A DNA stretch of 64,000 bases from Flaccisagitta enflata (lineage: Eukaryota): positions 16,988,001 through 17,052,000 of the forward strand of contig OZ231126.1 of NCBI GenBank assembly GCA_965153355.1, written 5' to 3'. The notes under the pieces were generated by a model. The model was not told the origin of the DNA and did no database searches. It saw only the letters and a program-made list of their open reading frames with translations. Both the position numbers and the translations under genes were made by a program. Below, in pieces: positions 1 to 64,000 of this stretch (positions within the stretch are counted from its first letter, which is position 1; each line of letters opens with the position of its first letter).

Positions 1-12
1 GAACAGCAACTA

Positions 13-1754
13 ATGGACAGTCATCAAAGTAGTGCCAACTCATTCACTGCTTTAATCCAGCCTCCTTTAGATCTAAATAACCTAATGTATCTGAGAGCAC
101 ACGACACTGACTTGAAACTGGAAAACCTCAACATAGACTCTGTACCTTTAATTTTCCAAAAAAACAACTCCGAAATAATCAAAACTAAACTTGTAATCGA
201 CTCTAGTCTCTGCAGAGATAATTTTATAGTGGATAAAGATGAGTTACACGAGGAAAACCAAAAACAATTGGAAGTTGCTTTAGATGATTTTCATACACTG
301 CAGCCATCTAAGGCTTTAAACTTTCTCAATGAAATTCTTGAAAACTCATCTAACTTGTTTATCATAAAACGCTATTTAGAGGTCGTTGCAGACGACAACA
401 GCATATTTCAAAACCAAATTTTTGAAGGATTGTCTGCTGACAAGTCAATAGATGAGGATATCACAACTCATGATCTAAATATGATTTTCCGGTATACGGA
501 AATAGCTCTTTTTGCGAGAATCGAAATTTCAAAACATCTTAATATGCTCACCCACCCACCCGTCCCTCCAAGCAAAAGCCCCACAAGGAAATTAACAGAT
601 CTTTTAGACCTTCGAATTCCATACCGCTTTGATAACGGTCTCGACCGCACCCGCGAAGAGCGTATTCTTTTCGCATCGAAGGTTTTGAATTCTCCACAAA
701 AACGTACTCATTACAATGACACGCTTGGAATAAGAACGAGCCCTAGTATCAAACTTATCGATCTTACAAATTATTATGATATAAACTTCAAAAGGTTAAC
801 TGATAAACAAAAAGAAAAAAAGTCTGATGAGATAAAATCAGCACTACACGCGTGGCTCTCCGTAGCTGGCAAACTAGGAAAACAAGCAAACGGTCAGTTA
901 ACCGCAGATAACAGACAATATTTGGAAACCTGGCAAAACAGCAATTTGACTATCATAAAAATGGGTAGAAAACTCCTGGAACTTACTTTTAACGCTAAAG
1001 AAAGACAAATGAGACCCAACTCTAAAATATTCAATCGACCTTTTTTGGCATTGAGTCTTGACCGAAGTCATCTTAAATGTCAATTTCATATCAATAGAGA
1101 TAAACTTGTTGATAAATGTAGCCTTACCGTAAAATTCCCTCCATATGCGTCTTATAAATTGGGAAGTTCATTGCAAGAAAATCAAGAAAATGAAAACAAA
1201 ATAAACAAAGTCGTAGTAGGGCCAATAACGCTCACAAAACAATCAAACATTGCAATGTATACTAACATAATAGTTTCAGACCGTCAAAAACTTTTTTCCT
1301 CAATTCGTTTTTCTCCTCAACTACTTTGCGTCAAATCTCCCATATTGGCAGAGACAGCGCGTGAAAGTGAAAGATCAATTCTCTTTAGTTCTGATAGTGA
1401 TTTTATAACATTCTTTCAAATGCCCTTAAAACTTAATAAATACGGGACAAATATCATTTCTACCACCGCGTCACATGGTAAAATCCATCAAGATTTTTTC
1501 AAAGTACATCGTAACCATAACATATTGTCGCAAATCAAAATACGGATCACCGATGAAAATAATATTGATTTTAGGTAAGCTCTCTCAACAAGACCACCCC
1601 ACGGACGGACAGACTTTCAAAATGAATTTTTTTAAAAAACTTCACAAAAAAATGTTTTTTTTTTGCCCCTGTCATTCTCTATAGATTTCCAAGAAATACG
1701 ATGGTTAATTTAGCGTTATGCTTTCGGCCAACTCCTTTATCGATTGATGAATAA
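13..1754 (+). CDS. Polinton/adintovirus-type minor capsid protein (penton, single jelly-roll) with large internal insertion; exons 13-1574 and 1685-1754; possibly 5'-truncated by the window edge
   Basis: N-terminus SANSFTALIQPPLDL..LKLENL resembles the Polinton penton start (N..S.F...LP..I.L...EV.L.EI). The intron 1575-1684 (AG|gtaagc...tctctatag|A) joins ...LSQIKIRITDENNIDFR to FPRNTMVNLALCFRP, matching the penton C-terminal pattern I.I.I.D..G..I.F......LHFR. The frame is open from position 1. Confidence 0.75.
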
Positions 1755-1821
1755 ACTGTATAAGGATGTAAGCACGGACGTACAGAACTTCACACGGTTT
1801 CGACGCCAGACAATGCGTTGA

Positions 1822-1889
<68 letters not shown>

Positions 1890-2267
1890 ATTTATCATAT
1901 CTGTCGGTCGGTCTGTTGATTTGTTAATTTGATTTGATTGACCTTGTTTACATGTATATAGAATAAAAATTGTTTTTTTATCTGTATTTAGAATGAATAC
2001 AATGAAACATTCACATTAGAGATGAATACTCAAAGCGATATTTTTGAACTAATAAGTTCAATGTTAGACACACCACATTTAGAAACACAGAAACAGCAAC
2101 AAAAACCGGAAGAAAACAAAAAGGAAGCCCAACCAAAAAAAGATTCTAAGGAAAAAAAATCAAAGCAAACTCTAAAATCAAAAGATCCAACCCGCACTGT
2201 TCAAAAAAAAGTTTTTAAGAAAAGAGTTAAAAAAAAAGAAAGAATTACTAAAGATAATTTTTTGTAG
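1747..2267 (+). CDS. Small Lys-rich basic protein (about 98 aa if spliced: exons 1747-1767 and 1992-2267; 81 aa from ATG 2022)
   Basis: ORF 2022-2267 is Lys-rich (KKVFKKRVKKKER). An ATG at 1747 overlapping the penton stop gives MNKLYKD|gtaagc. Acceptor tttag ending at 1991 continues in frame (NEYNETFTLEMNTQ...). Confidence 0.5.
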
Positions 2268-2283
2268 TTTGACATCTAAAACC

Positions 2284-3911
2284 ATGTCTGAAACACCGCC
2301 CGTGTTTCGGGCTCCTGCCAACATTGCCTCTCCAGAAGTCAAAGACACTCTACAAAACCATCAAAATGTCATCCAAGATGGAGTTTTATTCCGGAGTTTT
2401 TCTTGTATCTCTACCGTGGACCCTCAGGTTGTTAAATTAACATGGCCATCTATCATCTATCACCTGCCGCATACCTAATAAAACTTATTAATTTTTATAC
2501 TTACTAACAGGAACTGACAACCTCCTCGAGATCTTTGAATTTCTATATAAATGAAAGAGCAGCTCTTTTGAATCCTCAAAAGATGTATTTGAGTATAAGC
2601 CTTCAAATTGTCAAAAATTCAAATGAGGAAGGACTCACCTTTGAAGACGGGTGCATAGGTCCTCCATCTCCTATAAACGGTCTTTTTGACGATGTGTCCA
2701 TTTCAATCGGCGAAACTTGTTTAGGTATCCAGAACCTTATCTTTGAGACTACCATTAACAAAGTCTATGGCCTATAACCTATTACCGTTACCTATTACCT
2801 CTATTACCAGACAGACCCGATACCTACTACGGCCTGCTCAACCACATTCGTGAAATGTTGGAAGTACCTCAAGCCATAAAAAATAGCTGGCTTAACTTCT
2901 ACGAGGGTCATGACAATGAAATTGATGGTTCATTCTCCACACCAAACGATGCTGTTACAAAAAAAGGGAATACACTAGAAGCAAAAAACGCTACTGGGCG
3001 AAGAATTTTAAAAATTTTGAATAAAAAAACAAATCATTACTTTGTCCACCTTGATACACCGCTGAGACAATTTAACGTCCTTCTTCCCTCAGTAAGTTTT
3101 GAACTATCATCAAGGCCAACTCAATCAGTTTATTAAACTAACCATTTTTAATAATCAATCATTTTTTTCTTTTCATTAGGGTCTAGAGATAAATTTAAGA
3201 CTGTTTGTAACAACAGCAGAGAAATATTTTACCGTTACAAATGCGGACTGCAACCCCAAATTCAAAATATTATCAGCGAAATTAATTTGTGAAAAATTAA
3301 TTCTCAAACCAAACTTATTACAGGTGTCTTTTGTTTTACCTTCCTTGAAAAGCACCCACTGCCACGCCACCTTGGAAATAAAAGATCAACATATTTTTTA
3401 CCCTCTACTAATTTTAGGCTATTGAAGCAAGATTGGCGAGATCTTTTATGCAAATCAACTATGAAGCACGCTTTGTAAAAACATTCTCGATCGAGGCTGG
3501 TCACATTGAAAAAAAGATACAGATAAATTCGAGGGATCCCTGTAGCTTTTTGATTATCTTTTTACAAAATAATATTTGCCATACCGGGTCCTTCAAAGAA
3601 AACTATTGGACTTTCAAACAAGAAAATCTCAAACACGCGTACATTTCATGTTCAGCAGGCGATCTAAGAATTCCAAGCTTGCCCATAGATGACATAGGTT
3701 AGTTTTTAATCTATACATATATAGAACTATAAAAAAAACCTTACTTGACTTGATACTTACTCTCTCTCTCTCTCTCTCTCACAGGTGGAGAATCAGCAGG
3801 TAGAAACAAACAAATTGCACGATCGATGCTGGTCCTTAAGAAATCAGCCAAACGAACGAACCCACGGAATGTGTGCAGTAGTTGTACGGACGAAACAGAC
3901 CCTATTTTTGG

Positions 3912-3968
<57 letters not shown>

Positions 3969-4428
3969 TAGGTTATGACTTTTCAACAGATTCAAAAGCA
4001 AAATCAAGCTTTTGGTACATATTACAACAACTTGGCCGCCTCTCAGGCGACAAAGGATCCAAAGACTTTGACTTTGAATCTTGGAAATCTCATCGGTTCA
4101 TATTACCCTTTAATTTAAGTGCTGAGGAGAGCCTCCCTAGCCCTGCAAAAAGAAGAAGAATAACATTAAAACCCATTGCAGTCGCCAACGACTACTCTCT
4201 CTATCTGAGATTTAAAGCGCCTACGACTAAAGTATGGAAATCAAACATCCCTGGCCTAGATACAAGCAAAGTATTCGAATATCAAATGTCAAATATCAAA
4301 TATCAAATATCGAATATCAAATATCATTTTTATAGGTTCTGCGCCTTGTTGTAGTATACTTTCAAAATCGCTCAATTGCTATTGAAAGTAATCGTACTAC
4401 TTGGAGAAGTTTCGAAACGGATCAATGA
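2284..4428 (+). CDS. Polinton/adintovirus-type major capsid protein (double jelly-roll), about 476 aa; exons 2284-2427, 2511-2724, 2811-3091, 3180-3323, 3418-3697, 3785-3799 (putative microexon), 3972-4231, 4336-4428
   Basis: All introns are GT-AG and phase-compatible, giving one stop-free frame. Colinear motifs resemble Polinton MCP: LNFYI..LLNPQKMYLSISLQI, PINGLFDDVSISIG, LDTPLRQFNVLLPSGLEINLRL, FKILSAKLICEKL, INYEARFVKTFSIEAG, GSFKENYWTF, IPSLP..YDF, FILPFNLS, LYLRF..VLRLVVVYFQNRSIAIESNR. Confidence 0.85.
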
Positions 4429-4487
4429 GGATGACCTTTATAGATGACCTTTATAGATGACCTTTATAAAAAATATAACTGAAAATC

Positions 4488-5060
4488 ATGGCATTCACTT
4501 CCAAACAGCTCATTACTAGCAACAATGATTTAATAAAATATTTAAAAAAGACACCAAAAGCATACCAACTCATTAACAAAGGGAAATTCATAATCAACTA
4601 CGACAAACTTCAACATATCTCACCTGAGAGGTTTTCTGGAAAAAAAATGGCCATTATCTTAAATTCCTTACATAGCAATAATGTTGAAAATGTTGACAAT
4701 GTTGGTTGCACTGGTAGTGTAGGACATTGGATTTTACTACTTTTCAACATAAGAAAAAAAGAATGTCTTCTTATTGAAAATTTAGCTTATGTATATAAAA
4801 ATTGTATGAACATAAAACAAGCTATAGATACATTTTGTACATCACATAATTTTTCTTTAATAGATTATAATTTAAAAAGCCAAGGAAATAAGGCTAAATC
4901 TTGCGGGTTCCAAGTCATTTTTTATCTTACCTTTTTCGCTTACAATGATATTCCCAAACTTAAATTGTTAAAACAACGCTTGAAAACTTATTCTTTGGTA
5001 GAACGAGAAAAATATATTCTTCGCCGTGCCCACGATCTATGTAAATATGGAATTTCCTAA
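4488..5060 (+). CDS. Adenain-like (clan CE, C5-type) cysteine protease, virion maturation protease
   Basis: Intact 190-aa intronless ORF. It has IILN...GHWILL (catalytic His), LLIENL (acidic triad residue) and SQ....SCG (oxyanion Gln and catalytic Cys), in the order seen in adenovirus and Polinton proteases. Confidence 0.88.
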   Translation: MAFTSKQLITSNNDLIKYLKKTPKAYQLINKGKFIINYDKLQHISPERFSGKKMAIILNSLHSNNVENVDNVGCTGSVGHWILLLFNIRKKECLLIENLAYVYKNCMNIKQAIDTFCTSHNFSLIDYNLKSQGNKAKSCGFQVIFYLTFFAYNDIPKLKLLKQRLKTYSLVEREKYILRRAHDLCKYGIS

Positions 5061-5153
5061 CGCTACTAGTGTCAACTAAATATCATTGATTTTCTTCGAT
5101 TACTCGCATATCTCTAGCTTTGATTTGGCATATTGCTTAGCTTACGTTTCAGA

Positions 5154-5666
5154 ATGGATTCTGTTTCAAACGAAAACACATCTGTTGATACTACAACAAA
5201 CACTGAAACTGTACTACACAAACCACCGCGGTTCTTTTTTGTACGTAATGAAGTACCCGACCGATCCCTAATTCCAAACCGCGCCCGTGAAATCCCAAAT
5301 CTGGGCCCTGACCAACCACAGCCAGCCATCCCAATCAACGAAGGACACCAGGATCAGGAGCAATACGAAAATCAAGTTTTAAATCATCCACGTCCCAGGA
5401 AAATCGGCTTCTTGTTTGCTTTACTGGTTCTAGTTTTCCTGGCTTCCTCTTTCGCAAGTGACGTCGCCTCAACTAAATACATCTTTGACCTTGGGGACGC
5501 CACATTGAAAGAAAAAAAGAATCCGGCTAATACACAGGCCCTGTTGTCTTCTGCTTCATGCTATTTGAACAACGAAACAAAAATCATCACCATCATTTGC
5601 AACAAAGGCTCACGTCAATACTCGTTAAAAGATCTGAATCTTCTTACCTGCAGATACGAATACTGA
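5154..5666 (+). CDS. Hypothetical single-pass membrane protein (170 aa)
   Basis: ORF from ATG 5154. Disordered Pro/Asn/Gln-rich N-terminus, basic RPRK followed by hydrophobic IGFLFALLVLVFLASSFA, and a C-terminal region with three Cys. Lies inside the viral cluster. Confidence 0.6.
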   Translation: MDSVSNENTSVDTTTNTETVLHKPPRFFFVRNEVPDRSLIPNRAREIPNLGPDQPQPAIPINEGHQDQEQYENQVLNHPRPRKIGFLFALLVLVFLASSFASDVASTKYIFDLGDATLKEKKNPANTQALLSSASCYLNNETKIITIICNKGSRQYSLKDLNLLTCRYEY

Positions 5667-5672
5667 CATTAA

Positions 5673-6104
5673 ATGAATAGCGAATCACTTCAACTAAGAG
5701 CGTTACAAAGGTGAATATAAAGCACATCTTTGTATCTTTTTAGGCGCGACAAAGCACCTCTAACTGGTTGTGTCCGTCGGTCGGTTGGTCAGTCGGTCAG
5801 GTAACGCATTTGTTCGACGATCCATGTGTCGCACCTTATTGACCCACTTGGCCTTATTTCGTTTTCCTTCCCCTTACATAAACAAAAGCATATAATATTC
5901 ATTCATTCTCACACCTTCAGGGAGCTCATACATTCTAGAAAAAAAGCCGGGGAAAAAGGAAACATGTCACGCCGTCGACGAAGGCGGAGGAGGAGGAGAC
6001 GAAAGGGGAAACGTTATAGAAGAAGACAAGCAAAGGGAGCTGGTGTTTTACGTGGAGTAAAAAGGAAGATAGTGAAGAAACGGCGACGTCGTCGAACCAA
6101 ATAA
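5673..6104 (+). CDS. Arg-rich protamine-like putative virion core protein (73 aa; exons 5673-5710 and 5921-6104; 46 aa if started at ATG 5964)
   Basis: MSRRRRRRRRRRRKGKRYRRRQAKGAGVLRGVKRKIVKKRRRRRTK uses mixed Arg codons (cgc, cgt, cga, agg, cgg, aga), so it is not a microsatellite. Upstream exon MNSESLQLRALQ(R) splices in frame via AAG|gtgaat...ccttcag|G. Confidence 0.65.
5737..5862 (+). mobile_element. Short HINE/DINE-1-like host repeat inside the intron of the Arg-rich gene
   Basis: ttttaggcgcgacaaagcacctctaactgg..(gtcg/gttg)n..ggcctt is closely similar to copies at about 11441-11570 and 11777-11895. Confidence 0.7.
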
Positions 6105-6578
6105 TTCGCAGCTAAAATAATTACTGAGCAACATCTATAACTAGCTTATTTTATAACAATGTACATAACACGCGTTACAATGCTGTAAAAAATTGATACA
6201 ATTGCACTTTGATGAAAAGCTTTTAAAATAAAATATTTGAGTGCTTCATGCTAAAAACAAATCTGATTGAAATCACTATCACTGTAACACTGGCGCCATT
6301 TTTTGGCGCTCGAAGGCCTGCACATGTCCAAAATTGTAATTCTATTATCTGGTGTCAATTTTGATATTAAAACGCCGTCTTTCTATCATCTGACCTAGCT
6401 TGTTACAAATATATGTAAAAATAATGTATCACTAGCGCCTTTCCTTTATCTAATCTAGCTTGTTACAAGGATCAGAAACCCATCCAAAAAAAACATAGTT
6501 AAACCCTATATATGTAACTACTGGGGATTGGGGGTCGTGAAGAGAATCAAGGTGCTGATAAGAATGTGGAATATACTA

Positions 6579-7016
6579 CACGCTGTATTTTTTATAAGAA
6601 CACAGTTTTTTAAAGTGACGCACAGCATTCTTATTTCAAGACCAATTTCAGGCTCAAATGTTCTTATCCCATTCATATTTTTGTAGCGATGAAGATTCTA
6701 TATCTTTACTGATAGCAATTCATATTTAATGAAATAAATGAATTTTATTCTTGTTCCATATAGAAATTATCTTTTTTAGGTTATGGAATAATAGAAGTAT
6801 AAATATCACAAGTAATTGGTCAAAATATTTTTTGGGCTGGAGGGTTGTGTGCATTGTTTTTTGGATTGTTTCTTTAAAGAATCATTTCGAAACTTTGCAA
6901 AGAATGTATCTATTCTGAAACCTAAGCCTGGGCGTGTTCTTAACATGTTCTTATTTCTTCGCCAAATCTGAGGCTGATGATTTTATAAACACTGTTCTTA
7001 GACAAAATACAGCGTG
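6579..7016. mobile_element. Tc1/mariner-type MITE
   Basis: TIRs CACGCTGTATTT... / ...AAATACAGCGTG, flanked by TA on both sides. Confidence 0.75.
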
Positions 7017-8042
7017 TATAACAGATAACATCTGTCAGGATATTATTGTCCCAAAATCAAACGACTGTAAAATCAAAACGGAGACATGTAGCCACAAGCG
7101 GATTTTTTCACCAGTTAGAACTGGAAAAAATTTCCATTTTGCTCATGAATTTTGCCTGAATTGCTTCAGACAAAATCGGACTAGATTAAAAAGAGTAAAA
7201 ATATTCCCCATGCAAATCATTGCAAAATTGCCAGAAAAATCTAATCAACTTCAGATATGTACCAAATCTATATAAAGATAGATACTCAGATGCGGATTTC
7301 ACAGCTGAAAAGCTTATGAAAAGTTCTTTAATTTGCCCATGGATTTCAATTGATTTTTTATGAGTGAACCCTTTCAAAATTTGAACCAAAGCAATAGAAA
7401 AATTTCTGCCAGGGCGTTGCTTGCTGGTGGCCAAGGGATGATTAAGTTGAAGAGAAGCAACCAAAATGGGACAAGATACACAAAACAATCTGGAATATAT
7501 TAGGAAATACTCTGTGATATCCAATACAAGTGATTTATATTGTTCCTCACCAGCAGTAGCAAGGCATCTATTGTTGTAGCACAATTGGGACAATAATATC
7601 CCGACAGATGTTAAGGCAGCGAGGTATTTGTGGTCTCGTCATAGAATGGTCTGAATATAAAGGATGAAATACCTGGACACGAGATTTATTGACGTTAGAC
7701 TTGTGATAAGGACTCCTCGGTGCCAACTTGCCCATTTTTTGTCCTCTTAAACGCTGCAAAGTGAGAGTAACAAGGAAAGACCTCTTATATTCTAGAAAAT
7801 GGGATTTAAAAAAAAATGAAAAAAGAAAAAATGAAAAATTTTGAAAATGAGATGCAAAAGAAAAGAACCAAAGATTGGAAAATAAAAAAACAGATTCACT
7901 GAAGCGGATTAATGTCAAGACAAAACAACCAGTAGACCGGAAATCGGTTGGAAGTAGGACGGGTGGGCTTGAGGTGTGTTTGGGGGTTGGACACCCCTGC
8001 CCACCCGTCCGTTACGATATTGTGACCCCGCGTCACTCGTTA

Positions 8043-8469
8043 ATTTGTTTGAGCCGTCGTTACCAATACCAGACGTGGACTACTGTGCTATTATGAAAAT
8101 GCAACTCACAAATTTCAATTCCTCATGAACGAGTAGATTGCGACCCATCTAAAGAAAGGGAATTTCGCAAGGGATATCAATCGGAAAAAAAAAATCAATA
8201 CAATTCAAAATAAGTGAAGATTTTGTTTGTTTGGTTGGTCTGTAAATCACGAGTCAAAAAGCGCGTTTTCAAAGTTTTTGACTCGTGATTTACAGACTAA
8301 CCAAAATAAAATCTACATATATTTTGATCTGTATTGATTTCTTTTCAGATTGATATTCCTTGCAAAATACCCTTCGCAGTCTACTCGTTTGTGAGGAATT
8401 CAAAATTTTGAGTTGCATTTACATAATAGTAGTCCATGTCTGGTAACACTAACAGCGGCTCAAACAAAT
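8043..8469. mobile_element. Foldback/palindromic MITE-like element
   Basis: Degenerate inverted repeat over about 200 bp per arm (atttgtttgagccg ... cggctcaaacaaat), centred near 8265. Confidence 0.7.
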
Positions 8470-9605
8470 AAACAAGGCCAACACATATGAGGCGCGTGCG
8501 AGACTTACAGATTGACTTAGAATGACTAAGTATACTCTTAAATGACTTTGAATGACTTAAAGAAATGAAATTGATAAAAGAAGTAAAAGTGTGACAGACC
8601 GACAGATGGACCGACTAACGGAAGGACGGACGGAAAAAGCGGGGTGTAGAGTCGCATGCATGCAACTAAAAAGTGACGCGGGGTCACAATATCGTTGCGG
8701 ACGGGTGGGCAGGGGTGTCCAACCCCCATACACAACCCAAGCCCCATCTTACCCATAAAGGCACACAAAAAATATCCAAAGCAGTCGTTTTTCCACTCTT
8801 CGACTCGTTGTTCCACTTTTCGACTAAGTCATTACGGACCGATGGACCGACGGACGGACAAATGGATGGACAAAGCCTCTTATAGATAGAGTTGCGTGTC
8901 CGCAACTGAAAATGAAAATGTTGTTTTCAATTGAAAGAATTAACATAGAATACATGGAGTATGCATGGTACGATCTATCGAACGAAAGGTAATTTTGCAA
9001 GGACTAACAATCTGAATAAAGCCCAGTAGGAAAAAAAAAGTTTAATCTCTTGTCTAATCTTGCGACACGATACACGACCCGATGTTTGCGCCAAACGTTA
9101 CGTGTCGGCACATGGCCATTCCTTACATTCAAATGAAGCCGAACGTAATTCAACAAAAAACCGGACATGATTCCAGCTGGTTGTTGATTGAGTTCTCGTC
9201 ACTGTCCGGAAGTAACAACAACTCTTCAAGACGCCAAATCATGTAAAACCCTCCGGCAAATAACAACAACAACCACCAGCGGACACGCTAAACCTTGCTC
9301 TGTCTGTGTGTCCCTTGGTCTGTCCGTCTGTCCTTCTATCCCTCCGTCCATCCATCCGTTCTACCCTCCGTCTGTGAATTGTGAGGGGCTTTTCGCATAC
9401 GGCCCCTGCCCAACCGTCCGCGACTGTGGTGCCGTGTATCTGGCCTTGTTTTTTTTTCTCACGCTCGCGGGGTGTTTACCTCTTTGCCCGTTAATTGAGT
9501 TCCAAGTTTGTTGTTGTTATTTGAGTTGGCTGATGAGACATTCTCCTGACGATCGGCGTTGGGCAGAGGACAACGACCCGCGCCTGCGCCGTGGTACAGC
9601 GCGCG

Positions 9606-11383
9606 AAACTGGAATCGAAACAAGACTCTTCTGTGACATGACGTGACAACGATAAACAAACAAACAAACAAACTGGAATCGAAACAAGACTCTTCTGTGA
9701 CATGACGTGACAACGATAAACAAACAAACAAACTGGAATCAAAACAGACTCTTCTGTGACATGACGTGACAACGATAAACAAACAAACAAACAAACTGGA
9801 ATCGAAACAAGACTCTTCTGTGACATGACTTGACAACGATAAACAAACAAACAAACAGGCCCTAATTCAGAGCGTGCCCGCGTGCCCAAGGCACTCTTTT
9901 TGATGCTTGGGCACACTGTTTTTGCCGATGGCGTGCCCGGCTGGCACTCTCTCATCACAGCAGGCTAACTGAATTTTATAAAGGTTGCCATTTTTCATTT
10001 GATCGCTTAAAAAATGATTAATTCATTTGATTACCTTTTTGATTTGTCTACCCATACATTCATTCAAAAATTCATTCATTTTATCTCTTATTCATTCATT
10101 CATTAGTTTTTTTTTCCATTCACTCATTCATTCAATTATGTTTTCTTTATTTTTTTGAAAATGGAATTGAATCGCCTTGATTCCATTTACAAGTTTGAAA
10201 TCATATAAATTGATCATAGATCCTGGAAATTTTGGTTAATTTATTCATTCATGAATTGATTTATCTGTTCATACCTTCACAAAGGAGAATTATAAATTTC
10301 TTAACAAAAAGAAATATCAATTTCTGACTTATTCTGTGTTTTGCATTCATTCTTTGCTGAATGAATGAGCATTTATTTGCCAGAATCGCTTTTATAATGA
10401 ATGTTTGTATTTTTGCATGATATAATCAAGTTTGAATACAAAAGTGAGATGGAAATCCGGGCACGCTCACTCTCTGTCGGGCACGCTGAAATTGTGAGGA
10501 GCGTGCCCGGCTTGCACGCTGAACATGATTACTAAATTAGGGCCTGCAAAGAAACAAACTGGAATCGAAACAAGACTCTTCTGTGGCATGACTTGACAAC
10601 GATAAACAAACAAACCAACAAACTGGAATCGAAACAGACTCTTCTGTGACATGACTTGACAACGATAAACAAACAAACAAACAAACTGGAATCAAAACAG
10701 ACTCTTCTGTGACATGACGTGACAACGATAAACAAACAAACAAACTGGAATCGAAACAAGACTCTTCTGTGACATGACGTGACAACGATAAACAAACAAA
10801 CAAACTGGATATGACGATGCAGGTTTGACCGTTGTAGTAGTGGCATGGTATGGTAGTGGCACCATATGGCCACACGCAGCAGAGCGACTCAATCGTAGGG
10901 AGAGCGGGGCATGATCTGGTCAATCTCTGATTGATCAGTCTTTTTCCTTCCATTGTCATTTTTTTTCCCATTGTATACCATATGTGTCTCTCTCTTTCCC
11001 ATGTTGATTTTTGTCCATTTCTCTCTGTATCTTTCTCATTGCCTGAAGAAGCATTTTAGAAATAAATGCGAAAAGTTTGCTTTCATTTCATTTTCTCCAT
11101 TTATTTTTCACCACGTTGTACGACGAGTTCAAAATCATTTACCAAACAAACTGGAATCGAAACAAGACTCTTCTGTGACATGACGTGACAATGATAAACA
11201 AACAAACAAACTGGAATCGAAACAAGACTCTTCTGTGACATGACGTGACAATGATAAATAATCAAACAAACTGGAATCGAAACAAGACTTGTCTGTGACA
11301 TGACGTGACAGCGATAAACAAACAAACAAACTGAAATCGCAACAAGACTCTTCTGTGACATGACGTGACAACGATAAACAAAC
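9606..11383. repeat. Three arrays of a ~55-62 bp minisatellite (9606-9855, 10555-10808, 11144-11383)
   Basis: Unit aaactggaatcgaaacaagactcttctgtgacatgacgtgacaacgat(aaac)n, about 4 copies per array. Confidence 0.9.
9856..10546. mobile_element. hAT-type MITE inserted in the minisatellite
   Basis: 12-bp TIRs CAGGCCCTAATT / AATTAGGGCCTG. 8-bp flanks CAAACAAA / CAAAGAAA fit a TSD with one mismatch. Subterminal GCGTGCCCG repeats. Confidence 0.75.
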
Positions 11384-12925
11384 AGTTGCGCCGCTATAAA
11401 ACGTTCCATGTACACTTCTTTAATTCCACAGAAAGGTCTCTTTTTAGGTGCGACAAAGCACCTCTATAACTGGCTGTGTCCGTCGGTCGGTCTGTCGGTC
11501 TGTCGGTTGGTCTGTAACGCATTCGTTCGACGATCCACACGTCGCACCTTATTGGCCTACTTGGCCTTGTTATGATATAGCTGGAGACATAGTTGACAAC
11601 TTCTGATTGGGTCATTTTTTGAAGCGGCACAAAATTCTTAAACTATTACAATGAAAGCAAAATTTTAAACTACCGTGGAATGAGACATGGATTATGCCCC
11701 ACCACCGTTCAGCGCGCTCATCTGGTACTCTTTCTTGTCATTGGCCCTTGTGGCAAAGAGGTGAAAATTAATGATTTTTTTACGTGCGACAAAGCACCTC
11801 TATAACTGGCTGTGTCGTCGGTTGGTTGGTCTGTTGGGAAACGCATTCGTTCGACGATCCACACGTCGCACCTTATTGGCCAACTTGGCCTTGTTCTATT
11901 GATGGGATTGTTTTTTTTTTTGAATAATTTCATGATAATGCTAATGTGATCTTACTCGTTTGTGACGATATTATAACCCCAGATCACTAGTTACTCGTTA
12001 CTGAAAGATGAGCACCTTTCATTCCTTCGTTATTTTAAATAAAAAAAAGCGAAACAGTAAAAAACACACCAAAAAATGAACATGCGTGACAAACCGACTG
12101 AGGGACGGTGAGACGGAGGGACGGACGGACAAAGTGACTTGTAGTTGTAGAGTCGCTTAACACGCAACTAAAAAATGAAACTGCTTCTCTGCAAATCTTG
12201 CCTTATTTAATTTTAAAGGTTTCATGACTGAAAGCTCTGCAAAAGATTTCCAAATTAGGCAATGGCACTGCCAATGCTGATTATCATAGTTTTTAAAATG
12301 GCAAGTATTTGTTTATTGGTTTATTTAATTGTTTGAAATTTCAATGCATCACAGATTTTGAGAAACGCTAAAAGATTTCTTTTTATGTTATACTGAAAAT
12401 AACAGCTTCGGATATATGATAAAGCCTTAGAAAAATAAATGCGAAGACAGTTTTTGAATGGGTTTGCCCTCTCTCCTTTGGCTCTGTTCTCTTCGCGCAC
12501 GTTCTTCCCAGTTTTATCCAAGAATGACCTATTTTCTCCTTGACATTTCTTTTTTTAACAAAGGATTTGGAATGTCGTGTTGGAGGAAAAATATGGAAAC
12601 AGAAAGAAACATGTATGCTTCAATATTGTTGCAGAGGGGGGCGGGGGAATCGTTATCCGCAACAACGCAAGGCCGGATACACGACCAGTAACTAGTCGCT
12701 TGCGGGTGGGCCACCCCATAATCTGAGGTGAGATTAAACCCCTGGGGTTGCTTGGGGTTGCTTGGGGTTGAACCCCGAGTAAACTCCAAGTAAACCCCAA
12801 GCAACCCTACCTCGGGGTTTGTGCGGGGTTGTTCAGGGTTTGCTCATGGTTGCTCAGGGTTTGCTCCAGGTTTCTTGGGCTTTGTTTGGGGTTGACAGAA
12901 ATCTTTGAATTATTTACTTAAAAGC

Positions 12926-12978
<53 letters not shown>

Positions 12979-12990
12979 AACAACAACAAC

Positions 12991-13075
<85 letters not shown>

Positions 13076-13807
13076 GAGGCAATCCTAAGCCAACCCCGAG
13101 AAACCCCAAGCAACCAGGAGGATATTCACGATAGGTACTTAAGTAAGTCTTAAGTAAGTCTCAAGTAAGAATTTTTTACTTGAGACTTACTTAGGACTTA
13201 CTCAAGTACTTCCAAGCAACCTTGGGGTTTAATCTCACTGTTTTATGTAACAGATTACCTGGTGATACATGGTGTGGGCATGTACAGTAATGCGGAAGGG
13301 CAGGTACAGTGATGCGGATAAGCAGGGGCAGTATGTTGGTTAGCAAGGGCTGTAATGTGCTTGGGCAAGGGCCATAATGCTTGGAAATCATTGTTTTAGC
13401 CAATCACGCATAATCCCAGATTTCGGACCTACCTACAAACTTACACGCCCGGTAATTTGGGTTGCTTGGGGTCGCTTGGGGTTGTTTGGGGCTGCTTGGA
13501 GTTGCTTGGGGTTGCATTGTTTGCAAAAATGATTACACTATTAACAATAACAAAAGTACTACAATACATAACAAACAAGAGCATCAACCTCAAGCAAACC
13601 CGAGCAATCCCGAACAAATCCCAAGCAACCCCAAAGAATCCCGAGCAACAGGAGCAACCTCGGGGTTTAATCTCACTGTTTTATGTTACAGATTACTTGG
13701 TGATACATATCTGTCTACGCTTAGTAAGCGACTAAAATCAGTAAGTGCTCGTCATTTGAGTCCGACGGTGACAAATGTTTATTGAAACTTCCCTCTCAGT
13801 GTCCACA

Positions 13808-13894
<87 letters not shown>

Positions 13895-14039
13895 TCTCTC
13901 TCTCTCATGTGTTTCTACTAAGCCAATAAACACGAAATCTAATTTTCCTGAGTCAATCCCCACTTTTTTCTATCCTATCCTTTCCAGCTTAGCTCATGCT
14001 TCTCAATTCGAATCAAACGACGCGGAAACTGAATGATCA

Positions 14040-14680
14040 CAAGTGGTGCCGTGGTGATGTCGTGGTGTCAATGGTGCTCTCTGCCGTGTTGATGCCAATG
14101 GTGGTCTCTGTCACAGAGACTCTGTCATGGTAATGTCATTGGTGCTCTCTGTCGTGGTGTTGTCAATAGCTCCCTCTGTCGTGGTGATGTAAATGATGCT
14201 CTCTGACGTTGTGTTGTCAATGGTGGTCCCTGACGTGGTGTTGTCAACGGTGGTCTCTATCGTGGTGTTTCCAATGGTGGTCTCTGTCTTGGTAATGTCA
14301 ATGGTGCTCTCTGTCGTGGTGATGTCAATGGTGCTCTCTGTCGTGGTGTTGTCAATAGTGCCCTCTGTCATGGTGATGTAAATGATGCTGTGTTGCCAAT
14401 GGTGCTCTCTGTTGCTGTGTTGTCAATGGTGCTCTCTGTCGTGGTGTTGTCAGTGGTGCTCTCTGTCGTGGTGATGTCAATAGTGCTCTCTGTCGTGGTG
14501 TTGTCAATGGTGCTCTCTGTCGTGGTGTTGTCAATGGTGCTCTCTACTGTGGTGTTGTCAATGGTTTTCTATGTCGTGGTGTTGTCAATGGTGCTCTCTG
14601 TCGTGGTGTTGTCAATGGCGCTCTCTGTTGTGGTGATGTCAATGGTGCCCTCTGTCGTGGTGTTATCAATGGTGCTCTCT
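14040..14680. repeat. 30-bp minisatellite (further degenerate copies at 15480-15625)
   Basis: Unit gtcaatggtgctctctgtcgtggtgttgt-like, about 20 copies. Confidence 0.9.
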
Positions 14681-14768
14681 GTAGCAGGCCCCTTGATTTT
14701 GGAGCAGCGAGCAGCGCCGCTTCTCGGCAGAGAAAGGGAGATGTCGGCAGGTCTCAAAGACGGAAAAA

Positions 14769-14800
<32 letters not shown>

Positions 14801-17800
14801 AGAAGAAAAAGAAGAAGAAGAAGAAGAAGAAGAAGAAAAAGAAGAAGAAGAAGAAGAAAGAAAAAGAAAGAAAAAGAAAAAGAAAAAGAAGGAGAAGATC
14901 GAAATGGTAAGGATGGTTATTGCAGTTAGCATTGATATCATTTGCATATAGTAGTTTTATGATTACTGCCCTTGTGTAACTTAACTGTGAGTTTGATTTT
15001 AAAATATGATAAGAACTTAATCCATTATGTTGTGAACTTAAAAAAGGAAAATCTTAATCGCATGTTAAACTAATCAACATCGTCATGTGTTTCATGTAGC
15101 CACCCACCAAAAAGGTGGATAGCGATGATACAAATGTTGAAAAAAACCCATTAAGTTCTGAGATACTGTAGTCCCCATCACTGATGCCATCAGTGCACCG
15201 CCGTGGAAGTGAGAGTCAGCGATGACTTGGCAGGTATTTGTGGGCTGTTGCCAGGTCCGTGCTAACTTACTGTGTCGCAGCAGTGTAATATGGATTGAAG
15301 ACTATAAAAAGGCAACCCCCTTTATCATTCACTGACCTCCACTCTCAAGTTAAGTCGGCAGCGTTCAGGGGTAAGTTTTTGCTTGTCGGCAGAAAAGAAC
15401 AATCAAGAGGCGGCAGCGTTCAGGGGGAAGTTTTTGCTTGTCGGCTGAAAAGAACAATCAAGAGGCCTGCTCTTTCGTAATGTTGTCAATGGTGCTCTCT
15501 GTCGTGGTGATGTCAATGATGCTCTCTGTCGTTGTGTTGTCAATGGTGCTCTCTAGCTCTGTCGTGGTGTTGTCAAGCCGTAAAGGATGATGTTAATGGC
15601 GGTGTTCACATTGGTGTTGTCAATGGCCAAAAGTCATTCCAAGGCATTGATCAAAGTACTGCCCCTGCCCCTAACCCTGCCCCAGTCCAAGACTGTTGCT
15701 CTAAGTTGGGCTTGATGTTGTGGATGAAATCTAGTGTAACACACTTTCTGAAGGTCTGAAAAGTAGTTAAGGTAATGGCGAATGGCAGATGGTGAATTGC
15801 GAGTGACAAAGGGCGAATGGTAAATGGTAATGTCAAGAGTGTAAGTCACAGTGCAAACAAATACAAAATTTGACAAGTCAAAACGATTTATACGATATTT
15901 TTTATTTCATACATACAAGGATTTTTTATTGAGATAAAGGATTTGTGGTTGGTAATCATCAATTTTTTGCATAGGAAAACGTTTTTCTGTACCATATGCT
16001 TAGGAAATGTGAGAAAAAAGGATGCGAAATTGATGGATTTTTAATAAAAATTGATTCTTGTGCATTGACATGTCTCGCGTGAAAAACCGAATCTGTCTCT
16101 GAATTCAAAATTTTGCATTTTGAAAAACATGGCATCAGTCTAAACGCTTTTAAGAAACAGGCCATGTGTTTAGAAATGCAAAATTTTGCATTCAGAGACA
16201 GATTCGGTTTTTCACGTGGCAACATCTCATGTTTTCCGTGCAATTCTTTTTAAAGAATTCTGTTGTTTCACTAAGTATGCTGCGACTTTACCAATGCGTG
16301 ATCAATACCATTGGTCAGTTAACCGTTTTTTAATTAATTTAGGGAGTATTAAGCATGCATAAGACTTAAGTTTTTGTTATATTTCCGCTGCATAGCAGCG
16401 TATTCCATCACAGAACAGAACGATTTGTCAAATTTGACGCTGTTCTGCACCACGACGTAATAACGAACGGTGAAAAACAAAATACAATTGCAAAACGGCG
16501 AATGGTGAATAGCGAATGGCAAAGGGGAAATAACAGCCCGGGGACATTGGCCCAGATAAGCGCAAATCCCTTATGTTCACTGGCTACGTGCACCATTTCA
16601 TGGTAGAAGACCTCCGTTTGAAAAACCCACTTTTCCATAATACAGGGAAAACCACGCTAAGAGGAACATAAAAAAACGTCAATTGATATGACTCATATTT
16701 CAGCTTCTTGAAATGCAATATCATTTCTGAAACAGAATTAGGATGCATATTTTAGATAATTTTTAGTCGCATGGACGCGACTCCACATGTATAACCCGCT
16801 ATGTCCATCGTTGGTGACACTTAGCTTTTTCGGCCTTTACTGGCGTTTTTTGCATTGCTGCTCCTGCCTTGTTTCTCATTGAAACCTCAAAGTTCTCTTG
16901 GTAAAAATATGAAATCATGTATCGCAATAAATCAGGCGTGCTTTTACTGATATGAATGCGCATTAAATGGACCTGACACTCTTTTGTTTTAATCAATCAA
17001 TCAAAAAGGCTAGAAAAAGTCTAGTTTTAAGTGTTGTCTTATTCCTTTGGATCAGTTTATGTCTATATTTAGTCAGAATTTGTGAGTAATTGGCATGATC
17101 ACATAGTATCTCATTTGATTGAAAGCATCATTCAACTACAGTAACTGCAATTACCCAGAAAGGCAGAATACTCTTTGATCCTATCCGACTTTGGTATGTC
17201 ATCTTATTTCAGAACAAGAATTTTTATTTGTCAAATTTCCTTTAATTCAAGAGCATCTCCAGCACCGTAGCTCAATCTGCAGAGAATCAGTAGAGGAATA
17301 CGTAAAACCCTCTGAAAACTTCCTGATAATAGAAAATATTAAGGTGTCTTTTGCTAGTATGTAGTTTTCTCTTTGACATATGATTGAGACCAAACTTATT
17401 GAATGGTGCTTATGAAATTTAGAAAAAAATAAGATTGTCTATTTCGACCTTTCTGGTGCTGTTTCTGATTCTTAGAGGCAGAACTATAATGCTTTTTTTT
17501 TGGTCCCTTTTGGGACGGTATGTCCCTCTTAATTCCCTTTAAAACAGGCTAAGGAGGAGGATGCCAAAATCTCTCTTGCGCATTTTCTACGGGATATAGC
17601 GGTCCAGGTTTAGCGCAAAGAACATGAAGGATCTGAGCCTATACCATCCTCTCAATATGCCCCAAACTGGTGAATATAAAATGAAAAAAAGCGATATGAA
17701 AATTGCAATTTATAAGATTTTGTTGCCAAATTTATGGTGAATAATAAATGGCGAATAAAGAATGGCGTTGTGAAAACGGTGAACGGTGAATGGCATGGCA

Positions 17801-17962
17801 AATGGCGACATGAAAACGGCGAATGGTGAGAGGCGAAAAACGAATAGGGAATGGCGGATAACGAATGGTGAAGGTGAAAGAAGATGGGCCACTAGCAAAA
17901 GAGAAAAAAATTGTGACGAATTGAGAAGCGGAAAAGAGATTTCGCAAAGGATTTTTAAAGCA

Positions 17963-18120
17963 AAGTGGCGGATATGGCACGGTGCGCTATTTTGATTGGC
18001 GGATGTGGCACGGTGCGCTATTTTGAGTGGCGGATATGGCACGGTGTGCTATTTTGAGTGGCGGATATGGCACGGTGCGCTATTATGAGTGGCGGATATG
18101 GCACGGTGCGCTTTTTTGAG
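17963..18120. repeat. ~31-bp tandem repeat, about 5 copies
   Basis: gtggcggatatggcacggtgcgctattttga repeated. Confidence 0.85.
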
Positions 18121-18189
18121 TTACCAACAGGTTAAAGATTTAGGTGCAACGTGGTTAGCACAAGAACAAAGCTGAATATGTTAATGACT

Positions 18190-18790
<601 letters not shown>

Positions 18791-19323
18791 AAACCAATAA
18801 CAATTCTCTTTCTGCATCCTTTTTTCAGTTTCTTTAAAATGTTTCCCATGAGGACTCTTCCGCGTCATTCATCCTAAAAGCGACTGTGTGCGTGTTTATT
18901 CAAGTTGATATGCCGGATGCCAAAAAAATCCTTTCTAGTGTTTGTTGTCTAGACAAAAAAAAAAAACAAGGCCGGATACACGGCAATCCAGTCGCGGACG
19001 GTTGGGCAGGGGCAGCAATGCGAAAACCGCTCGGAATTCAAAAATGTGACCGACCGACCGACCGACCTACCGACCGACACGGCACGTTTTAGAGTCGCGT
19101 GTCCGCGACTAAAAAAAGATATAGAAATAGTTTCTTTCGCTAAAAAGTTTACCGTAACTAAAATTTTCCTGATTCATCAAACAACACAAAACACTTGACG
19201 TTGAAAATCATTATCATTTAATGATAAAACAAATCTAGCAAAAAAAAAAGATTAGTATCTTTTTTATCAACCACCCGGTACACACTCCCTCCCCAGTTCT
19301 CTTTCTAAGGTTTCATGGCTTAC

Positions 19324-32924
<13,601 letters not shown>

Positions 32925-32973
32925 CTTTCGTTAACGTCTCAAGACTGTGTGAGGTAAGAACAAAAATGCGATG

Positions 32974-33185
<212 letters not shown>

Positions 33186-33660
33186 GGTAAGACACAGAGT
33201 GACAGAGACAGATATAGAGAGAGAGACAGAGAGACATAGAGGAGTGGAAGATATCTGATTTGGTCAGTTTTGGAAGCCTAGTGAGTATTTCAATGACTTG
33301 CGTGATTTTCTGGTCGGTAGAAGATAAGGCTTTAACACAAACAGAGCGTCTACAGTGACTCGTTCAAAAATGATTGATGGTGAAATGTTTTGTAATCAAA
33401 TTCTTGGCGAAAGTTTTCCCGCCTTAAACCTCATGAGTTTTAAAGTTCCGTGTGCCCGACTCTGGATCTTGGTGTGTTGGTGAGTTGGTCGGTCTGTCCG
33501 TCCATCCGAAATATCGTTCGAAAATTTCCGTTTTAGTCTTTCTTCAACGTCATTTGAGTATTTGATGTTTCAACTAGGTGATCATGTAAGGATGTCATAA
33601 TGTAAGTATAGAGTTATGTAATTTTGTGATTGTGAGATTATGTGTTTTGTAATTGTGTTA

Positions 33661-34252
33661 CTATCTAGGCGGAAAAAATCTTTCGGTACGTTTACATGCA
33701 TATCTCAGGTTATAATCAACCAAACATCAAAAAATCGGTGAGATAAATAAAGCCCTTCAAATTTGCAAGAGATTGACGCAAACCGCATCCCTCTAGCTCT
33801 ATGCATTAAAAAGCTATTCAACTTTAAACGAAATACTTGAGTTTCACTTTTGCCATTTCTTCGCAATCTTCTAATGATATCATTTCACTCTTTTTTTAAT
33901 TACTTCTAAACGCCTGGAGCTAGACAGATGCGATTTGCGTTGCCTGCTTGCAAATTTGAAGGGCTTCATTTATATCACCAATTTTTTGATGATTTAATGA
34001 TTCTTTTGAAAATTGCGAGTCTGAATGTAGTGAAAGAATAGACGATAAATGATTGCGAGAAAGATCTGGAAAGCCTTTACTCCTGAGTAACTCGAACTGC
34101 TCTACAAAATGCTTCCAAAACAAATGTCTGCTCTGATTCAGTCAAAGGGAGCTCACACTAATTAGTGATGGATTTGTAATTGATTTGTATTCATTTTTAA
34201 GCCAATGAATACGTTTTTGTTACAGGACGAAAGATTTTTTCCGCCTAGATAG
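33661..34252. mobile_element. TA-flanked MITE
   Basis: Perfect 25-bp TIRs CTATCTAGGCGGAAAAAATCTTTCG / CGAAAGATTTTTTCCGCCTAGATAG, with TA on both sides. Confidence 0.8.
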
Positions 34253-34720
34253 TAGATTCATAAATCCATACAACTATTCGCTCATCCATCCAATTATCCA
34301 TTCATGCCAGCGATCCATTCATTTATGGCACCCCTTTAGGTTGTGTATTATCTTAACTTAACTACGAATATGATAAATCTAGTGCATAAATCCAAATAAG
34401 TAAAACGATGTTAGAATACGAAAGAGCTTTAGATGAATGATGTTTCAATGCTGATGAACCTTATGAACGATGTGCGTTGACGAAGACCTTGCAATTACTC
34501 TCAGTCGCGGAATGATTACCTTTGCCTCACATTAACAACGACCGAGCATTCGTTTCAAGTTACTCATGTAAAAGTGTAAATGAGAGCCTTGAGCTTAACT
34601 ATAATGTAAAAGTAGAAATGAGGGCTTTGTAGCAAAACGGGTCTATGATGGTGAGGCTGTTTAAAAAACGATCCCAAATGAGTTCTTTCACTGAATGACA
34701 AATTAGTTTACAGTCAGGTT

Positions 34721-34821
<101 letters not shown>

Positions 34822-34825
34822 CACA

Positions 34826-34862
<37 letters not shown>

Positions 34863-36614
34863 TTTTGATTCTTTCTGTGTATGTGTGTCTGGGGAAGGGG
34901 AGGGTGGATGGGGGTTGGACACTCACTCACTCACTCACTCACTCACTCACACACTCACACACTCACTCACTCACTCACTCACTCACTCACTCACTCACTC
35001 ACTCACTCACTCACTCACTCACTCACTCACTCACTCACTCACTCACTCACTCACTCACTCACTCAATCACTCACTCACTCACTCACTCACTCACAAAGTC
35101 ACTCACACGCACGCACACTTGCCTGTGCTTAGGATTAATGAAAGAACTTCCATCCGAAACGATTTCAGAAATCGTTTAGCAGATGCAATGAGAAAAAAGG
35201 TTGTTACTGTAAATGTAATGGCGTTTAAGCTGTTCCACCTTTTTTTCCATCTACGGTTCTCTTGCAGTTTTAGTGTCGTTGTTGATGTCGTTGTCGTTGT
35301 TGTCTTTTTTAGTTATGGATTTCCCACGGCTAATGGTTCAACGTGCTCTAAAACGGCAAAACCGCAGTCGATTCAATCAAATTTTCTTCTTCTTTTTGGA
35401 ATTCCATTTTTGACTTTATTTGGACTTCTTTTCTTCTCTTCAAATAGGATTTTCTTTGAGCGTTATTCAATTTTTTTTTCTGAGAAAACGTTCACACTCA
35501 TTTTGCTTATTCTCTTCACGACACTCAGACTTTGCGACCCCGTAAGTGAATTTTAGAGGGAAAATCAAGCGAAAAAGTGACTTTACTTATCGTAGTTTCA
35601 TTGTTTCTTTGATGTAAAGAAAACACAAAATTGAGGAGCTTTAATTACTTTCAAGAAAGAATCCAGTTTTAACTATGTTGTTGTGAAAACTTAAAAGGAA
35701 ATTAAGATGGTAGGTAGTATATAGTTGGTGCTTGATGCATGGAATTTTACAATCAGTTTGCGTTTAACCTGAGAGTAAAAAAAAAAGAGGAAACAAGTTT
35801 TTGATAAGTATGATCATTAATCCTTATCATATATCAGGCCTTCCAATCTTCAGATTATGAAAATTGAAACTACATTGCCCTTACAAAAAGATGTTATATG
35901 TTAGTGCAAATACAGATCTGCTTTATTTTGTCACGGTAGGCATGTATCTAACTCCCCCGATCCTGTGGGGGAGGGTGATTTAAAGGTTTAGGAAAAGGGA
36001 CATGAAAATGGATGAAAAGGGAAGAGAGAGATAACAAGGTCAAACAAGGTCAAGAGAAGTCCAAAAGATGCATCCTCCAACAGATATACCAACGGACGGA
36101 GACACCCTCTCATAGAGATGCGAGGACGGGAACTTTGTCCAATATTGACGGGACATCATATCAAGAATGTGAACTATTTGTGGATATCCTAGCAGATATG
36201 CGGTTTATCTTCTAAGATGTTAATGCACATTTCTTCACAAAGAAGCGTAGCACAATACAATGGGGCAAATAGACAGAGACAGAGAAAAGGTCATGCAGAG
36301 AGAGAAACGAGGATGCACAGAGAAGCATTTTAATAGACACAACACAATCACAAACAGTTGCAAAACTTCGCATTTACGACTTTTTCCCTGTACAGTCAGG
36401 GCTGAGGAAGTCACAAGCTTGTCAGTAGGCGGTCAGATGAATTCATATTTTGTGTCTGATTATATATTTCTTTAAATCTTTGTTGTTATGTTTGTATCGA
36501 AATCAATAGGTTTTTTTTCCAATGTAAATCTCGCAGGAAATCAAACGTAGTGAAAGCGGAAAAAGAAAGATTCCTGGAAAGGCGCGTTTTTTTGTTTCAT
36601 CACGCGCGCCGAAC

Positions 36615-36713
<99 letters not shown>

Positions 36714-36741
36714 TTGCCGAGAAAAGGGAAATGGAGGAAAA

Positions 36742-36837
<96 letters not shown>

Positions 36838-37490
36838 GGAGAACATTGGACAACCAAACGGAACGAGGGATTTCAACCGTTCGTTCTGGCAGACAGACTC
36901 AGTGACACAGAAAAAGACTGAGAAAGAATACCAGACTCAAAATGATGATTAGGCCTTTTTACCGAAGCAGGAAAAACAAGGCCGGATACACGGCCACCAG
37001 TTGCGGACGGGTGGGCAGGGGCCGAAATGCGCGTTTTCACACTTTTCGACTCGTGGTCACGGACGGACCGACCGACCGACGGACGGACCGACGGACGGAC
37101 GGACAAAGGCTCTTATAGAGTTGCGTGTCCGCAACTAAAAACCAAGGCCTCGTAGGCCAAGTACGTGCGCGGTGTGCCTTGTGGATCGCCGAACGAATGC
37201 GTTACCGACCGACCAGCTGATCAACCGACCGACCCATCAGTCGATAATGAGATTGAGACTGCTGCAAGAGCTTTAAGCTAGTGCTACCTCGCGTGTGGTG
37301 TTCGAGTTGTGGATCATTTCATAATCTATAGGGATTTCATGCATTGGCTTTGAGGACTGAATTAGCATAAGAATATGAGCAATGGCAAATGTCGACTCTC
37401 ATCTCACAGTATTTATCCAAATGACCTTCAAGCTTCGTCCTTTATCGTTCGCTTGATTAACACAATTTCAAAACGACTTCAGAAAAGGAG

Positions 37491-37708
37491 TTTTTAGTCG
37501 CGTGCTACGCGACTCTACACCCCGCTTTGTCGGTCCGTCCGTCGGTCCGTCCGTCCGTTGGTCCGTCCGTCGGTCCGTCACACTTTACTTTTTCGGCTTT
37601 AATGGGGTTTTTGGCCTTACTGCTCCTGCCCAAATGCTCCACTGACCTCAGTTATGGCCCCTGCCCACCCGCACGCGACTGGGGTAGCCGTGGATCCGGC
37701 CTTGTTTT
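37491..37708 (+). mobile_element. Representative Helentron-associated (HINE/DINE-1-like) short element; dozens of related copies across the window
   Basis: T-run, hairpin agtcgcgtgctacgcgact, (GTCC/GTCG)n tract, cccctgcccacccg, terminal gccgtg(t/g)atccggccttgttt. Relatives at about 8470-8912, 18961-19115, 27174-27712, 36974-37140, 39158-39412, 44285-44502, 58843-59072, 61015-61338 and 62340-62552. Confidence 0.7.
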
Positions 37709-38403
37709 TTATCGAGAGCGAGTGATCAAAACTGAAAGTCTCCTGCGCTAAATTGTATGGTCGGTGTGGGACTTGGTTGATACCGAACCTCCACTGTGGA
37801 TATATTATCGAACGGCACACCTGCCTACAACCAGTGCGTCATACTATTACTAAATCGCAAGCACGCTTCGCATTGGAAAAACCTTAAGGTGTTTGACAAA
37901 TGGTGCAACCTGACCAATCGAAACAGTGGAGGGAAATAAATCGGATTTGTTATGCTGTGCAAAGGTTGAAAGAAATGCAGTCTCAGATTTTACATTTCTT
38001 GAGACAAAACCATAATTAGATGGATAATGAAACAAGTGACGCGGGGTCACGATATCGTTGCGTACAAGTGGGCAGGGGCATCCGACCCCATTCACACCCC
38101 AACCCCCATACTCAAACAAACACAAAAAGTATCTAGAATGCTTTTTTCCCACTTTTCAACTCGATGACCCTGACCAACAGACGGTCCAACAGGCGGACCG
38201 ACGGACGGAAAATGCCTCTCATACAGTTGCTTGTCCGCAACTAAAAAGAATCAGTCTTTAAACTTTCCAACGACTTAATTATATTATCAAATTATATTGT
38301 CAAATTAATCATATTATCAAATTTCATCGTAACTTTTCAGAGATATTAGGTGCATTTTTTAAAATCAAAACTTACACAAGGAAAACCTAAAAGCTAGGAA
38401 AAG

Positions 38404-39482
38404 TACCAGTAATGGCGGCTATCGCCGCGAGGAAAAAAAATTGTAAACATTGGTCCCTTTTTCACCAAGTTTTTGTCTTCAGTTACTGCAATTTTTTTTT
38501 GTTAAATCAAATCAAAAGCAATTTTATATACTAATTGCACTGAAAATCAGAGAAAAACAGGACTGAGCCAAATGAGCTAGATGAGCTGAAATACTCAAAA
38601 TCACTCAATCAGACAGCCAGGTTTGCTCAGTGACATGCTTAAATCAAAATATTTATTTACTTATCCTATTCAAAATCAGAAAAAAAGACTGGGCTGGATG
38701 AGCCAAATAAGCAAGAATACTTAAAAATACCTTCACAGATAAGCAGCCCTGCTTACTGACATGCTTTCTTTTATTTGCTTGCTTAAACATGTTTCAAAAT
38801 ATTCATTCATTTATTGCATTTGAAATATAAAAAAAAATTTGAGCAGAATGAGCTTAATGAGCTTAAGTGCTCAAAGACACCCTCACAGATGAGCAACTAT
38901 GCTCATAAAGATGTTTTCTTGTATTTGCATGCTCAAACAAAAATAAATACACTCTTTTATTGATCCTACTTAAGATAAAAGAAAAAAAAATTCAAATTGA
39001 ATTTTTCGTGAATGAATTTCAAAAAAGTCATAACGCAAAATATTTGTTGTTGAGCAGTCTGCTTGGCGCCAAATAAAAGTGAATTATCAAATCCACTTAC
39101 CCTATCAATTTCGTTGGTGGCCTCAATCAACCAGATGAGATACCCAACTTTCTCATAAACAAGGCCAACACCTATAAGTCGCGTGCAAGACTTACAGATA
39201 GACTCAGAATGACTTAAAATGAGTTAGAATAAATCAGTATACTATTAAATGACTTTGAATGACTTAAATGAATAAAATTGATAAAAAAAGTAAAAGTGTG
39301 ACGGACCAACAGACCGACAGACAGACGGACGGACAGACGGACGGACGGACAGACGGATGGATGGACAGACAGATAAAGCGGGGTGTAGAGTCGCGTGCAT
39401 GCGACTAAAAATGAAAACCATGTTTGTCTCAAATATGTCAAAAAGACGAAGACTGACTTGATGACCTCGACTTTTTCCCGAT
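38404..39482. repeat. Interspersed repeat with a second diverged copy at about 59293-60125; this copy is interrupted by a HINE at 39158-39412
   Basis: Colinear similarity from taccagtaatggcggct through gcttggcgccaaat to cgactttttcccgat in both copies. Confidence 0.75.
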
Positions 39483-39521
39483 TAATCTAAAGGGCAGCTT
39501 CGAGCAACTGCGGACCAACTA

Positions 39522-40139
39522 CAGTACCTTCCGAGCAAACCCGGTTTAAACTGGAGGATTAATTTTTGTTACTTTAATTTCATTTCCCAAACTTCATTTT
39601 TTGCATCAAACTTAATTAAAAGATACTTAATTCCTTGAACATATTTGGCTGTCAAAAAAAATAACTTGTGAAATCAAAGTGCATGAAGACATCAATATTG
39701 AGTGTTCTAACCCAGACCATTGGATTTGGCAGAAAATTTTACCTATCCTAGACTACAAGAACAGCTCAGTCAGACAATTATTTCAGATTTTATGGCCATT
39801 TAAAGTTTTTAAGGACAATTGTCCTAAATTATTTTGAGACAATTGTCCTTAAAAACTTTAAATGGCTGTAAAATCTGAAATAATTATCTGACTGAGCTGT
39901 TCTTGTAGTCTAGGATAGGTAAAATTTTCTGCCAAATCCAATGGTCTGGGTTAGAACACTCAATATTGATGTCTTCATGCACTTTGATTTCACGAGTTAT
40001 TTTTTTTGACAGGCAAATATGTTCAAGGAATTAAGTATCTTTTAATTAAGTTATATACAAAAAATGAAGTTTGGGAAATGAAATTAAAGTAATAAAAATT
40101 AATCTTCCAGTTTTAGCCGGGTTTGCTCGGAAGGTACTG
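39522..40139. mobile_element. Near-perfect ~620-bp palindromic Tc1/mariner-type MITE
   Basis: CAGTACCTTCCGAGCAAACCCGG... / ...CCGGGTTTGCTCGGAAGGTACTG. Arms are complementary for about 300 bp, with TA flanks. Confidence 0.85.
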
Positions 40140-42179
40140 TACATGAATTATGTTCATACTCTGCAACCCTATTGTAACAATTACAATTCACGTTCCAGTA
40201 TGCAGATAAAAAACAAGGCCGGATACACAGCCAATACCAGTCGCGGACGGGTGGGCAGGGGCAGAAATGCGTGTTTTCACATTTCCAACTCGATCACCAC
40301 GGACCAACCAACCGACCAACGGACGGACGGACAAAGCCTCTTATAGAGTCGCTAGTCCGCGACTAAAAAAGCCGGTCAAAACGCAATAAGACGATGACGC
40401 AAAGGTGGCCTGGGGTCAGTTATTTCAAGGTGCGCCACAGGCACAGCATCTCTATAAATGGCTGTGTCCGTCGGTTGATCGGTTGGTCGGTTGGTCAGTC
40501 GGTCGGTCGGGTAACGAATTCGTTTGACGATTCACACGGCGCACCAACTTGGCCTACTTAGCCTTGTTTTTCAAAAAGAGGGTTATAGATCGTTCCAAAG
40601 GAATGACATTTAGAACGAAAAGGTAAAAGTCTCTACTTAAAAATCTCAACGAAAACTAGAAAGGAAAATATTGAAATTGACAAGAAAAACTGTTTTAAGT
40701 CGCGGACTCGCAACTGTATAAGATGCTTTGTCCGTCTGTTTTCCGTCTGTCTGTTGGTCCGTCGGGCTATTGGTCCATCGGTCTGTTGGTCTGTCCGTCT
40801 GTAATGATCGAATCAAAATGTTTTAATTGAATACGCATTTAACTGAGATGCTGACATTGTGATTGTGTGGAGTTTGTGTTTACAGAGCGGGGAGGGGGAG
40901 GGGGCGGGGGTCGCATGCCCCTGCCCACCGTCCATGATGGTAATGTAACCCAGGTTGCTTGTTCGACTACAGACAGTTGAATCTCACTCTTCATGCGCTT
41001 TCATCACGTATTCTTTAACAAGTGTTTCGGGGTCACAATATCGTTGCGGAAGGGGGGCAGGGGCGTTCAACCGCCATCCACACACCAACCCTCACTTTTA
41101 CCCCCTCACACAAACATACACAACAGGTCGCCCAAGGGCCAAGGTCAGCGATACCCGTTGCCCTGCTTTGCATGGTTGTGAATTGGAATGAGAGGAAGCA
41201 GGGCGGCGGCCCCGGGGGACTTTTGTTTGTTCGTCCGTCTGTCTGTCCGTTTGTCTGTCTGTCAGTCCCCCCAGACCCTCTCAGGCCTGACATCTGCCCT
41301 CTCAGGCCTGAAATCTACCCTCTCAGGCCTGAAATCTGCCCTCTCAGGCCTTAAATCTGAGAGGACAAATTGGCTTTAAAGACACTTAGTCTATACATTA
41401 TTACATTTTTATCATATTCTGACCTCAAAAGTGATAATAACTATGCAATTCACTTAAGAAAAGCTAGAAAGTCGAGGTTTTTAATGACATTTTGCTTACA
41501 TTTTCAGATGCGTCCATCTGGAACGCATCTCTATAAGAGAGTCTGTCCGTCCGTCAGTCCATCCGTCCATCCGTTGGTTGGTCCGTCTGTCCATTACGCC
41601 CGCGTTTTTTGGATTTTTTTTAAACGATAAGATCCTACGCTGAATTTAAATGATCGACGAACATGTTATGACTCATAACTCATAACTTATGAGTGCCTCC
41701 TTTTCTATTCTGTCGCATACTTCAAATTGATATTAAATGTAAACTATTTGACATAAGTCTATGAAATTTTGATACAAAAAACGTCAATTAATGCTCTTTA
41801 AGGAAAAATTGATTTCAGATCACTCAGTTGACACTTCTCTGAGAAAAAGCTTAAGAGATTTTTTCAAACGAGATTGATGGCTGTGTAATCTCTCAGTTCG
41901 TCCATCTGTCTCTGTATATGTCACATGTTCATCCTCTGAATCACGAAATTCGTGCTTAAGTTCAGATTAGTTACACTGAAGCACACCTTAGTGCTTCAGT
42001 GGAATGAAAAATAGCTAATGCTTTTTGCAATTCGAGCTTCAGTGGTATTAGACATAACTGATTTTGTCACAGTAGAAATTTTGTCAAAGTAATCCTTTTT
42101 TAGTGGCGTGCACGCGACTCTACAACCCGCTCCGTCCGTCTGTCCGTCGGTCCGTCCGTAACACTTTGCTTTTTTGCGT

Positions 42180-43975
42180 TTTTTTTGTCATTTTGGGTCG
42201 TCTGGAGTTATTTTGAGTCATTTTTTTGTTGTTTTCGGTCATTTTTGGTTATTTTGAGTTATTTTGAGTCATTTTTTTGGTTTTTTTTCGGTCATTTTTG
42301 GTCATTTTTGGTCATTTCTGGTCATTTTTGATCATTTACGTCACTTTGTTCATTAAAGTCATTTTAAGTCATTTTGGGACATTTCAGGTCATTTTTGGTC
42401 ATTTAACATGGTTTTTTGGTTTGTTTTGGTCATTTATATTTTTTGGTTTTTGGTTTTCATTTTTTGGTTTTTGGTTTTTGGTTTTTGGTTTTTTGGTTTT
42501 TGGTCCTTTAACATGGTTTTTTGGTATGTTTTGGTTAATTTTGCTTTTGGTGTTTGGTTTTTGGTTTTTGGTTTTTGGTTTTTGGTTTTGGGTTTTGGGT
42601 TTTTGGTTTTCAGTTTTTCTTAGGTTTTTTGGTTTTTTGGTTTTTTGTTTTTTGGTTTTGTTTCCTAGTTTTTTGGTTTTTTGGTTTTTGTTTTTTTTGT
42701 TTTTGGTGTTTGGTTTTTTGGTCATTTATATTTTTTGGTTCTTCGGTTTTTGGTTTTTTGGTTTTTGTTTTTTTGGTTTTTGGTTTTTTGGTCATTTATG
42801 TTTTTTGGTTTTTTGGTTTTTTGGTTTTTTGGTTGTTTGTTTTGTTTTTTTTTGTTTTTGGTTTTTGTTTTTTTGGTTTTTGGTTTTTTGGTCATTTATG
42901 TTTTTTGGTTTTTTGGTTTCTGGTTTTGGGTTTTTTGGTTTTTTGGTTGTTTGTTTTTTTGTTTTTGGTTTTTGGTTTTTGGTTTTTGGTTTTTGGTTTT
43001 GGTTTTTGTTTTTGTTTTTTTGGTTTTGGTTTTGGTTTTGGTTTTGGTTTTGGTTTTGGTTTTTGGTTTTTGGTCATTAACATGGAGGCAGCGGCTCAAA
43101 GGACAAAGTCTGTAGAACACAGGGAATCTGTCCGTCCGTCTGTCTCCGTCCGTCCGTCCGTCCGTCCGTCCGTCCTCCCCGCCCCACTCTCGCTTGTCTC
43201 CTTTGGGGCCCAAATCCAAACTGTATGGCCCAAATCCGAGCAAAATGGTCCAAATCCGCCCAAAATTGGCCAAATTCAGGCAAAATGGCCCAAGACCAGG
43301 TAAAATGGGCCTTATCTGGCAAGAAAACCTGAATTCTGGCCTGAGTTCTATCATCTTGGCCCCTTAAACTTAGATTCTGGCTCCAAAAACCCACATCCAA
43401 GCCTTAAAGACCCAGATCCTGACCTTTGGGACCCAGATTCTGACCTCCAAGACCTAGGTGCTGGCCTAAAAGACCTAAATCCTAGCCTCAGAGGACCAAA
43501 TCCTGACCTCAGAAACTGAAATCCTTGCCTCTGAGACCAAGAAATTGGTCTCTGAGACCCAGATTTTTGTTTTTTGTTTTTTGTTTTTTGTTTTTTTTGT
43601 TTTTTTTGTTTTTTGTTTTTTGTTTTTCTGTTTTTTGTTTTTTTGTTTTTTTGGTCATTTATGTTTTTTGGGTATGTTTTGGTCATTTATGTTTTTTGGT
43701 ATGTTTTGGTCATTTATGTCGTTTCATGTCTGCCTGTTTAAGTCTGCTGGTTTAAGTCTACTGATCTAAGTCTACTGGTTTAAGTCAGCTGGTTAAAGTC
43801 TGCTGGTTTAAGTCTTCTTGTTTAAGTTTGCTGGTTTAAATCTGCTGGTTTAAGTCTGCTGGTTTAAGTCTGCTGGTTTAAGTCTGCTGGTTTAAGTCTG
43901 CTGGTTTAAGTCTGCTGGTTTGAGTCTGCTGGTTTAAGTCTGCTGGTTAAAGTCTGGTTTAAGTCTGGTTTAGTC
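42180..43975. repeat. T/G-rich low-complexity tracts and a 15-bp tandem (gtttaagtctgctgg) inside nested repeats
   Basis: Directly visible; produces spurious Phe-rich ORFs. Confidence 0.85.
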
Positions 43976-45979
43976 ATTTTTCATTGATTGGGTTGATAGA
44001 GTTGATTAATTTGACTGAATTACAAAAGTGAGTGGGTATCCATGGCCTCCAATACCTCATTAAGCTGATTTATTCATCATTTCATTTAAGTCAATCTAGT
44101 CAACTAAATCATTTTATTCATTTCTTATATTTCTCCCTACTCAGTCATGTTGATTAAAAAGATACAATAAGGAGTTAGGTCAATTCAGTTTTTTATGTCT
44201 TGCACGCGACTTATAGGTGTTGGCCTTGTTAATTGAAGAAATCAAGAAATCCACTACTTTCTTTTCAACTCCCTCTAATTCTCTTTTTTTAGTTGCGGAC
44301 ACGCAACTCTATAAGAGGCTTTGTCCGTCCGTCGGTCCGTCGGTCCGTCGGTCGGTCGGTCCGTGGTGATCGAGTTGAAAACGAGCATTTTTGATACTTT
44401 TTGTGTATGTTTGAGTGTTGGAGGTGGGTTGGGGTGTGGATGGGGCTTGGATGCCCCTGCCCACCCGTCCGCAACGATATTGTGACCCCGCGTCACTTGT
44501 TTACTTAATGTTAATATCAATTTAAAGAAAACATGTTTTAACATTTGACATCAACTTAATCTTGAATCCTTTTTAAAAAATTACAAGTGAGAAAACTTAT
44601 TTTCCTTCAGAAAGACAAAAATTTTTATGATAGAAAAAAAATTTACAATGAAAACAAGATTAAAAAAAAAACAAAGTAGAGAATTTAAAAAATGACAATG
44701 TAAAAAAGAAAAAAAAACTTTTTAATTAGTAGAAATTAGATAATCTTTTTATTCCACTGAAATACTTACACTCAATCATTGCAGTATCAAAAGTGGTCAA
44801 AAGTCAATCCACTGAAGCACGAATTCCAATTCCACTGAAGCACAAAGTAGTGCTTCAGTGAAAGAGGCCTTGACTGGCCTTATTTTTATATCAGAGTTCT
44901 TGATTCAGTGGAGAGGCACAGTCCGGACGCATCGTTGCCTGGTCGGGCTTGTTTTGTTTTTTCTTGCTGTCGAAATTCTGAGACTGCAGAGGAATTTTGC
45001 ATTTTTAAAAATGTAGTTTTCTCCATATTCGATATTCGAAGAGAACTATGTTTTTTTCATTTTTTCTGCAATCTTAGAATTTCAACGGACCCCCTGTCAG
45101 TAACCAGAAATGAAATTTTCAGTTCAGCAATTTGCTCATTATTTTCTTTATTGGTTTTAACTATATTGGGTTCTGTTTCATGATTTAATGCAAGTCATGC
45201 AAAAAAAAAAAAATATATGAACTACGATATATTTCAATGATTATTTTAGTTTCATCATTCAGTTTCAATCGTTTTTAATGTTTGACTTTGGCTCTCGTTG
45301 GAACATAAATATTGCCTTCAGTAGAACGCTCTCCTAGGTATATGGCCAGGAGCAGTAATGTTAAAAACATAAAAAAGTAGAAAGTTTCCAACAGACCACT
45401 GTACTGATTGATAGACTGACAAAGCGTATTATATATTCGCGTGCGGGTGCATCCGACTTACAATTAAGAGTATCATCCTCCTTTAGGGCAATTCCGGCGA
45501 CCTCTCCTTTGGCTGATGGAGATCGATCGATTTTATTGATCTATATCTTTTTTTCTTTATTTTTTTTTCATTTCGGCGAAATATTGAAATTCAGACCGCG
45601 TCCTCTTGTTTATTTCATCACGTCAAAAATAGAGAATATTATTCCTTGAAAACCACTTTTATCGATGAAATACGACTTTTTTTCTCTCTCTCTTTTCTCG
45701 GATCAAATCCAACCACACATCGTAATATTCATAGCGTTGGACTTACCCATGAATTTGCTTGCTTGCATGCATGGATATGATTGCCAACGTGGGATTGTGC
45801 CTGTTTCCGAATGCGTTTGTGCTTGCGTGCCAGTGGACACGGCCATTGAAAAAAGTGAGTGCCCAACATTTTCACGATATTTACAAAAAGTAAAAGATTT
45901 GTAGTAAAATGATAAGTATAAGTGTGTCAGAGTTAGAGTTCACTTGATTCAGGAATGACAAGCGAGGTTTCTTTTTTTC

Positions 45980-46755
<776 letters not shown>

Positions 46756-47035
46756 GGATTGGATTTAAGCAGATGGCATTATATGAAAAGTGAAACAATA
46801 TCCCTCACTATACCCAAACTGAAATAAATGGAAGTGGGCCTTGTGAACCCTCACTGACTAGTTAATACGCGCACCACTCCTAGTTTTCCATGAAACAGAA
46901 TCTAGAAAAACATTCCTTCTCGTTCTCAATCTAACCCATGTCTCACCTCGTCATAATGACAGTCAATATAATATTTTTTTTTCGCAACAGGCAAGCGAGA
47001 TACATGTACGCCAAAGGAGATCTATGTCTACTATA

Positions 47036-47633
47036 CTATCTTGCTAAAAAGTATAACCACAAGATGGAATGCAGTCCATTTGTTCATCAATAAACACATT
47101 AGACATTTGTAAAATACAACTAGTATTTTGTGTTACGTCCCTAGGCATTAACCAAGGCTTTTGTGAGCCTCAGTCTGGTTCCATTAGGTGATTGAAGGTA
47201 AGATGGTGTGATGTTCTTCCACACCCTAAGAACGGTTTTCTTTAGGCTGAACATGCACCCCAACTGATGCTTCTTCATCTGACTCTATGACAATTTGATC
47301 AGATTGAGGTCTGGACTATTAATTGGCCTGCGAGACAGCAACATGACACCATCGTAACACCATGGTCTAAACAAAAAGGAACAATTGTCTCTGAAAATGT
47401 CGCATTTGGAACCATGAAATCTCAAAACACAATTTTTTTGCCATTTTCTACTTGAGGTAGCAATTTTGCTTTGCTTGTAATTTCTAAACGATTAATCCTA
47501 AAGCAATGCAGTTTGCGCCATTAGCTCGGAAATTCGATGAAGTTTTCAGACATCACCGATTTTCTTATGTTTGCATCATTCATTAGGTAGTTATGCCCTA
47601 TAACGCTTGTGGTTATACATATTAGAAAGATAG
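47036..47633 (-). mobile_element. Internally deleted Tc1-like element
   Basis: Imperfect TIRs (ctatc..gtataaccacaag / cttgtggttatac..gatag) with TA flanks. Internal minus-strand agtccagacctcaatctgatc encodes SPDLNLI, a relic of the Tc1 SPDLNPIE motif. Confidence 0.6.
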
Positions 47634-47926
47634 TAGAAGGATGCCATATGGTCCATTTAAAAGGAGCTTTCGTGGGTTGCTAGAGAGATTGCCAATGACT
47701 GCTAATGAGCCTCAAGGGAATGCCAGAAAAAATCTGCCTATGACCCGCGAACAACATTGAAATTCCTCCTCGGTTCTTTCGAGAAATTGAATGTGGAAAT
47801 TGAAAAAAATCAAGCAGAACAACACCTGAGTTTTCCAATGACTCTCTCTTTAATCTGAAATTGCGTCTGTGTGTCTGTGTGTCTGTCTGTGTGTCTGTCT
47901 GTGTGTCTGTGTGTCTGTCTGTGTGT

Positions 47927-48012
<86 letters not shown>

Positions 48013-49514
48013 GGGCAGCGGCCCCAGAGGGCCAGATTATCTATGATTCCACTTAATTGTATGAGTTTTATATAGGATGAATTGTTGCACACATCACATA
48101 GGGCAATTATCGCAATTTTTAGAGTCCATTAACCATGTAACGCATTTGCAGTTTGTCCGTCCGTCCGTCTGTCCATCCGTCCATTGGTCTGTCTGTAATG
48201 ATCGAGTTGGAAAGTGTGAAAACGCGCATTTCCGCAATTCCGCCTCTGCCCACCCGTCAGCAACTGGTAATGGCGGTGTATCCGGCCTTGTTTTCCTTTC
48301 GTTTTCCCCATCCTTTGATAGCCGCAAATTCAGTCACTTTTAAGTTGACCCTTCGGTAGGTTGGTCACAAAGTCGCCTTTTGGGTTTTTAATCACACACT
48401 ACATGACTCTACACCCCACCATGTTGGTCTGTCCATCCATCCATTCTGCCCCTTTTTGGGCAGCGGCTCCAAAGGGCTGATGTCCTGTAGGAAACAGGGG
48501 TAAATTTCCAGGCGTCTATTTATCTGTCCCTCTATCCCCTCCCCTTTAGGATGGCCCTGCGAGGTCCAAAATCAGAACACTCAGGCCTGATTTTTGCTGT
48601 CCAAGCTCTCATTTAGCCCTCCCAAACCTAAATTCAAATCCGCTCTCAAGACCTCAAATCTGCCCTCTGTGCCTCAAGCTTACTGTCCAGACCTTAAGTT
48701 TGCTTTTGAAGCCTCAAATCTGCCAGCAAAATCTCATATCAACCTTCAATCTCTAAAATGAATCATCTGAGGCCTAAAATATGCCCCTCAGGACGTCTGG
48801 AAATACACCCCTGAGTTTTATAGGACATCAACCTTTTAGGACCACTGCTTTGCTCTCCATTGACTTTTTTATTTGATCACTTTGAGCAGGGCATCGGGTA
48901 CCGCTGACCATTAGTGATCTTTGGATGGCTTATTACATTTTTGTATTTTTGTGGTATTTGGCCTCCTGCTCCTGTCCAAATGCTCTAATGACCTCAAATA
49001 TGGCCACTGTCTATCCGCACGCAACTGGGGTAGCCATGTATCTGGCCTTGTTCCACTCCTGCACACCCATCCGTGACTAAGGCTACCGCGTTTACTGCCT
49101 AACGGTCCCTCCAAAATAAGTTGTACAGGTCCCTGTGCCAAGTCTTTTTTTGGAACAGGCATTACTGATTGATTTCTTCAGGGCGCAAACTGTATATGCC
49201 TGTTTCAGTATTTACTTTTGTTTCCGCTCCTTGAGCCTGTCGCTGTCATTGACATAAGGTTAGCTACATAACTATATAAACTGCATTGCATAACTACATA
49301 AATCGCATTGTTGTAACACTTTCGACTAAGGGCATGAAATCAAGTAGGTTTTGGTTTCTAAGTTTCATCTTTTTTATATTTCCGCTTCGAAATGAGGATG
49401 ACAACATGAGCATGTTTTTGATATTTTGTTGGTGAATGAGAATAACACGAGATAAAGAAAGGACTAGTTCACGTAAAACTGGGTTTACAATGCTGTTTGC
49501 TCTACTAAGTTGTG

Positions 49515-49647
<133 letters not shown>

Positions 49648-50552
49648 TGAAATAGTTTAATTAAGTCATGCCAGGTTCAAAAAGAGGGAATGTTACATTT
49701 TAGTTTTTACTTTTGGTTCGAGGTTCGGGTCATATAAATTATATCACAATAATTCGACAAGTCTAATGTAGGTCAAGATTCACAGGAAATTTAATCACGA
49801 AAGAACAATTGATAACGAGACAGCAAAACGAAGACTAGAGGGTAATTAAAAAAAATTCAATGGTTGAGGGGGGCATGGGAACGGGTAGGTAACGAAAAAA
49901 AAGAATAAATAAACAGAGAAAGGGAAGAAGAGCTATAACGGAAAGACAGCAAGTTGGTGGAATTACTCTTTGGAAAGAAAATGGACACAACACTAGTATA
50001 AGCATTTCCAAGCATCAATAACGGATTTGATACAAAGATCTGACGTCACTGGGCGTTTTGAGATACATAAGAAGTGATTTTACCATGGATCAATTGGTAA
50101 CTATCAAAAGCAGTTTTAGTAATCTTTACCCACCTCAATCTCAGTTACCACTGTACTCCGGTTGAAAAAAAAAATAGGACTAAGGCTGACTATAAAACGA
50201 AAAAACGGAGAAGAATTGACTCAGAGGTAAAGTAACTTCATTCTAATATGGTAAGGTATGGACGAGGTATTTTTCAAGTCCCGAAGGCGAAGGTACGAAT
50301 TAAATTGTAACGTCATCCCGACTATTTTGTTTAAATTGTTTCACAACTCATTATTTGACAATCTAAAACAACATCAGACATAGCGTTATAGCCTCATAGC
50401 GCCATTTTGGTAACATTTTTTTTTTTTTTAACTGAATCTAAAGTGATTTGGTACCGATTGAACAATACTGAAAAAGAACAAGAAGAAGAAGAAGAAGAAG
50501 GAGAAGAAGAAGAAGAAGAAGAAGAAGAAGAAGAAGAAGAAGAAGAAGAAGA

Positions 50553-50634
<82 letters not shown>

Positions 50635-51385
50635 ATCAGAGAAAAAGGGATTTACATTCGTATTCGTATTCGTTTTTAAAGTTTTATTTCATTCAATTGT
50701 TAAACACTGATTGAGACAGGCGGCAGATGAGCAAAGGGCTGTAAAATGGAGGAGAGATTAGCATCGGCAGAAACGGGTAGTAGAAATCCACTGGGGCTCG
50801 TTCATGTGTCTATCTGTCTGTTTGCCTGTCTGTCTGTCTGTAAGAACGGAGCTCAATTGTAACAATTTTAAGCATGGTCACGTGGACAGTCAGGTTGAGT
50901 GAGCTTAGGCCTTTTATAATTAGGTGGCATAAGTGGTAGCACAACTGTCAATAAATGTCACAATTTTCATCAACTGAATCAAATCATTTTTTGTTATCTC
51001 AGGCAAGTACTCACATAAGGGTCTAAGACTTGGTTGTATGACCTCTAGTTTAGATTAATGGGGGCACTAGAAACTCATGTGTTATGACATTTTTCTCTCT
51101 GCATTTTATGTGACACATTCGGCACCTGACTCTCAGCCGATCCGCCTTATTGTGGAAATCGCCTTTGACAAATGTCGTTTTCGAGAATTGTGTCAAGCCT
51201 GCTTGCATGCTATGGGGTGAACCGGAGCCTGTCCTCGACGGGTCTTGTCATGTTTTGACAAAAAATGACACACAACTCACAGACGCCGTTGTCAAAATGT
51301 CAAATTCAGTTTATTCTCGAAATTTTCCAAAAAGATGGAGATGAAACGGAAAAGCTTGGTATAGACTCTATAGAGCCTAGGATTG

Positions 51386-51452
<67 letters not shown>

Positions 51453-51520
51453 AATTTTTATCACATCAGTATCATCATCATTAGTAGCAGCATCAGCATC
51501 ATCATCATCAGCATCATCAC

Positions 51521-51590
<70 letters not shown>

Positions 51591-51655
51591 GTCATCGTCA
51601 TCATCATCATTCTACATTCGCAATTCACTCTCTCTCTCTCACTCTCACTCTCACT

Positions 51656-51748
<93 letters not shown>

Positions 51749-52343
51749 ACAGACACAGACACACACACACACAAACAGACAAACAATTAAATAAAACAAA
51801 AAACAAACAAACAAACCAAAAAACAAACAAACAAACAAACAAACAAACAAACAAACAAACAAACAAACAAACAAACAAACAAACCGAAAAAAATCACTGA
51901 CATCAAAATTCATCACCACAGATCTGGCCCCCTGAGCCACACATCACCAGTCCCTCACACATTTGCAAGAAATGAAGTTGCATGACCCGACTATACAGAA
52001 AAATCATACACCATCGATTCCAGTCCATACCAACACAAGGAGCTACAAAAGAATCAATCAACCAACTGAAAATCATGATAATCAATGTCATCTTCGGTCT
52101 CTCTATTCGCTCCTCTCCTCTTTCTACGTAGCCTTCGCTATATCTTTAACTTTGTACTCGTCCTTCTTCTTGTCCTTATCTTTTCCTTTGCCTTTGTCTT
52201 GGTCTTTTTCTTTAGCTCTGTCTCTGCATCATGTCGCTTTTGGCTTTATGACTTTATCTTTGCCTTAGTATTCTTCCTAGTCCTTGTCTTCTCCTCTGTC
52301 TTTGTCTTAATCTTTTTCCTTGTCTCTGTTTTTTTTTATTCCT

Positions 52344-57737
<5,394 letters not shown>

Positions 57738-60700
57738 CTGAAGGATAAAAATTGAAAAAAAAAGATGAATTTTGCTTTTACGTAACTTTAAATCGATAAT
57801 GTGGTTGATTACCTTGACCCAAGATAGATTGCATCGAATAAACTCTGTCTTTATGGTTTTTGATGCGTCCTCGCATCCTAAACTTTTAGAGAGAGCCTGT
57901 ACCTCCGTTGGTCCGCCAGTGGCGTGTTCAGGAATTCCCAAAAATCCAAAAAACGCCTGTGCAGAAAGTTTGGACACGTTATGAGGTTTGCATGACACAA
58001 AAAAATCATCAGCCGGGATTTTCTCTGAGTCCTCTGACCTCACCACTTCTTTAAAGTTGGCCTGTCAGGGCCAAAAAAAGGTGTTTGATGTACAACCCTC
58101 AAAATTGAAATATTGCAAGAATGGTCAAAATTTTGCCAAAAGTCTTCATTCTTGGGTAGGAAAGGTGGTGGGGTGGGTGGGTAGGGGGAGGTGCCCCATG
58201 GGGTGGGGGCAATGGGGTCAAATTGGCCAAAATTCATGTCCTGATGGAGGTGGTTGTAAAAAATGACAAAAGTTCAAAATGTTGATTTTTTTTGTTAAAA
58301 CATGTTGCAACTCGATGATTTTAGCAAAAAAAAATAAAACAAATGTAAATTGGAATCATGGCCCATGACATGGGTCAAAAATGCCAAATAAGAGCCCTGG
58401 TGGTTTTTGTTGATTTTCAGGTACCAACCATTCAACTTTGGTTGAAGGCTGATATCTCATAATGTGTCCAAACTTTCTGCATTGGCTTTTTTTTTTTGCA
58501 TTTTTGGGAAATCCAAAACACGCCACTCTGTCGCGCCGTAAAATTCATTAATTTATCTTTGCCCATACGATGTCTCAGAAACAACTCACAATCAGGTTCA
58601 AATGCGTCTCTGGAGCTCGACAATCTTTTAGTTAAAGGATGTTCTAGCTCCCATACGCATCTACCATTGAGTTTCTGATCTCTGAAATTCGGTGAAAAAC
58701 AGCGCCTCCAGACTCCAGTATCTCTATCTTTGCTTAAAAAAAAGTGAGCAAAACATAAAACGGTTTTTTGACATCTTACATTTTCTTGGAAAAGTTATGA
58801 TAGATCCGGAGTAAATACCATTTAGTGCCCCAAAGGCTGTTCTTTTTAGTCGCGTGCTACGCGACTCTACACCCCGCTATGTCGGTCCGTCGGTTGGTTG
58901 TTTAGTCAGTTGGTCGGTTGGTCGGTCGGTCGGCCGGTCCCCTTTTTACTTTTACGGCGTTTTTGAGCTTTTTGAGCCTACTGCTCCTGCCGAAATGCAC
59001 TAATGACCTTCTCCAGCACCGCTCCTGCCCACCCGCACGCGACTGGGGTAGCCGTGTATCCGGCCTTGTTTTTTTCTGAACAGATGGTGCTTAGGCAGTT
59101 ATGTTGTTTAAAAACATTCATGCAATTTCTTCCAATCTCGAGTTTTACTTTTAGTTGGATGTTTGGGCGAACTGGTTTGATTCAATGGACAATTTCAAGA
59201 TGTACATACAGTGGGGTTCGTGGAATGACAGCCTAAACTGGAGGTAGGTATTTAAGTGTCCTAATTTCATTTGACAAATTTGATATTTGAAATACCAGTA
59301 ATGGCGGCTGTCGCCGTGAGGAAAAAAGTCGTAAACGTTGGTCACTTTTCACCAAGCTTTTGTTTTTAGTCGCTGCAAATATTTTTTTATCAAATAAAAT
59401 CATGAGTAATCTTATGTATTGATTGCACTGAAAATCAGAAAAAACGGACTGAGCCAAATAAGCTAGATGAGCTAAAATGCTCAAAATCACTCAACCAGAC
59501 AACTAGCTTTGCTCACTGACATACTTTCTTGTATTTTCATGCTCACATCAAAACATTTATCCTATTAAAAAAAAAAGAAAAAAAAAAAAGACTGAGCTAA
59601 ATGAGCTAAGTAAGCTAGAATGCTTAAAAACACCCTCACAGATGAGCAGTGATGCTCACTGATATGTTTTTTTGTATCTGCTTGCTTAAACATGTATCAG
59701 AATATTTATTCAATTATCACATTTGAAATAAAAACAACTGAGCTAAATGAGCTAAATGAGCTATAATCCTCCAAAACACCCTCACAGATAAGCAGCTATG
59801 CTCATAAACATGTCTTGTAATTCCATACTCAAACAAACATAAAAACACTCCTTTATTGATCCTACTTAAAATCATATAAAATCCAAAAAAATTCAATTTG
59901 AATTTTTCGTAAATAAATCTTTAAAAAATCATAACGCAAAAAATATTTGTCGTAGAGAATTCTGCTTGGCGCCAAATGAAAGAGAATTATCAAATTTACT
60001 TACCCCTTTAATTTCATTGGAGGCCTCAATCGCCCTAATGAGTTCCGAAACTTTCGCATAAGAAAATGAAAACCCTGTTTTGAATATGTCAAAAGTCGAA
60101 GACTGACTTCGACTTTTTTTCCCGATAGTTATTCAATCTACTTTATCCCGATACTGCCATGAAACGTACTTTTTAAATATCGCGACTATTAATAATATTC
60201 GACAAACATATTGTGGGAACATTGCTCAGAATGACGTTGCAACCACGGTATGTGCCTTTGAAGAATATTGCTCGCCTACGCCAGCAATCGCTAAACGATG
60301 CCCCCTACAACGGCCAAACTGGCAATATTCTTACAGAACATACTGTGGGGAAAGTTCAGAAAATTTTGATTCTGATGAACGGCTCCCGATAATATTTGTC
60401 AAAATAGTGATATTTTAGTGCTTATAAATGCCTGAAAAAATTTGTTTCCATAGCAACCAAAAAACTCAGGACAAAAGATTGATTGAACAACTTATATTTC
60501 AAATACTGTTCTGCAACGAAATAAAGCACTTAAATTCCTTTTCCCAGTTTATGCTATTCCACGAACTCCCACTCAGAAGAATTCCTCAAGATGGTGCCCG
60601 TATTGATAAATTCCCATTGAACCGTTTCTTCTCGGCCTGAGATATCTTTTTTTCCTACCCATGATAGAGACGTGAGATTTTAACGATTTCAGATAGTTTT

Positions 60701-60795
60701 AAGTAATCTATCTCTTTTTAAGCTGCAGATTTAATTATTGGCCCCCAGATTTTTGCCGAAAGGATATTGGATACGGTTGGGCGCAAGGTGAAACG

Positions 60796-61002
<207 letters not shown>

Positions 61003-61699
61003 GAAATAAGAAAAAACAAGGCCAACACCTATAAGTCGCGTGCGAGACTCACAGATTAAAAATGACTTAGAATGACTTTAAATGACTCAGTACAACTTAG
61101 AATGACTTAAAATGACCTGAAATGACCAAAAAGGACTTAAAATGACAAAATGACCTAATGACCAAAAATGACTTAGAATGACCTAAAATGACTTAAAATG
61201 ACTTAGAATGACTAAAAATGACTTAAAGAAATAAAAGCGATAAAAAAAGTAAAGTGTGACCGACCAACTGACCGACCAACCGACGCGACAGATGGACAGA
61301 CAAAGCGGGTTGTAGAGTCGCGTGCACGCGGCTAAAAACGCATTTTCTGATCACGTCGCGTCAAAGGCGGTTTAACGGAGTGAGTGTGGACGTGCCTCTA
61401 CTAATTTCTATCATTGTGTCATGTACTACCTAGGAAATAAGTTTAGCATCAAGTTCTGTTGAGCATACGTCGCTTTAATCTTAACGAATCGATAAAAATT
61501 CCATGACTAAAATGATCTACATTAAATTATCTTTCAGTGTAGACCAACCGGGGATTACTGGCTCAAGCCGTTTGAAAGTTACAGCGGAAAACATAAAAAC
61601 CTTCAAATGCGATTTTGCAAAAAAAATGATCAGTTTATTTTCATGTTACTCCGATGTATCGCAGCTTGGAGCCTGTGAACTTCACAGCCAATTCCCAGC

Positions 61700-61939
61700 A
61701 CCAAACTCCTCCCGGATTGGCCTGGCAATTTGCTGGATCTTAATCTGATAGGAAATTTTTGGTCGCAGATGCAGAATATGCAGCGGCGGGAATACGCTAC
61801 TTCAATTGAGGGCCTGAAAAGAATTGCATTGAAGGTGTGGAGACAAGTCACGCCATTTTACCTAAAAGCCTTGTACAAATTGATGTTGGCAAGAATGCAG
61901 GCAATGATTAGCTGGGAAAGACACCATACCAAGTATTGA
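61700..61939 (+). pseudogene. Tc1 transposase C-terminal remnant
   Basis: LDLNLIGNFW...LKRIALKVWRQV...LYKLMLARMQAMI...HTKY is a decayed form of SPDLNPIENLW...W..I...L..SM..R...VI...G..TKY. Confidence 0.75.
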
Positions 61940-64000
61940 GAACCGTTTGAACATGTTTTTGTATCACTCTAGGCGATAGATGAACTGACACTCATTTTGA
62001 TGCTAAACTTATTTCCAAGGTAGTATTTCTAGTTTGCATTTCTCTATTTTTTTCTTCTTTTTTTTTGTTTAGGGCCTGAGCAGAGTGAGTGAGCAACCCA
62101 AGCCCGGGCGATTTTGCATTTTTTTCAACAATACAATACACTATACAATTTTTCAAAGTATTGGGCCAATACAATACAATAACAATACCGGGATCCTACT
62201 GTTTATAAAATCTATCCTCCAGTCTAGATCGTCTTTGCTCCCATTGTACTGTAGCTCTGACAGAGTGGGACCTTCCTGACGGAGGTACACCAACCTACAT
62301 GTAACTGTGGAGACATTTCGTCCGTCGCTTCCTCCCACTTTTTAGTTGCGGACACGCAACTCTATAAAAAGCTTTGTCCGTCCGTTGGTCCGTCAGTCGG
62401 TCTGTTAGTCGGTCCGTCATGGTGATCGAGTTAGCGAGGCGACCGATACTTTTGTGCCATGTTTGAGTGTTGGAAGTGGCAGGGAATTGGATGAGACTTG
62501 GATGCCCCTGCCCACCCGTCCGCAACGATATTGTGACCCCGCGTCACTTGTTTCCCTTAGTTTGCATCAATCATGACGGTTCCATTGCCTTCCAGCTCTT
62601 GCATGGTGGGGGTTGATATAAGTTGTGAATGTAATAGTGTAAATACAGGTAAACCCCGCAATAGCGGATGTCAAGGGACTGACAAATTGAATCTGTTTCT
62701 AGTGGATTTCCATTGTTCGGCATAGGAAATTAAAAGAAATTGCCTAAAGGGACTAGAATTTGATATCCGTCACAGCCAAATCAAGGTGGATTTCCGTTAC
62801 TGAGTCCTAGCGGGGTATAACTATCTAACTCTGAAAAATCCGATCAATATAAACAAGGCCGGATACACAGCTACTCCAGTCACTTTTGTATGGGCAGCCG
62901 GCATATCTTAGGTCACTTGATCATCTGGGCAACAGCCCTGAGGCCAAATACAGCATAAGTCCAAAAAAAGTGTGACAGACAGATGGACCACGGACCAATG
63001 GACTGACAAAGCAAGGTGTGGAAAACGTAGCACACGACTGAAAAGCTGCCCAAAGAAAGAATGCAGTTGAGCTTTACTAGCTTCACTAGAAAGCTTACAG
63101 TCAACAGACTGGAAAAATGAAATTTCTTAGAGGATTAAAACTTCCATGCCTTATTAGCGGGTGCACTCTACCGGGGTTTTACGCACTACCTGTGAATCGC
63201 TGATCTAACGGAAATTAGCTATCGAAGCAGACCAGGACACCTCAATTACTTCTGTGTTACTGACAGGTTACTGAATTGAATTGCCATTATTTTGACATGA
63301 AAAGATAAATGGTAGTATCGTTCAGACTTCAGAGTGCATGTCAAGTTGACATTGACAATGTAAGATATGTAAAGGGACTGCTTTAAAAGATTGTGCCTCA
63401 CAGTAAAGTTGCCTCATTGCAACCAAACGCAGTACACAATCTCTCATAGACGGGTACAAGTCGGGTACATGCTTAAATAGCAGGTGTGCAATAGCTGTGA
63501 TACACTGCGTTCTGCGGCCTACTCAGTTCTGGCTTTTTCCTGTGGGTAACACTAACAGGGATACGACCCAAGGCCAACGATCTGGTTTTGGGGTGGTGAG
63601 AAATGAGGTCTTTGCAACTCTTTCAGACATAGACGTGTAAGGAACTGTAAGAATGGCTACATCGATGGATGGACTGTCTAAACCGTCAGATGGATTTAGG
63701 GTATGATGAAAATGAAGATATCTTGGAGATGCTAGATGGACAGAGCATTTAATCTGAGTTCAACAATACAGTCGGGTAGTGTAATGACGATATATGGCAC
63801 AAAACGAACACGACCTTTTGTTAAGAACTAGAATCTATAACTAAACCTGAAAAGAGGAAGATTCTAATCAACTTCCCTGGCCAGTGAAGAGGACGTTCCT
63901 TTTCCTTTGCGAAGATGTCCCTTGTATTACCTCAAGTCCAGCCAAGGAAAAAAAAGTTTCTATTACGTCTAATCTGTCAAAAAGTTCGATGCTTTTCGAT

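What the first reader, a model, noticed from the sequence alone, without database searches (positions are those of the whole stretch)
1575..5920. Viral introns share AG|GT junction context and a narrow size range: possible burst of intron gain
Seen: 7 of the 9 penton, MCP and core introns have exonic AG just before the GT donor, and 7 of 9 are 83-110 nt. Several donors are weak (gttgtt, gtgtct, gtagaa). Some introns contain small internal tandem repeats (ctattacc at about 2779-2808; aaatatc at about 4278-4326). Inference: introns were gained at proto-splice sites in an ancestrally intronless viral gene, making this a tractable case of de novo intron gain, possibly to evade host silencing of intronless transcripts.
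Basis: inference. Interest (0 to 1): 0.7.

Follow-up and report, generated by a model that had tools for sequence, protein, structure and literature searches.

The report
Intron turnover in Polinton capsid genes
A recently integrated virus-like transposon (Polinton/Maverick) has its capsid genes cut by short host-type introns, and its relatives in the same animal genome carry introns at dozens of different places in the same gene, which points to steady intron gain and loss in genes normally described as intron-free.

Summary
The nine introns are there: eight as proposed (within 1-2 nt); the core-gene intron is 5711-5920. They sit in a 47.5-kb Polinton with identical 127-bp terminal repeats and a 6-bp target duplication. 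Spliced alignment recovers all seven capsid (MCP) introns from independent seeds, and polymerase motifs A-C are split too. Splicing is not shown: RNA data gave no junctions. The narrow size range is real (83-110 nt: 7 of 9, host 5 of 75). Exonic AG is not special (7 of 9, host 54 of 75). A single burst is not supported: 19 families in this genome hold 119 MCP introns at 62 positions, 34 of them family-specific; the window's introns are of staggered age, and gains, losses and apparent parallel gains spread over the tree. Outgroup MCPs are single reading frames. Intron-free relatives are enriched for AG-compatible sites at these positions (33 of 62, 11 expected), supporting proto-splice preference. 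No introner signature was found. Silencing evasion is untested. Unchecked scan notes report intron-bearing Polintons in other genomes; the closest published case is mirusvirus MCP introns.

The parts
1..1754 (+). Penton-like (minor capsid) gene, 3' part; it begins about 180 nt before the window; one intron near its end
   Evidence: identity as penton rests on position and a recalled C-terminal resemblance, no Pfam match
1575..1684 (+). Intron 1 (110 nt, phase 2, TAG|gtaagc); same site in families B, C, D, F
2022..2267 (+). Small lysine-rich ORF between penton-like gene and MCP
   Evidence: no informative Pfam match
2284..4428 (+). Major capsid protein gene (double jelly-roll), 8 exons including a 15-nt microexon at 3785-3799
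   Evidence: homology to full-length MCPs; fold of homolog P0013
2428..2510 (+). Intron 2 (83 nt, phase 0, CAG|gttgtt); seen only in family A (family B lacks this half of the gene)
2725..2810 (+). Intron 3 (86 nt, phase 1, TAG|gtatcc) with ctattacc repeat; seen only in family A
3092..3179 (+). Intron 4 (88 nt, phase 0, TCA|gtaagt); shared with families C, D, F
3324..3417 (+). Intron 5 (94 nt, phase 0, CAG|gtgtct); shared with C and F, absent from D
3698..3784 (+). Intron 6 (87 nt, phase 1, TAG|gttagt); shared with B only; 133 and 140 nt in the sister copies through CT-repeat growth
3800..3971 (+). Intron 7 (172 nt, phase 1, CAG|gtagaa); site shared with B, C, D, F and the distant families I and O
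4232..4335 (+). Intron 8 (104 nt, phase 0, AAA|gtatgg) with the aaatatc repeat; shared with B; C, D, F have an intron one nucleotide upstream (possible sliding)
4488..5060 (+). Cysteine protease gene, no intron; 46 matches in the genome
   Evidence: weak Pfam PF22102 match, E=0.04
5154..5666 (+). ORF with a hydrophobic segment, unknown
5673..6104 (+). Arginine-rich core-like gene, two coding exons (5673-5710, 5921-6104)
5711..5920 (+). Intron 9 (210 nt, phase 2, AAG|gtgaat); same site in families C, F, E, G, H (84-142 nt there); holds a ~127-nt host dispersed repeat at about 5732-5860
6396..6522 (.). Right terminal inverted repeat, 127 bp, 100% identical to the left one at C1:16947063-16947189; ends in ACTACT
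6523..6528 (+). Target site duplication GGGGAT, same 6-mer before the left end

Best explanation
This is the capsid module of a mobile, nucleus-replicating Polinton lineage that has lived long enough with the host spliceosome for its core genes to reach an intron gain-loss balance. Transcripts are spliced by the host major spliceosome (inferred). The genome is copied DNA-to-DNA, so introns pass to new insertions (shown by sister copies sharing them). New introns arise one at a time as short unique insertions, most likely repair-type insertions at breaks in replicating linear DNA (inferred, weakest step). They land or survive preferentially where the coding sequence offers AG or G before the cut (proto-splice sites), exonic AG making up for weak donors. 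Introns are also lost precisely, and now and then slide. They stay near the host's minimum length, then drift by microsatellite growth and uptake of host repeats. The window's nine introns are a staggered sample of this process, not one burst.
For: Same seven MCP introns from seeds that exclude the window's clade, 119 of 119 family introns recovered leave-clade-out, score 1183 with introns vs 683 with nine breaks without. 114 of 119 introns would break the frame or add a stop if retained. Exons under purifying selection (pN/pS 0.13-0.31 in 8 between-family pairs, 0.40 in the most distant ninth) while shared introns are 44-66% identical with indels. Intact ends and 6-bp duplications in two copies, three copies about 97% identical. 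Polymerase motifs A, B and C each cut by a GT-AG intron. 62 positions in 19 families, 34 in one family only; 64-80 gains and 4-56 losses by three parsimony settings, 0-5 gains on the stem; a crude likelihood model gives about 6.4 introns at balance, 6.3 observed. Outgroup of single-frame MCPs, SH-aLRT 100. Empty sites in the nearest intron-free family: AG 10 of 62 vs 3.4 expected (p=0.002), amino acids compatible with AG 33 of 62 vs 11.3 (p=6e-10; single-family introns 18 of 34 vs 6.4). One site has AG in 11 of 16 intron-free families and an intron in two unrelated ones. Median length 106 nt vs 278 and 277 nt in two host samples.
Against: No spliced read was seen; low-depth metatranscriptome contigs carry the introns unspliced, one across the whole of 3324-3417. 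Gains are unevenly spread over branches (p=0.04), so smaller bursts are possible. Gain versus loss at shared sites depends on the cost model. Among the 21 closest pairs the AG enrichment is not significant (3 vs 1.2, p=0.11), and precise loss also leaves AG behind. No footprint of the insertion mechanism: junction repeats are no longer than in the host (mean 2.4, single-family 2.9, host 3.0), and synonymous sites are near saturation even between the closest families. The outgroup's lack of introns is inferred from protein records, some of which could come from transcripts. The host samples are two old gene families (75 introns).
Confidence: 0.72

Rival explanations
1. One burst (or a few) of intron gain, for instance by an introner transposon that was active once and whose copies have since decayed beyond recognition.
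For: Narrow size range; uneven gains per branch, p=0.04, with 10, 8 and 5 gains on branches K, I and O; introners occur in dinoflagellate Polinton-like proviruses (PMC11957031) and in mirusvirus MCP genes (PMC12768974). Sequence decay could hide old families.
Against: Window introns are of staggered age. They match only the sister copies and simple repeats in the genome; a family-B-specific intron matches only itself. No terminal inverted repeats beyond chance; the cross-position matches inspected are internal host repeats or low-complexity tracts in either orientation.
Confidence: 0.12
2. An ancestor of this clade was already very intron-rich and today's differences come mainly from loss.
For: Some sites are shared across families of 25-40% identity (six or seven families at two sites; one site shared with metagenome contig L122). 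Dollo parsimony needs 56 losses.
Against: Even Dollo puts only 5 of 64 gains on the stem; 34 of 62 positions are single-family; several positions lie 1-4 nt apart and could not coexist in one gene; record P0024 runs about 290 residues without a break across the deepest shared sites.
Confidence: 0.08
3. Introns are kept by selection because they shield viral transcripts from host silencing of intronless RNA (HUSH-like) or aid export; this concerns why they persist and can hold together with the best explanation.
For: Intron insertion counteracts HUSH repression of transgenes in human cells (PMC8770142 abstract). A DUF3715 (TASOR-like) gene is in this genome, E=4e-24. No MCP gene among 19 families has fewer than two introns. 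Intron-rich latent genes in punuivirus.
Against: The 1.55-kb penton-like gene has no intron in six families and in L122/L123, and the protease has none, next to MCPs with 4-10. Positions turn over freely, and 2 to 10 introns are tolerated. No expression data.
Confidence: 0.25
4. The blocks are decay insertions in dead proviruses and are not spliced.
For: No junction reads, unspliced contigs; several copies carry stops or frameshifts; introns in endogenous giant viruses are taken as a sign of decay (stated in PMC12768974).
Against: All 119 have GT/GC-AG ends at collinear positions, positions are kept between families saturated at synonymous sites, exons are under purifying selection, the window's MCP has no other break, and the ends are intact and identical.
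Confidence: 0.04

Closest known systems
Animal Polintons/Mavericks (adintovirus-type elements); vertebrate set of PMC8097293, nematode set of bioRxiv 10.1101/2022.07.12.499685
   Same: Terminal inverted repeats, 6-bp target duplication, polymerase, integrase, ATPase, protease, double jelly-roll capsid.
   Different: Those papers describe the core genes as intronless (passages). Here MCP genes hold 2-10 introns and polymerase motifs are split; the element is 47-49 kb; MCP is only 20-25% identical to the full-length single-frame records.
Intron-rich mirusviruses (PMC12768974)
   Same: Short GT-AG introns enriched in virion genes, MCP intron positions variable among relatives, unrelated introns at the same site, read as nuclear replication (passages).
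   Different: Unrelated viruses (HK97 capsid, giant genomes, protist hosts); some of their introns encode homing endonucleases or are introners; neither was seen here (longest MCP intron 557 nt). Here host genome and many families are in hand together.
Introners in dinoflagellate Polinton-like proviruses (PMC11957031)
   Same: Introns inside Polinton-like elements (first quarter of text read).
   Different: There the introns are copies of host introner families, mostly inserted after integration; here they are unique, inherited by new copies and kept across diverged families.
New introns of Daphnia pulex (PMC4202315)
   Same: Parallel gains at homologous positions, internal direct repeats, repair of double-strand breaks as proposed source (abstract).
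   Different: Host genes and population time scale; here no introns young enough to show such footprints were found.

Membership tests
Polinton/Maverick | Terminal inverted repeats with AGT-repeat ends | tested here: met
   127 bp, 100% identical, AGTAGT...ACTACT; the end motif as a family mark is recalled
Polinton/Maverick | 6-bp target site duplication | tested here: met
   GGGGAT here, TCTATC at the C2 copy
Polinton/Maverick | Double jelly-roll major capsid protein | tested here: met
   Model of homolog P0013 (pLDDT 73) matches vaccinia D13, mavirus, Sputnik and PBCV-1 capsids, E about 1e-5; profile finds full-length MCPs, one with Capsid_N E=0.001. The fold of the window's own exons was not obtained (pLDDT 43, from family G)
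Polinton/Maverick | Protein-primed family B polymerase | tested here: met
   Exons upstream of the window align motif by motif to an 873-aa PF03175 frame; motifs A, B, C present and split. Scores are low (92, 109), Pfam on one exon only E=0.05, homolog search empty
Polinton/Maverick | Retroviral-type integrase | tested here: met
   rve E=5e-4, below the curated cut-off, at L031:7612-8406; C-terminal part at L031:8410-9225 (resemblance recalled)
Polinton/Maverick | Packaging ATPase | tested here: inconclusive
   PF04665 finds nothing; Walker A-like and Walker B-like segments seen by eye in L032
Polinton/Maverick | Adenovirus-like cysteine protease | tested here: inconclusive
   His and Cys motifs seen directly; only a weak PF22102 match, E=0.04
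Polinton/Maverick | Penton (single jelly-roll) minor capsid | not tested
   Position and recalled C-terminal resemblance only; no Pfam match; no fold run
Polinton/Maverick | Core genes intronless (described trait, not the basis of the family) | tested here: not met
   against passages
Major (U2) spliceosomal introns | GT-AG ends, host-like donor and acceptor profile | tested here: met
   114 GT and 5 GC donors of 119; profile like host; the aligner scores intronic donor bases, so the likeness is partly built in
Major (U2) spliceosomal introns | Removal restores a frame collinear with homologs | tested here: met
Major (U2) spliceosomal introns | Excision from RNA | tested here: inconclusive
   No joints; almost no coverage in the one raw-read run; low-depth unspliced contigs
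Introners | Many similar introns at unrelated sites | tested here: not met
Introners | Terminal inverted repeats or target duplications at intron ends | tested here: not met
   Inverted-repeat score 7.36 vs 7.32 in mixed ends; junction repeats no longer than host

The most novel reading that the evidence does not exclude
A widespread, overlooked clade of large (about 48 kb) animal Polintons has become obligately spliced, and its capsid gene turns over spliceosomal introns continuously, with repeated independent gains at the same proto-splice sites and without introners. Started from an intron-free ancestor, it replays the intron colonisation of a gene in many parallel lineages inside one genome, and the need to carry at least some introns may be imposed by host surveillance of intronless transcripts.
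Probability: 0.45. Interest if true: 0.85.

Novelty: new variant of a known kind. Interest (0 to 1): 0.7.

Why it matters
How new spliceosomal introns arise without introners, and whether they target proto-splice sites, is a long-standing question limited by few clear gains. Here one 470-codon gene gives 62 intron positions across 19 families in one genome, with an intron-free outgroup and empty homologous sites to compare, so gain rate, parallel gain, loss and sliding can be measured. It also means Polinton surveys that rely on long open frames will miss or call dead a whole mobile lineage: the closest database hits are mostly exon-sized fragments.

Tried and rejected
RNA: five runs listed, four laid; the raw-read run gave one partial read from about 6% of the run; three metatranscriptomes gave contigs of depth 2-9 over exons, introns and spacers alike, no joints; read as probable DNA, not as evidence of habitat. 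Homolog searches with single exons found nothing; IMG/VR scans found nothing; PDB sequence search found nothing; first fold was unusable. AG|GT as a special signal: rejected, host level. Donor 5801 for the core intron: rejected. One 272-nt intron in place of the microexon and its two flanking introns: rejected, three seeds recover the microexon, though the distant outgroup profile skips it. A 195-nt block in family H is an open in-frame insertion and was dropped before all counts. Loci L076 and L090 had no usable MCP and were dropped; one copy represents each family. Host counts leave out two weak terminal calls each in L117 and L121 and two duplicate introns in L103, and CCT introns with flanks under 20 residues. 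Known flaws: one family-N call is probably 6 nt off; family B was scored as lacking the site of intron 5 although its alignment starts there, which may add one false gain; N-terminal polymerase intron calls are unreliable. One search covered an exon by a coordinate slip and was redone. Packaging limit as the reason for short introns: doubtful, since the element is 47.5 kb and its upstream pieces are 12-32% tandem repeat.
Full report
What the region is. The window lies at G000:C1:16988001-17052000 in a 794-Mb, nine-contig genome; a FOG-type zinc-finger gene marks the host as an animal. Bases 1-6522 are the right end of an integrated element. Its last 127 bp are 100% identical to an inverted copy at C1:16947063, the ends read AGTAGT and ACTACT, and GGGGAT flanks both ends. 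A second copy on C2 has the same ends with a TCTATC duplication, and two sister copies are about 97% identical over the region. The element is 47.5 kb. It encodes an integrase (rve E=5e-4), a polymerase recognisable by motifs, a protease and a capsid protein: a profile of its exons finds 273 proteins, among the best 150 thirteen full-length records of 417-456 residues, and a model of the homolog P0013 matches double jelly-roll capsids. The ATPase and penton assignments are weaker. I file it as a divergent Polinton/Maverick.

Are the introns real? I wrote a spliced protein-to-DNA aligner whose splice scores use intronic bases only, so it cannot favour exonic AG. It gives seven MCP introns: 2428-2510, 2725-2810, 3092-3179, 3324-3417, 3698-3784, 3800-3971 and 4232-4335. 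The same seven come from a two-intron family as single seed, from a metagenome homolog, and from a profile that excludes the window's clade; a profile of the 13 outgroup records alone gives four exactly and two approximately, skipping the microexon; reverse-complement and shuffled DNA score 32 and 37 against 1183; forbidding introns costs 500 points and needs nine breaks. The penton-like gene has one intron, 1575-1684. The core gene's intron is 5711-5920: homologous upstream exons and the same site occur in families C, F, E, G and H, and a ~127-nt host repeat inside it supplies the misleading donor at 5801. Across families, 114 of 119 MCP introns would break the frame or add a stop if retained, exons show pN/pS 0.13-0.31 (0.40 in the most distant pair) while shared introns are 44-66% identical with indels, and sister copies differ in length only within introns. 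Polymerase motifs A, B and C are each cut by an intron, so a recently mobile lineage could hardly work without splicing (inference). Splicing itself was not seen: four of five listed runs were laid, none showed a joint, the raw-read run had almost no coverage, and low-depth contigs hold introns unspliced, one across all of 3324-3417. Those contigs also cover spacers, which fits DNA carry-over but does not prove it.

Exonic AG precedes 7 of 9 donors and 7 of 9 introns are 83-110 nt. For a baseline I called host introns the same way in aldehyde dehydrogenase (45) and chaperonin (30) genes. Host AG is 54 of 75, so 7 of 9 is ordinary (p=1.0), as is 42 of 62 viral positions (p=0.71). AG tracks weak donors: 46 of 59 weak against 19 of 60 strong viral donors, 23 of 24 against 8 of 21 in the host, the compensation expected from U1 pairing (established knowledge). 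Length is different: viral median 106 nt against 278 and 277; 83-110 nt in 59 of 119 viral and 5 of 75 host introns (p=9e-11). The internal repeats exist but are as common in host introns.

Burst or turnover? Protease and MCP searches gave 46 and 71 matches in the genome. I modelled the MCP at 42 loci and took one per family: 19 families, 22-88% identical, with 119 introns at 62 positions, 34 in one family only; all 119 were recovered when each clade was left out of the profile. The window's introns are staggered: two seen only in its family (the nearest family lacks that half of the gene), two shared with that nearest family, two MCP introns and the penton intron shared with families of about 53% identity, the core intron with families of about 40%, and one site also with families of 27-31%. 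With ten single-frame records as outgroup (SH-aLRT 100) and metagenome contig L122 added, parsimony needs 80 gains and 4 losses at equal cost, 76 and 8 at double gain cost, 64 and 56 under Dollo; 0, 0 and 5 gains fall on the stem. A crude two-state likelihood model gives about 260 usable sites, loss of 1.4 per intron per substitution per site, and a balance near 6.4 introns, matching the mean of 6.3. Gains are somewhat uneven over branches (p=0.04). This is long-running turnover with room for local spurts, not one burst. One site may be miscounted in the partial family B and one family-N boundary is probably 6 nt off.

Proto-splice sites. The proper test is the empty site in the nearest family without the intron. 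AG stands there in 10 of 62 cases against 3.4 expected (p=0.002), G|G in 12 against 2.1, and residues compatible with AG in 33 of 62 against 11.3, or 18 of 34 against 6.4 for single-family introns. One site has AG in 11 of 16 intron-free families and an intron in two unrelated families. Among the 21 closest pairs AG alone is not significant (3 against 1.2). Loss also leaves AG, and biased insertion cannot be told from biased survival.

Source of the introns. The window's introns match only the sister copies and simple repeats; an intron specific to family B matches only itself; these searches skip very common words. Among the 119 introns, the cross-position matches I inspected are internal host repeats or low-complexity tracts, terminal inverted repeats are at chance level, and junction repeats are no longer than in the host. 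So there is no introner signature, but the closest families are already near saturation at synonymous sites, so old footprints would be gone. Repair-type insertion at breaks is my best guess, by analogy with Daphnia (PMC4202315, abstract); it is not shown.

Why keep them? Introns counteract HUSH repression in human cells (PMC8770142, abstract) and the host has a TASOR-like match. But the penton-like gene is intron-free in six families and in L122/L123, beside MCPs with 4-10 introns. Tolerated turnover needs no benefit; shielding remains possible.

Comparison with print. Intact vertebrate Mavericks have intronless genes (PMC8097293, passages) and so do the core genes of a nematode Maverick (bioRxiv 10.1101/2022.07.12.499685, passages; lead from scan note e1-7469918). 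The adintovirus paper and two Polinton surveys mention no spliceosomal introns in the passages found; cryptophyte elements have group I introns. Introners occur in dinoflagellate Polinton-like proviruses (PMC11957031, first quarter read). Mirusviruses show the closest pattern, with variable MCP intron positions (PMC12768974, passages), and punuivirus has introns in latent genes (passages). Six searches listed no paper on intron-rich core genes in animal Polintons; subscription papers, Repbase reports and supplements were not seen. Six unchecked scan notes report intron-bearing Polintons in other genomes; none was found for this genome or sequence.

Verdict. Observation confirmed; interpretation partly supported. 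Real introns gained in an intron-free viral gene, very probably spliced (about 0.9); continuous turnover with proto-splice preference (0.72). New variant of a known kind; interest 0.7.

Noticed in passing
G000:C1:16947063-16994522; G000:C2:55854521-55903816: The elements are 47.5 and 49.3 kb, about twice the size I recall for Polintons; upstream pieces are 12-32% tandem repeat, the capsid-side 6.5 kb only 4%.
   Followed up: partly
L157:162-476, L156:9424-9603, L156:8679-8765 (minus strand): Polymerase motifs A, B and C are each cut by an intron.
   Followed up: partly
L156:821-1408 (-), L156:2-817 (-): The element carries an inhibitor-of-apoptosis gene (BIR E=7e-12, RING) and a SPRY-domain gene (E=7e-13).
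   Followed up: no
window 5732-5860; introns of L048, L063, L089, L105, L106, L107: A host dispersed repeat with GTCC-type microsatellite sits inside the longer viral introns in both orientations; it resembles non-autonomous Helentron/DINE-1 elements (recalled resemblance, ends not tested). Without it the core intron would be about 83 nt.
   Followed up: partly
window 4232 vs L042, L071, L074: Sister clades have introns one nucleotide apart, a candidate for intron sliding; four positions also cluster within 5 nt near profile codon 284.
   Followed up: partly
window 4275-4326: The aaatatc repeat matches dozens of other places in the genome and a related repeat is in the same intron of family B.
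   Followed up: partly
window 1991 and 5152: Acceptor-like AG one base before ATG (tttag|aATG, ttcag|aATG) and a donor-like gtaagc at 1768 hint at leader introns or alternative splicing of a long late transcript.
   Followed up: no
L060, L063, L066, L087, L088, L089: Penton-like gene without introns beside MCP genes with 7-10; the protease is intron-free in the window and matched nearly full-length in most copies.
   Followed up: partly
L077, L078, L080, L081: Family H has an open, low-complexity insertion of about 60 residues in the MCP that mimics an intron.
   Followed up: partly
L122, L123: Two metagenome contigs carry a related MCP (31% to the nearest family) with four 84-94 nt introns; protein records P0013 and P0021 appear to read through retained introns.
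   Followed up: yes
G000:C6:32172749-32173177: A DUF3715 (TASOR-like) match in a 2343-aa frame.
   Followed up: no
window 52344-57399 (-): Host zinc-finger gene with ZFPM2/FOG-type CCHC fingers (E=3e-9), which marks the host as an animal.
   Followed up: no
L091, L092: Some host aldehyde dehydrogenase genes are single long frames while their paralogs have 4-9 introns.
   Followed up: no
window 4430-4468: Three exact copies of a 13-mer between the MCP stop and the protease start.
   Followed up: no

Follow-up and report, generated by a model that had tools for sequence, protein, structure and literature searches.

In the window, by which we mean the whole stretch of 64,000 nucleotides analysed here, positions 1-6522 form the right (capsid) end of a complete Maverick/Polinton of 47,460 bp (C1:16947063-16994522), and 71% of this end is coding (Table 1). 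The element carries the hallmarks of the group, namely terminal inverted repeats (TIRs) with AG-type ends, a 6-bp target duplication, a double-jelly-roll capsid and an adenain-type protease. The capsid was recognised through a paralog: a 249-aa exon of L071, which is at 41% to the window capsid, scored 0.97 against double-jelly-roll clusters of the Atlas (211/256 features), with PF21738 on 37% of the cluster members and a recognition value of 2252, slightly below the guide of 2300. Pieces of the capsid had no Pfam, PHROG or PDB sequence match, and the library relatives of one capsid exon were all of 395 aa or less (61/61). For the capsid micro-exon, a 127-nt exon at 3785-3911 was discarded in favour of the short form given by the paralog alignment. 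The clusters matched by the protease carry Peptidase_C5/C48 on 14-57% of their members, and Pfam gives a weak clan-type match only. The minor capsid gene is putative, by gene order only, with no match in Pfam, PHROG or PDB, and the same holds for a candidate packaging ATPase.

A candidate integrase matches PF00665 on one exon-bearing frame (E 5e-4, 20.7 bits, below the 32.6 cut-off), which the 6-bp duplication fits. The putative polymerase had no Pfam, PHROG, PDB or named homolog (0/290 when one of its exons was used to look for longer proteins), and its 1434-codon paralog shows what we take to be exonuclease and polymerase motifs of the protein-primed family B type. The cargo includes BIR-RING (IAP-like) and SPRY genes. 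Genome-wide, 65 polymerase matches were found besides the protease and minor-capsid matches of Table 1, while neither free-virus relatives in viral_contigs (0/13 and 0/84 pattern matches) nor metagenome relatives in metagenome_contigs (0/69) were confirmed, a weak negative given that own-genome records are possibly excluded from both.

Table 1. Features of the capsid end of the element, in window coordinates
Feature	Position (strand)	Details
Putative minor capsid (penton-type) gene, 3' part of exon 1	1..1574 (+)	open frame; start codon ~78 nt upstream of the window; 72 genome matches
Minor capsid intron, GT-AG, 110 nt, phase 2	1575..1684 (+)	paralog L070 continuous; gap in L065/L066/L069/L078
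Minor capsid last exon and stop	1685..1755 (+)	stop at 1755
(CT)31	1826..1887 (+)	intergenic spacer 1756-2021
Small Lys-rich ORF, 81 aa	2022..2267 (+)	position and ends conserved among relatives
Major capsid protein gene	2284..4428 (+)	8 exons, ~475 aa; spliced alignment to four paralogs
Capsid introns (n=7)	2428-2510, 2725-2810, 3092-3179, 3324-3417, 3698-3784, 3800-3971, 4232-4335	
(CT)10-10.5	3760..3780 (+)	pyrimidine tract of capsid intron 3698-3784
Capsid micro-exon, 15 nt (5 codons)	3785..3799 (+)	corresponds to 5 residues of the continuous paralogs L070/L071/L074; conserved in sister L056
(TC)23.5 / (CT)23	3914..3960 (+)	3' end of capsid intron 3800-3971
Adenain-type cysteine protease, single exon	4488..5060 (+)	Atlas 0.96 to Peptidase_C5/C48 clusters of Preplasmiviricota; 46 genome matches
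ORF with hydrophobic segment, 170 aa	5154..5666 (+)	has relatives
Arg-rich, core-protein-like two-exon gene	5673-5710 + 5921-6104 (+)	intron 5711-5920, 210 nt, phase 2
HINE/DINE-1-like host element, 126 bp	5737..5862 (+)	inside intron 5711-5920 of the Arg-rich core-like gene
Right TIR	6396..6522	127 bp, 100% vs left end C1:16947063-16947189, 47.5 kb upstream
Target-site duplication, 6 bp	6523..6528 (+)	identical hexamer beside left end

Copies of the element and their shared repeats

A second complete copy was found at C2:55854521-55903816, with TIRs of 145 bp at 99% and the same AG-type ends, and a third, left-truncated, on C5. The copies differ by 71-72 substitutions in 6.5 kb (~99% alike in the window part), similarity among the copies ends exactly at the terminal repeat, and both complete copies have 6-bp target duplications (2/2) whose hexamers differ, indicating different insertion sites.

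The initial annotation had placed four host-type repeats in introns of the viral genes, and all four are present; three lie in introns supported by paralogs, but the (CT)31 tract is in an intergenic spacer, 70 nt past the upstream stop, with the next start (2022) 134 nt further on. A coding intron around this tract was rejected, as the donor-like GTAAG is absent from both other copies; an unpaired splice-acceptor-like site stands downstream of it, at 1991. Spacer positions 1756-1826 matched only the three element copies in the genome and are therefore no current host repeat.

All four repeats occur in 3/3 copies with varying tract lengths (in the other two, the spacer tract measures ~172 and 174 nt), and the (CT)n of intron 3698-3784 is also in a sister copy ~72% alike; they thus appear to be inherited by the family and copied along with the element. 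The HINE-like element has many host matches at 84-89% (best 40 of 2974 candidates scored). It is absent from 9/9 of the relatives listed that keep the intron, and differs at 6-8 of ~92 sites from eight host copies, vs 0-2 from the other two element copies, which suggests that its insertion predates the element copies. Long vertical persistence, one of the two histories that had been proposed for the locus, is therefore supported. Near-identical copies carrying the same repeats, the finding named beforehand as counter-evidence to domestication, mean that this other history is not supported. The element was recently copied to other chromosomes with its repeats aboard; it is long-resident and still selfish.

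Four random placements would all avoid the coding DNA of 1-6522 with p = 0.007, and dinucleotide tracts are also intronic in the polymerase span (7/7, six of them reading CT on the sense strand) and in 21 capsid genes (6/6). Repeats that avoid exons are the pattern of any working element. The flanking host DNA had been described as saturated with such repeats, which is overstated: dinucleotide tracts make up 3.4% of the flank at 6523-64000 (26 tracts) vs 5.4% of the element (40 tracts), with six HINE matches in 57 kb of flank vs one in the element.

Selection and private lesions

Between copies we found a pN/pS of 0.23-0.24, and 0/37 indels fell within exons as trimmed, with one overlapping the last protease codons. 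This points to purifying selection on the proteins of the copies, as had been proposed. That no exon is disrupted, also proposed, is true of the four window repeats but false for the whole element and its copies. The C5 copy has a nonsense codon in the capsid gene, the C2 copy a 769-bp young host MITE inside a polymerase exon (40/40 scored matches at 99-100%) and the C1 copy a 126-bp host-repeat insert, likewise inside a polymerase exon, so that each of the three carries its own lesion and two of the lesions are host repeats in polymerase exons; the sister copy L056 is broken by repeats. Decay of single copies by nonsense codon, truncation and host inserts is as expected of a selfish element, and not of a host gene. 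Since each of the three examined copies has lesions, their current activity is not demonstrated.

Open exons, host-type introns and a pN/pS below 1 would also be compatible with domestication, in which the host retains the locus because it uses the capsid or the protease, with the repeats accumulating after insertion; PMC12768974 takes introns in endogenous giant viruses to indicate assimilation. We nevertheless regard domestication as extremely improbable. A domesticated gene set would be a single locus that had lost its mobility and ends, but here three near-identical copies and intact ends were found, the TIRs and target duplication of the window copy are perfect, the repeats are common to copies at unrelated sites with a HINE older than the copies, and there are dozens of related elements, with a separate lesion in each copy.

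Introns of the viral genes

The introns were defined by paralog comparison, and their splicing is predicted. In the capsid gene, the GT-AG rule without bonuses scored 879, vs 599-782 for eight decoy rules, and gave the same seven introns; the polymerase gene has ~10 introns, vs an intron-free 1434-codon paralog. Splice-site pairs are kept in both other copies (9/9), as are the splice sites of intron 1575-1684 (3/3 copies), and a 12-codon exon is identical in 3/3. In the Arg-rich core-like gene, the exon ends and the phase-2 intron are kept in 9/9 among the relatives listed. In the Maverick radiation of this genome, the introns of 21 capsid genes fall in 45 position classes, some common to families only 27-53% alike; sizes are 60-352 nt and homing endonucleases were not seen in the introns. 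Calls are less certain near the edges of genes and for distant families; the alignment is probably at fault for two introns of 46-50 nt in L068 and for the first three or four gaps in the polymerase.

In RNA run X5, no reads fell on window 1-6600 in the 6% of the run that was read. Contigs of three marine metatranscriptomes (X1, X2, X4) were sparse and unspliced across exon-intron borders, with no junctions, and could represent DNA or pre-mRNA; nothing about expression follows from the small word shares of X1-X4. Such exclusively unspliced pieces would fit a reading in which the genes are dead and the gaps are inserts that they tolerate, or in which a single old insertion was multiplied by segmental duplication or by doubling in the assembly. 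We judge this very unlikely, because GT-AG outscores all the decoy rules, the exons are in frame and under selection, intron positions are common to widely diverged families, and the copies stop matching exactly at the terminal repeat, with different flanks and duplications.

The 126-bp polymerase insert (C1:16960388-16960513), present in one of two 98%-alike copies, is shaped like a newborn GT-AG intron. It is a mobile host repeat (64 genome matches, from 157 candidates) that creates GT and AG ends on inserting, with a 12-bp duplication (0/20000 in the null); its host copies have 10-15-bp duplications. We regard it as a candidate introner, whose splicing is predicted. At 72 established capsid introns, an origin by target duplication was tested and not found: flanking direct repeats showed no excess (mean 2.25 vs 2.34 nt), so an insertion origin of these introns is not demonstrated.

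Discussion

These observations probably reflect a giant, intron-rich Maverick of an old radiation that still spreads as a whole unit, a selfish replicator on which ordinary purifying selection confines the repeats. We hypothesise that its genes are transcribed in the nucleus and depend on the host spliceosome, and that the lineage is transmitted mostly as chromosomal DNA and is therefore exposed to host mutation processes. Slippage would lengthen the (CT)n tracts in spacers and in the pyrimidine tracts of introns, and the element would also receive insertions of small host transposons. If only copies with working genes propagate, repeats in introns and spacers would become family-wide and exon insertions would stay private to dying copies. 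New introns could arise by the same route, an insert's target duplication providing both splice sites.

It is possible, although we put this forward tentatively, that the lineage is mobile, particle-coding and bound to host RNA processing, with introns gained and lost by family, new ones coming from host-repeat duplications, all kept short under a size limit, and trans-splicing or leader splicing at unpaired acceptors resolving its co-directional capsid genes. If so, a single genome would preserve, as a dated series, how introns were born and lost within one viral gene.

A mobile family tolerated or used by its host, for example for defence against large DNA viruses or for making particles, could likewise account for selection on capsid, protease and core-like genes in many families and for the BIR-RING and SPRY cargo, and defence roles are proposed for protist elements (PMC12220804). 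We consider such family-level mutualism very unlikely, since capsid-gene selection is also reported for ordinary vertebrate Mavericks (PMC9683012), and no helper virus is known for this element.

In the vertebrate (PMC8097293) and nematode (10.1101/2022.07.12.499685) sets, animal Mavericks/Polintons (eupolintoviruses, 'adintoviruses') likewise have TIRs, a 6-bp duplication, capsid and protease, together with an integrase and a polymerase, for both of which the present element has candidates, and with most copies decayed, few intact and core genes under purifying selection. Their core genes are described there as intronless, with introns in nematode cargo genes (10.1101/2022.07.12.499685). Unlike these, the element described here appears to have introns in its capsid, minor capsid, polymerase and core-like genes, at positions that vary by family, and is 47-49 kb long with ~5% dinucleotide repeats; intronless core genes are a typical trait outside the formal Maverick definition. 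No intron-rich animal Mavericks were found in the open-access literature. Maverick core genes can thus be intron-rich, and such elements will therefore be missed by gene-finding and profile-search methods that take no account of introns. The tempting rule that viral genes with introns and host repeats have been domesticated fails here, because both are carried along by an element that was recently mobile.

Introner-bearing eupolintoviral elements of dinoflagellates (PMC12166617) are similarly full-length with terminal repeats, intron-forming host transposons and selection against coding insertions. In these protists the inserts are recognisable introner copies, mostly gained after integration, whereas here a single insert is recognisable as a host repeat and the introns are old, without sequence relationship, passed on through transposition and common to distant families. 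Intron-rich mirusviruses (PMC12768974) share short GT-AG introns, many in capsid genes, that vary in number and position among relatives and are taken as a sign of nuclear replication; they differ in belonging to another realm, in their HK97 capsid, in being free protist viruses and in having some introns with homing endonucleases. Intron gain and loss is a long-standing open question, and a radiation with many copies of one gene, differing in introns within a single genome, makes it testable.

The HINE-like element resembles HINE/DINE-1 non-autonomous Helentrons (PMC4067079) in its subterminal inverted repeats, inner microsatellite, T-rich insertion site and lack of coding capacity, but its inverted repeat is just 9 bp exact and its 3' stem is short. 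The stem is 4 bp in most host copies and broken in the element copy; the whole-element fold gave z = -0.04. The 9-bp repeat is exact in 10/10 of the host copies listed and has one mismatch in the element copy, with a (GGTC)n core and T runs at both ends.

The element and its copies

The element closes on a 127-bp terminal repeat with a 100% inverted match 47.5 kb upstream, and identical 6 bases stand at both of its ends as a target duplication. The second complete copy duplicates another hexamer. The third copy, on C5, is truncated on the left and has the right 16.6 kb in common with the element. Similarity between the copies ends at the terminal repeat. The window genes are a putative minor capsid, a small basic ORF, the major capsid, an adenain-type protease (Atlas 0.96), a membrane-segment ORF and an Arg-rich core-like gene. 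The 249-aa exon of a capsid paralog matched double-jelly-roll clusters at 0.97, with recognition slightly below the guide value, and an integrase-like frame upstream of the window matched PF00665 under the cut-off (E 5e-4). Another upstream gene is a putative polymerase, named for motifs visible in a 1434-codon paralog; library searches gave no match for it. The element behaves like a Maverick and passes the structural tests for one; its polymerase, ATPase and minor capsid are putative.

Genome matches, some of them pieces of one gene, numbered 46 of 78 candidates for the protease, 72 of 76 for the minor capsid and 65 of 98 for the polymerase; many cluster in a Maverick-dense stretch, C1:100-109 Mb. 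SPRY-domain and BIR-RING (IAP-like) genes lie near the element's left end, in an 11-kb part that has no dinucleotide tracts. Close to where C2 ends, L057-L062 hold sequences that resemble the element's end and left arm at 78-93%, about 48 kb from each other and inverted; the stretches fetched gave no capsid or protease match, and this is perhaps a non-autonomous or rearranged relative.

Coordinates of the element, its repeats and related features (G000, genome under study; C1, C2, its chromosomes; L-numbers, loci taken from it)
Feature	Position	Detail	Basis
Element, complete	G000:C1:16947063-16994522	47,460 bp	
Second complete copy	C2:55854521-55903816	49,296 bp; 6-bp duplication	
Terminal repeat	window 6396-6522		
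(CT)31	window 1826-1887	between two genes	Tandem Repeats Finder
(CT)10.5	window 3760-3780	intronic	Tandem Repeats Finder
(TC)23.5	window 3914-3960	intronic	Tandem Repeats Finder
HINE/DINE-1-like repeat	window 5737-5862	intronic	genome matches at 84-89%
Capsid micro-exon	window 3785-3799	15 nt	
7-bp tandem repeat	window 4278-4326	inside capsid intron 4232-4335	
Core-gene intron	window 5711-5920		
Polymerase-exon insert	C1:16960388-16960513 (L083:5388-5513, minus)	126 bp	
MITE in C2 polymerase exon	C2:55893013-55893781 (L089:7513-8281)	769 bp	
Intron-free polymerase frame	C1:86811253-86815557 (L086:3253-7557)	1434 codons	
SPRY-domain gene	L038:439-1317 (minus)		
BIR-RING gene	L038:1318-1908 (minus)		
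End- and arm-like sequences	C2:101369320-101417855		
Unpaired acceptor-like sites	window 1991, 5153; L023:9903; spacers in L063-L078		
Long frames	window 52344-57399 (minus)	941 and 715 codons	
Tandem arrays	window 9606-9857, 10547-10805, 11143-11384	60-64-bp units	

Placement of the repeats

All four repeats of the initial annotation were recovered. The HINE-like one has 84-89% matches at many host sites (40 of 2974 candidates scored), and the 10 host copies printed are all T-rich at both ends, with a core of (GGTC)n and subterminal inverted repeats of 9 bp. These features agree with the description of HINE/DINE-1 elements in PMC4067079; the 3' stem is short. Three of the repeats are intronic as proposed, but the 1826 tract is intergenic. 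The coding exons of window 1-6522 are free of all four and, with 71% of this stretch coding, four random placements would all miss it with p = 0.007; this avoidance is a sign of selection and nothing more. The sparing of exons does not hold elsewhere, host repeats being present in polymerase exons and in the sister capsid gene. Saturation of the flanking host DNA with these repeats is overstated, as it is no richer in them than the element: dinucleotide tracts number 26 (3.4%) in window 6523-64000 versus 40 (5.4%) in the element, and HINE matches 6 versus 1. The sister copy (L056, about 72% alike) has a tandem repeat similar to the 7-bp one in the matching capsid intron, and high-depth RNA-run matches to the 7-bp repeat come from other loci.

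Predicted introns of the capsid, core and polymerase genes

Spliced alignment with four paralogs gave the capsid gene 7 introns for two of these references; for the remaining pair, with first-pass models that lack the micro-exon, it gave 6. The micro-exon equals 5 residues continuous in L070, L071 and L074 and is kept in the sister copy. The GT-AG rule without any splice bonuses scored 879 with the same 7 introns against 599-782 for 8 decoy rules, a partly circular test, as the references were originally built from window exons; a natural 249-codon exon of L071 runs uninterrupted over three of the intron positions. In 9/9 relatives shown, the core-gene intron keeps its phase and the residues on either side but lacks the HINE, which therefore inserted into a pre-existing intron. 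Compared with an intron-free paralog, the polymerase is split by about 10 firm introns. Its span holds 7 tracts, every one of them within an intron and 6 reading CT on the sense strand, mostly close to the acceptor. Across 21 capsid genes (the window's plus 20 picked from protease and minor-capsid genome matches) tracts were intronic in 6/6 cases. The tracts look like pyrimidine tracts lengthened by slippage rather than inserted repeats; the sister spacer holds a short CT-rich seed.

These 21 genes have 2-10 introns each, in 45 position-phase classes (two doubtful), most confined to one family or clade and a few common to families 27% alike. The host has spliceosomal introns, and the 72 introns of 11 representatives (median 96 nt, range 60-352) compared with 19 of 36 rough gaps above 352 nt in host chaperonin genes suggest a size limit on element introns. 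This genome has both intron-free and intron-rich polymerases: the L086 frame, with no capsid or protease match within the surrounding 48 kb, has equal-length counterparts on C2 and C8.

Contigs from marine metatranscriptomes of one study (X1, X2, X4) are scattered pieces at 98-100% identity that run unspliced over intron borders, one covering the whole of 3324-3417, and no splice joints are listed among them; their source could be carried-over DNA or pre-mRNA. Run X5 gave 0 reads on window 1-6600 (6% read; it may be another organism or tissue). We infer the splicing of the element introns, and the RNA result lends it no support.

In published accounts, intact vertebrate Mavericks are without introns, in agreement with Kapitonov and Jurka 2006 (PMC8097293), nematode core genes are intronless with introns in cargo (10.1101/2022.07.12.499685), and none are reported for endogenous virophages (PMC8547959). 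Full-length dinoflagellate elements have introners, mostly gained after integration (PMC12166617), and mirusviruses are intron-rich with variable capsid introns (PMC12768974). In passages of PMC12220804, PMC8502044, PMC11244446, PMC9683012, PMC12130899 and 10.1101/2023.08.22.554363 we found no core gene of an animal Maverick with spliceosomal introns, and searches of the open literature found no intron-rich animal Mavericks.

Shared repeats and private lesions

Near-identical copies all carrying the same repeats are what we found, with all four in 3/3 copies, at 71-72 differing sites per 6522; the three tracts measure 62/172/174, 20/82/56 and 46/72/54 nt. The HINE differs from other element copies at 0-2 positions and from 8 host copies at 6-8 per ~92 sites, and therefore predates the latest spread, which supports the proposed long residence. 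Selection on the proteins is likewise supported, by pN/pS of 0.24 and 0.23 and by 0/37 indels inside the trimmed exons, although one 19-bp C2 deletion overlaps final protease codons that the trimming had removed; 9/9 splice-site pairs are kept. Exon lesions are private to single copies. The MITE in the C2 polymerase, with imperfect terminal repeats of ~110 bp, is 99-100% alike in 40/40 scored matches (of 1125 candidates), hence at least 40 near-identical host copies, and is a very young burst; the same gene has a tandem duplication of ~0.9 kb, the C5 capsid gene a nonsense codon, and the sister capsid gene a first half replaced by repeat DNA. Shared non-coding repeats with private exon hits are a selfish-replicator pattern and speak against the suggested domestication; selection would work via copies that produce copies.

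A candidate new intron and unpaired acceptor-like sites

The 126-bp polymerase insert, absent in the C2 copy, consists of a host repeat with 64 matches, the best of them reaching 98% across 83 nt. It is flanked by a 12-bp duplication (null 0/20000), and other copies of the repeat have 10-15-bp duplications. It begins GT and ends CAG because the duplication includes an AG|GT site, and it contains an in-frame stop; it may be a newly formed intron, or else a lesion. No such duplications were found at the 72 established capsid introns. Loci L096-L104 show a repeat family of the host that has long inverted arms and a constant 3' tail, and whose target duplications vary from 10 to 15 bp.

In 10/10 copies the spacer ahead of the small basic ORF has an acceptor-like end, at most 35 nt away from the start codon; 7 of these score beyond the 95th percentile of exonic AGs, with a matrix that scores AT-rich spacers well in any case. 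Donors are weak or absent, L069 having neither GT nor GC. This offers a lead that co-directional genes may undergo trans-splicing or leader splicing, by which the 1826 tract would be cut from the downstream message though outside any cis intron. Unpaired acceptor-like sites of this kind lie directly before co-directional gene starts (Table).

In the host flank, the 941-codon frame has C2H2 zinc-finger matches under the cut-off, and three tandem arrays lie closer to the element.
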